Part shown: piece by piece, positions 1 through 35,765 of the stretch | How positions within the stretch are numbered: the first letter of the stretch is position 1 | Layout: the number at the start of each line of letters is the position of its first letter | Origin: Opitutales bacterium | GTDB lineage: Bacteria > Verrucomicrobiota > Verrucomicrobiia > Opitutales > JABSRG01 | Assembly (NCBI GenBank): GCA_049599475.1 | Contig: JBMYOQ010000043.1 | Location: 1 to 35,765 of the forward strand | DNA: 35,765 nt | Direction: 5' to 3' | Notes under the pieces: generated by a model | What the model saw: only the letters and a program-made list of their open reading frames with translations | Told to the model about the DNA's origin: nothing | Database searches by the model: none | Position numbers and translations under genes: made by a program

Positions 1-1856
1 GTCCATTTGCAGAATACGCAGAGAGTAAACGAAAAGACTTTTGAGAAACGGTCTACTTGCTCAAGAAGGGCCGTTTCTTTTTCTCCGATAGAGCCGCGAG
101 TCGGACTGTATGCCCAGCGGATCAGTGCCTGCCACGGGTAAAGAGCCTGGCTCTCGATATTCATCATGGTGGCTAGGTTGGACTCGAGCGAATGGTCTGA
201 CTGTTGTGCTTCGAGCTCGAAATTTATTTTCCATTGGCGGGAGCCCATGGTGTAGCCACTATCGCCGAGTTTTCTCAATGCATCTCCGCCGACGACGCGT
301 GCATTTGCGGTCGTAATGAAGCCGTTTTCGGGGTTGTAAATGCGTGGATATTCCTCTGCGGGCAGTCTGCCCTTCCAGATGGCTGCAGGATCGTCGGACT
401 TCAGCGGCTTGAGGAGTAATTCTGAGGTATTCCTTTCTGGGATACTGCCTAGAAGGGTCCACCCAATGTTTCCTTGATCGTCCCCAGCTACGAAGCTCAG
501 CGCTGGGCTATTGCTGCGCGCGGCGATATCGAGGGCTTCCTGAGTCGTCTCTGCTTTTGCGAGATTGATAAGTTCGAGGTCGACGGACCAATCCTGGTGG
601 GCGACCCATTGAAAGGCGATTTTCTGGCCGTTTTCGTTGGTCGCTATGATGGGGCCAAATCGAGTTTTTTCGATCTCCAGAGCTTGATCTGGCTGGCCTT
701 TAATGGAGATCACTTCGGTCTCCTTGATAATGGGCTCGACTCCATCGGCGGTCAGGTACGCGTCCGGGTTATTCGGGTCGGGTGTGATGATGACCGCGTC
801 CTCGGTGTCTGCATTGGAGTTGGTGAGGCCCCATGCGACTTTCCCATTGCTGCCTACGATGATTGCTGGGAATCCCGGCAGGGAAACGCCGTGTACTTCG
901 ATCGGTTGGCCACTGGAGGATTGCTCAAAAATGGTGGTGCGGTACCAAGTGTTTGGGATGCGCAAGCTAAGGTGCATATCGTTGGCGACCCATGCTCCAG
1001 GGTTGGGGTCGTCTGCTTTGGGACGGGCCGCCCAATTGTTGCTCCCATTGGTATATGTCTCACGGGGATAGCTGCTGCTTCGCTTGCTCAGGGGAGGCAT
1101 CCAGTTTGCCGACTTGGGTTGAGCAGGCCAAGTATCCGTTACTGCCTTCCAGGCTTCTGCATCGGGGGCTGGCAAGATATCGCGGATGCTGCCATCTTGT
1201 GGGGCTTCCCAGCGTGATCCGTTCTTGTAGAAAAAATCGAAAACGGAGTCAGGTAAATGAGCTGCGATTTGCCCGCGGACCCGATCGGTGAGGACCTGAG
1301 TGTCTTGCAGGGACATCGTCATCGACACTGCGCAGAGGATGCTGTCTTCCGGGCGCCAAAGCCTTGGGTTTACCTGAAGCAAGTGATATTCAAAGGGGCG
1401 ACTGCCGAGTTGCTGTATGCCCTGGTTTACGCCTTCGGTGTATGCCTTAAGGATATCTTTCTCGTGCTCGGGCAGTGTGTTGTAGATCGCTTGAGCGCGC
1501 TGGCGAAATTGATGTATGCGGACTTGGGCGTCGCTGCTTAGGCCTTGAGGAATAATCTCAGCCAACTCTCCGGCTGCAATTCGGCGGTAAAGGTCCATTT
1601 GGAAAAACCGCTCTTGCCCGTGGAGAAAGCCAAATGCGAAGGACTGGTCGAGAGGGTTAAACGCGTAGATCGTGGGGATGCCCAAGGCGTCGCGTTCGAT
1701 GCGGACTTTTTGTCTGAGGCCGGTGACCGTAGTTTCTCCATCCAGGATGGGCAGCGATTTCTTCAAGCTCCCATAGGCAATCCAGAAGACTGCAGCGATG
1801 CCAATCAGGCCAAATACGCTGACTCCTAGGGCGATGCGTCCGATCCATTCTTTCAT
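1..1856 (-). CDS. Penicillin acylase / acyl-homoserine-lactone acylase family Ntn-hydrolase (3' end beyond left window edge)
   Basis: Manual translation from ATG at 1856 (MKEWIGRIALGVSVFGLIGIAAVFW, N-terminal TM) stays open to base 1. It shows family motifs IERDALGIPTIYA, GFLHGQERFFQMDL, GSNNW (catalytic Ser codon 1041-1043), NDMHL, GVSLPG, AWGLTN and TAN. It is absent from the ORF track because no stop lies in the window. Confidence 0.9.
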   Translation of the reverse strand, partial: MKEWIGRIALGVSVFGLIGIAAVFWIAYGSLKKSLPILDGETTVTGLRQKVRIERDALGIPTIYAFNPLDQSFAFGFLHGQERFFQMDLYRRIAAGELAEIIPQGLSSDAQVRIHQFRQRAQAIYNTLPEHEKDILKAYTEGVNQGIQQLGSRPFEYHLLQVNPRLWRPEDSILCAVSMTMSLQDTQVLTDRVRGQIAAHLPDSVFDFFYKNGSRWEAPQDGSIRDILPAPDAEAWKAVTDTWPAQPKSANWMPPLSKRSSSYPRETYTNGSNNWAARPKADDPNPGAWVANDMHLSLRIPNTWYRTTIFEQSSSGQPIEVHGVSLPGFPAIIVGSNGKVAWGLTNSNADTEDAVIITPDPNNPDAYLTADGVEPIIKETEVISIKGQPDQALEIEKTRFGPIIATNENGQKIAFQWVAHQDWSVDLELINLAKAETTQEALDIAARSNSPALSFVAGDDQGNIGWTLLGSIPERNTSELLLKPLKSDDPAAIWKGRLPAEEYPRIYNPENGFITTANARVVGGDALRKLGDSGYTMGSRQWKINFELEAQQSDHSLESNLATMMNIESQALYPWQALIRWAYSPTRGSIGEKETALLEQVDRFSKVFSFTLCVFCKW

Positions 1857-1926
1857 ATCCCGGCACACAAATTCACTTAGCAATGTCTGCCAAGCACCAC
1901 TTGATGAAAATCTCTAGAAAGTGAGA

Positions 1927-2358
1927 TTAGTGGCTAGGTTGATGCACGTGTCCGTGATCGCACTCCGCGTCGCGGCAGATCTTGAAATTGCGAAAATGGC
2001 TGGTTGCCAGAATGATTCCGCCGATAACGGTAGCAGCGACTTCGCCATCGTGTCCGAAAAGATCGTGGCCCCAGAGAGCCGCGACTGTGATCAACGCCAG
2101 GCCAATCGTTGCCATGGCAAAGACAATGCGGTCTTTATGCCGACGACAACCCATCGATACAGATATGATGCTTGTCGGGAGCACGCCGAAAAGCATCCAT
2201 TTGTGGAATGCTTCGTGAGACATGAACGATGAACCCAGCATCGGTAGGAAGATAACAGCCAATGGAAAAATGACGCAGTGGATCGCGCAGAGCACCGAAA
2301 GGGCGATTGCGGCGACGTCGATTGTGCGTTGAAACTTAGCTGAACGGAGTGGATTCAT
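1927..2358 (-). CDS. MerC-domain membrane protein (probable metal transport)
   Basis: 143 aa with four hydrophobic segments, LSVLCAIHC motif, HEAFH and a His-rich tail CDHGHVHQPSH. No mer operon nearby. Confidence 0.8.
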   Translation of the reverse strand: MNPLRSAKFQRTIDVAAIALSVLCAIHCVIFPLAVIFLPMLGSSFMSHEAFHKWMLFGVLPTSIISVSMGCRRHKDRIVFAMATIGLALITVAALWGHDLFGHDGEVAATVIGGIILATSHFRNFKICRDAECDHGHVHQPSH

Positions 2359-2441
2359 TGAGGCGAATGGAGAAGCTTGCCCAAAGCAAGGAAAGGGTCA
2401 AGTGGCTATTGAGATTAATGGTTGTGCGGGTTTCTCGGCAT

Positions 2442-2482
2442 AAATAAAACCAAAAACCCAGCAACCTTTCGGCTGCTGGGTT
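2442..2482 (-). terminator. Rho-independent terminator after the TonB-dependent receptor gene
   Basis: Minus strand reads AACCCAGCAGCC-GAAA-GGTTGCTGGGTT followed by a T-rich tract, about 30 nt after the stop codon. Confidence 0.8.
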
Positions 2483-2510
2483 CCTGAGAATTGGGTTTTT
2501 TAGGTAAGTC

Positions 2511-5294
2511 CTAGAAGTTTACCTTCATGCCGATGTTGGCACTCCAGCCGTATTCTTCATACTGCAATGGGCGCTCTTCGTAGCCGATGTAGCGCTCTAA
2601 GGCCTCTTCATTTATATTCAGGAATTCTGCGAATACAGTGACATTATCATTGATCTCGTAAGATGTGGTGACGTCCCACTGGAAATATTCGCCGTGAATT
2701 TCGTCTTCAGCGGCTTCACCGCCAAATGCGTCAACGAAATCGCCACGGTGAGTGCCCGCTACACGGAAGAAGAAACCGTATTTCTCGTAGGTGAGCGCGA
2801 TGGTTGCGACTTCGTCACTCTGCTTTGGAAGGCGGACTTCTTCGTCTTCGCGGCCGATCTCTGCTTCACTCTCAGACAAAGTTAAGTTGGCGTAGATTCC
2901 TAGGCCATCGAATGGCTCAGGAAGTGACGCAAACTGCTGCTGCCAAGAAAGTTCTACACCGTAGATTTCTGCGGAATCTCCGTTGAGAGATGTGATCAAA
3001 TCGTAGTCTTCGCCGTCGATATTGATGCCACCTTCAATCACGCTTGTGAAGATGAAGCTGTCGATATCTTTGTAGAAACCAGAGATTGAGAACACACCGA
3101 GGGGCTCGAAATAGTATTCAAGGGATAGATCCAGGTTGGAAGACTCGTATGGATCGAGGTCCGGATTTCCGACGGTGACTTCTTCGTCTTCGAAGTTTGT
3201 TTCCTGGCGGAATGCAGAATCTCCAAACTTAGGGCGTGCGATGGTATTTGTCCAAGACGCACGGAGGATCCAGTTGTCACTTACATCGTAGCGGCCAATG
3301 ATCGAAGGCAGGTAATCTGTGTAGTCCTTGGTGCTGCGTTGGCTAGTGATGCTTTCGAGGTCGCCGTCTACATTGAATACGATGTCGTTGCCGGTCGTTT
3401 CGAATTCGGTATGTTCAACGCGGATACCTGCATTCAGGGTAAGTTTGTCGAATTCGACATTTACCTGCCCGTATGCTGCGTGGACATCCTCTGAAGACTC
3501 GTAGTCATCTGCCGCGGAATCGATCAGTGTGTCTTCGTCTTCTAGTTCGAATTGCTCTGGGTTGCTCTCGAAGCGTTCACGGATCTGAAACTGACTTCCG
3601 CGCAAGTATGTACCATCGGGACCATTACCGAAGGGGAAGCGAGTCGAAGGGTCTGCTACATCAGCAAGGGTGTAGTCGAAGCCGTCGGCGAGTTCATAGA
3701 TCTCAACATTCACGTCTTGAGATTTTTCCTTTTGGCGAAGCTTACCGCCGAATTTCACGTAGCTGTTGCCTGAGCCCCAGCCAATGTCGCGAGTAAAGTC
3801 AATTTTTGCCGAGAATTCATCCTCTTCGCTAAGGTTGTTTTCAACAACAGCATCGTTGAACTCATAATTGCTGGCATCGAAGATGTCCGATGTGCCGACA
3901 TTGGTAACTGTGGGAAGATTGCCGTCAAAGACGTAGCCGAAAGACACATCGTCGCCTTCCATACGAAAGTCTGTGTCGAGGCGATCTGGCTCGTTTTCTT
4001 CCCCGTGTGTGATGGCGACGTTGAAGTCCACAGTCCAATCGGTGAGCTCCACGGTGCCCCCAGCGCTGAGGACCCAGATTTCTTGTTCTTCGAAACGGTC
4101 TTTTACGTCACGGTCAGTTTCTTCGGTATTTACTGCAGTACCACTGGTGTCTGTGAGGTTTTGGAATTCTGCGGCATCTTCCGGCTTAAGCTCCCATCGG
4201 TAGCGCTCCTCTTGGTCGCTGAAGTAGTTATAAACGCCTCGAACATAGAGATGCACGTTATCTGATGGCTTGGCTTCGAATCCCGAGCTGAATGCATAGC
4301 GCTCACGAGTGATTTCGTAATTGCGGAATTCGATTTCTCCGTCTGGGAAATACGCTTCGTTGCCATCAGTGTCGGTTGTGGTGTCCCATGCGCCGTCGAC
4401 TTCGGCGTTGTCACTGCCGAGCTGACGCTCTTGGAAAGATGTTGAGAACTGGAAGCCATACTGGCTTTCCGCGCCGAATACATCTGAGTAAGATGCTTTG
4501 GCTTTCCCTGAATAGCGATCTACCAGATCGTTGTAAGACACGGTGGTAGACATGTTAATCGCGCGGCCGCCACGGTCGAATGGGCTAAGGGTTTGGATGT
4601 CGATGCTGCCACCGATTGCATCCCCGTCCATAGAGGCGTCGACAGCCTTGCTGACAACGATTTGGTCGAGAATTTCAGATGGGATGACGTCCAGAGCCAC
4701 GGCGCGTGATTCACCTTCTGGCGCGGCGAGGTTTACGCCGTCGAGAGTGATGTTGCTGAGGTCTGGATCGATGCCACGCACAGAAACGAAACGGCCTTCA
4801 CCTTGGTCGCGCTGGATGGAGAGACCTGGGAGACGCTGGAGAGACTCCGCAGCATTTTGGTCTGCGAAGCGACCGATGGCGTCACTGGATACCACTGAGG
4901 TGACTCCGGTTGCTTCCCGTTCGATGTTCAGGGCACGAGCCTGTCCAACGAGTGAGCCTGTTGCGACGAAGGCATCGAGCTCGGCGATGTCGCTAGCTAC
5001 TGTGATGTCGGATACTACGGTGCCAGTTTCTGCAACGGTCACTGTTTGGCTTGTGCTGGGCACGCCGATGTAGTCGATCTCGACGGTGTATGTACCGGCC
5101 GAAAGGTTTTTAAATGTGTAGCGGCCAGACTCGTCCGTATAAGTGCTGAGTGAGGTGCCCTTGAGGTCGACGCGAGCCCCTTCGAGGAAGGTACCGGTGT
5201 CGGCACGGTCTACACGACCGGTGAGGTCTCCAGCTTGAGCAGTCGATGCGATTGCACCGGCGACCACGCAAGCTAAGTTACGAAGTTGTTTCAT
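2511..5294 (-). CDS. TonB-dependent outer-membrane receptor with N-terminal carboxypeptidase-regulatory-like domain
   Basis: Signal peptide (ASTAQA), N-terminal beta-sandwich (TDESGRYTF), plug motifs (NAAESLQRLPG, GEGRFVSVRG, GGSIDI), GNPDLDP and a C-terminal Phe. Confidence 0.92.
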   Translation of the reverse strand: MKQLRNLACVVAGAIASTAQAGDLTGRVDRADTGTFLEGARVDLKGTSLSTYTDESGRYTFKNLSAGTYTVEIDYIGVPSTSQTVTVAETGTVVSDITVASDIAELDAFVATGSLVGQARALNIEREATGVTSVVSSDAIGRFADQNAAESLQRLPGLSIQRDQGEGRFVSVRGIDPDLSNITLDGVNLAAPEGESRAVALDVIPSEILDQIVVSKAVDASMDGDAIGGSIDIQTLSPFDRGGRAINMSTTVSYNDLVDRYSGKAKASYSDVFGAESQYGFQFSTSFQERQLGSDNAEVDGAWDTTTDTDGNEAYFPDGEIEFRNYEITRERYAFSSGFEAKPSDNVHLYVRGVYNYFSDQEERYRWELKPEDAAEFQNLTDTSGTAVNTEETDRDVKDRFEEQEIWVLSAGGTVELTDWTVDFNVAITHGEENEPDRLDTDFRMEGDDVSFGYVFDGNLPTVTNVGTSDIFDASNYEFNDAVVENNLSEEDEFSAKIDFTRDIGWGSGNSYVKFGGKLRQKEKSQDVNVEIYELADGFDYTLADVADPSTRFPFGNGPDGTYLRGSQFQIRERFESNPEQFELEDEDTLIDSAADDYESSEDVHAAYGQVNVEFDKLTLNAGIRVEHTEFETTGNDIVFNVDGDLESITSQRSTKDYTDYLPSIIGRYDVSDNWILRASWTNTIARPKFGDSAFRQETNFEDEEVTVGNPDLDPYESSNLDLSLEYYFEPLGVFSISGFYKDIDSFIFTSVIEGGINIDGEDYDLITSLNGDSAEIYGVELSWQQQFASLPEPFDGLGIYANLTLSESEAEIGREDEEVRLPKQSDEVATIALTYEKYGFFFRVAGTHRGDFVDAFGGEAAEDEIHGEYFQWDVTTSYEINDNVTVFAEFLNINEEALERYIGYEERPLQYEEYGWSANIGMKVNF

Positions 5295-5599
5295 GATATT
5301 CGTCTAGTTTTGGGTTTGTTTGTGCAGCGGCGCTCACAGGTAGCGCCTTGGGCTCCCCCTTCTTAACGAAAAACTAACATGTCAATGGGTCTTAACGGTC
5401 CTGTATCCGATTTTGCATTCTCAACACAGTTTTGTTTCAAAAATGCACTAATGTGACAGTTTGGAATTATCGTAACCTGTTTGTTTTGAACGTGGTTTCC
5501 GCGTAAAAAAAGTGTGTGCTTTTGAGTCCTTTATCATGAAAACGTCACATTTCTGAAAACAAGTTTTGCACCAGAGAATTCGATGATTACCCGTAGATA

Positions 5600-8590
5600 A
5601 TGCAGCCTTCTTTCCGCGAATCTTTCACTCATTATTTAGGTATCGACTCCGAGCAGCGCGCGCAGGCCCTAGAGGGGCTGGGGTTGACGGATTTTTCTGA
5701 ATTGATGGGCATTGACCCCATCGAACTTTTGGACGCTGGCGGAATTCCAGTGACACTCTCCGAGACTGAATCACGCCGCGAACTCATGCGTATCTCGGAG
5801 GCCAATTCAGTGAAGGAACACTTCATCGGAGACGGCTTGCCGGTCTGGAAAGTTCAGAGCGTAGTCAACTTTATCCTGGGTTTGCGCCGCTTGGGGACTG
5901 CCTACACGCCTTATCAGCCTGAGCGAAGCCAGGGAACTTTACAGACTCAGTGGATCTATCAGTGTCTGATGGCCCAGATCACAGGGTTTGAGGCAGTCAA
6001 CGCGTCTCTTTACGACGAAGCTACTGCGATTTTTGAAGGCATCTGCTGTGCGACGCGCTTGAAGCGCAAGAAGAATAAAGTCCTTATTGCTTCGGCAATC
6101 TTTCCGGGCTCGATCGAAGTCATCAAGACGATGGCTCAAGATACAGATCTAGAGTGTATCTGGGTCCCTGCCGTGGCCGAGACAGGCTTAATTGATTTTG
6201 AATTTCTGAAGTCGGTAGATACTGCGGGAGCCGCCGCGTTGGTGTATCCGCAAACCAATACATTTGGCTGTTTGGAAGATGTGAACGCGCTAACAGATTG
6301 GGCGCACGAGAAAGATCTTTTGGCAATCGGAATTATCGACCCGATGCTCTTGGCGACCAAGGCGCTGAAGCCACCGACAGAGTGGGGCGAAACCGGTGCG
6401 GATATTATCGTCGGTGAAGCGCAGCATACGGCGATTGGCCCGAACTTCGGTGGGCCGGGTCTTGGACTCTTTGGCGTGCGCCTCAATGCGAAAAACAAGA
6501 ACCACATCCGCCAGACGCCGGGTCGTTTTGTGGGTGAGGGTAAAGACTTCTTGGGGCGTGATTGCCATGTGATGGTACTTTCCACTCGCGAGCAGCACAT
6601 TCGTCGCGACAAGGCGACTTCCAATATTTGCTCCAACCAAGCATTCTTAGCGACCATCGCGGGTGCCGCTATGCTACAGCGTGGAGAGTCTGGCTGGGCC
6701 GAGGCCGTGCAAGAAGCTTACATGAAGGCGCGTGGCGTGGCGGCCCGTCTGCAGACGCTCGAAGGTGTGGATTTGGCCTACCCAGAATCTGCTTTCTTTA
6801 ATAGCGTGACGGTGAAATTTCCGACGGAGAAGCTTGAGGCTTTGAAGGCTTCTTCAGAAATCCTTTTCGGGGTGGATGTCACGGAGCGTATTCCTGGCGC
6901 GGAGAGTGGCGTGTCGTATTTTAAAATGTCTTTCTCGGATATTCACGATGCGCATGCGTGCAATCGACTGATCGCACTCTTCGAAGGTGTGTTTGAACGC
7001 GAGGCAGAGCAAACCCGTGCCGAGGGCGTATGCGATGTCCCGGAAGCCTTATGGCGCTCTGCACCGGTCGGGCTTCCCGATCTCTCCCTCGAAGAGATTA
7101 AGGAATACTACCACAAACTGGATACCCTCAACATCGCGCCAGAAGATACCTGCTATCCGCTGGGCTCGTGCACGATGAAATACAATCCTTACCTGAATGA
7201 GTGGGCGGCGGGGCTACCCGGATTCACGGATCTACATCCACAGGTTCCTCTTGCCGATGCGCAGGGTGCCTTGGAAATCATTTACGAGACGCAGAATTGG
7301 TTTAAGGCAATTACCGGTCTTGCAGGCATCACGACGCAGCCAGTTGCGGGAGCTCAAGGTGAGCTGGTCGGGCTCAAACTTTTCCAGGCTTATCATAACG
7401 ATACGAGTGAGACTGAGCGCGATATTGTCATCATTCCGAAATCGGCTCACGGGACTAATTTTGCGACTGCGATTGTCGCGGGTTATCCGGACAAGAAGCT
7501 TAAAGAGCGTCCCAGTGGAATTGTGCTGCTCAATGCAGATGCAACGGGCCGTATTGATATGGCTCAGCTCGGTGAAATTTTGGAAAAATGGGGACAACAT
7601 GTTGCGGGTATCATGGTGACCAATCCAAATACGGGCGGAGTGCTTGAGAACAATTTCCGCGAAATGGCCGAACAAATACACGCTGTGGGCGGACTGGTCT
7701 ATATGGACGGTGCTAATATGAACGCGGTCGCGGGATGGTTAAACCTCGGTGCGCTCGGCGTAGATGCTGTCCACAATAACACGCACAAGACTTGGTCGAT
7801 CCCTCACGGGGGCGGCGGTCCAGGCGATGCCTTTGTCGGCGTGAGTGAGAAATTACTCCCTTACCTGCCGGGCCATCAGATTGAAAAGAATGAAGTGGGC
7901 GTCTATGAGGCGGTAAAAGCGGAAAAGAGCATTGGCTCCATTCATCGCCATTGGGGTAATTTTGCGCACAAGGTTCGTGCATTTGCATACTTGCTGCGCC
8001 TGGGGCGTGAAGGGGTGCCAGCGATGTCTGCCACCGCGGTATTGGCGGCGCGTTATTTGCGTAGTAAACTTGCGGATACATTCCCGATGCTTCCGGAAGG
8101 CGCAGATTCGGTTCCACGCATGCATGAATTTATCATTACATTGCCCGAGGATGATTTTCTGATGCTTGAAGAGGCGGGCATTGCTCGCGGTCCGGCGATT
8201 GTCGGTTTTGGGAAGTTGTTATTGGATTTTGGATACCATGCGCCGACGGTTGCATTCCCTGAAGTGCTCGGTTTGATGTTCGAGCCGACCGAAAGCTACA
8301 CCTTGGCTGAGCTGGATCGCTTGGCAGATGCAATCTTGGCTGTAAGAGAATTATACCTACAGGATCCTCGACTCCTTGCAGAAAGCCCATGGCTCATGCC
8401 TATCAAGCGTGTGGATGAAGTGGCGGCAAACCGCAATGTCGTGGTGAGCCGTAGTCTCAGTGATGGTTTGCCAAATGTGCCGCAGCTTCAAGACGACACC
8501 GAGCATCTTTGGAAGTCTCCGATCGCTGATCTGAAGGCCCGAATTTCGGAAGTAGCGAAAGCGAGTGCTCCGGACTTACTTGCCCAGTAG
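5600..8590 (+). CDS. gcvP: Glycine dehydrogenase (glycine cleavage P protein), single-chain GcvPA+GcvPB type
   Basis: [62 protein letters not shown] and the PLP-lysine motif [14 protein letters not shown]. Confidence 0.95.
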
Positions 8591-10015
8591 GCGGTTCATC
8601 TCATCGACGGTCTCATAGAGTGCCGACGATTCGTCTTTCAGTCTTTGCACGAGGTCCGCGTTTCCATCTGCGACCTCGGCATTGCGGTGGGCTCCGCTAT
8701 CGACCGTCGAAGTCATATCAGACAGTTGGTTGAGCCCCGTTACTTGTTGTTGGGACCGTTCGGAAATGCTCGTGAGTACCTTGTTTGTCTCTCGGGCGCC
8801 GGTTACGATTTTCTCAAAATCAGCCATAACGGCCCCGCAAATCTCGGCACCATCCTTACTCTTCGTTACCGAGTCTTCGATTTTTTCGGTGGTCTCTCGG
8901 GCAGCAGCTGCGCTGCGTTGAGCGAGGGAACGCACCTCATCGGCAACAACTGCGAATCCGGCCCCGGCCTCGCCTGCGCGGGCTGCTTCGACCGCGGCAT
9001 TGAGGGCCAAGAGGTTTGTTTGAAATGCGATTTCATCGATCGTTTCGATGATCTTAGCGATGCTGCCTCCAGATTCTGAAATAGCATCCATGGCTTCGGC
9101 CATGCGTTGCATGTTTTTCGAGCCGGTCTCTGCGAGGTCGAGGGTGGTGTCGGCGTTCTCGTGAGCCTCGGTGACATTTGACGCGTTTTCACTGGTATTT
9201 CCCACGAGATCTTCGAGAGATTCGCGTGCTTCGATGATGACCCGCAATTGTTCCTGAGAATTGGTGCTCAGCTGTGTGCCACTCTCGCTCATGGATTCGG
9301 CGAATGTCATGAGCTCGGTCGAGCTGCGTTGCAGATTCTCACCGATCGAAGAAAATTGTTTCAAGATACTCTTTTGCAGGTGCCCGGTCATGAGTCCTAC
9401 GATCAACCCGACTGCGACGAGTGTGATAGCGATTTTCAATCCTAATGATGGAAGCTCCATAGAGAGGAGTTGTTTCAGCTCGGAGAGTTCTTTGTCCGCC
9501 TGGATGATGGCGATCACTTGACCTTCGGCATTGAAAATAGGGGCTGCGGAGGAGATCCAGTCACCATGTTCGTCGCTATACACTGCGCTGGTCGCGGATT
9601 GCCCCGCCCATGAGGCTTCGAGGTGCGCCTGTGATTTGATTCGATGTCCTATGAAAGGCTCTGAGGGGGTCATCACCACGAATTCGAACTCCTGGGTCTG
9701 GTCGAAGTCGGCTGCTTTGCGAAGTGTGTATAAAGGGGATTGCAGTTGATTTGCCGCTTCGATCGCGCGCATCTGTTCGCGGAGACTTTCGAATTCTGCT
9801 TGGCCTGACTCTATTGCGGCGCCATCGCCAGAGACTTGCACGTGCTTGTCTGCATCGATCTGAAGCGCAGCGGTGTTTGCTATCGCGTAGAGGCGGTCTG
9901 CAGCCTTCTCGATGACTTGGTTTTTCAGTTTCACGGTATCTACCGCGAATGCGATCACTAGGGTGCAGGCGACAACGATGCCAGAGAAAATGAGGATCTT
10001 GCTTTTCAGATTCAT
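8576..10015 (-). CDS. Methyl-accepting chemotaxis protein
   Basis: Two TM segments flank a periplasmic sensor domain. Signalling motif [37 protein letters not shown]. Convergent 15-nt overlap with gcvP. Confidence 0.93.
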
Positions 10016-10140
10016 AAGTACAACGAGGGTTTAGTCGGGCGCTCGCTGCCTAAATTGAGCTGAAGATAGAAATTCCGCTGGATGTTCGATGCCCCGTTTG
10101 CCCTTACCGCTCGATTTCCCTCGATGTAAACGACTCAGCG

Positions 10141-10398
10141 CTAGAAAAGATTCATCACAAACGCTATGAGAGCGATTAGAGCCAGCGCCGACCAGATCCA
10201 GCTTAGCAACGGACTCTGTGAATGCTTTTCTTTGGGGTTGTTTTCGTCTTCGAAAGCTTCTTCTGGAAGATCGAGTCCATCGTAAAGCAGGGCGTCTTCA
10301 TTCCAGCCGGAGTTTTCGTCGGCTCCGCATTCTGGGCAGGCCAGCCGCCCCTTGGGCACCTCATGGCCGCACGCTGGGCAAATCTCCGGAGTGTTCAT
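10141..10398 (-). CDS. Small zinc-ribbon protein with C-terminal membrane anchor
   Basis: CPACG...CPECG, an acidic linker and a hydrophobic C-terminus. Starts 15 nt after the peptidase stop. Confidence 0.75.
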   Translation of the reverse strand: MNTPEICPACGHEVPKGRLACPECGADENSGWNEDALLYDGLDLPEEAFEDENNPKEKHSQSPLLSWIWSALALIALIAFVMNLF

Positions 10399-10413
10399 TT
10401 TGAAAGGGATTGC

Positions 10414-13400
10414 CTAAAGCAAATTAAGAGGGGCAGATTTTCTGAGCTTTAGTTTCAAGGCATCGCGATCGGCGAATGTGTCCCAGCCCAGATCGCGATA
10501 GAGGTCGATGCGCTTTTGGAAGGCATCTGTATCCCCTGGATTCTCCTTGAGGGCAGCATTGAGCTCTTTGAGAGAGAGGCCTAAGAGCTCCTGCTCTTTA
10601 TAATAGTCGCCCATAAGCTGGATGGTGTCCTCGGATGGCTCTTTTTCCCATCGTTTGAGTTCGACGTAGGCATTCTTAAATGCCTCTTCATCCTGAGTGA
10701 CTAAGGCGATGGCGGCCTCGAGGCGCCATGTATTCGCAATGAGCTTTTGAGCTTCTTTCATCTCGTCAGCTTCTTCCTTATTTTCCGAGCGCGTTTCGGT
10801 GTCGCCAGGGAAGGCCGCTGGTTGGGCACCTAGGAATTGAGCCACGGAATCGGGGTCGCTCAATTCGCGTGCCTTGGCGAGGTCTGTCAAAATAGCTTCT
10901 TTTGCTTCTAAATTGGGTTCAGGTTCTGGAGCTTCGTCGGGCTTCTCTGTATCTTCAGAGGCTTCCTCGTCTGCGGATGCTTCATTGCTGCTATCGGAAG
11001 CTTCGTCGTCTTTGGGCTCCTCCTTATGAGGCGCGGGCCGGCCCATAAACTCGGGAACCAGATAGGCGTGGATCGCATTGATTTTCGCTCCGATCAGATA
11101 TAGCTCGGCCTTATCTGAATGGGTTTCGATAAGCGACTCCAGAAGGCTGTCGCGCTTTGCCGCTAAATCCTTTTCCACAGCCTTGAGTTGAGCTTCGATG
11201 AACCCTTTCTTTTGCCCATAGAGCTTATCGTCTAAGTCTTCGAGAGGATCCTCATCTTTGTCGCCCTGTTTGGGTTTGGGTTCTGGATTGACCACTTCAC
11301 TGAAAACATCGCCTGGCTGTAACCAAATCGGGATCTTTGCGATGGTTTCGTCTTCCTTACTCTTTACTTCAAAGGTTCCGGTGACGAAGTCGGGCTTGTT
11401 TTTGAGTTTTGAGATGGCCTCTGCCTGAGTGTTCTTGAGGTAAAAAGTCTGATGCGTGTCGGCGGGTAGAGAGATTGTTTTAGCTGTGCCACCGCGAGAG
11501 GCTTTTGGAGTATTGGGGTAGACCGCGAGACCGCCGATTTTTGATTCCATTTTGATGAGGAGCGGGCGGTCCTCGGCGGCTTTTAGCAAGGATTCGTCAT
11601 AGGCGATGATATCGCGGGTTACGGAGATTTTGCCCTTCGTCAAAGCTGTGGGCTTCATGCGCCAGAGCGAACCGACAAAGGCGAGGTCTCCCTGGGCATC
11701 GTAGACGGTATACAGATCGCCTCCAAAATCTTGGAAAATATCGAAGGGGCGGCTGGAGGCGATTTCGATGGTAGCATCTTCCTCGAGTTCAAATGAGAAC
11801 GAATGCCTCAGGCGGAAGGGAGTAAAGGCGTCCTCCTGGCGGGGTGCTGGCGGAAAATGCATGCGCTCATCTCCGGGAAACCGCTCCATTTTTTCGGCGT
11901 ATTTTGAGATGAAGGCCGTATCGAGGTTTGCAGATATTTTGCCTTCGAGGTCTTGTAGCGGATGTAAGCGTAGAGTGCTGAAATCGTAGTTTTTAGCGAT
12001 GGCCAGCTCGTCACTGGATGCTCCGACTCCGATGAATTCGGACTCAAGCTCTAGGGTATAAGCGCCAGGTGTGCTCCAGTATTGATGGACGGTGATTTCA
12101 ACGACCTGTCCTCCGTGTACTTCGGCTAGGAGTGTCTTCTCCTCGCCGGGAGTGAACCAAAGATACTCGGTCAGATTCTTTTCGCGGAAGGAGGCGTCAT
12201 CGGCAAGGGAGAGGACGTTTATGACAAACCGGCGCCTCACGTCGGTCTGATCGTCTGGAAGTTTGACTGATAGCTTTAAGTGGTCTGCACGATCTGGAGC
12301 CTTTAGGAAAATGCGGCGTGTATTGCTGCTGGTGAGACTGATTGTTTCTTTGTGCTCATAGGTCTCCGGGTGAGACATCTCCTGAGGCTCTACAATCGTA
12401 ACTGGAAATTGAAACAGAGTGTTGCCTTCTGAATCGTCCGCGAGCTTGCCGATCAATTTCGCAAAGGCTGGGGTGCCCGCTTCGGGGAGTTTTTCGGCAT
12501 CTACGGTAAGCGTGAGACGTTGGCGGCCATTGGCGAGACGCGTATATTCGGGGCTTTTGAGCCAGGGCTCGGTGGTCGAGAGAGCTACATTAGCTTCCCA
12601 GTTGTAGGCTGTGGTATCGTCTGTGAATTCTGAAAATTCGGGTGTAATAGTAATGGGAATGTCTATCTTAGAGTCCCTTAGGTTTTCTCGAAGATAGAGT
12701 CCGGGGCCTGAGCGAAATGTGCCAGCGGGTCCTTCCAGGTTGTAGTGGATATCCCATGCGAATTCCTTTGCTTGAGATTTAAGGAACTCGAGAGCGGGCA
12801 AGGATTGGATGAGCCCGGCTCCTTCGGTAAAAGGTTCTTCGCCAGTGGCGATCGCGGTATTCATGAGTGCTGCCTTGATGCGCTCCGGGCTGTGGTCTAG
12901 CTCGAGTTGTTTGGCCGCACTGATGAGGAGGGCTCCGACTCCGGCCGCTGATGGGGCCGCCATGGAGGTGCCGTTGTAGAGTTGTGAGCCTCGCAGAGAG
13001 TCGCTCGCGAGGCTTGCGGTAGCGCCGCCAGGGGCGAAAATGTCGACGCCCAAATCTCCGCTTTTCCCAGGACCACGACTGGTGAAGCCATATCCCGTCT
13101 CAGGGTTTTCCTCTGAAAGTGCATACAGGTATTTTCCCATCTCGGGGGATACATAAGCTCCCACGCCGATTACGTGTTCTGCCTCACCGCCAGGTGAACC
13201 GAGGGTGGATAGCGCGGGACCATTATTGCCAGCCGACACAAAGGCGGTAACGCCATAATCGCGGACGAGCTTATTGTAGAGACGTGCGCTGAGGGCAGAG
13301 CCATCTTGATAGGTAGAGGCGCCTCCCCAGCTGGCATTCATAATATCCACCTTATTACGGGCGGCTGATGCGACCGCGCGCATTTCTCCAAAATAATTGG

Positions 13401-14442
13401 AGCTACCGCCAGCGCGGACGTCTCCCAAACGCACGGATAGAATTCTTGCTCCTGGAGCTATTCCATTGCGCTTCGGGTCTTCTGGAAAGTGGGCTGCGGC
13501 GATCGCGGCGACATGGGTGCCATGGGAGCCGCTCACGGTGACGATGCTTAAGAGTTTGCCGGAGTCATACACTTGCACGCCGAAGGTGGCTGAAACGGGA
13601 TCAGCAAAACGGGCGTATTCTCCCTCGATACCAAAGGGGCGGAGGATTTCTTCGTCGCCAAGGTCGCCATCTTCATCGGTGTCGATGATGACTTTGAAAA
13701 TATCGCCAGCTGACCACAGGATACAGTCGTAAACAGGGCCGGGGTCGTCTTTTAGAAAGCTCTTTTCCAAACCCTCGAGTAGAGATACCCGAGCTGCTTG
13801 ATCCTGCTCATCGAGGGTCCGATCGCTGGGATGTTTCTTTTCCCATGCACGCTCTTCCTCGGTCTCCGAGGCTTTGCGTTCGGCGCGCTCCTGATTATTT
13901 TTGAGCTGCCAGGCCTTCTTGCGTGCTTCCATGATGCGGCCCCACGGTGCTGGATGAAAGAGCTCCTTGGCGCGCTTCATACCGATATGAATCGTTCGCT
14001 CAGTGCCTTGAAGTTCCTCAGGAAGGGTGAGCTTTCGGCCAGTGAGTCCTTTGAGAGGCTTCTCTTCGTCTACCTCGGCAAGGTTGATCGTGTGGCTCAT
14101 ATCGACATCGCCAGCACCCGAGCCGTCGATTATGTCGACTAGTTTTCGCTCGCCGGTGGTCGTGGTTTGTAGGCCGTGCGCCGCGGGATCAACACCTGTA
14201 TCAAAGACCGCGATCACCACACCGCGCCCGTCATAGGTGGGGTGTTTTTCAAGAAATTCGAGTACGCCAGTTTCTCGCTTTGGAATCAGGGTGCTCTCGG
14301 CTCGCTCAATGTCAGGCTGGCCGAGTAAGCTGCTGGCCGAAAACAAAAGCGCTGCGGCCGATGAAAAGGTCGCCCTACCTTGCTGCAGGGATGTCAGTGT
14401 TCGTTTCTGTGGATGGTCAAGACGGCGGGGTTTCTGAATCAT
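10414..14442 (-). CDS. S8 subtilase closely resembling tripeptidyl-peptidase II
   Basis: [28 protein letters not shown]...GLQ.T..G..K.VDIID.SG.GDV is the TPPII N-terminal signature. Catalytic motifs [23 protein letters not shown] and NGTSMAAP are present, with a >200-aa insert between catalytic Asp and His and a long C-terminal region. Confidence 0.88.
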
Positions 14443-15466
14443 CTGAAAATAAGACGGACTGTTCGGGCTCTTTTTCTAGAGGCAAGGACACGTCGTCGTG
14501 CTCGGGATGGATATGTCGTGGTGGTTTACGGACACGTTTACTGAGTGCGTATTCGTGTTCTTGGAGTATTTGATCGCAAATTTGATGGACATGCATTTTG
14601 AGCCAGCGACCAGTCTGGCTATTGGAACGATAATCGGCAGGACCGTAAGCATGTATACGTCCATTATTGAGGAGAGCGTCGTTTTGTGCAAATTCACCCT
14701 CCACTTCGGGGTTGTATACAGCGAACGCGCGACCGCCTCCTTTGCGAATGACAGAGAATACGGGTACATCTGAAGGGCCATCAGCCACGTAAATCATACG
14801 TTCCATGGGTATGCGGCGATCCTCTGGGCGCATGGTGGCATTTACATCAATGGACGGATTCTTGTTGGAGCCCTTGTTGATCTCGAAAATGTAGCGTGTC
14901 TTTATGGTGTTATCTACGATGACACCGAGCTGTGCGATTTCGTATTTGGTATCCAATACAAGCTCGTCTTGTTTTGTGAAATGAGGGGGAAGCGGGTTTT
15001 CGATAAATTCACATCCGAATATACCATCAACCTTATCGGCAATTTTGCTGCCACGAATCATCGCTGCTAGACCCGTGCTGATAATGTAGTGCTCGAGGCG
15101 TACGTCTGCTTTGACATATTCGGGGTGAGACTGGGGGATTTTTTTGAGTTCATCGAAAAAATCAGGGAGGCCTGGATAGAAATCGAGCTCTGCGCCGAGT
15201 TGCTGGAGTCGCTCGTTGGTCAATCCTGCTAGTTGCCCATGCCGTACGTAGGAAAGGATGTGGTTGAGGTAGATGGTGTCTCGCGACACGTGCTGGCCCT
15301 CTGCTGCGTAGGCGCCGGGAAGGGCGTTTACCTCGTCCCAAAATTGTTTCTCATCGACCCCAAATGCCTCGAAAATAGGGGTCTGCATATAGCCAGGGAT
15401 GAGGGTTTTATCGAAGTCCCAAAGACAGGCGATTATGTTGGGTGCGTGTAGTATTTCTTTGGCCAT
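14417..15466 (-). CDS. HAD-superfamily hydrolase
   Basis: WDFDKTL (motif I), IISTG (motif II), [10 protein letters not shown] (motif IV). Confidence 0.85.
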
Positions 15467-15613
15467 GTTGGATGGTTGGTAAAAGATCTATTCTGAACAG
15501 CGGAGCAAAAAGCCTTAAATCGGAAGCTAAAAATTTCATTAACTTAGCTTTTGTCTAAGGCGCTCTGGATCCCTGCGCGTCGGCTCGACTGGAAACCCTG
15601 ACTTGGTAGCTCA

Positions 15614-15823
15614 TCAGCGGTTTTCTAAGCGTGCTCGAACGGTTTCCCAGGAGTCGTGCTGGTCAGGAGATTTTCTGAAGGCCGCATATCGCTTATCGAG
15701 ATTTTCTTCCTCTTCAACTCTCAGGGGAGCTTCATCTAATTCTGAAGGCAGATTGTCCTGGAGATCGTGAATTAAGAGGGGCTTTTCGGATTTTGATAAA
15801 TTACGCAGTTCCTTGGCCAACAT
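15614..15823 (-). CDS. Putative addiction-module antitoxin component (orphan, possibly decaying)
   Basis: 69 aa matching the pattern LS..EK..LI.DL.D.L...E.LD.R...F...P.....WE.VR.RL of the putative addiction module component family. No toxin ORF adjacent. Confidence 0.6.
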   Translation of the reverse strand: MLAKELRNLSKSEKPLLIHDLQDNLPSELDEAPLRVEEEENLDKRYAAFRKSPDQHDSWETVRARLENR

Positions 15824-15961
15824 GCACGTGAGCGTAGATTACGCCTAGGGGGCTGCAATGATTAAAATTTGAAGGATAAGGGCCTGTCGATTCCTCGCTT
15901 GAAAGGTGAAGGCAACTCTTTCAGGCTGCTTTGTTTCCCAAAACCCAGCCCTTTAGTTTTT

Positions 15962-17056
15962 ATGGACGGTATTCCACCGATAGACCCTTTTAAGAATAAG
16001 CTCGCTAAGCTCGATGCTCAGATGAATGAGCCTGATTTCTACAGCGATCAGCGCCGCGCTGCGTCTATTGGGCGTGAGCACCAGAAACTGACTCGATTGG
16101 TCGAGCTCTACGAGACTCTGATCAAGACGGAAAAGGATTTAGCGGATAATGAGGAGATGGTCGCGGATCCGGACATGGATGCCGAGATGAAGGAGCTCGC
16201 TGAGGCCGAGCTAGAGCCGCTCAAAGAGCAGTTGGTCACACTCAAGGAGCAAGTGCTTGTGGGAATGATTCCGCCCGAAGCCGCCGACGATCGCAACATC
16301 GTGATGGAAATCCGTGCGGGAGCCGGGGGCGACGAGGCCTCGTTGTTTGCCTCAGATTTATACCGCATGTATTCGCGTTTTGCGGAGCGTTGCGGTTGGA
16401 GCATCGAACCGATTAGCTTGAACGAGTCGGATACGGGCGGATTTAAGGAAGTCATTGTGGGCCTTAAGGGTGAGGAAGCCTACAAGGTCTTGAAATTTGA
16501 AAGTGGTGTGCACCGGGTGCAGCGTATTCCGGTGACGGAGAGTGGGGGACGCATTCACACCTCCACTGCGACGGTTGCTGTGCTTCCTGAAGCCGAGGAA
16601 GTGGATGTGCAGATCGACCCACAGGAGTTGGAAATCACGGTGGCTCGGGCGAGTGGCCCTGGAGGTCAGGGGGTAAACACTACCGATTCCGCTGTGCAAA
16701 TTCTCCACAAACCGACTGGCTTGATCGTAAAGTGCGCCGATGAACGCTCTCAGCTGAAGAATAAGACCAAGGCCATGGGCGTTCTGCGTTCTCGCCTGCT
16801 TCAGCGGAAACAGGAGGAAGAAGCGGCCAAGTATGCGGCCAACCGCAAAAGCCAAGTCGGTACCGGAGACCGCTCAGAGCGTATCCGCACCTACAATTTC
16901 CCGCAGAGTCGTATTACGGATCACCGCATCGGCCTGACTTTGCATAGTCTGGATGCGGCGATGGATGGCGAGATTAAGGAGATTGTAGACTCCTTGCACG
17001 CTGCGGATAATCAGTCGAAGGTGGAGGCCTTGCTCTCGGGCGACATCGAGGTTTAG
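15962..17056 (+). CDS. prfA: Peptide chain release factor 1
   Basis: [25 protein letters not shown] (PxT RF1 motif), [13 protein letters not shown]. The ATG at 15962 is preferred over the TTG at 15869. Confidence 0.96.
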
Positions 17057-17241
17057 GCCACCTTCGCAAAGTCGCTCCCGTCGCCTTAAAAGATCTGATC
17101 TGGCCCAAAATGAGTGTCCTTACCTCAACGAATCTCGATTCGCCTCGGATCGAAGCCCCCATTTTTGCCTCAGCCCGCTCTTTCCTTGCTCAGTCCCGAC
17201 TTCGTCGACGCGGCCTAATCCTTGCTTCTCGGCCCAACACG

Positions 17242-17270
17242 TTGATTTTTTTAGGATCAGGCCGTATATT
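17242..17270 (+). promoter_or_regulatory. Candidate sigma70 promoter giving a leaderless transcript
   Basis: TTGATT-17 nt-TATATT. The predicted start site coincides with the ATG at 17278. Confidence 0.45.
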
Positions 17271-17277
17271 TTAGAAT

Positions 17278-17748
17278 ATGTCGAAAGACTTTGCCGAAGT
17301 CATAGAACTTATCCGAAAGGAAGATCCCCGTTATGAAGGCGGGGCTTATTTCTTCGTGCGGCAGGCTCTAGACTTCACGCTGAGGCGCCTCAAGTCTGGC
17401 AAGCGTCAGAGGACAGGGAGTCATGTTTCGGGGGGCGAGCTCCTGGAAGGCATCAAGGATTTCGCGATCGAGCAATATGGTCCGATGGCCAAAACGCTAT
17501 TCGACACTTGGAATGTAAAGACCTGCGAAGATTTTGGCCGCATTGTCTTTCACTTGGTCGATTTTGGAGTGCTCGGGAAGACCGAGAATGACTCTGAGGA
17601 GGATTTTCAGGCCTGCTATACCTTTGAGGAGGCTTTTGAGCATCCATTTCTGCCACCCTCCAAGCTCAAGGAAATGCAGGATGAGCAGGGCGAAGCGGAG
17701 GCGGCTGAGGGATCTGATGAGACCGCGGAAAAGGAATCTGAGGGTTGA
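17278..17748 (+). CDS. Planctomycete/Verrucomicrobia-restricted conserved protein (Minf_1886 family)
   Basis: DPRY..GAY.FV..AL..T...HVSG.ELLEG......QYG.MA......W.....DFG.IVF.LV..G.L.K...D..EDF, followed by an acidic tail. Confidence 0.85.
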   Translation: MSKDFAEVIELIRKEDPRYEGGAYFFVRQALDFTLRRLKSGKRQRTGSHVSGGELLEGIKDFAIEQYGPMAKTLFDTWNVKTCEDFGRIVFHLVDFGVLGKTENDSEEDFQACYTFEEAFEHPFLPPSKLKEMQDEQGEAEAAEGSDETAEKESEG

Positions 17749-17796
17749 AGGCTGCTCGAGCTGAACGGTGATTTTATCTGTTTAACTGAGACGGAT

Positions 17797-17823
17797 TTGA
17801 CAAGTTTACCGGTTCTCTACGAT
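17797..17823 (+). promoter_or_regulatory. Candidate sigma70 promoter upstream of the APH-fold gene
   Basis: TTGACA-15 nt-TACGAT; the spacer is short. Confidence 0.3.
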
Positions 17824-17898
17824 ATGGGTAGCTGTAGCCGGTTCACTCTGTTGAGACGCTTGAGTCTGTGTGAGTAACGGCAGCACGGGAAAATTGAG

Positions 17899-18864
17899 TT
17901 GTTGCGCAATGGAAAATGTCCTTTGAGTGGACATGTGTTTTCCCAGGAGAGATTGGATGCAGTTCAAGTTTGGACGATGGAGCGGCTCGGTATTTCGGGC
18001 TCGTGGAAAGTCCAGAACCTCACGGCTGGTTTCTCCCGTTGTGTTCTCTGGCACATTATCCCTGAAAAGGGGCCGGAGTTGGTCGTGCGGGTTGTCGAGA
18101 GGGCGCAGTTTGAGCGTTTGGATCGAGCCTATCAGGTGCTTGAGCAGGCCTGGTCGCGCGATTTGCCGGTGAATGAGCCGCTTCTGTGTGAGGTGATTGA
18201 AGATGAGTGTGTGGTGATGGCCACTCGCTACATCGAAGGCGAGGACGGAGGGCACATTTTGCAGGGCCTCGAGGAATTCGAGCTCGAGGAAAGCGGGCGT
18301 GCTGCAGGGCTTCTCTTACGAGGTATCCATGCGCTTCCGGCCAAGGATAACACTGTCACAGACTGGGCTCGGCGAAGGATTCTGGAATATGAACGAAACC
18401 AAGCGGCGGCTTACGACGAGCAGCTGAGTTTCGCCGCCCAGGATCGTGTCGAAGACTTTTTGGAGGAGCGCCTAGGGACCCTGGCTCGAGCGACCATCGG
18501 CCTGCAGCACGACGGGTTTCACCCCCAAAACATGATATTCAAAGACAGGCGTCTGGCAGGTATCATCGGTTTCGAAAACTGTGATTCCGGAGATCCAATC
18601 GAGGACTTCTCTAAAGTGCCGTGGTTCACTGTCCCCTTAAGTGAGACCTTTGCCCGATCGCAGATAGATGCTTATCTCGATGGCTACCCGGTCGACCGTT
18701 TTTGGGAGCGTTACAACATCGCGGTGGCGATGAGTCTGTCTTCATCTCTGGTGTGGGCTCATCGCAATTACACACGTCAACGCGTCTTCCAATACCAGCA
18801 TCGCATCATGGAAGTGGTAAACACGCACGACTTCACCGACGGCGGGCCTCCAAGCTGGTATTGA
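17899..18864 (+). CDS. Aminoglycoside-phosphotransferase/choline-kinase-fold protein, probably catalytically degenerate
   Basis: LTAGFS, YIEGE, G..LR.IH, HDGFHPQN, GIIGFE..D.GDP.EDF. Start uncertain (TTG 17899, GTG 17935 or ATG 17977). Confidence 0.8.
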   Translation: MLRNGKCPLSGHVFSQERLDAVQVWTMERLGISGSWKVQNLTAGFSRCVLWHIIPEKGPELVVRVVERAQFERLDRAYQVLEQAWSRDLPVNEPLLCEVIEDECVVMATRYIEGEDGGHILQGLEEFELEESGRAAGLLLRGIHALPAKDNTVTDWARRRILEYERNQAAAYDEQLSFAAQDRVEDFLEERLGTLARATIGLQHDGFHPQNMIFKDRRLAGIIGFENCDSGDPIEDFSKVPWFTVPLSETFARSQIDAYLDGYPVDRFWERYNIAVAMSLSSSLVWAHRNYTRQRVFQYQHRIMEVVNTHDFTDGGPPSWY

Positions 18865-19005
18865 GTGGCTTGCGCGACTCGATGATTAAGCCGCCTTAGA
18901 ATAGTTCTATTGGATAAATCGGTAACACTCGTAAAGTTTGGAACGGTTCAGACGTTTATCCCTTGACGAACACCTAACAGAACTAGCACTTTCAGGAGTA
19001 TTCTT

Positions 19006-19608
19006 ATGTCTAAACCTCTCTTCCGCGCATATGCTGATGATTTGTCTACTGTTGTTGGTAAGATAGATTGGACAGTTCTGGAGCCCATTGCGCATGCCCT
19101 GGTTTTGGCATGGAAGAATGACAGCTCCATTTTTATTTGTGGAAATGGTGGGAGTGGCGGTAACGCCAATCACCTTGCGACAGATTTTGTATGGGGAGTG
19201 GCTCCTAATTCAGGTAAAGGTATGCGTGCGCAGGCGCTAACAGCTAATTCGAGTGTACTGACCTGCTTAGCAAATGATATTTCGTACGAAGAATCTTTCG
19301 CCGAACAGGTAAGAATTTTGGGCAGACCCAGGGATGTCCTTATTGTCATGTCCGGTAGTGGAAACTCGCCTAACATACTGCGGGCGATTCAGGCCGCTCA
19401 GGAAAAACAGATCACGACTATTGGTTTTTTGGGTTTTGATGGAGGCAAGGCCTTAGAAATGGTCGACCTCAAGTTACATTTTCCGATAAATGATATGCAG
19501 ATTTCTGAAGACTTGCAGCAGGTCGCGGGTCATATGCTAACGCGTTGGTTGAATGAGAATTATGAGGCGGCGCTCAGTGAAGTCAGCTTAGATTCTATCA
19601 ATGCGTAA
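19006..19608 (+). CDS. gmhA: SIS-domain phosphoheptose (sedoheptulose-7-phosphate) isomerase
   Basis: CGNGGSGGNANH, TCLAND, SGSGNSPN, GFDGG, MQISED. AGGAG ribosome-binding site at 18994-18998. Confidence 0.85.
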   Translation: MSKPLFRAYADDLSTVVGKIDWTVLEPIAHALVLAWKNDSSIFICGNGGSGGNANHLATDFVWGVAPNSGKGMRAQALTANSSVLTCLANDISYEESFAEQVRILGRPRDVLIVMSGSGNSPNILRAIQAAQEKQITTIGFLGFDGGKALEMVDLKLHFPINDMQISEDLQQVAGHMLTRWLNENYEAALSEVSLDSINA

Positions 19609-20593
19609 GTTAGCGGTCATCGGCAGTAATGCGTTTTCTGCTGCCTATTTCATTAAGGTAGCCCTCGAGGAGGGTTGGGATGTCGTGGGAATCTCGAGGT
19701 CGTCTGAGGTAGCGGAACCGTATCGTCCCTATGCTTGGGATTCACCTTCACATAAAGGGACTTTTCGTTTTGTTCAGGCCCATTTGGCAGACGACACTGA
19801 TAAAATCCTGAATGTCATTGAAGAGGAAGAAATTGCTTACGTGGTGAACTTTGCTTCGCTGGGGATGGTAGCTGAAAGCTGGCAGTATCCAAAGGATTAC
19901 TACGTGACGAATGTTGTTGGTAACGTAGCCCTCCACGAAGGACTGAGACGGTTTGATTTCCTGAAAAAATATGTTCATGTCTCTACTCCGGAGGTCTATG
20001 GTAATACGTCGGGTGACGTTAAAGAGGATTGTGTCTTCAACCCGAGTACTCCGTATGCCGCTTCACGTGCAGCGTGTGACCTTCATTTGCAGACTTTTGC
20101 GGCTCAATATGATTTTCCGGTAGTCTTTACGCGGGCGGCCAATGTGTTTGGTCCGGGGCAGCAGCCCTACCGTATCATCCCGCGAGCCATTTTGTGTGAT
20201 CGTTTACCAGAGACTCTACATTTGCACGGCGGTGGAGTATCTGTGCGCTCATTTATTCATATCCGCGATGTGTCCGTGGGTACTCTGATGCTTTTAGATA
20301 AAGGAGTAAACGGTGAGGCCTATCATCTTTCTACGGATCGTTACGTATCTATCCGTGAACTCGTTGAGTTGATATATGCGCGTATGGGTTCTGATTTCGC
20401 GTCGCGTGTCGAAGTATCACCAGAGCGCCCCGGAAAAGATCCAGCTTACTATCTGGATAGTCAAAAACTACATGATCTTGGTTGGCAGCCTCAAGTTTCG
20501 CTGGAGGATGGTATTGATGAGACTATTCGCTGGATCGATCAATATTTAGCACCGATTCGAGATTTACCTCTCGGTTATACGCATATTCGTTAA
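19601..20593 (+). CDS. NAD-dependent nucleotide-sugar epimerase/dehydratase (4,6-dehydratase-like SDR)
   Basis: IGSNAFSA, HVSTPEVYG, PSTPYAASRAA (YxxxR), R.ANVFGPGQ, RSFIHI.D. Overlaps the gmhA stop. Confidence 0.88.
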   Translation: MRKLAVIGSNAFSAAYFIKVALEEGWDVVGISRSSEVAEPYRPYAWDSPSHKGTFRFVQAHLADDTDKILNVIEEEEIAYVVNFASLGMVAESWQYPKDYYVTNVVGNVALHEGLRRFDFLKKYVHVSTPEVYGNTSGDVKEDCVFNPSTPYAASRAACDLHLQTFAAQYDFPVVFTRAANVFGPGQQPYRIIPRAILCDRLPETLHLHGGGVSVRSFIHIRDVSVGTLMLLDKGVNGEAYHLSTDRYVSIRELVELIYARMGSDFASRVEVSPERPGKDPAYYLDSQKLHDLGWQPQVSLEDGIDETIRWIDQYLAPIRDLPLGYTHIR

Positions 20594-20602
20594 CGTTTTG
20601 TA

Positions 20603-22150
20603 ATGCCCTCGACCACACAGGAAAAAATACTTGCATACGCAGAAGCGTCAGAAGTTTTTTGTAGATTGCGCACTGAGGGAAAGACTCTGGTGCAGTGTCA
20701 CGGAACGTTTGATCTGGTACACCCTGGCCACCTGATTCACTTCGAGGAGGCGAAGGCTCTTGGTGATATTTTGGTGGTTACGCTGACTGGCGAGCAATTT
20801 GTAAACAAGGGGCCTGGGCGCCCTTACTTTAATGATGCTCTCAGAGCGAAGTCACTTGCTTCATTACACATGGTGGATTATGTAGTGGTAATTCCATTTT
20901 CTGCGGCTGTTGAAGCAATCGAATGCGTGAAGCCTGATGTTTACTGCAAAGGTAAGGAATACGAAGATACCCGTAATGATGTAACCGGGAATATTCATGA
21001 CGACCTGTCCACTGTGGAGAAATACGGAGGCAGCATGGCGTATGTGGGAAGCGTCGTGTTTAGTTCAACTAAACTTCTTAACAGAGGCTTTGATACGCAT
21101 TCAGAGGAAGTAAAAGCTTTCTGCAAAGCTTTTGGCGAACGTTTCGACAGTGGATGGTTGCGTGATGAAATAGACCGCTGGAGTGACCTTAAGGTTTTGG
21201 TCGTTGGCGATGCTATCTTCGATAAATATACAACCGTTAATGTTCAGGGTCTCACATCAAAGAACAGAATCATTTCAGGGCGATATGTCGCTGATGATGT
21301 TCAGGCAGGAGGTGCTTTGGCAGTCTACCGTCACGTTCGTGCGTTTACGAATAATGTTAAAATTCTCAGCCTTGTCGGTGATGACCCTGTTACGGACTTG
21401 ATGCTTGGGGAAACTGTTGACCCAGAACATGATTGGCTTATAAGAGATCCTCGCTTTACGACGATTATTAAACAACGTTTTGTGGAGCCCGCCTCCGAGC
21501 GTAAGGAGATTTCCAAGCTCTTCTCGATCAATTATATTGATGATGAAGCTCCAGTGAAGGAGATTCAGCATGAACTCGAGAACCGATTGAAAGCAGTGTT
21601 ATCGGACTTCGACCTTGTGCTTGTGATGGATTTTGGTCACGGGATGATGCAATCTACTGTGCGTGAGATCGTCCAAGATGAAGCTCCATTTCTTTTCGTT
21701 AATTGCCAGACGAATAGCTACAACCGTGGCTACAATATTATTAATCAGCAATATACGAAAATGAATGCCTTTTCTCTTGATCTTCCAGAGCTTGAGTTGG
21801 CAATCAGTCAGAAGACGCCGGACCCTCAGTTGAGCCTGCAAGAACTTAAAGTGTCTTTCAATTCAGATTACGCGTTCCTTACTCGCGGACCTAGTTCAAC
21901 ATTGGGTCTATATAATGGAAAAATGAGCGCATTGTGCCCTGCCTTAGAGTCGGACGTAGTCGACACCATTGGCGCAGGTGATGCGTTCTGTTCGGTGGCG
22001 GCTTTCGCTTGTGCTCGAGGGTTGCCCGTTGATGTAGCAACTTTTTTGGGGCAACTCGCAGGTGCTCAAGCGGTGAAGTATGCTGGCAACACTCAATCAA
22101 TTCGAAAGGATAAGCTGCTGAAAGCGATCAGTGCGCTGACAAGCTACTAG
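20603..22150 (+). CDS. Bifunctional nucleotidyltransferase / PfkB kinase (HldE/RfaE-like, transferase domain first)
   Basis: N-terminal HGTFDLVHPGH, NKGPGRP and SSTKL. C-terminal VGDAIFD, GGA, DFGHG and DTIGAGDAF. Confidence 0.88.
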   Translation: MPSTTQEKILAYAEASEVFCRLRTEGKTLVQCHGTFDLVHPGHLIHFEEAKALGDILVVTLTGEQFVNKGPGRPYFNDALRAKSLASLHMVDYVVVIPFSAAVEAIECVKPDVYCKGKEYEDTRNDVTGNIHDDLSTVEKYGGSMAYVGSVVFSSTKLLNRGFDTHSEEVKAFCKAFGERFDSGWLRDEIDRWSDLKVLVVGDAIFDKYTTVNVQGLTSKNRIISGRYVADDVQAGGALAVYRHVRAFTNNVKILSLVGDDPVTDLMLGETVDPEHDWLIRDPRFTTIIKQRFVEPASERKEISKLFSINYIDDEAPVKEIQHELENRLKAVLSDFDLVLVMDFGHGMMQSTVREIVQDEAPFLFVNCQTNSYNRGYNIINQQYTKMNAFSLDLPELELAISQKTPDPQLSLQELKVSFNSDYAFLTRGPSSTLGLYNGKMSALCPALESDVVDTIGAGDAFCSVAAFACARGLPVDVATFLGQLAGAQAVKYAGNTQSIRKDKLLKAISALTSY

Positions 22151-22163
22151 CTGAGCTAGTGGA

Positions 22164-22258
22164 AGAATTCAGAATTTAGAGATTAGAATTTAGACGATGA
22201 ACAAAAAATATAAGACATCGAGATTTCCAGCCCCCTAAATTCTACGTTCTAAAATCTA
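22164..22258. repeat. Heptamer inverted-repeat element A (intergenic)
   Basis: Left arm agaattc-agaattt-agagatt-agaattt-aga (22164-22194). Right arm ctaaatt-ctacgtt-ctaaaat-cta (22235-22258). Confidence 0.9.
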
Positions 22259-22274
22259 TTTATATCTATAAATC

Positions 22275-23237
22275 ATGAAAATTCTACTAACAGGTGCCTG
22301 TGGGTTTGTCGGAACCCAGTTAACAAAGAGTCTTTTAGATGCTGGCCATGAAGTGATCGGGGTCGATATTATGTGGTTCGGTAATTTTTTGGCGTCGCAC
22401 GAGAATCTTACGGTTATTGAGGCAGATATTCGCGATACCGATAAAGTCCCTATGGAGGGCGTAGATGTTGTATTGCATCTCGCAAACGTAGCCAATGACC
22501 CCTGTGCTGATCTTGATTCGAAGTTGAATTGGGAAGTCAATGCATTGGCCACTAAGTTCCTGGTCGAGAAAGCAATCGACCATGGTGTGAAGCAGTTCGT
22601 TTATGCAAGTTCGGGGAGTGTCTATGGCGTCAAGAATGAGCCCGAGGTTACTGAAGAGCTGTCTCTTGTGCCGATATCCGACTACAATAAAACGAAGATG
22701 GTCAGTGAGCGGGTTCTCCTGAGCTACCAGGACCAGATTGTTGTGAATATCATTCGCCCTGCCACAGTGTGTGGATATTCGCCGCGGATGCGTTTGGATT
22801 TGTCGGTGAATATTCTGACGATGTTGGCTTTGCGTGATGGCAAAATTACGGTGTTTGGTGGCGATCAAACTCGGCCTAATATTAATATCAAGGACATGAT
22901 TCGTGTGTATCACCATTTCTTAGATAAAGGCATGGAATTACCGGGGATTTATAATGCAGGCTTTGAGAATATTTCGATTATGGATATCGCAGAGCGTGTT
23001 ACCGAGAAGGTTGACGCTGAAATCATTGTGACTCCGTCCAATGATCCACGTTCTTATCGCTTATCATCCAAGAAGCTTTTAGATACGGGCTTTACGCCAA
23101 AGTATACCGTGGATGACGCGATGAACGAAGTAATCGAAGCGTGGTCAAGTGGTGTGCTGCAAGATGAGGAGCATTTTTATAATATAAAGACCATGAAACG
23201 ACTGTCTTCAGAACAAGCTGAACCGGTCCTTTCTTAG
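22275..23237 (+). CDS. NAD-dependent nucleotide-sugar epimerase/reductase (extended SDR)
   Basis: TGACGFVG, HLA.VANDP, ASSGSVYG, YNKTK, RPATVCG.SPR.RLDL. Confidence 0.9.
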   Translation: MKILLTGACGFVGTQLTKSLLDAGHEVIGVDIMWFGNFLASHENLTVIEADIRDTDKVPMEGVDVVLHLANVANDPCADLDSKLNWEVNALATKFLVEKAIDHGVKQFVYASSGSVYGVKNEPEVTEELSLVPISDYNKTKMVSERVLLSYQDQIVVNIIRPATVCGYSPRMRLDLSVNILTMLALRDGKITVFGGDQTRPNINIKDMIRVYHHFLDKGMELPGIYNAGFENISIMDIAERVTEKVDAEIIVTPSNDPRSYRLSSKKLLDTGFTPKYTVDDAMNEVIEAWSSGVLQDEEHFYNIKTMKRLSSEQAEPVLS

Positions 23238-23247
23238 GACAGCCTAA

Positions 23248-24087
23248 GTGTCACGTAAAACATCAATCATGTCCGCTGTTAAAGTGCCTATTCAGAATCA
23301 ATTGAGGATGGACGTGGTACGGCTGTCCCATCAGGCGAGGACGCCACATTTGGGGTCCTCATTGTCGTGTGTGGACATGATAGCTGCTCTCTATTTTGAA
23401 GGGTTTTTGAAGCATCGCCCATCCCAACCCGATTGGGAGGAACGCGATCTGTTTTTCTTGAGTAAAGGTCACGCAGTAACGACTTTGTATGCTGCCCTAG
23501 CGCGCTCCGGTTATTTTAATGTGGAGCATTTATTCGAGCGCTATTTTGAGGAGGGTGGACCTTATCCTGAGCACCCGGCACCCAACGCCTTGCCAGGTAT
23601 AGAGTTCGCAACAGGTAGCTTGGGCCATGGCTTATCGGTAGCAACGGGCGCCGCTTTGGCTAATAAAATGTCCGGTAGAGGCAGTCGTGTGTTTGCGTTG
23701 CTCAGTGATGGCGAGTGCAATGAGGGCTCGACCTGGGAAGCTGCTATGTGGGCGGGAGCTCAGGGAAGTCTGCGGATTTGCGCAATGGTAGATTTTAATA
23801 AATGGCAAGCTACAGGGCGCAGTGCTGAGGTCATGGCGCTTGAGCCATTTGAAGATAAATTTCGAGCTTGTGGTTGGCGAGTGGCTCGTATCGATGGAAA
23901 TAATCCGGAGGCAGTAGGCAGAGCTTTATCTGTATTTGAAAACGACGATTCCAGCCCCTTGGCAATCATCGCTGACACTGTGAAAGGCAAAGGCATTTCC
24001 TTTATGGAAGATGATAACAACTGGCACTACCGAATACCGACGGAAGAGGAGGTAGGCAAAGCCAAGCAGGAGCTTGGGCTTTGTTAG
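23248..24087 (+). CDS. Transketolase-like TPP enzyme, N-terminal subunit
   Basis: HLGSSLS, SKGH, HP, TGSLGHGL, SDGECNEG.TWE, TVKGKG.SFME...WHY. Alternative start ATG 23269. Confidence 0.92.
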   Translation: MSRKTSIMSAVKVPIQNQLRMDVVRLSHQARTPHLGSSLSCVDMIAALYFEGFLKHRPSQPDWEERDLFFLSKGHAVTTLYAALARSGYFNVEHLFERYFEEGGPYPEHPAPNALPGIEFATGSLGHGLSVATGAALANKMSGRGSRVFALLSDGECNEGSTWEAAMWAGAQGSLRICAMVDFNKWQATGRSAEVMALEPFEDKFRACGWRVARIDGNNPEAVGRALSVFENDDSSPLAIIADTVKGKGISFMEDDNNWHYRIPTEEEVGKAKQELGLC

Positions 24088-24240
24088 ATTTTAGAGTTTA
24101 GAACTTAGAATTTAGAAAATTATATTTGATAAGCTGCCGTCCACCATTTCCTAAATTCTATCCTCTGATTTCTCATATCCTTTATCAACTCAAGATCACC
24201 AGATCCCTTTTCCTAAATTCTAGGATCTAAACTCTCAAAA
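24086..24240. repeat. Heptamer inverted-repeat element B (one left arm, two right arms)
   Basis: Left arm agatttt-agagttt-agaactt-agaattt-aga (24086-24116). Right arms ctaaatt-ctatcct-ctgattt-ctcatat (24151-24178) and ctaaatt-ctaggat-ctaaact-ctcaaaa (24213-24240). Confidence 0.9.
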
Positions 24241-24242
24241 CC

Positions 24243-25181
24243 ATGCGCAACGCATTTGCAGATGAAATATTAAAGCTCGCTGAAAAGGATGAAAGAATTG
24301 TCCTGCTGTCGGGTGATATTGGGAATCGTCTCTTTGATCCATTTAAAGCTGCGTGTCCTGATCGCTTTTTCAACTGTGGAGTCGCTGAGCAAAATATGGT
24401 GGGTATGGCTGCGGGTTTAGCGCTTAGGGGATATCGCCCGGTTGTCTACACAATCACGTCTTTTCTATTAAATCGACCCTATGAACAAATCCGAATCGAT
24501 GTCGGATACCATCATTTGCCAGTCACCTTTGTCGGTGTGGGTGGAGGCCTAAGTTATGCTTCCAATGGGGGGACGCATCATGCGACTGAAGACATCGCCC
24601 TCATGCGCACGATACCTGGTATGCAAATTGTGGCGCCCGGGGATGCTCCCGAAGTACGGGCAGCAGTCAATTTGATAGGAAAGGTGGATCAGCCTTTATT
24701 CATCAGAATCGGTAAAAAGAAAGAGCCGGTTGTTCATGAGTCACCGGTAGAATATGCACTGGGTGGTTCGATCTGTTTCAAAGAAAGTGGAACCGTAGGA
24801 ATTTGTGTCACTGGGAATCTATTACCGTTTGCGTTGGAAGCGAATGAGATTCTCCAAGGTCAGGGCGTAGATGCTCGGCTCTATCATGCATACTCGCTGG
24901 AGCCTATAGATCAGGGTATCGTGGATACTTTATTCGACGAATGCACCACGGTATTTTCGGTCGAAGAACATTCGGTCCAAGGTGGACTGGGAAGTATTTT
25001 ATTAGAAACTGCTCACCAGCGAGGACACGACACGCGTAAACTTAAAAAAATAGGCACACCTCATAGCTTTCATCACCGAACGGCCACCCAACAGCAGCAC
25101 CGAGAACAGTTAGGCCTCACTGCCGAAGGCATAGCCAAGCAAATACGAGAAAATCTTCCCACCCTGAACTCTAAACCCTAG
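24243..25181 (+). CDS. Transketolase-like TPP enzyme, C-terminal subunit
   Basis: MRNAF, RFFNCGVAEQNM.G.AAGLA, RPYEQIR.D, G.THH..ED, VEEH...GGLGS. Confidence 0.92.
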   Translation: MRNAFADEILKLAEKDERIVLLSGDIGNRLFDPFKAACPDRFFNCGVAEQNMVGMAAGLALRGYRPVVYTITSFLLNRPYEQIRIDVGYHHLPVTFVGVGGGLSYASNGGTHHATEDIALMRTIPGMQIVAPGDAPEVRAAVNLIGKVDQPLFIRIGKKKEPVVHESPVEYALGGSICFKESGTVGICVTGNLLPFALEANEILQGQGVDARLYHAYSLEPIDQGIVDTLFDECTTVFSVEEHSVQGGLGSILLETAHQRGHDTRKLKKIGTPHSFHHRTATQQQHREQLGLTAEGIAKQIRENLPTLNSKP

Positions 25182-25287
25182 TTCCTAAACTCCAAAACCT
25201 AAATTCTAACACCCAAACCCTCCAACCTCCGTGCCCATCCAATCCCCAACAACGAGCAACCAAAAACCAATTCCCAGTTCCCAACAA
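25164..25287. repeat. Heptamer tract C (right-arm type only) plus a second CCA-type heptamer tract
   Basis: ctgaact-ctaaacc-ctagttc-ctaaact-ccaaaac-ctaaatt-ctaacac-ccaaacc (25164-25219), then ccaatcc-ccaacaa-cgagcaa-ccaaaaa-ccaattc-ccagttc-ccaacaa (25239-25287). Confidence 0.85.
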
Positions 25288-25959
25288 CCCACCTCTGGCA
25301 CCGAACTCGATTTCATCGGTCTGGTTCATAAATCGACCAAGCGCGATTATGTGGCACGTGTCACGGAGTATCCGAAAGAGCTAGCTGCCGAAAAAGCATC
25401 TCAGTGGGGGCTCGATTACTGGGATGGTGATCGGAAAACAGGGTATGGAGGCATGCGTTACGATGGCCGTTGGGAGAAGGTTGCACGCGCTATGGCGGAG
25501 CACTACGGCATAAAGTCAGGTGATCGGATCCTCGACATTGGCTGCGGTAAAGGCTTTTTGATGTATGACTTCACTCAGGTCGTTCCGGGGGTCGAGGTCG
25601 TAGGGCTCGATATCTCGGAATACGCTAAGGAACATTCCAAGGAAGAAATTTCGGATAAGATTCATGTGGGGGACGCAGCGGATTTACCTTTCGAAACGGA
25701 TAGCTTCGACTTTGTTGTATCGATAAATGCTTTACATAATCTCGATGCCCACAATCTGGATAAGGCGCTCCGTGAAATGCAGCGTGTGGGAAAGGGCCCC
25801 GCCTTCCTTTGCGTTGAAAGCTTCCGCAATGAATCTGAAAAAGTAAACCTCCTCTACTGGCAACTCACTTGCCGCGCCTTTCATTCCCCAGACGCCTGGC
25901 GCTGGCATTTCGAAACCGCGGGATATACCGGAGATTATGGATTCATCTATTTTGAGTGA
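25231..25959 (+). CDS. Class I SAM-dependent methyltransferase
   Basis: YWDGDRKTGYGG, ILDIGCGKG, GLDIS, LPF..DSFD.V. GTG start with a repeat-derived N-terminal extension. Confidence 0.88.
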   Translation: MPIQSPTTSNQKPIPSSQQPTSGTELDFIGLVHKSTKRDYVARVTEYPKELAAEKASQWGLDYWDGDRKTGYGGMRYDGRWEKVARAMAEHYGIKSGDRILDIGCGKGFLMYDFTQVVPGVEVVGLDISEYAKEHSKEEISDKIHVGDAADLPFETDSFDFVVSINALHNLDAHNLDKALREMQRVGKGPAFLCVESFRNESEKVNLLYWQLTCRAFHSPDAWRWHFETAGYTGDYGFIYFE

Positions 25960-25982
25960 TTGCATCACTCAAAATAGATGAA
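25942..25982. repeat. Perfect 19-bp palindrome across the methyltransferase stop codon
   Basis: ttcatctattttgagtgat-tgc-atcactcaaaatagatgaa. Confidence 0.95.
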
Positions 25983-26424
25983 AGGGTTTAGAGATTAAGT
26001 TTTAGAATTTAGGGATGGAGTCGGGGTTTCGTAAGTTAAAGGTTTGGCAGAGAGGTAAGGCACTTGCCGTGTCGATTTATCGAATCACAGCGTCTCGGCA
26101 ATTTGAGCAGGATTGGGGGTTGAGGGACCAGATGCGACGGTGCGCGGTAAGTATCCCTAGTAATATCGCAGAAGGTGAAGGGCGCAGCTCTGAAATAGAT
26201 TCTGCTCGTTTTTTATCTATTGCGCGTGGATCGGCTGCCGAACTGATTACGCAGCTAGAAATAGCCGAAGAAATTGAATACCTTAAAAATAATATTGTGT
26301 TTGAAGCCATCGACGAGTGTGAGCAGATATCCTCAATGTTGTCCGCACTCATATTAAAGAAACGCGCAAAGCCTAAGAGATAGAGCCTGAACCCTAATCT
26401 CTAAATTCTGAACCCTAAACTCTA
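25983..26424. repeat. Heptamer inverted-repeat element D enclosing the four-helix-bundle gene
   Basis: Left arm agggttt-agagatt-aagtttt-agaattt-aggg (25983-26014) abuts the ATG. Right arm ctgaacc-ctaatct-ctaaatt-ctgaacc-ctaaact-cta (26387-26424) begins 3 nt after the stop. Confidence 0.9.
26015..26383 (+). CDS. Four-helix-bundle protein (23S rRNA intervening-sequence protein / Avd-like family)
   Basis: FRKLKVWQ....L...IY.IT......WGL.DQMRR.AVSIPSNIAEG..R.......FL.IARGS.AEL.TQL.IA. Confidence 0.93.
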   Translation: MESGFRKLKVWQRGKALAVSIYRITASRQFEQDWGLRDQMRRCAVSIPSNIAEGEGRSSEIDSARFLSIARGSAAELITQLEIAEEIEYLKNNIVFEAIDECEQISSMLSALILKKRAKPKR

Positions 26425-26430
26425 TTAAAA

Positions 26431-27465
26431 ATGCGAAGCATTTCCGCCCTCCTCATCGAACAAAAAAAGCCTCTCGAATTGGCAGAGGTCGAAATTCCTC
26501 AGCTTTCCTACGGGCAGGTGTTGGTGGAGGTAAAGCAATCGCGTATCTGTGGTTCACAACTTGGGGAAATCGATGGGGCCAAAGGGCCTGATCGCTGGTT
26601 GCCGCATTTGTTGGGCCATGAAGGAGTCGGAATTGTGCGCGAAATCGGTCCGGAGGTGAGCACTGTGCGAGTAGATGATCGCGTGTGCATGCATTGGCGT
26701 CCGGGCGCGGGTATCAATGCTCGTCCACCCCAATATGATTGGAACGGGAAAACGGTAAATGCTGGTTATGTCACCACATTCAACCAGTATGCCGTAGTTT
26801 CGGAGAATCGCCTGACTACGGTTCAATCCAATGTGTCTGATGACCTGGCATGTTTAATGGCGGATACGCTAACAACTGGTTTCGGGGTCGTGTCCAATGA
26901 CGCGCAGGTGAAAATCGGTGAGTCTCTGTGTTTAATTGGGTGCGGTGGTATCGGGATGGGGGTAATACAAGGTGCCGCATTGGCCGGGGCCTATCCCGTT
27001 ATCGCTGTTGATCTAGTCGACGATAAACTTGCGTTCGCTAAACGTATCGGTGCGACGCACACATTTCGTGGCGATGATCCCGATTTAGATTCTAAGATTC
27101 GAACGATCGTCGGGCAGGCAGGTGTTGATGTTATGGTGGATGGTACGGGAGTGCCCGCTGTCATTGAAAACTGTTACAAGCTAACTCAACCTAGAGGCCG
27201 AACAGTTTTATTCGGAGTCATGGCGTATGATCGTTCAGTAAACCTGCACACTCTACCGTTGCACCATGGTCAAGTCCTTACCGGGAGCGAAGGCGGGCAG
27301 AGTCGTCCCGACATTGACATCCCACGAATAGCCGCACTTCACGAAGCTGGTAAATTTTCGACTGTTGAATGGTTCACGAAAAAAGGAAGATTGAGCGAAA
27401 TAAACGATCTCATCGCAGCGCTCCGCTCAGGCCAAGAAAGGCATGTGGGGGTGAGATTCTTATGA
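26431..27465 (+). CDS. Zinc-binding medium-chain dehydrogenase/reductase
   Basis: ICGS, LGHEG.G, IGCGGIG. Lacks the four-Cys structural zinc lobe. Confidence 0.88.
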   Translation: MRSISALLIEQKKPLELAEVEIPQLSYGQVLVEVKQSRICGSQLGEIDGAKGPDRWLPHLLGHEGVGIVREIGPEVSTVRVDDRVCMHWRPGAGINARPPQYDWNGKTVNAGYVTTFNQYAVVSENRLTTVQSNVSDDLACLMADTLTTGFGVVSNDAQVKIGESLCLIGCGGIGMGVIQGAALAGAYPVIAVDLVDDKLAFAKRIGATHTFRGDDPDLDSKIRTIVGQAGVDVMVDGTGVPAVIENCYKLTQPRGRTVLFGVMAYDRSVNLHTLPLHHGQVLTGSEGGQSRPDIDIPRIAALHEAGKFSTVEWFTKKGRLSEINDLIAALRSGQERHVGVRFL

Positions 27466-27472
27466 ATCTCAC

Positions 27473-27575
27473 AGAATTTAGATAATAGGTTTTAGAATTT
27501 AGACGATACAGTTCAGGCTCTGGAGCCGTTTCACCTAAGCCCTAAACTCTAAAATCTAATCCCTAACTTCTAACA
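27473..27575. repeat. Heptamer inverted-repeat element E (intergenic)
   Basis: Left arm agaattt-agataat-aggtttt-agaattt-aga (27473-27503). Right arm ctaagcc-ctaaact-ctaaaat-ctaatcc-ctaactt-ctaaca (27535-27575) runs directly into the ATG at 27576. Confidence 0.9.
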
Positions 27576-29066
27576 ATGCTCCTCGGTCTCGATATGGATA
27601 ACACAGTCTGCGACTACGGTGCTGCGTGGGCGTGGGCAGCTTCAGAGATATTGGATGGGGCTTGGGATATTACGAGTGATCCGAGGCGTGAACTGAAGAA
27701 GCATTTCCAAGAAAAACCAGGGGGGAATCTGGAGTGGACTGAGTTGCAAGGGATTATCTACGGTCAGGGTATCGAGCACGCCCGAATCCCGGATGGACTC
27801 CTCAGTGCTATGGATCAATGGAGAGCTCAAGGGGGGCGAATTGTTTTGGTGAGCCATAAGACTCGTTATCCAGCATATGGAGAATGCCTTGATCTACATG
27901 CTGCTGCCGAGAAGTGGCTCTATGCCACGGGTCTTATCGGGAAGCTTGATGAAACCTTTTTTGAAGCCACGGTCCAGGCAAAGATCGATCGCATCGCAGC
28001 CCTCCGTCCTCAAGTATTTGTCGATGACCTCGAAATGATCGGCTCCCATCCCGATTTTCCCAAAACGACCCAATTTCTCCATTACTCCAGTCCGGAGGAC
28101 TGGACTCAATTAGAAGCTGTGCAGAAATTAGAGTTTAGAGATCAGGGTTTAGATAAAGAAGAAATGCCCCCTCTGTCCTCGGTTCCAAATTCTAAATTCT
28201 CTAGCCTGAAATCTAAGACTCTTTCCGGCGGCCTCAACAATGCGGTAACATCGGAAGGTGATACGGTCCTTAAAACTTACCCACAATCACCCGCGGATGC
28301 GCGGCGCCGATATGGCCGTGAAGTGGCCTTTCTCGAAACGATGCAAGGCGTCGGGCGCATCCCCAAGGTAATTGAGAAGCACCCAGAAGAGCCCGCACTC
28401 GTTATGGAAAAAATCCCGGGCCGTCTTGTGGACACTTCAAATTTGACGACCACTGATTGGGACCAAGCAGTAGACTGGCTCAAGAAACTCTTCATCAAGA
28501 GTGGATCCCTAGATCGCTCGCAAGGCCCCAAGGCCAACGAGGCTTGTTTCTCCCTTATGGACTATCTAGGCGTCCTTCATCTGAGGCGAGACAGGCTCGC
28601 GCAGAATTTAGAGGCTTCGCAGAGTTTAGAAATTAGGGAACTGAAGGTAGAAAGGAATGATGGGGACCCCTCTCAACTCTCCAATCTAAACTCTAAATTC
28701 TTAAATCTATACTCTGAGCTCGCGAAGCGAGCGTTATCTCACCCTGAGTTCAAAACGAAAGCCCCCGCGTCTCAACATGTCTACAGTCCCTCAGATATAG
28801 GCTTCCACAATACGCTGCGTCTCGAAGATGGCACTCTGGCATTTATCGATTTCGAATTCGCTGGTTGGGATGATGGCGCAGGTTTGCTGGCTGACTTCAT
28901 CTCTCAACCACGTGTTTCGGAGGAAGATAATCCATATGCCTCAAATCCCTTGATGTTGTTGGATGAATTTCGTCTTTGGATCTCCGATTCAGATGAGACG
29001 TTTTTACTGAAATGTGAACTGCGAGAGCTGTGGTGGAGTTTCGTAAAGGCGCTCAGAGTTAATTGA
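27576..29066 (+). CDS. Fusion of a HAD-like phosphatase and an APH-fold phosphotransferase
   Basis: N-terminal LGLDMDNT, VSHKT and FVDDL. C-terminal GGLNN, VLKTYP, SPSDIGFHN and FIDFEFAGWDD. Confidence 0.8.
   Translation: MLLGLDMDNTVCDYGAAWAWAASEILDGAWDITSDPRRELKKHFQEKPGGNLEWTELQGIIYGQGIEHARIPDGLLSAMDQWRAQGGRIVLVSHKTRYPAYGECLDLHAAAEKWLYATGLIGKLDETFFEATVQAKIDRIAALRPQVFVDDLEMIGSHPDFPKTTQFLHYSSPEDWTQLEAVQKLEFRDQGLDKEEMPPLSSVPNSKFSSLKSKTLSGGLNNAVTSEGDTVLKTYPQSPADARRRYGREVAFLETMQGVGRIPKVIEKHPEEPALVMEKIPGRLVDTSNLTTTDWDQAVDWLKKLFIKSGSLDRSQGPKANEACFSLMDYLGVLHLRRDRLAQNLEASQSLEIRELKVERNDGDPSQLSNLNSKFLNLYSELAKRALSHPEFKTKAPASQHVYSPSDIGFHNTLRLEDGTLAFIDFEFAGWDDGAGLLADFISQPRVSEEDNPYASNPLMLLDEFRLWISDSDETFLLKCELRELWWSFVKALRVN
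28123..28219. repeat. Heptamer inverted-repeat element F (in frame within CDS)
   Basis: Left arm agaaatt-agagttt-agagatc-agggttt-aga (28123-28153). Right arm ccaaatt-ctaaatt-ctctagc-ctgaaat-ctaagac (28185-28219). Confidence 0.85.
28603..28728. repeat. Heptamer inverted-repeat element G (in frame within CDS)
   Basis: Left arm agaattt-aga...gcttcgc-agagttt-agaaatt-aggg (28603-28638). Right arm ctcaact-ctccaat-ctaaact-ctaaatt-cttaaat-ctatact-ctgagct (28672-28720), with gcgaagc (28722-28728) complementary to gcttcgc. Confidence 0.85.
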
Positions 29067-30354
29067 TTACACGTGAAGCGATTTTGAAGAAACTCTCGTG
29101 TAATTGATCGACGGTGGATGGGTTCCAAAGATATATTTGATTTTCATTATTCCAACAATTCGCTTTGCCGACTTCCATGTATTTGCGCTCATGCACTGTC
29201 CGATAGTTGTAAAGGACACAAGGGTTTTGATTCATATACGCCATTGTTGACGGTCCAGAAGGGCCTCCAACAAATATCGTTGCTAAATATATTAAGGTGT
29301 AGTCCAAGTTAACGTTGTGTCCTTTATACTCCCGGGTGAACAAACAATTTTCAGCTATATCCGCTGGGAAATCGGCTCGTTCACCATCGATAATAAGCCA
29401 TTTGATTTTCGGATATCTATTTAAGGACTCCCTGATAAGGCTTTGATAGTCTTCAGAGCGAGCGTTTCGTTTGATTGTATACTTATTGTTTCTTATGTGT
29501 GTAGCGAAAAAATAATTACGAATATTGTGTTCTGAAAGATATGTTTTTGCTGCATTAATATGATTATTCTCAGGAATAAGGCGTGGGAGTATTTTGGTTT
29601 CTTGATGAAAGCCTTGGATGAATCTGTAGTAATCTGTATAATTCCGATAAGCGACTCCGCTGTCGGATTTAAATTTGGGAATCACCCATTCGCCCTCAGG
29701 TTTTTCTGCCAAATATCTCTCGAGTTCAAGGGCATCTTCAATATAGATATATTGGTCTTTTCTGCGTGTTAGCGAAGAAAAGTGAATTAATTGGTCGTTG
29801 TTTGGAAGGCCCTCTTTAAGCTCGTTATCGAACCGATAAGGTCGACGAGAATCTCTGAACCAGATAGTTTTGATGGGAATGTTTCCGTAGTAATCGGAAA
29901 TCATATTTAGGATAACCACGAAATTTAGATAATCGCCGAAAGTTTGAGGGACGATGCGGAAGTCCCATACACCTGTGATCCATTTTGGACTGGCTTTATT
30001 GGGGTAAAGCTCGGATCGGCGTTTCAACATTATTTGGTCTACAAACTGGATCTCTGGAAATTTTGAAAATTGAAATGGGTTGAATTCAGAAATTTGATAC
30101 GATAGCTCTTCGTCGGTAGTGTTTTCTATATTGTTTTTCAGGCCTTGGATAAGTGCCAAAAGCTCGAACGTTTTTTCGGGATTCACATAAGGGAGACTCT
30201 TTGCCTCTGTTTTGTCATAAAGTGAAGCATGAGCACTCAATTTTGTCGTGAAGGCTGTGATATGCTTGCGCAGAGCTTCGCTATTCTGAATGGCGACAAG
30301 GTTAAGCGCCTTGAAATAAAATCGATATAGCCTTTTGACAGATTTTTCTTCCAT
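29059..30354 (-). CDS. AT-rich hypothetical protein, putative glycosyltransferase-like (GT-B-type C-terminal region)
   Basis: 431-aa ORF with TFGD, THIRNN....RNA and LIYLATIFVGGPSGPS..A.....P....N, resembling putative glycosyltransferases of glycan loci. Confidence 0.55.
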   Translation of the reverse strand: MEEKSVKRLYRFYFKALNLVAIQNSEALRKHITAFTTKLSAHASLYDKTEAKSLPYVNPEKTFELLALIQGLKNNIENTTDEELSYQISEFNPFQFSKFPEIQFVDQIMLKRRSELYPNKASPKWITGVWDFRIVPQTFGDYLNFVVILNMISDYYGNIPIKTIWFRDSRRPYRFDNELKEGLPNNDQLIHFSSLTRRKDQYIYIEDALELERYLAEKPEGEWVIPKFKSDSGVAYRNYTDYYRFIQGFHQETKILPRLIPENNHINAAKTYLSEHNIRNYFFATHIRNNKYTIKRNARSEDYQSLIRESLNRYPKIKWLIIDGERADFPADIAENCLFTREYKGHNVNLDYTLIYLATIFVGGPSGPSTMAYMNQNPCVLYNYRTVHERKYMEVGKANCWNNENQIYLWNPSTVDQLHESFFKIASRVIN

Positions 30355-30514
30355 GTTCAGAGGGTTGATCTTTCACCTTGGAAGCTTTTTCAAGGTTTGT
30401 TTTGAAAAGCCGGATAGTGGTTTATCAAAAAGAGGTTTGGGATCTCTGTCTGTTGGGATTGATCAGCTTCGAGAAATTTTGCTGGTCTGATGATTGCATA
30501 GGCTCTTTCATTTG

Positions 30515-32047
30515 ATGTTTATGATTAAAGACCGTTTTTTTTCTGAAAAATCGAAACCGGAATCCGTTCTTTTGTGGGGTTCGGGGCCTGTCCAGGAGGT
30601 TTTGAAGGTGGCTTTGGTCGATGTAAGTGTCTCTGTGCGATCTGTAAATGACTGCAATTACGAAGCGGCTCAATCAGCTGCAGTTCAGGGGATTCCTACC
30701 ATTGTGACAACTTCGAATTCGGAGGGCGAACTGTGTTTTGATGAAGACTTTGAGTCGTTGGTAAAGAATTGTCCAGAGGGTCGGATATTACACCCCGTCT
30801 CGGCCTTTAGCTGGATTCGGTTTTCGTTATCCGAATGCTGCATCGTGAACGGCTATCCAAGTTCTGGAAATAGGGTATGGTCCTATATCATACGTAAATT
30901 GAGGGCGATGTCGGACTTTGAAACGACTGACCTGATTCGGGCGCGGCAAAGTCTATCCAAACATGCTGATGATTGGATAAAAACTTGTTTGAATAACGAA
31001 ATAGAGGCTTGTGCTCGCGGCTGTCGGGCTATCCCTAATCGTGCACGATATGCAGATGCAAACTACCTAGAAGTGGGAAATTCTGATGCGTATGTGTCTC
31101 TCGAGCCCGTTCCCAGCTTGGAGCTTTTTTATAAGGGATTTCGGCCTGGTCATTTTCGAAAAGGAGGGTCCGGGTGGGATTGGTTACGGGATAGAGGGTG
31201 TAAGAATGTTTTCTTTTCAAGAGATCCACTAGATACTGTAATTTCGTTGTCTGCTAAGTTCTGGTTTATGGATCAGGAGCGCGGACTTATAGATGAGGCC
31301 GAAGACGTTACTGAGCTTCGCCAGGCGATAGCGTTTGTGCGTCTCTCGGATGAACAGTGGTTTAAATCGACTTTGCAGTCCTGCATCGAGTTGATGGAAG
31401 ACTTTATCTTGCAAAACAGCTCATCGCACGTTGCGCGTTATGAGAATCTTTTGGAAAATCCGGTCGAAAATATTGTTGCCCTTTCGGAGTATTTGGGAAC
31501 GCCGGTAGATCGAAAGATGGCAAAGAAGTTGTGGAACAAGTTTGGTATGAAGCCACTTGGAAAATACCAAATTCACTACAACCAGCCCGCGGCGCGCAAG
31601 TGGGAAAAACGGCTGTGGGGCGAGCATGTGACCTGGATAGAAGAGCTCCTTGGAGACCGAGCTGGGACTCGCTTTAGTAACTTAGGGTATGTCTTCGATT
31701 ATAATATGATTACAGGAGAGCGCCCGGAGGTCTCTTCATTTGCTCCTGGGGTCATGGAGCGAGCTGTCGATTATTTGAGAAAAGATGATGCTAATGCGAT
31801 GCCTTCAGACTATGTGGTTAACGATTCCGAGTATGCTCGGGTCTATTCCTTAAATGAGAGCGAGTTTTCTGATTACTCCAAAACCTTAACGCGTGATTCA
31901 GTAAGATCCGCGTTCTCGATATTGTGGGGCTGGGGGGAAGAGTCTGGTTTCAATGGGCGACTTCATAAAGTTGAAAGCCAAAAGACAGAGACCTTTAGTA
32001 AACCTTGCAGCAAATCTCACCTAGATTCGTTCTCCGTCCGAGTCTGA
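30515..32047 (+). CDS. Sulfotransferase-domain protein
   Basis: NGYPSSGNR (5'-PSB-like loop), SRDPLDTVIS (3'-PB), RYENLLENP. ATG 30515 or 30521 is preferred over TTG 30494. Confidence 0.7.
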   Translation: MFMIKDRFFSEKSKPESVLLWGSGPVQEVLKVALVDVSVSVRSVNDCNYEAAQSAAVQGIPTIVTTSNSEGELCFDEDFESLVKNCPEGRILHPVSAFSWIRFSLSECCIVNGYPSSGNRVWSYIIRKLRAMSDFETTDLIRARQSLSKHADDWIKTCLNNEIEACARGCRAIPNRARYADANYLEVGNSDAYVSLEPVPSLELFYKGFRPGHFRKGGSGWDWLRDRGCKNVFFSRDPLDTVISLSAKFWFMDQERGLIDEAEDVTELRQAIAFVRLSDEQWFKSTLQSCIELMEDFILQNSSSHVARYENLLENPVENIVALSEYLGTPVDRKMAKKLWNKFGMKPLGKYQIHYNQPAARKWEKRLWGEHVTWIEELLGDRAGTRFSNLGYVFDYNMITGERPEVSSFAPGVMERAVDYLRKDDANAMPSDYVVNDSEYARVYSLNESEFSDYSKTLTRDSVRSAFSILWGWGEESGFNGRLHKVESQKTETFSKPCSKSHLDSFSVRV

Positions 32048-32099
32048 GTGGAAATGAATTGCCTGACGATGATGAGCTAATTTTTGTTACTTGAAATTT

Positions 32100-33716
32100 A
32101 TGAATATTTTGGGTCTTCATGGTGGGTTCACCATAAATCAGCACGGCGCAGGGACTGCGATTATCAGTGATGGTAAGCTGGTCGTCCACATGGAAGAAGA
32201 GCGATTCAATCGCGTTAAGGATTCCCGTGGTATGCTACCGAATTACGGGCTGCGTGCCGCGCTTGATTACGCTGAGCTCCAGCCGGCAGATATCGACATA
32301 GTTGTGGTGCCTGGGATCACGTATACTAAGCAGAAAGAACGCTTTGCGAAGTATCTGAGCGATTACTTTTCGATTCGGGCGCCGATCACTGTTGTTAATC
32401 ATCAGTATGCCCATTTGGCCGGTGCCTTGAGCGCGAGCCCTTTTAAGGAAGCGCTCGTAGTATCATTGGATGGATCTGGGGATAATCTCTGTGGGATGGT
32501 TGGGGTGTTTTCGGGGGGAAAGCTAGAAGTGAAAGAGGACTTTCCGCGAGCTCAGTCACTCGGGTCCTTCTATACCTTGATGACGACCTATCTAGGCTTT
32601 GAAGACGGCGACGAGTATAAGGTGATGGGGCTATCTGCCTTGGGTTCGCCGAAATATGATTTATCCTTCTTGTTAGATTGGGAAGGGGAGAAGTGGAATT
32701 TCAGAAATAGCTACTTGCGCAAAGATCCACCGATATTGTCAGTTTTCGAATCGAAACAAGGAGACGGCTTGGAGGATCAGATCGGAATTCCGGCACGCTC
32801 TCAAATGGAGCCGCTTGGAGATGTGCATGCCGATCTGGCAGCTTCTGCACAGCTCACCTTTGAGACCGTCTTACTAAAGTTGATGGCTAAACTGAGCGAA
32901 CGTTATCAGTGGAAGGGGCCGCTTGTGTTTACGGGTGGTTGCTCGCTCAACTGCGTGGCAAATGGGCGTTTGATCGAGGAAGGGCCTTTTGAGGAGGTTT
33001 TTATACCCTCCCATGCGCCAGATCGGGGGCTTCCGATTGGGTGTGCTTTTGCGGGTGCGATCGATTTAGGCATACCATTCGAGCGTGAGCCCACGCCATA
33101 TCTGGGGCGTTCTTTTAGTGACGAATCTATCGTTAAAGAGCTCGATTCTAACAAATTGGAATACACCCGAGTCGAATGTTTGGCTGAAGCTGCGGCAGAA
33201 GACTTGGTGGATGGAAAGATATTAGGGTGGTTTCAGGGGCGTTCAGAATCGGGGGCACGTGCTTTGGGTAATCGATCAATTCTTGCGGATCCAAGAAGCG
33301 AAGAGATGAAAGATCGGGTGAACGCTTCAATCAAGTATCGCGAAGCATTCAGACCCTTTGCACCCGTGGTAGCTTTGGAAGATGCGGATTCATATTTCGA
33401 GATGAATGGACAGGTGGCTCCCTATATGAATCAGACTTTTAAAGTGCGTTCAGGCACCCAAGAGAGGATCCCGGCAGTTGTGCATAGTAATAATCGGGTC
33501 CGGGCTCAGACGGTATCTTCTGGAACCAATGAGACTTTATATGCATTGCTCGGTGCCTTCAAAAAGCTCTCTGGGGAATCTGTATTACTTAATACGAGCT
33601 TTAACCTTAAGGGCCAACCGATTGTAGATAGTCCTCGCGATGCTCTTATGACTTTTCACGGTTGCGGTATGGATGTGCTGTATCTTGGGCATTATCGCGT
33701 GAGCAAGAAAAACTAG
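32100..33716 (+). CDS. O-carbamoyltransferase (NodU/CmcH family)
   Basis: EEERFNRVK, HQYAH, SLDGSGD, SLGSFY, EYKVMGLS, GGCSLNCVAN, GARALGNRSILADP, IKYREAFRPFAP, LNTSFN. ATG at 32100. Confidence 0.94.
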   Translation: MNILGLHGGFTINQHGAGTAIISDGKLVVHMEEERFNRVKDSRGMLPNYGLRAALDYAELQPADIDIVVVPGITYTKQKERFAKYLSDYFSIRAPITVVNHQYAHLAGALSASPFKEALVVSLDGSGDNLCGMVGVFSGGKLEVKEDFPRAQSLGSFYTLMTTYLGFEDGDEYKVMGLSALGSPKYDLSFLLDWEGEKWNFRNSYLRKDPPILSVFESKQGDGLEDQIGIPARSQMEPLGDVHADLAASAQLTFETVLLKLMAKLSERYQWKGPLVFTGGCSLNCVANGRLIEEGPFEEVFIPSHAPDRGLPIGCAFAGAIDLGIPFEREPTPYLGRSFSDESIVKELDSNKLEYTRVECLAEAAAEDLVDGKILGWFQGRSESGARALGNRSILADPRSEEMKDRVNASIKYREAFRPFAPVVALEDADSYFEMNGQVAPYMNQTFKVRSGTQERIPAVVHSNNRVRAQTVSSGTNETLYALLGAFKKLSGESVLLNTSFNLKGQPIVDSPRDALMTFHGCGMDVLYLGHYRVSKKN

Positions 33717-33730
33717 CCGTTTTCGATCCA

Positions 33731-34552
33731 GTGAGTTCGATATCGAAATATATTCATGTAGGAGCTGGTAAGGCTGGAAGTACGTCCATCCAGCTAGCTC
33801 TCAAGAGAATGTCCCAAGGCGGTAAGTTGAAACGCACATATTTCCATAAGCTCTTTAATATTCTCGATGGCGAAGGACCTGAAACAGACCTTAAAGTAGC
33901 GCGCGCCTCGTGCTTACAGGACCTCAAGAAGCATAAATCTGCGCTATTGTCTGATGAGCGACTGGCTTCGTATTCACCCAAATATTACAGCCCTAATCTG
34001 GAATATCCCATAGAGTTTAGTTATGCAGAGTATCGTGTGCTTTCTTTCGGATTACTGAATGAAGCGTTCCCAGATGCGCGTTGGCTTTACGTTACGCGTA
34101 ATCGTCATGACCAAAGAGTTTCGACTTATGCCCAATATTTAAGAGGAGGCGGTTGCTTGGAGCTAAATGAATACCTCACTAAATATCAGCAAAGGCTTGA
34201 CCAACTGACGGATCATGAAGCAGTCATATCGATGATAGAAAGTTTAGTGGGCAAAGAAAGACTGGTGGTGGTCTCGTTCGACGAAATTGCGGCGGCTCGC
34301 AGCGAATTACATCGGAAACTATCAGAATGGTGGCCTGATTGGATGCCGGAATTCTGGAAAAATGAAAGAGCAAATCCGAGCCCACCGAAAGATCTTTGGG
34401 ATGCTATCGCTGATGTGAATAAACTACTGGGACTGCTTCTTCGAGATGATTCGGATAAGCTCGAAGAGCTTTCAAGGAAACTGACCGATTCCTCAAACGA
34501 TGAGTTGACGAAGTGTCTGAATGCACGTTGTGAAAGATTCAAAAACTCTTAG
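33731..34552 (+). CDS. Sulfotransferase-like P-loop protein
   Basis: YIHVGAGKAGSTSIQ, LLSDERL, TRN......S.Y.Q....G. GTG 33731 is preferred because TTG 33662 overlaps the previous gene by 55 nt. Confidence 0.65.
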   Translation: MSSISKYIHVGAGKAGSTSIQLALKRMSQGGKLKRTYFHKLFNILDGEGPETDLKVARASCLQDLKKHKSALLSDERLASYSPKYYSPNLEYPIEFSYAEYRVLSFGLLNEAFPDARWLYVTRNRHDQRVSTYAQYLRGGGCLELNEYLTKYQQRLDQLTDHEAVISMIESLVGKERLVVVSFDEIAAARSELHRKLSEWWPDWMPEFWKNERANPSPPKDLWDAIADVNKLLGLLLRDDSDKLEELSRKLTDSSNDELTKCLNARCERFKNS

Positions 34553-34557
34553 AAAAC

Positions 34558-35412
34558 ATGGCGCTACCGAACGTTATAATTGCAGGGCAAGGAAAATCAG
34601 GCACGAGCACTCTTTACGAGGTGCTAAAAGCTCATCCGGAGGCATTCGTTCCTTTGAGGAAAGAAACTGGGTTCTTATCCTATCCAGAGCAGTTCTTTTA
34701 TGGTGAACCTTTTTACGAACGAAATTACTTTAGGGAATATAACGGTGAGAAAATTATAGTCGATACGCATTCATCGATTATGTTTTTTCCCGAAAACCCC
34801 CGGAATATTTTCGAGTTATTGGGCCCAGAGGTGAAATTTGTTTTTACGCTTCGAGATCCTATTATCCGTGCTCTGTCCCATTACGATATGGCGCTATTGC
34901 AGTTGCGAGAGTCACTGAGCTTTAAAGAGGCGGTTCGGCGAGAAGCCCACAGATATTCTGTGGCTCCAAAGGTTCGCGAGGGGATGTCTTACATCGGTCG
35001 AGGGTACTATGCATCCCAAATAGAATCCTTCTTGGAGTATTATCCCAAGGAACAGATGTATTTTATGATTTTCGAGGAAGAGATAACGCAAAACCAGCTG
35101 GAGTCTCTCATAGGTTTGTATGATTTTTTAGGAATTGATCCTGATTTAGGTATTCAGGAGCCAATTGCTAGAAATTCATCTAAAAAATCACTTAAGTTTT
35201 CTTATAATGGTGACACTCTGAGCTTCGCGGGAAAGCGTTATATTTCTCCATCGCCAGAACTTGTTGCACGAGCAGAATTTGCCAGCAATCACTACAAGGA
35301 GAAGTTAGAGCCGGGATACGAGCGATCGATTTATCAGGTCTTTTACGCGGACGAAATTGAAAGGCTTGAAGGTCTGATTGGTAGAGACTTGTCAGCGTGG
35401 AAGAGGAGTTGA
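34558..35412 (+). CDS. Sulfotransferase (heparan-sulfotransferase-like bacterial family)
   Basis: LPNVIIAGQGKSGTSTLY..L..HP, KET.F, LRDPI.RALSHY, GYY..QIE. Confidence 0.88.
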   Translation: MALPNVIIAGQGKSGTSTLYEVLKAHPEAFVPLRKETGFLSYPEQFFYGEPFYERNYFREYNGEKIIVDTHSSIMFFPENPRNIFELLGPEVKFVFTLRDPIIRALSHYDMALLQLRESLSFKEAVRREAHRYSVAPKVREGMSYIGRGYYASQIESFLEYYPKEQMYFMIFEEEITQNQLESLIGLYDFLGIDPDLGIQEPIARNSSKKSLKFSYNGDTLSFAGKRYISPSPELVARAEFASNHYKEKLEPGYERSIYQVFYADEIERLEGLIGRDLSAWKRS

Positions 35413-35446
35413 CTGCTGATATAGGCTTCAATCGCGCTTCAGTAGT

Positions 35447-35715
35447 TTGCCCGGAGTCAAAACGAAAGCACCCGAGCCTCAACATGTTTACAGCCCATCA
35501 GGCATCGAGTTTCACAACGCCCTGCGCCTCGAAGAGGGTTCGCTCGGATTTATTGAAATTGAATTTGCCGGCTGGGATGACGGCGCGGGGCTGTTGGCAG
35601 ATTTTATCTACCAACCGCAAGTCGCAGAGGAGAATCACCCGTTCCGAGCAAATCCATTGGAAATCTATTCAATGTTTAGTTGATGAATATCGGATTCCGA
35701 AGAGATCTTCTACCG
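35447..35715 (+). pseudogene. Degenerate paralogous fragment of the phosphotransferase C-terminal lobe of 27576-29066
   Basis: KTKAPEPQHVYSPSGIEFHNALRLEEGSLGFIEIEFAGWDDGAGLLADFI aligns with KTKAPASQHVYSPSDIGFHNTLRLEDGTLAFIDFEFAGWDDGAGLLADFI. It has no N-lobe, a 1-nt deletion at the 5' end (gagtcaaa vs gagttcaaa), a premature stop and altered catalytic Asp residues. Confidence 0.8.
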
Positions 35716-35765
35716 ATTCTAAAAATTAAAGAGCCTTAAGGTTGTCTAAGAAGCGTTTACTGAAG

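Follow-up and report, generated by a model that had tools for sequence, protein, structure and literature searches.

A glycan operon with hairpins at its cassette junctions

We analysed a stretch of 35,765 nucleotides (the window) carrying a sugar-synthesis (glycan) operon of protein-coding genes, four of which end in hairpins flush with cassettes (Table 1). The repeat arms are those of heptamer-armed four-helix-bundle (PF05635) cassettes, a family without a transposase; a plasmid search yielded only distant PF05635 relatives. Five of the six units in the window are gene-less, and cassette D is the operon's only intact one, its gene (PF05635, E-value 6.5e-36) being a relative of the solved XCC0516 (2gsc). 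Computed arm duplexes in the window range from -18 to -35 kcal/mol, and an Rfam search gave no match. Within the window, hairpins were found solely on the 5' side of cassettes. The methyltransferase gene probably starts later than 25231, and the left arm of cassette D may once have started at 25973.

Table 1. Genes, hairpins and cassette arms of the operon (window coordinates)
Feature	Position	Strand	Remarks
HldE-like cytidylyltransferase/PfkB kinase gene	20603..22150	+	5' half of hairpin A made of its final codons and TAG
Hairpin A	22144..22162	+	8 bp, one G-U, 3-nt loop; 3' half non-coding
Cassette A (gene-less), left heptamer arm, AGAATTT type	22164..22198	+	
Cassette A, right arm (inverted)	22232..22259	+	
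Transketolase N-terminal subunit gene	23248..24087	+	start of left arm provides the stop codon
Hairpin B	24057..24083	+	11 bp, one bulge; entirely coding (GKAKQELGLC)
Cassette B (gene-less), left arm	24086..24120	+	
Cassette B, two right arms	24148..24237	+	24148-24175 and 24210-24237
Methyltransferase gene	25231..25959	+	5' half of hairpin D made of its conserved end FIYFE*
Hairpin D	25942..25982	+	19 bp perfect, 3-nt loop
Cassette D (full), left arm	25983..26014	+	
Four-helix-bundle gene of cassette D	26015..26383	+	122 aa; PF05635, TIGR02436
Cassette D, right arm	26384..26425	+	next ATG 5 nt further on
Zinc-binding dehydrogenase gene	26431..27465	+	5' half of hairpin E made of its final codons (VRF)
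Hairpin E	27451..27472	+	9 bp perfect, 4-nt loop, TGA covered
Cassette E (gene-less)	27473..27573	+	left arm from 27473, right arm 27532-27573
HAD-like/phosphotransferase fusion gene	27576..29066	+	contains two in-frame cassettes (i1, i2)
Perfect hairpin in coding sequence	28086..28104	+	8 bp; 7-18 nt upstream of cassette i1
Intragenic cassette i1, arms	28123-28150 and 28182-28216	+	
Hairpin before cassette i2	28586..28600	+	5 bp; length at chance level
Intragenic cassette i2, arms	about 28603-28653 and 28669-28717	+	

Hairpin strength, terminators and assembly support

Hairpins A, B, D and E were recomputed and confirmed as described in the first-pass annotation, as was its observation that heptamers begin within 0-2 nt of the hairpin end: the gap to the first AG-led heptamer was 1 nt for A, 2 nt for B (0 nt with the G-U pairs that extend this hairpin to 24055-24085) and 0 nt for both D and E. 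The fold energy was -8.8 kcal/mol for A and -24.2 kcal/mol for D, which has a G+C content of 26% and is unique in the 4.68-Mb genome, no perfect inverted repeat there being longer. Among the 3326 gene ends of this genome, defined by our own gene caller, the scores of the window hairpins were matched or exceeded at 141 ends for A, 31 for B, 40 for E and 1 for D. The joint probability of A, B and E, leaving D out, was about 5e-6 (uncorrected for the examination of many operons). Taken together, the four hairpins are genuine and go far beyond chance. Using a stricter test that limited pairing to the last 24 coding nt and the next 27 nt, only D was significant (p 0.002; A 0.15, B 0.18, E 0.19); hairpin B does not cover the stop codon of the transketolase gene.

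That these structures are ordinary terminators, chance stems or assembly artefacts is very unlikely. Taken singly, A, B and E are each modest, and a terminator scan (9 sites versus 9.3 expected) listed the inner stem of B, which lies in coding sequence. Against this explanation stand the joint probability given above and the layout of A, D and E, which lie mid-operon, have no U-tract, do not show the layout of an intrinsic terminator (a G+C-rich stem and then a U-tract, downstream of the stop codon) and were absent from the scan list; three other genomes show the same layout. Contigs from a second study spanned A and E without differences, whereas B and D were spanned only in a run that may be the source (runs X2 and X5 have no coverage of D), and read-set contigs showed no variants, joints or deletions over 20500-29500. 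The RNA contigs were short and lay within genes. Ordinary terminators present at ends without arms, the outcome against which the first-pass annotation had set its proposal, did not materialise.

The same annotation had described the hairpins beside the intragenic cassettes as weaker equivalents. This applies to 28586-28600, as stems of at least 6 bp occur at about 10% of positions, and does not apply to 28086-28104, which is perfect and not weaker than A. The hairpin at 28086-28104 stops 7 nt short of the closest heptamer-like word and 18 nt short of the array. We rejected the idea of a hairpin-rich region, the window containing only 5 perfect stems of at least 8 bp, close to the 0.15 per kb of the genome as a whole. 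Consistently stronger folding of the sense strand was not found among the long stems.

Occurrence at other cassettes and at orthologous gene ends

Cassettes were counted using stop-anchored tests; we discarded a search for the two cassette ends as one long duplex, which spanned whole flanks. None of the 24 other stop-abutting arms of this genome carried such a hairpin. In other genomes, stop-centred stems of at least 13 bp were present at 2 of 170 cassettes versus 0 of 4180 control ends (p 0.0015, with a threshold chosen afterwards), and in both cases, as well as in a third within a read-through gene end, the hairpin finishes flush at the arm. The hairpins at L342 (cysD end, same family; 20 of 21 bp), L257 (same order; 12 bp) and L174 (a Deltaproteobacteria MAG; 16-17 bp) lie at most 1 nt from the arm or overlap its first bases, and their genes are unrelated. 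At cysD ends, a score of at least 8 was found in 5 of 14 with a cassette or arm versus 1 of 48 without (p 0.0016, overstated because the genomes are related).

Outside the locus, 9-bp stems were not enriched (3/170 versus 10/863, p 0.46), the scores of 158 ends were not shifted overall relative to 428 (p 0.60), and no array-bearing end in operons with many arms reached a score of 7 (0/36). Loci L026 and L028, in an operon of the same type with other heptamer arms, have no such hairpins. A link to the AGAATTT repeat type was rejected, since no stop-covering hairpin with a score above 8 was found among 36 arms of other genomes and 58 of viral contigs, and stop-abutting AGAATTT-like arms of other genomes scored at least 8 in 0 of 14 cases. 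We also rejected a genome-wide tendency in the L174 genome, where stems of at least 9 bp occur at 3 of 21 stop-abutting arms, one of them made from coding sequence. The four-of-four rule is thus local to this operon, about 1-2% of cassettes elsewhere being comparable, and the hairpin is for this reason a scar left sporadically and not a constant mark of insertion. The general mechanistic footprint envisaged in the first-pass annotation was not borne out.

At the window scores, orthologous ends numbered 0 of 12 for hldE, 0 of 30 for the transketolase N-terminal subunit, 0 of 79 for the methyltransferase and 1 of 44 for the dehydrogenase, such that 164 of 165 ends of these distant orthologues score lower than the window hairpins. 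The best orthologues are 60-73% identical; the comparison yielded no close ancestor lacking the element or the hairpin, and the sequence of events was thus not observed. A DNA search of 40 relatives recovered only distant operon copies (65-72% identity in patches) and no empty site, a same-genus genome (86% complete) had no match to the operon, and no polymorphic population was found. By eye, the four junctions displayed no clear direct repeat of the kind that a target-site duplication by an IS or MITE would leave.

Coding sequence makes up the 5' half of hairpins A, D and E, and their 3' half is new. The IYFE* end forming the 5' half of D is conserved in 64 of 79 orthologues, whereas its 3' half, non-coding, A+T-rich and perfect, is missing from all 79 orthologous ends. 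Both halves of B encode the conserved A-K-Q-E-L-G-L end, and both halves of 28086-28104 encode conserved residues, a conserved Trp included. This leaves room for the notion that the cassette targets hairpins pre-existing at gene ends, as B and 28086-28104 could be older than their cassettes. Targeting is nevertheless unsupported, because orthologues without the element also lack the hairpins and most cassettes sit at hairpin-free ends; stems comparable to those of the window occur at only about 1-4% of gene ends. We regard it as largely refuted and extremely unlikely.

Origin of the hairpins

The last 10 nt of D are in register with the left arm (AATAGAT GAA), the in-register unit AATAGAT matching the right arm's outer unit in cassette D, and AATAGA, common to the 3' half of D and the arm register, is a candidate seed microhomology. 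Looking for similar seeds, we found GCA shared in L174 and none that was clear for A, E or L342. Judged from the sequence, a fold-back (template-switch) copy fits A, D and E; the copy-back of the target 3' end proposed in the first-pass annotation is well supported for D and plausible for A and E, and is unnecessary for B and 28086-28104, given that both are coding in both halves. The 3' half of E could in part be a former, overlapping start of the downstream gene (ATG AAT CTC versus ATG CTC CTC at present).

Cassettes lie at gene ends, with the arm usually starting about +1 from the stop (median +1 for 76 cassettes). Our tentative preference, which we hold at somewhat less than an even chance, is for a sporadic fold-back copy of the last codons of the upstream gene at the gene-cassette junction, probably kept to shield the 3' end of the upstream mRNA. 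The sense-strand 3' end at the junction would fold on a few complementary bases, extend on its own strand and rejoin at the arm, displacing the arm 12-25 nt downstream. In D, the outer arm unit AATAGA, complementary to TCTATT of the gene, likely seeded the switch, which would have overwritten the next three arm bases, whereas in B and 28086-28104 an existing near-palindrome may have been improved with little or nothing added. Template switching is described as perfecting short inverted repeats in bacteria, in one step, with a small spacer and seeding by few complementary bases (short-range template switching or quasi-palindrome correction, PMC5941160); likewise, hairpins A, D and E have perfect or near-perfect arms (D and E perfect, A with one G-U), a short spacer and one coding-constrained arm, and the window hairpins are absent or imperfect in all but one of the orthologous ends. 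Template switching as presented there is a general replication error, whereas the products in the window cluster at stop codons, flush with the cassette arm. Mutation alone does not explain four of four here versus about 1-2% elsewhere. For their retention, the prediction is that, if RNase III cut the long stem as in rRNA intervening sequences, that of Coxiella being excised by this enzyme (PMC4990558), the small hairpin would then block 3'-5' exonucleases, PNPase being halted by 3' stem-loops (PMC10667835). Such a block would explain why hairpins are fixed at four of four sites.

It is possible, though not probable, that the hairpins date from insertion itself: cassettes would spread by a reaction leaving a 3' end free at the stop codon of the target, and this end would sometimes copy the upstream target backwards before joining, flush inverted copies being a snap-back by-product. 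As a variant, the cassette RNA would be reverse-transcribed with the help of an Avd-like protein, and the target or cDNA end would copy back as in R2 elements, where a minority class of snap-back insertions shows, exclusively at the 5' junction, an inverted copy that in some cases derives from nearby target DNA (PMC11371274). The restriction to the 5' side in the window, the minority of 2 in 170 elsewhere, the flush position of all strong cases, the location of the hairpin loops at the usual arm start and the fact that D adjoins the intact cassette are consistent with this, as are the resemblance of PF05635 to the diversity-generating retroelement (DGR) protein Avd (PMC10053308) and 5 reverse-transcriptase (PF00078) matches in the genome. 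On the other hand, none of these matches is on the window's contig; R2 elements bring their own reverse transcriptase and nuclease, neither of which the cassette encodes, and their described snap-backs are mostly copies of the cDNA (PMC11371274). Furthermore, about 98% of cassettes are unmarked, AGAATTT-like arms included, B and 28086-28104 need no added bases, and cassette mobility is hypothetical, with no instance of it in this analysis. The 3' half of D seems to overwrite part of the arm, which fits an event that took place with the arm already present. If insertion were the cause, the hairpins would be the first mechanistic trace of movement in this widespread transposase-free family, implying RNA-templated, Avd-assisted insertion and making the operon the record of a burst by a snap-back-prone variant.

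Selection as the main cause appears unlikely; on this view, hairpins would have been built stepwise, through codon choice and point changes, to safeguard or adjust the upstream message by RNA structure after cleavage of the cassette stem. Although coding in both halves, B and 28086-28104 have better folds than their synonymous recodings (p 0.008 and 0.005, respectively), the G-U pair of A favours the sense strand (-8.8 versus -6.0), the cysD hairpins of L446 and L382 pair through several G-U pairs, and those of L374 and L607 are partly or wholly intergenic. However, a 19-bp perfect A+T-rich copy is hard to reach via point changes, G-rich arms give G-U pairs by composition (L382, p 0.10 versus shuffles), and most cassettes lack the hairpin.

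REP elements are 3'-protective stem-loops in the selective processing of polycistronic mRNA. A hairpin without a U-tract at an internal cistron end could similarly stop 3'-5' exonucleases (PMC10667835); the window hairpins differ from such stem-loops in varying from site to site, in being A+T-rich and in using the gene's own last codons and stop as one strand. The cassettes themselves resemble the ORF-bearing 23S rRNA intervening sequences of Coxiella burnetii and Leptospira (S23p/PF05635), described as having complementary termini around a four-helix-bundle ORF and heptamer repeats directly before the start codon (PMC4990558). The long stems formed by complementary termini are shared by the window units, and an S23p/PF05635 ORF in the loop together with heptamers is found in cassette D only. 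Unlike those sequences, the window units lie between or inside mRNA genes rather than in 23S rRNA, and their intergenic left arms follow upstream-gene hairpins, which the relevant passages of PMC4990558 do not mention. A literature search covering the main text of openly readable articles returned no report of such hairpins beside these cassettes.

An inverted target copy flush with one cassette end implies that a free sense-strand 3' end was needed at the left junction, during insertion or later repair, which constrains the mechanism of cassette origin. If the hairpins protect processed mRNA ends, cassettes would be portable processing sites altering gene dosage in glycan operons. A ready comparative system for dating the hairpin against the cassette is offered by the cysD-cysN junction, where 11 of the 62 ends examined are occupied.

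Hairpins at the cassettes of the operon

The sugar-modification operon has all its genes on one strand, in the order SIS isomerase, epimerase, HldE-like protein, second epimerase, split transketolase, methyltransferase, four-helix-bundle gene, zinc dehydrogenase and HAD-phosphotransferase fusion. Degenerate AGAATTT arrays form six inverted pairs in it (cassettes, each with a left and a right arm), four intergenic (A, B, D and E) and two in frame within the last gene; only cassette D encloses the four-helix-bundle gene. The four intergenic hairpins are present as the first-pass annotation described them and, as it also stated, heptamers follow directly, the first AG-led one starting at 1, 2 (0 with G-U), 0 and 0 nt for A, B, D and E, respectively.

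Coordinates of hairpins, cassettes and neighboring features (the window is contig C43 of genome G000; C10 and C52 are other contigs of that genome)
Feature	Position	Remarks
Sugar-modification operon	19006-29066	
Hairpin A	22144-22162	
Hairpin over second epimerase stop	23233-23248	6 bp, chance-level length; no arm 3' of it
Hairpin B	24057-24083	
Cassette B	24148-24237	two right arms, 62 nt apart
Stacked right-type arrays	25161-25289	two, of different heptamer families, without left arm; overlap the end of the transketolase C subunit gene (stop) and the region 5' of the methyltransferase; look like remnants of older cassettes
Hairpin D	25942-25982	
Four-helix-bundle gene	26015-26383	PF05635/TIGR02436
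Hairpin E	27451-27472	
First intragenic hairpin	28086-28104	
Second intragenic hairpin	28586-28600	
Intragenic cassettes	28123-28216, 28603-28717	in-frame parts of the HAD-kinase gene; one in a domain linker, the other ~37 residues vs ~25 in orthologues, a helical insert
Outer stem, cassette i2	28615-28621, 28722-28728	
Partial second kinase-domain copy	35447-35683	contig end; 72-76% identity to 28750-28952
Second four-helix-bundle cassette	C10:3209-3559	GGGATTT arms; no hairpins
Reverse-transcriptase-like gene	C52:3088-4659	523 aa; among genes resembling restriction-modification subunits; heptamer arrays at 1574, 4703, 6247

With a hairpin score tolerating G-U pairs and bulges, the values in the window were matched by 141 (A), 31 (B), 40 (E) and 1 (D) of 3326 gene ends. 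Hairpin D is the longest of the 688 perfect stems of at least 8 bp in the genome and, over 3333 gene ends, the sole stem of at least 11 bp covering coding sequence. Given these genome-wide ranks, the uniqueness of D and scores of 0-5 at the remaining gene ends of the operon, the cluster is not due to chance, A, B and E being individually modest; pairing strictly across the stop was significant for D only. Contigs of a second study cross A and E with zero differences, and D and B are crossed only in a run that may be the source. The intragenic equivalents support the proposed rule less than was stated, the first lying 7-18 nt from its arm and the second having a stem of only 5 bp.

Orthologous ends and junction geometry

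We compared 84 loci with orthologous genes. The window's score was reached by 0/12 ends of the HldE-like gene (hldE), 0/30 of the transketolase N subunit, 0/79 of the methyltransferase and 1/44 of the dehydrogenase; with nearly all orthologous ends below it, the idea that cassettes target pre-existing hairpins is not supported. As the IYFE* end of the methyltransferase is kept in 64/79 orthologues, the 5' half of hairpin D is coding sequence of long standing, and the 3' half is new. At L012, a syntenic locus, no sequence separates the methyltransferase and dehydrogenase genes, the stop of the former overlapping the start of the latter. Hairpins A and E are built in the same way as D; in E, ATG AAT CTC may alternatively be a former overlapping start of the next gene. 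Unlike these three, hairpin B has a conserved end encoded by both halves (AKQELGL in locus L015); the first intragenic hairpin takes in a conserved Trp and the second a conserved RRxxRL. Hairpin B and the first intragenic hairpin outdid synonymous recodings in folding (p 0.008 and p 0.005), with p 0.04 for the region of the second.

The median arm start across 76 cassettes is +1 relative to the stop, with 45 of them from -10 to +6. At A, D and two loci from other genomes (L257 and L342), the hairpin loop occupies this usual position and the arm is shifted by as many nt as the 3' half contains. The 3' half of hairpin D ends in ten bases, AATAGAT GAA, that keep the register of the arm. On the opposite strand, the right arm has AATAGAG as its outer unit; GAA stands where a TTT-like triplet is usual. 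On the simplest reading, the outer unit of the arm, complementary to the gene's TCTATT, would have served as a seed that a template switch extended into a perfect palindrome.

Distribution among cassettes in other genomes

The hairpin as a general cassette feature was not borne out in the source genome, in other genomes or in the same operon type with other heptamers. Of 57 heptamer arms elsewhere in the source genome, 24 adjoin a same-strand stop, none of them (0/24) with a stem of at least 8 bp; AGAATTT-like arms elsewhere are without such hairpins. No array-bearing end in the orthologue loci scored at least 7 (0/36), and L026 and L028, of the same operon type with GCAGAAT cassettes, have no hairpins. 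In a sample of 247 four-helix-bundle genes from other genomes, 170 with the upstream gene end present, stop-centred stems of at least 9 bp occurred at 3/170 cassettes vs 10/863 local controls (p 0.46). Complementarity across the stop showed no shift (158 vs 428 ends, p 0.60), the tail at p<=0.05 holding 13/158 vs 17/428 (p 0.055).

Long stems do recur, with a 20/21 bp stem over TGA at L342 (cysD, same family), a 12 bp stem over TGA at L257 (same order) and a 16-17 bp stem at L174 (Deltaproteobacteria MAG), an efflux gene end where the gene reads on into the arm; in all three, the long cassette stem starts immediately after the hairpin. Stop-centred stems of at least 13 bp, a threshold chosen post hoc, were found at 2/170 cassettes vs 0/4180 control ends (p 0.0015), and those of at least 12 bp at 2/170 vs 2/4180. 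Among ends of cysD, a single conserved gene end, 5/14 with a cassette or arm vs 1/48 without scored at least 8 (p 0.0016), and 2/14 vs 0/48 passed the strict pairing test (p 0.048); this association is only suggestive, given the relatedness of the genomes and the mostly intergenic position of two of the five hairpins. At L295 (G186:C80), a perfect 13-bp palindrome not made of coding sequence runs from just after the stop to the left arm, flush with it.

The same operon type was independently colonised by cassettes with other heptamers at L011 (G036:C56), L026 and L028, L011 having a full four-helix-bundle cassette 3' of hldE, the junction of cassette A. The source genome has a larger second heptamer family (GGATGAA), with 43 arrays over many contigs.

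Copying and retention

The observation of the first-pass annotation is confirmed and its interpretation supported in part. A complement of constrained coding sequence that is both perfect and A+T-rich would most simply originate in one copying step, and short inverted repeats in bacteria are reported to be made perfect by template switching (PMC5941160). Left-only placement would require a free sense-strand 3' end at the junction, which after insertion could come from stalling or breakage at the cassette. We prefer an origin after insertion, since the 3' half of D appears to overwrite part of the arm and no insertion is required for B. The hairpins could instead have formed during insertion, as in the snap-back class reported among R2 5' junctions (PMC11371274), a reading favored by the reported likeness of PF05635 to Avd (PMC10053308), but this contig carries no reverse transcriptase. 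Neither kind of copying alone accounts for four of four being fixed here. The hairpins may have been retained for 3'-end protection: 3' stem-loops are described as halting PNPase (PMC10667835), and the Coxiella element as excised by RNase III (PMC4990558). Reading them as terminators was not supported.

In the main text of openly available papers, we found no description of such hairpins at these cassettes. We conclude that the hairpins are fold-back features, flush with the junction, that occur sporadically in a cassette family with a known rRNA form; they are a useful clue to cassette biology and not yet a demonstrated insertion footprint.

The outer stem of intragenic cassette i2 pairs GCTTCGC with GCGAAGC, the latter a DNA mini-hairpin of unusual stability, and in Shewanella loci the arms are broken by short G+C motifs resembling these two.

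Follow-up and report, generated by a model that had tools for sequence, protein, structure and literature searches.

Cyanobacterial heptamer repeats were reportedly named STRR, and their units set out, by Mazel et al. in 1990. In Xanthomonas and Nostoc, arrays of GGGAATC and GGGGA(C/T)T have a modal length of four units and lie between aligned ORFs of random gene function, with the purine strand just past stop codons and its complement just ahead of start codons; 186 arrays with 70 convergent inverted pairs were reported in Xcc, and the accessible text of that paper links no four-helix-bundle gene to them (Rehm et al. 2015, PMC4692102). The TAACTGA repeats are lineage-specific, intergenic tandem heptamers, reported as direct repeats to which no partner gene is assigned, and the words "intervening" and "S23" are absent from the main text of that report (MacGregor 2015, PMC4679880). 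Coxiella burnetii's 23S rRNA intervening sequence (IVS) combines heptamer repeats, a 28-bp stem and an ORF for S23p, and RNase III cleaves it (PMC4990558). Avd is a pentameric, positively charged protein that binds RNA (bioRxiv 10.1101/2023.10.23.563531). Pieces of the arrangement analysed here are already published: the GGGAATC pairs of Xanthomonas/Nostoc (PMC4692102) and the S23p flanks of the Coxiella IVS (PMC4990558) precede the paired architecture that the original prediction took to be new. A general link of heptamer pairs to IVP/S23p genes was not found in the literature searched.

Results

The window, that is the whole stretch of 35,765 nt analysed, contains within a sugar-biosynthesis operon one full cassette (element D), five gene-less pairs and orphan arms, with an AGAATTT-type unit. 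The left arm of element A (22164..22198, + strand; 4-5 AGAATTT-type units) lies 14 nt past the stop of an HldE-like gene and its right arm (22230..22258, -) about 15 nt upstream of the epimerase ATG (22275). Element B has a left arm of 5 units (24084..24120, +) with the TAG stop of transketolase-N inside it, and two right arms (24146..24180 and 24208..24239, both -), the second directly upstream of the transketolase-C ATG (24243). Orphan right arm C (25161..25228, -) codes for the final residues and stop of transketolase-C, and a further orphan arm, from a second heptamer family (25248..25290, -), is read as extra N-terminal sequence of the methyltransferase (MT), which starts with GTG at 25231, the ATG of its homologs being missing here. 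In element D the left arm (25983..26012, +) ends 2 nt upstream of the ATG of an IVP gene (26015..26383, +), which encodes a four-helix-bundle protein of 122 aa (PF05635 E=6.5e-36; TIGR02436 E=2.7e-35), and the right arm (26382..26424, -; 5 units) lies 6 nt upstream of the alcohol-dehydrogenase (ADH) ATG (26431); these arms, 28 nt and 82% complementary, thus enclose an S23p-family ORF. Element E begins 8 nt past the ADH stop (left arm 27473..27502, +) and ends 2 nt upstream of the HAD-APH ATG at 27576 (right arm 27534..27573, -). The last two elements, F (28123..28217, +) and G (28603..28716, +), are in frame within the ORF 27576-29066. F sits where the HAD and APH parts meet (about aa 183-214) and replaces residues without adding any, and G, about aa 343-381 with a weak left arm, has about 38 element-coded aa for a net gain of about 13 aa.

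The innermost left unit, TAGAATTTAG, was found exactly where first reported (22184, 24106, 26003 and 27493), as was its complement CTAAATTCTA (22235, 24151, 24213 and 25199). A 4-unit profile made from the window's own left arms, which favours the window by construction, gave, at threshold 18, 20 matches across the genome (4.68 Mb) against 0 in a block shuffle (37 against 5 at threshold 14), and 13 of the 20 fell at 22164-28722 and none in the rest of the window. The observation of heptamer arrays in the window, confined to one part of it, is confirmed, as is the lack of similarity between loops; compared with one another and with the IVP gene they reached best local scores of 3-8.5, and they are neither deletion derivatives of the cassette nor copies of one master. 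Other parts of the original prediction needed correction. Six left arms followed by right arms had been described; the arrays are present, but the one beginning at 28603 proved weak and interrupted and was missed at threshold 18, the left arm at 24086 is followed by two right arms (24146 and 24208) and not one, and the right arm at 25161-25228, followed by the second-family arm (25248-25290), has no partner. F and G lie inside an ORF and not between genes, and the absence of the elements outside about 6.6 kb holds for the rest of the window but not for the genome, where contig C11 carries a pair of the same family. The "same polarity" ascribed to the elements carries no strand information, because an inverted left-right pair is identical when read from either strand.

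Other heptamer families are present across the genome of the source organism. Arms are mostly paired, and their topology is fixed within each family (10:0, 5:0 and 0:3), not random in polarity. The largest family, AGGATGA, has 50 arms, 8 of them near contig ends, and no cognate IVP gene was found for it in the genome; a second IVP gene has its own unit and a reversed topology that is common to two empty pairs. About four units, convergent pairs and a purine arm after stops were found here as well (AGGATGA 19 versus 2; AGAATTT 5 versus 1). Promoter and terminator scans were at chance level (9 versus 10.4; 8 versus 7.9). GC content falls over 20 to 32 kb (0.44-0.49 versus 0.50-0.55).

The IVP protein scored above the curated cut-offs of both profiles (PF05635, 123.2 bits versus 33.8; TIGR02436, 120.9 versus 24), and its predicted structure has four helices (pLDDT 96.7). 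The model matches pentameric 2GSC (TM 0.85-0.89) and Avd (TM 0.81), and its fold class, the S23p/Avd fold, is common to Xcc0516, BT_0352 and Avd. From the five chains in 2GSC and 2RLD, and from PMC4990558, we infer that IVP is probably a homopentamer. No catalytic motif was found in the protein. A residue-base code between IVP and unit lost its significance on dereplication, when no coupling was seen (49 representatives; best F 8.4 versus a null 95% of 11.0).

IVP flanks were sampled in two phyla. The family (PF05635/TIGR02436 type) is very common, occurring in 110 of 151 sampled genomes of Verrucomicrobiota, and inverted arms were found at 97/117 IVP genes of Verrucomicrobiota relatives compared with 6/209 control genes, which bears out the suggested link to four-helix-bundle genes; in the cyanobacterial-phylum sample they were found at 28/29. 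The arm period at the Verrucomicrobiota genes was 7 in 73 cases and 8 in 18, and the period-8 units do not form a single clade (9 changes for 13 rows). Arms had 4-5 units at 55/75 upstream and 53/75 downstream positions, with few above five, whereas arms of the cyanobacterial sample, with units that include TTAGTCA/TTGGTCA, GGGGCAT and GGGAATT, often went far beyond five. Units are lineage-specific and turn over fast, the profile correlation being 0.87 at less than 30% protein distance and 0.38 at more than 70%. Near the IVP gene there were 37 extra own-unit arms in 51 loci, against 0.08 per locus with foreign profiles; 14/51 loci had any such arm, and 9 extra left-right pairs in 6 loci were found with 0 reversed pairs. 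For 37/51 cassettes, empties were absent within the 10-20 kb examined.

Arrays are gained and lost at stop-start junctions. They are mostly missing from homologous operons (at least two period-7 arrays in 9/160 homologous loci), and three loci carry unrelated cassettes at the very junctions occupied here. The MT-ADH junction measures 487 nt here compared with a median of 37 nt in 99 homologs. Full and empty versions, as originally proposed, were seen in the loci L377 (full) and L357 (empty), with about 88-90% flank identity and no target duplication in the pair. Four of five successive junctions are occupied here, and in another operon (L036) four junctions are colonised by a different unit, which has an IVP gene of its own; of the 31 matches to that unit in the genome, 17 are on this 6.9-kb contig. 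No close relative holding the present operon was found (6 family genomes, no match), there were no protein relatives at E<=1e-20 besides itself, and the closest metagenome ADH relatives were at 58%. Contigs from 4 of the 10 listed sequencing runs showed no joints or indels, with sparse RNA cover, and in run X2 element E was unchanged. RNA contigs span parts of three genes and 25155-25293, which does not prove transcription. Loose ends with CCCTAAAC in the run contigs are probably, we assume, algal telomere repeats. A specificity of the arrays for glycan loci was rejected, since the genes beside 20 other array regions, 45 in all, were random in function and mostly housekeeping (glycosyltransferases: 2 GT2 and 1 EryCIII-like).

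An alternative explanation is an intervening sequence in mRNA: paired arms would form a stem open to RNase III, like that of the 23S IVS, and cleavage would segment the operon mRNA; a cassette that takes itself out of the transcript would for that reason be tolerated, with the IVP protein as cargo or an RNA chaperone. This agrees with the heptamers, stem, ORF and cleavage of the Coxiella IVS, with arms immediately past stops and immediately ahead of starts, and with the folding of elements A, B, D and E (z -1.7 to -3.2), but the opposite strand folds equally well and F and G are weak folders on the + strand (z -0.8 and -1.2). A weak mirrored unit order between arms, which also speaks for it, was seen across cassettes (mean z 0.26, 51 versus 36), and in a set selected on arm match the mean z was 0.82 (74 versus 23). 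Although G·U exceeded A·C in the cyanobacterial-phylum sample (48 versus 30), it did not over 95 cassettes (104 versus 158), with an upstream-only profile (122 versus 153) or appreciably in the window (8 versus 7), where cognate arm pairs scored 15.1 against 14.5 for cross pairs (residual 0.02). With no G·U excess and no cognate-arm advantage in the window, the RNA stems that had been suggested are not supported as stems under pairing selection. Given also that two copies lie within an ORF and that orphan arms persist, we regard segmentation of the mRNA as unlikely.

Discussion

The original prediction had offered a mobile or cassette system or a set of RNA stems; the full and empty versions were borne out, and pairing selection on the stems was not. 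There is in our estimate about an even chance that the locus represents an insertable, non-catalytic cassette, in which the pentamer would bind arms of 4-5 units and the empties would spread with a putative mobilising enzyme. On this reading it belongs to a family of small elements akin to the ORF-bearing 23S rRNA intervening sequences that is resident in mRNA operons. In its favour are the inverted arms at most IVP genes, the extra own-unit arms near them, the second IVP gene with its own unit, the colonised junctions of L036, the MT-ADH junction, the L357/L377 pair, the 4-5 units per arm and the pentameric fold; against it count the AGGATGA family with no cognate IVP gene found, the cassettes lacking empties within 10-20 kb, the long cyanobacterial arms, the residue-base coupling lost on dereplication, the loops that derive from neither the cassette nor a master copy, and the weak mirrored unit order.

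Two further explanations were considered. Without any dedicated system, polymerase slippage and quasi-palindrome template switching could generate the arrays in a horizontally acquired operon, with the IVP gene as a frequent passenger. Slippage is the hypothesis for heptamers cited in PMC4692102 and PMC4679880, in-situ conversion fits the unique loops and replaced codons, and the lower GC over 20 to 32 kb fits the operon's acquisition; what it leaves unexplained are the arms at 83% of IVP genes versus 3% of control genes, the unit specific to each IVP lineage, the fixed topology and the drop in unit number beyond five, which makes it distinctly improbable. Least probable is that a TRAP-like ring on the heptamer runs past stops and ahead of starts tunes how its own gene and the genes around it are terminated or translated, at selected, not selfish, sites, for despite the pentameric fold alongside 4-5 units per arm, the successive junctions occupied here and in L036 and the regulator proposed for TAACTGA runs ahead of start codons (MacGregor 2015, PMC4679880), the arrays are missing from most homologous operons, neighbour functions are random, unit turnover is fast, and the in-frame and orphan copies resemble decay.

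Under the insertable-cassette reading, an IVP pentamer, assigned by homology, would bind an arm on single-stranded nucleic acid, each subunit taking one of the 4-5 units. Because left and right arms are complementary, the two show the identical unit only on opposite strands, and could in this respect behave like paired ends. As IVP is without a catalytic motif, host enzymes would supply the chemistry; candidates are illegitimate recombination or template switching, both imprecise, and by analogy with Avd a reverse transcriptase (RT) might act in trans. Imprecise chemistry would fit the lack of target duplication, the new starts, the overwritten codons and the orphan and stacked arms, and the empties may be non-autonomous relatives that are mostly retained where coding sequence is spared. 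More tentatively, IVP pentamers could be the module that reads sequence in a hitherto unrecognised class of mobile elements with array ends of 4-5 units, moved by host enzymes or an RT in trans, whose gene-less progeny gave rise to the heptamer repeats over-represented in bacterial genomes (STRR, GGGAATC and TAACTGA) and to ORF-bearing rRNA intervening sequences, with in-frame overwriting of coding sequence possible; this is a doubtful but conceivable extension.

A little-studied insertable element may thereby supply the protein partner for the long-unexplained 7-base repeats of bacteria and, if true, give one answer to two puzzles, the function of the IVP family and the excess of 7-base tandem repeats. 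The window offers a test set: an intact protein together with the unit that belongs to it, 14 natural variants of the arms and, as controls, foreign units of the same genome. The in-frame copies may be a route by which repeats rewrite protein termini and loops.

Comparison with known systems

REP/REPIN-RAYT systems, MITEs and Rickettsia palindromic elements combine an autonomous gene with short non-autonomous inverted elements and have intergenic and in-frame copies. The present locus differs in having no transposase, target duplication or master copy, and in ends that are degenerate tandem arrays; an IS or MITE was rejected because none of the 26 window proteins is a transposase and the loops are unrelated, so that copies are unlike over their full length. 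Integron attC sites have conserved GTT/AAC cores and a linked integrase. A cassette array of this kind was also rejected, as units such as AGAATTT, GCAGAAT and AGGATGA lack a fixed GTT and no array was found on contig C120, which carries the IntI-like gene. A diversity-generating retroelement was excluded since the window has no RT, template or variable repeat, the five RT matches of the genome being on other contigs; Avd and IVP are alike in fold (TM 0.81) at 16% identity. Compared with the Coxiella IVS, the site here is between protein genes and not in rRNA, the flanks being protein genes with no Rfam match at 21500-29500, and there are gene-less and in-frame copies and no G·U bias (PMC4990558). 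The Xanthomonas/Nostoc arrays resemble the present ones in unit number, convergent pairs, the purine arm past stops and random neighbours (PMC4692102), but the unit here is AT-rich, with GGG missing from most copies and a G-quadruplex impossible, and G-quadruplexes are therefore no explanation for the 4-5 units. With the STRR repeats and with the TAACTGA repeats (PMC4679880), both of them direct repeats as described, the locus shares lineage-specific tandem heptamers in intergenic DNA, to which it adds a partner gene and inverted arms.

Heptamer arrays and armed cassettes

All eight 10-mer positions of the original prediction were exact. When the source genome (4.68 Mb in 146 contigs, of which the window spans C43 entirely) was scanned with a profile built from the window's left arms, 20 arrays were found, 13 of them at 22164-28722, and none after shuffling. 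TIGR04138 and best hits in Opitutaceae suggest that the genome is probably that of a marine member of the Verrucomicrobiota. An unbiased scan gave 40 regions with period 7 at 17/21 matches, as compared to 0-8 for periods 4-6, 8-11 and 13. The mapped arms belong to four unit families, AGGATGA (50 arms), AGAATTT (15), GGGATTT (11) and GGTTATT (7), with one arm topology per family among close pairs (10:0, 5:0 and 0:3). The elements had been described as having the same polarity, but the left to right order reads alike on both strands and is therefore no evidence of a shared direction. The loops were indeed unrelated to one another, and also to the IVP gene.

The AGGATGA arms lie between housekeeping genes on many contigs, eight of them near contig ends, and no cognate IVP gene for this family was found in the genome. 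In a genome from the same taxonomic family as the source genome, CTAAA-type arrays occur at L122:7247, L123:6802 and L124:6784, the pyrimidine arm standing first in L122. Elsewhere in the source genome there are an integron-integrase-like gene (C120:5184-6110) and five reverse-transcriptase matches (C3, C31, C51, C52 and C69).

The gene of element D (26015-26383) belongs to PF05635/TIGR02436, and its protein matches Xcc0516 (E=7e-19) and is predicted to form four helices (TM 0.85-0.89 to 2GSC, ~0.8 to 2RLD and 0.81 to Avd). The proposed link between arms and four-helix-bundle genes was borne out: flanks were long enough at 117 of the 123 distinct IVP genes sampled in this phylum, and 97/117 carried an inverted repeat (score at least 12), compared with 6/209 control genes. 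The best period of the flanks was 7 in 73 cases and 8 in 18. Inverted arms also occurred at 28/29 IVP genes in the phylum to which a Microcoleus record belongs, with units that resemble the cyanobacterial STRR motifs. A profile derived from just the upstream arm detected both arms at 105/159 IVP genes. Four to five units per arm were typical (55/75 upstream, 53/75 downstream, few with more than five) in a set chosen on arm match, in which low unit counts are under-represented. The unit tracks the protein at short protein distances and then switches. Gene-less (empty) copies of the cognate unit occurred near 14/51 cassettes, tenfold over foreign profiles, with the window the densest cluster seen and the homologous operon L036 close behind. 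One further IVP gene in the source genome, on C10, has GGGATTT-family arms in an order common to two empty pairs of that family. Arrays and armed cassettes are real and general; the proposed full and empty versions were supported, and a restriction to glycan loci was rejected.

GxxExxY genes (PF13366, PD-(D/E)XK) in the same genome are also flanked by inverted repeats (C16:57583, C17:23094, C99:4684, C84:4078 and C26:18697), scoring 24.6-37.6 at 3/5 and with a 9-base period in two. They make up a type of cassette that parallels the IVP one and has a nuclease fold. A stretch at L060:4180-4370 resembles an empty 9-base element.

Gain and loss at homologous junctions

The sugar-nucleotide operon (19006-29066, all genes co-directional) reads SIS isomerase, epimerase, HldE-like, epimerase, split transketolase, methyltransferase (MT), four-helix-bundle gene, alcohol dehydrogenase (ADH) and HAD-APH fusion. 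In homologous operons (L031-L110, L305-L384) gene order is heavily shuffled, with arrays present or not. Across the 160 homologous loci compared, the median distances between anchors at five junctions were 69, 13, 60, 37 and 50 nt (n = 16, 73, 31, 99 and 11), compared with 137, 168, 161, 487 and 150 nt in the window, the HldE-epimerase gap being equally long without arrays in 6/16 homologs.

IVP genes were present in 3/160 loci. L036 has a cassette with a GCAGAAT unit at the transketolase junction and empties at three further junctions. L377 and L382, which are related, carry two cassettes that differ from each other, one at the transketolase junction and one at MT-ADH. The expected presence/absence polymorphism was seen between L377 (full) and L357 (empty), at ~88-90% flank-gene identity, L357 lacking both cassettes. 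Its MT-ADH junction retains the overlapped stop-start, as in L031, L032 and L034; in L377 the cassette lies behind what had been the first two codons and contributes a new ATG, and comparison of the two loci revealed no target duplication there. The transketolase junction of L357 retains an apparent decayed right arm, which points to cassettes being lost as well as gained and would explain the orphan arms. Right arms of three families are stacked before MT in L382, and of two families in the window. At L382:1937-2105 an IVP 3' end plus right arm is tandemly duplicated, and in the closest homologous operon the transketolase junction holds a short CTAAATT-like remnant (L031:6000-6052).

Elements within the HAD-APH gene

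Elements F (28123-28217) and G (28603-28716) sit within an open frame of 496 codons. Between fixed motifs lie 65 aa across F, where 15 homologs have 68-99 aa, and 80 aa across G, where 18 homologs have 57-76 aa. Given these spans and element-encoded stretches of ~32 and ~38 aa, the elements have replaced host codons, whether by insertion with deletion or by in-situ conversion through template switching, which look the same against homologs only ~30% identical.

At 496 aa, the protein (27576-29066) falls short of every one of the 19 fused homologs (513-566 aa), and the gene end abuts a convergent gene; the gene may be degenerating. A decayed, frameshifted paralog fragment at 35450-35705 is 76% identical to the APH 3' part, and the matching part starts just past the right arm of G.

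Mechanism

The reading that we favor, with about an even chance of being right, is an insertable cassette: the IVP pentamer would bind the heptamer arms and host enzymes would carry out an imprecise insertion. Residue-base coupling between IVP proteins and units was lost on dereplication, so binding is argued from architecture and homology.

An mRNA intervening sequence is an unlikely reading. The arms are still able to pair, and RNase III may cleave them, but selection on the pairing of the suggested RNA stems was not supported: cognate arms in the window matched no better than cross pairs, and mismatches of the G·U type did not exceed A·C (104 vs 158; 122 vs 153 with the upstream-arm-only profile). 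The cyanobacterial sample leans the opposite way (G·U 48, A·C 30). Unit order was weakly mirrored between arms across cassettes (51 vs 36; 74 vs 23 in the set selected on arm match), and no joints were seen in reads, the material being contigs with sparse RNA cover. The main target of selection thus seems to be how well each arm fits a unit, which is more in keeping with a binding site than with a perfected helix. Of the other readings, slippage and template switching as passive processes are improbable, and selected regulation is the least probable.

Comparison with known systems

In a search of mostly non-subscription literature, no publication was found that associates IVP genes with heptamer arms at sites other than rRNA. 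Avd of diversity-generating retroelements is reported to be an RNA-binding pentamer (bioRxiv 10.1101/2023.10.23.563531), and TAACTGA arrays are reported to precede starts (PMC4679880). Four-unit heptamer arrays of unknown function are reported to form many convergent pairs at stops and starts (PMC4692102), and the window arms are likewise mostly paired. RNase III is reported to excise one 23S intervening sequence that has heptamer repeats, a stem formed by inverted repeats and an S23p ORF (PMC4990558); it shares with the window an S23p-type gene within inverted heptamer arms. The window locus varies two known themes, the ORF-bearing intervening sequence and the paired heptamer array.

What the first reader, a model, noticed from the sequence alone, without database searches (positions are those of the whole stretch)
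25983..26424. Four-helix-bundle (IVP/Avd-like) gene sits precisely in the loop of one element
Seen: the left arm ends on the base before the ATG, the right arm starts 3 nt after the stop, and tttagagatta (25987-25997) pairs perfectly with taatctctaaa (26395-26405). The gene has no evident role in sugar synthesis. Known: this family occurs in the loops of RNase III-excised 23S rRNA intervening sequences and is related to Avd, the nucleic-acid-binding partner of DGR reverse transcriptase. Inference: an mRNA-level intervening element whose protein binds the 7-mer stems (periodic repeats suit an oligomeric binder) and supports spread or processing. A, B, E, F and G would be non-autonomous derivatives. 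No RT, transposase or recombinase is in the window, so any catalyst must act in trans.
Basis: partly seen in the sequence, partly recalled or inferred. Interest (0 to 1): 0.85.

Follow-up and report, generated by a model that had tools for sequence, protein, structure and literature searches.

The report
Heptamer-armed four-helix-bundle gene cassette
A small four-helix-bundle gene wrapped in two mirror-image runs of 7-base repeats sits as an insert between two genes of a sugar operon; the same packaging surrounds this gene family in many phyla, so it is likely a selfish cassette whose arms would fold in the transcript like the RNase III-cut intervening sequences of ribosomal RNA.

Summary
ORF 26015-26383 is a clear PF05635/TIGR02436 protein with the fold of 2GSC, 2RLD and Avd. 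It lies between a 5' arm (25983-26014) and a complementary 3' arm (26384-26424), both made of degenerate heptamers.

This is not chance. In 104 homologous loci from many phyla, 74 have complementary flanks, against 3% of mismatched flank pairs. The unit sequence is locus-specific, and 7 is the dominant period.

Three related genomes have the methyltransferase and dehydrogenase genes abutting, with no cassette. A fourth carries a cassette at another junction of the same operon.

The layout matches the ORF-bearing 23S rRNA intervening sequence of Coxiella, which has heptamers before the ATG and a stem cut by RNase III. Here the host is an mRNA.

IVP genes are co-oriented with their neighbours (63 loci against 12), which fits expression by read-through. 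Stem mismatches show no G:U excess, so selection on RNA pairing is not shown.

Protein binding to the arms, excision and the mobility catalyst remain untested.

Gene-less hairpins of the same unit family fill five other junctions or sites of this operon.

This scan noted the same cassette type on other DNA in at least 12 genomes. My four paper searches found only the Coxiella heptamers in print.

The parts
25942..25982 (.). Perfect 19-bp palindrome with a 3-nt loop. Its left half is the last 19 nt of the methyltransferase gene, stop codon included. Its right half is an exact inverted copy of that sequence, abutting the cassette.
   Evidence: the repeat finder I3, 100% complementary. The orthologous gene ends in G016, G032 and G034 have no such copy.
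25983..26014 (+). 5' arm: about 4.5 degenerate heptamers of TTTAGAG / TTTAGAA / TTTAGGG type. It ends on the base before the ATG.
26015..26383 (+). IVP gene, 122 aa. PF05635 / TIGR02436 four-helix-bundle protein with the conserved R42-x3-S46-x3-N50-x2-E53 face.
   Evidence: AF2 model with pLDDT 95.9. Foldseek: 2gsc TM 0.81-0.92, 2rld, Avd 4dwl TMq 0.76.
26384..26424 (+). 3' arm: about 5.5 degenerate heptamers of CCTGAAC / CTCTAAA / CCCTAAA type, complementary to the 5' arm. It ends 6 nt before the ATG of the next gene.
25231..25959 (+). Upstream host gene: SAM-dependent methyltransferase. Its native stop is kept.
   Evidence: orthologues
26431..27465 (+). Downstream host gene: zinc-type alcohol dehydrogenase family. 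In G016 its ATG overlaps the methyltransferase stop (TAATG).
22164..22257 (+). Gene-less hairpin A of the same heptamer family, between the bifunctional kinase/cytidylyltransferase gene and the epimerase gene.
24084..24239 (+). Gene-less hairpin B between the two transketolase-half genes. The stop of the upstream gene (24085-24087) lies in its first unit.
   Evidence: (z -4.69)
25163..25221 (+). Array C: pyrimidine-type units only (CCTAAAC type), across the end of the transketolase-C gene. Homologous to the 3' arm of the cassette.
   Evidence: score 20 against shuffles 8.6 +/- 1.1
27478..27566 (+). Gene-less hairpin E between the dehydrogenase gene and the APH-like gene. Both arms are about 80-90% like those of the cassette.
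   Evidence: score 23 against 9.5 +/- 1.4; z -3.67
28123..28153 (+). Array F (purine-type units) inside ORF 27576-29066, in a variable linker of the protein.
28607..28715 (+). Hairpin G inside ORF 27576-29066, read in frame. The protein is about 13 residues longer here than in two orthologues.
   Evidence: The fold z-score is only -0.85.

Best explanation
Positions 25983-26424 are one complete copy of a gene cassette: a PF05635 four-helix-bundle gene between two complementary arrays of degenerate heptamers. Together with a 23-nt inverted copy of the upstream gene's end, it forms a 471-base insert between the stop of a methyltransferase gene and the start of a dehydrogenase gene. It likely works like the ORF-bearing intervening sequences of 23S rRNA.

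Shown here:
- The gene-plus-arms package is the normal state of this protein family across many phyla, with a different heptamer at each locus.
- The cassette is missing from the same junction in related genomes.
- The gene is co-oriented with its host genes.
- No sigma-70-like promoter is seen at the cassette.
- This genome has an RNase III gene.

Inferred:
- The cassette is transcribed by read-through from the operon.
- The arms pair into a 30-40 bp imperfect stem that hides the IVP start codon.
- RNase III would cut that stem, as was shown in vitro for the Coxiella IVS. That would separate the cassette message from the host message.

How it moves is unknown. The cassette carries no recognisable mobility enzyme, so any catalyst would act in trans. 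The arms seem to be kept complementary by a DNA-level process (slippage plus copying between arms) rather than by selection on RNA pairs.

The gene-less hairpins A, B, C, E, F and G are likely products of the same process, spread locally within this operon.
For: Family-wide architecture:
- 16 of 30 loci from 40 relatives exceed the 99th percentile of mismatched flank pairs. So do 40 of 78 loci from many phyla.
- With 120-nt flanks, 74 of 104 loci score 13 or more. The same score is reached by 81 of 2,600 mismatched pairs (3.1%) and by 13 of 104 flank pairs compared in direct orientation.
- Period 7 is the best period in 71 of 103 upstream and 60 of 103 downstream flanks. Clear period-7 tracts (70% or more self-identity in 35 nt) occur in 40% and 35% of flanks, against 0-1% of control segments.
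- 11 of 16 loci on predicted viral contigs also score 13 or more, and one more scores 12.

Insert status:
- G016 has the methyltransferase stop overlapping the dehydrogenase ATG. G032 has a 10-nt gap and G034 a gap of about 20 nt. None has a cassette there.
- G036 has an IVP cassette between two other genes of the orthologous operon.

Read-through expression:
- Both neighbours lie on the IVP strand in 63 loci and on the opposite strand in 12, of 95 loci with both neighbours called.
- There are 0 promoter-like sites in 25600-26700.

Stem: the minimum-free-energy fold pairs the arms and includes the ATG.

Precedent (passages): the Coxiella IVS has 2-3 tandem GACAGAT units plus GACAGAA just before the S23p ATG, a 28-bp terminal stem, and RNase III cleavage in mid-stem.

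RNase III gene present.

Link between gene and hairpins:
- Both IVP cassettes of this genome share their unit family with gene-less hairpins.
- Inverted heptamer pairs were seen in samples of 5 of 5 IVP-bearing genomes and 0 of 4 genomes without an IVP match.
Against: - No RNA-level signature. In 74 stems there are 2,008 Watson-Crick pairs, 82 G:U-type mismatches, 103 A:C-type and 220 others (binomial p 0.14).
- No transcript ends or cleavage could be seen. The only RNA run holds one 237-nt contig on another gene.
- The Coxiella authors conclude that S23p is probably not expressed there (passage), so the precedent does not show a role for the protein.
- The arms here are imperfect (72-84% complementary). 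The whole-cassette fold z-score is only -1.98.
- 30 of 104 loci show no stem within 120 nt.
- The genome census is small. Three of the sampled contigs (G002:C55, G006:C46, G007:C1) were chosen because IVP hits showed they were long. In G002 and G006 the only pairs found are the filled cassettes themselves. Related genomes are not independent.
Confidence: 0.55

Rival explanations
1. A purely DNA-level element. The arms are the substrate (hairpin or cruciform in single-stranded or supercoiled DNA) of a trans-acting recombinase or of replication template switching. The RNA stem is incidental, and the IVP protein may help at the DNA level.
For: - No G:U excess over A:C in 74 stems.
- A perfect 19-bp inverted copy of the upstream gene's end abuts the cassette. 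This looks like a fold-back or template-switch footprint.
- Changes are concerted within arrays: in viral loci L224 and L225, three successive units differ at the same position.
- Hairpins occur inside a coding region.
- 5' arms are purine-rich in 60 of 74 stems. That polarity is the same on both DNA strands.
Against: - The strong co-orientation with host genes (63 against 12) is not expected from a DNA-only element, unless antisense insertions are purged.
- The 12 Y1_Tnp-like and 5 RT matches of this genome are not next to either cassette or to the hairpins.
- No target-site duplication is visible at this copy.
Confidence: 0.25
2. A host-serving regulator. The IVP protein would be an RNA- or DNA-binding factor that controls this sugar operon (or, elsewhere, cas operons), with the heptamer arms as its operators.
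For: - IVP genes were reported inside cas loci and read as functionally associated (passage; figure legend).
- Several hairpins of one unit family lie at junctions of this one operon.
Against: - Host contexts are unrelated. Here it is a sugar-nucleotide operon. In G037, five copies lie among sulfatase, DUF3604, rotamase and HupE genes.
- Orthologous operons do without it.
- Unit sequences differ at every locus.
Confidence: 0.08
3. Coincidence: a small gene that happens to lie in generic intergenic heptamer repeats of this genome.
For: The genome has many heptamer arrays without a gene. The whole-genome census gives 73 arrays and 23 inverted pairs, mostly GGATGAA/TTCATCC.
Against: - The second paralogue of this genome is also enclosed by arms.
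- 74 of 104 homologues in other genomes are enclosed, against 3.1% of mismatched pairs.
- Control segments 800-900 nt away have period-7 tracts in 0-1% of cases.
Confidence: 0.02
4. A stray or decayed Avd of a diversity-generating retroelement.
For: Fold similarity to Avd: 4dwl with TMq 0.76, and chains of the DGR ribonucleoprotein 8ub7. Sequence and structure kinship is stated in passages.
Against: - No reverse transcriptase in the window.
- The 5 RT matches of the genome lie on other contigs.
- Sequence identity to Avd is about 15% in the Foldseek alignment, against 39-41% to the non-DGR protein Xcc0516.
- I did not search for template or variable repeats.
Confidence: 0.02

Closest known systems
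ORF-bearing intervening sequence (IVS) of 23S rRNA: Coxiella burnetii helix 45 (S23p) and Leptospira (PMC4990558, passages read)
   Same: - A PF05635-family ORF in the loop.
- Terminal inverted repeats that form a stem of about 28-30 bp.
- Tandem heptamers directly before the ATG, with copy number varying between strains.
- No mobility gene.
   Different: - The host transcript is an mRNA operon, not rRNA. The cassette sits exactly between a stop and a start codon.
- RNase III cutting is shown for Coxiella and only inferred here.
- The paper describes the heptamers as a Coxiella detail, not as a family-wide rule.
Avd, accessory protein of diversity-generating retroelements (4DWL, 8UB7; passages)
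   Same: Four-helix-bundle fold (TMq 0.76). The cited passage describes Avd as a positively charged pentameric barrel 'similar to S23 ribosomal proteins'. It binds structured RNA next to its own gene.
   Different: No reverse transcriptase and no DGR genes nearby; template and variable repeats were not searched for. About 15% identity. Heptamer arms are not a described DGR feature (recalled).
23S_rRNA_IVP genes reported inside cas operons (Zhang and Ye 2013, PMC3936711, passage; Altae-Tran et al. 2023, figure legend)
   Same: The same family is found wedged between operon genes, for example between cmr3 and cmr2. The same conserved motif GxxRxxxSxxxNxxE is reported.
   Different: Those papers read the position as a functional association with CRISPR. 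The passages I read do not mention flanking repeats or insertion.
MITEs and REP/REPIN hairpins (non-autonomous repeats moved by a transposase in trans)
   Same: - Short inverted-repeat elements in intergenic DNA.
- Many gene-less copies beside few gene-bearing ones.
- The catalyst is not inside the element.
   Different: - The arms are tandem heptamers whose sequence differs from locus to locus.
- No target-site duplication at this copy.
- No adjacent Y1 (RAYT-type) gene.
- The cargo is a conserved non-transposase gene.
Cyanobacterial STRR heptanucleotide repeats (recalled; no call and no paper read)
   Same: Tandem heptamers in intergenic DNA, of unknown origin.
   Different: A link to PF05635 genes is, as far as I recall, not described. 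No cyanobacterial locus was examined here.

Membership tests
PF05635 / TIGR02436 (23S rRNA IVP, 'four helix bundle protein') | Profile match above the curated cut-off | tested here: met
   PF05635 123.2 bits against 33.8. TIGR02436 120.9 against 24. NF008912 133.8 against 124.
PF05635 / TIGR02436 | Four-helix-bundle fold like Xcc0516 (2GSC) and BT_0352 (2RLD) | tested here: met
   AF2 model with pLDDT 95.9, four long helices. Foldseek 2gsc TMq 0.81-0.87, 2rld 0.76-0.79. phmmer against 2gsc E 4.2e-19.
PF05635 / TIGR02436 | Conserved motif RxxxSxxxNxxE | tested here: met
   R42, S46 and N50 are invariant and E53 is conserved in at least 90% of 25 aligned sequences. The motif is named in the PMC3936711 passage.
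PF05635 / TIGR02436 | Pentameric assembly | not tested
   2gsc and 2rld each hold 5 chains of one sequence. No assembly prediction was run.
ORF-bearing rRNA intervening sequence (IVS) | Lies inside a 23S (or 16S) rRNA gene | tested here: not met
   No Rfam family, and so no rRNA, in the window. Both neighbours are protein-coding genes.
ORF-bearing rRNA intervening sequence (IVS) | Terminal inverted repeats that close the element in a stem | tested here: met
ORF-bearing rRNA intervening sequence (IVS) | Tandem heptamers directly upstream of the ORF's ATG (Coxiella) | tested here: met
   Coxiella passage
ORF-bearing rRNA intervening sequence (IVS) | Excision by RNase III | not testable with these tools
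   One RNase III gene is in the genome. No usable RNA reads.
DGR accessory protein Avd | Encoded next to a DGR reverse transcriptase with template and variable repeats | tested here: not met
   No RT domain in the 26 window ORFs scanned. RT matches lie on contigs C3, C51, C69, C52 and C31 only. Template and variable repeats were not searched for.
MITE / TIR transposon | Target-site duplication outside the inverted repeats | tested here: not met
   The bases outside the left arm (25973-25982) and outside the right arm (26425-26434) share no direct repeat (read).
MITE / TIR transposon | Several near-identical copies in one genome | tested here: not met
   This genome has 2 IVP copies with different arms. 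The arms alone recur at 6 sites, all in this operon. In relative G037, two copies are 94.6% identical over 614 nt.
REP / REPIN with RAYT | Hairpins flank or accompany a Y1 (HUH) transposase gene | tested here: not met
   12 Y1_Tnp-like matches. By comparing the coordinates, none is adjacent to a cassette or to an inverted heptamer pair.
STRR heptanucleotide repeats of cyanobacteria | Tandem heptamers in intergenic DNA of cyanobacteria | not tested
   Recalled only. No cyanobacterial locus was among those examined.

The most novel reading that the evidence does not exclude
The IVP pentamer is the missing trans-acting partner of heptamer-repeat hairpins. It would recognise the 7-nt periodicity rather than the sequence (about five units per arm, one per subunit). 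Like its relative Avd, it would recruit a polymerase or reverse transcriptase that writes matching repeat arrays on both sides of an insertion site. Under this reading, IVP cassettes are the autonomous members of a very widespread mobile-element class. The unexplained tandem-heptamer hairpins of many bacteria (including STRR-type repeats and rRNA intervening sequences) would be its gene-less products.
Probability: 0.12. Interest if true: 0.9.

Novelty: new variant of a known kind. Interest (0 to 1): 0.66.

Why it matters
PF05635 is a very large orphan family. This one protein finds 19,357 cluster representatives at E up to 0.001. It is known only from rRNA intervening sequences, from a kinship to Avd, and from scattered 'associations' with operons such as cas loci.

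The results here show that the gene normally travels as a package with complementary heptamer arrays, and that the package is an insert in ordinary operons. Three consequences follow:
- Those 'associations' are more simply read as insertions.
- The rRNA IVS becomes one habitat of a much wider element.
- An orphan protein is tied to an orphan class of repeats.

Annotation also benefits. Small genes at operon junctions, 7-mer arrays that could be mistaken for other repeats, and repeat-derived peptide inserts in proteins (as in ORF 27576-29066) can be recognised for what they are.

The function of the protein and the way the cassette moves are now directly testable.

Tried and rejected
- Sequencing runs. 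The best DNA holder, X1, may be the source of the window. X2 and X4 hold identical pieces of the cassette, and no contig joins across it. The one RNA run (X3, polyA library) holds a 237-nt contig on the transketolase-C gene only. Nothing can be said about processing, excision, circles or polymorphism.
- Remnants of the gene in gene-less hairpins. Only the arms align; the loops do not.
- G:U wobble excess as a sign of RNA-level selection: not found.
- Promoter scan of 25600-26700: none. The scan covers sigma-70-type sites only.
- Rfam over the whole window: no family.
- tblastn of the protein against 50,697 phage records: no match at 1e-5. IMG/VR viral contigs do hold 16 relatives.
- Linked catalyst: RT and Y1_Tnp matches exist in the genome, but none lies beside the cassettes or hairpins.
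- The GGATGAA pair with a 645-nt loop on contig C2: no recognisable gene, and no IVP match there.
- The search for related loci with the 25-sequence alignment A1 failed for lack of a conserved stretch. The 7-sequence alignment A2 was used instead. A2 biases the 80 loci towards proteins with the A[VIL]S[IV]PSN motif.
- 'Stops in all three frames' as a function of the arms. The excess over shuffles (23 against 7.3) is an automatic result of repeating a unit with period 7, so I do not use it.
- Rows dropped before counts. L013, L016, L017, L023 and L024 were dropped (contig end, or genes with internal stops or truncation). L057 and L092 were dropped for flanks under 60 nt.

Full report
**1. What is there**

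The window is contig C43 of a 4.68-Mb, 146-contig assembly.

Genes 19006-29066 on the + strand form a sugar-nucleotide-type operon. In order they encode:
- a SIS isomerase
- a dehydratase
- a bifunctional cytidylyltransferase/kinase
- an epimerase
- two transketolase halves
- a methyltransferase (25231-25959)
- ORF 26015-26383
- a zinc-type dehydrogenase (26431-27465)
- an APH-like protein

ORF 26015-26383 matches PF05635 at 123.2 bits (cut-off 33.8) and TIGR02436 'four helix bundle protein' at 120.9 bits. Its AlphaFold model (pLDDT 95.9) superposes on Xcc0516 (2gsc, TMq 0.81-0.87), on BT_0352 (2rld), and on Avd of the Bordetella phage DGR (4dwl, TMq 0.76).

**2. The observation**

The 5' arm 25983-26014 ends on the base before the ATG. 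The 3' arm starts 3 nt after the stop and ends at 26424. The named 11-mers are exact complements.

The arms are tandem degenerate heptamers, so they pair in several registers: 32 nt at 72%, 28 nt at 82%, and 19 nt at 84%.

The pairing exceeds chance:
- z = 6.6 against shuffles.
- Best partner among 30 loci.
- Score 16, equal to the 99th percentile of 2,600 mismatched flank pairs.

The RNA minimum-free-energy fold of 25975-26432 closes the cassette through the arms and buries the ATG. The whole-molecule z-score is modest at -1.98.

**3. The package is the rule for this family**

The genome's second PF05635 gene (C10:3242-3541) is also enclosed by inverted heptamer arrays, but of another unit: AAATCTC / GAGATTT.

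In 40 relatives, 22 genomes (23 of 41 counting the window's own) have family matches. Of 30 loci examined, 16 have flanks more complementary than the 99th percentile of mismatched pairs.

A scan of one genome per species returned 80 loci. They come from Acidobacteriota, Clostridia, Bacteroidota, Planctomycetota, Verrucomicrobiota, Proteobacteria, Chloroflexota, Acidimicrobiia, a Peregrinibacteria genome and a Methanophagales archaeon. Of these, 40 of 78 exceed the same bar.

Pooling both sets with 120-nt flanks:
- 74 of 104 loci score 13 or more.
- 3.1% of mismatched pairs reach that score.
- 13 of 104 reach it when the two flanks are compared in direct orientation.

The unit differs at nearly every locus. 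Period 7 is the best period in 71 of 103 upstream and 60 of 103 downstream flanks. Period 8 is a minority (15 and 17). Control segments show period-7 tracts in 0-1% of cases.

Sixteen relatives on predicted viral contigs show the same packaging; 11 of them score 13 or more and one more scores 12.

Caveat: the 80 loci were found through one peptide motif of alignment A2, so they sample one part of the family.

**4. It is an insert**

The dehydrogenase has orthologues in five genomes of the same order.

| Genome | Methyltransferase-dehydrogenase junction |
|---|---|
| G016 | Same operon; methyltransferase stop overlaps dehydrogenase start (TAATG) |
| G032 | 10-nt gap |
| G034 | about 20-nt gap |
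| Window | 471 nt lie between stop and start |

None of these three relatives has a cassette or hairpin at that junction.

In G036 the orthologous operon has an IVP cassette at a different junction, between the kinase gene and the first transketolase half.

In G037, five copies lie within 17 kb among unrelated genes: sulfatases, DUF3604, a rotamase and HupE. Two distant copies there are 94.6% identical over 614 nt.

The cassette therefore comes and goes independently of host gene function.

**5. Expression context**

IVP genes share the strand of both neighbours in 63 loci and oppose both in 12, of 95 loci with both neighbours called by longest ORF. No sigma-70-like promoter is seen in 25600-26700. 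This fits transcription by read-through from the host operon.

**6. Comparison with the known IVS**

I read only passages of the Coxiella paper PMC4990558. They state that:
- the helix-45 IVS has a 28-bp stem of terminal inverted repeats;
- RNase III cuts in the middle of that stem;
- two or three tandem GACAGAT units plus GACAGAA lie directly before the S23p ATG, with strain-to-strain copy-number change;
- the authors consider S23p probably not expressed.

The window's element has the same anatomy in an mRNA. The genome has one RNase III gene. Cutting of these arms is inferred, not shown.

**7. Test for RNA-level selection**

A stem under selection as sense RNA should tolerate G:U but not A:C. 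In the 74 stems I counted 2,008 Watson-Crick pairs, 82 G:U-type, 103 A:C-type and 220 other mismatches.

There is no G:U excess. Complementarity therefore seems to be renewed at the DNA level rather than kept by long-term selection on RNA pairs.

Three other observations fit this:
- A perfect 19-bp inverted copy of the methyltransferase gene's last bases abuts the cassette (25942-25982).
- Two nearly identical viral loci differ by the same base in three successive units of one arm.
- Arms have a strand-invariant polarity. The 5' arm is purine-rich in 60 of 74 stems. I cannot explain this polarity.

**8. Gene-less hairpins**

The same unit family forms hairpins or arrays at 22164-22257, 24084-24239, 25163-25221, 27478-27566, 28123-28153 and 28607-28715. 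Their arms are homologous to those of the cassette, with alignment scores of 14-23 against shuffle means of about 9-10; C, E and G are clearest. A, B and E fold with z from -2.0 to -4.7.

The last two lie inside ORF 27576-29066 and are read in frame.

Apart from one non-inverted array on C2, this unit family is confined to this operon. The unit family of the C10 cassette has gene-less hairpins on C16 and C35. A third family, GGATGAA/TTCATCC, has 14 distinct inverted pairs and no gene-bearing member in the assembly.

The loops of the window's hairpins keep no piece of the gene. Whether hairpins derive from cassettes, or cassettes from hairpins, is open.

**9. Do hairpins go with the gene?**

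I counted period-7 arrays and inverted heptamer pairs per 400 kb.

| Genome | IVP matches | Arrays per 400 kb | Inverted pairs per 400 kb | Sample |
|---|---|---|---|---|
| G037 | 18 | 41 | 8 | 400 kb, evenly spaced |
| G007 | 6 | 17 | 2 | 400 kb |
| G002 | 11 | 16 | 1.3 | 300 kb |
| G006 | 12 | 13.8 | 1.5 | 260 kb |
| G000 | 2 | 6.2 | 2.0 | whole genome |
| G030 | 0 | 10 | 0 | 400 kb |
| G017 | 0 | 3 | 0 | 400 kb |
| G023 | 0 | 1 | 0 | 400 kb |
| G035 | 0 | 0 | 0 | 160 kb |

The trend fits a link, but the evidence is weak:
- Only nine related genomes were sampled.
- Three contigs were picked because IVP hits showed they were long.
- In G002 and G006 the only pairs found are the filled cassettes themselves.

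**10. Catalyst**

No RT, transposase or recombinase domain occurs in the 26 window ORFs scanned. The genome has 5 RT and 12 Y1_Tnp-like matches. None lies beside a cassette or hairpin.

**11. Literature**

Four full-text searches found no paper that describes heptamer arms around this family outside the Coxiella IVS. All of the following were read as passages only:
- 18 IVP genes inside cas loci, for example between cmr3 and cmr2, read as a functional association (PMC3936711).
- The family listed among CRISPR-adaptation associations (PMC10910872, figure legend).
- IVP ORFs in 16S and 23S insertions of CPR bacteria (10.1101/2024.02.27.582315).
- The Avd kinship.

Subscription journals are not covered by these searches. 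I did not open any supplements.

This scan's own notes report the same cassette type in at least 12 other genomes. I reached the reading before seeing them and tested it independently.

**12. Verdict**

The element is a member of a widespread cassette type that is barely described in print and is built like an rRNA intervening sequence, but it lives in an mRNA operon. Insert status, family-wide packaging and co-orientation are shown. RNase III processing, protein-arm binding and the way it moves are inferred or unknown.

Noticed in passing
window 25942-25982: Perfect 19-bp palindrome with a 3-nt loop. The right half is an exact inverted copy of the last 19 nt of the methyltransferase gene and sits directly before the cassette's 5' arm. 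Orthologous gene ends in three relatives lack it. It may be a fold-back or template-switch footprint, or a 3'-end hairpin for the upstream message.
   Followed up: partly
window 28123-28153 and 28607-28715, inside ORF 27576-29066: Heptamer arrays of the cassette's unit family lie inside an APH-like coding sequence and are translated in frame. At the second site the protein is about 13 residues longer than in two orthologues.
   Followed up: partly
G000, many contigs (e.g. C6:81777-81940, C24:3763-3864, C33:44485-44661): A dominant GGATGAA/TTCATCC heptamer family. Three-unit patterns with up to 3 mismatches occur 30 and 26 times. There are 14 distinct inverted pairs with loops of 18-645 nt, all with the purine-rich arm first. 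None holds an IVP gene.
   Followed up: partly
74 stems from loci L001-L111: The 5' arm is purine-rich in 60 of 74 stems (p 6e-8). Reverse-complementing a hairpin keeps this polarity, so it is a property of the hairpin and not of gene orientation. It is unexplained.
   Followed up: partly
L239 (G037:C1:13000-32000): Five PF05635 genes within 17 kb among unrelated genes, three of them 88-93% identical to each other. Copies at 30252 and 4469479 are 94.6% identical over 614 nt, and the latter sits inside a longer outer inverted repeat.
   Followed up: partly
L224 and L225 (IMG/VR contigs): Two nearly identical cassettes differ in three successive upstream units at the same position (AACGTTG against AACGTTC), while the downstream arms are identical. 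This is a block change within an array.
   Followed up: no
flanks of 103 loci: A minority of cassettes have arms of period 8 instead of 7: 15 upstream and 17 downstream flanks, for example L003, L090 and L008.
   Followed up: no
G000 contigs C5, C9, C11, C59, C90, C145 and others: Twelve matches to the Y1_Tnp (IS200-type HUH) domain. Several lie in open frames of about 340 aa that match only the first 60-70 profile positions. They form a repeated gene family of unclear nature.
   Followed up: no
G000:C2:33375-34065: A GGATGAA/TTCATCC inverted pair encloses 645 nt with no recognisable gene.
   Followed up: partly
window 26042-26273: A 232-nt contig of a sediment-metagenome run (X4) is identical to the interior of the IVP gene. 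A second marine run (X2) holds identical pieces of the operon and cassette.
   Followed up: no
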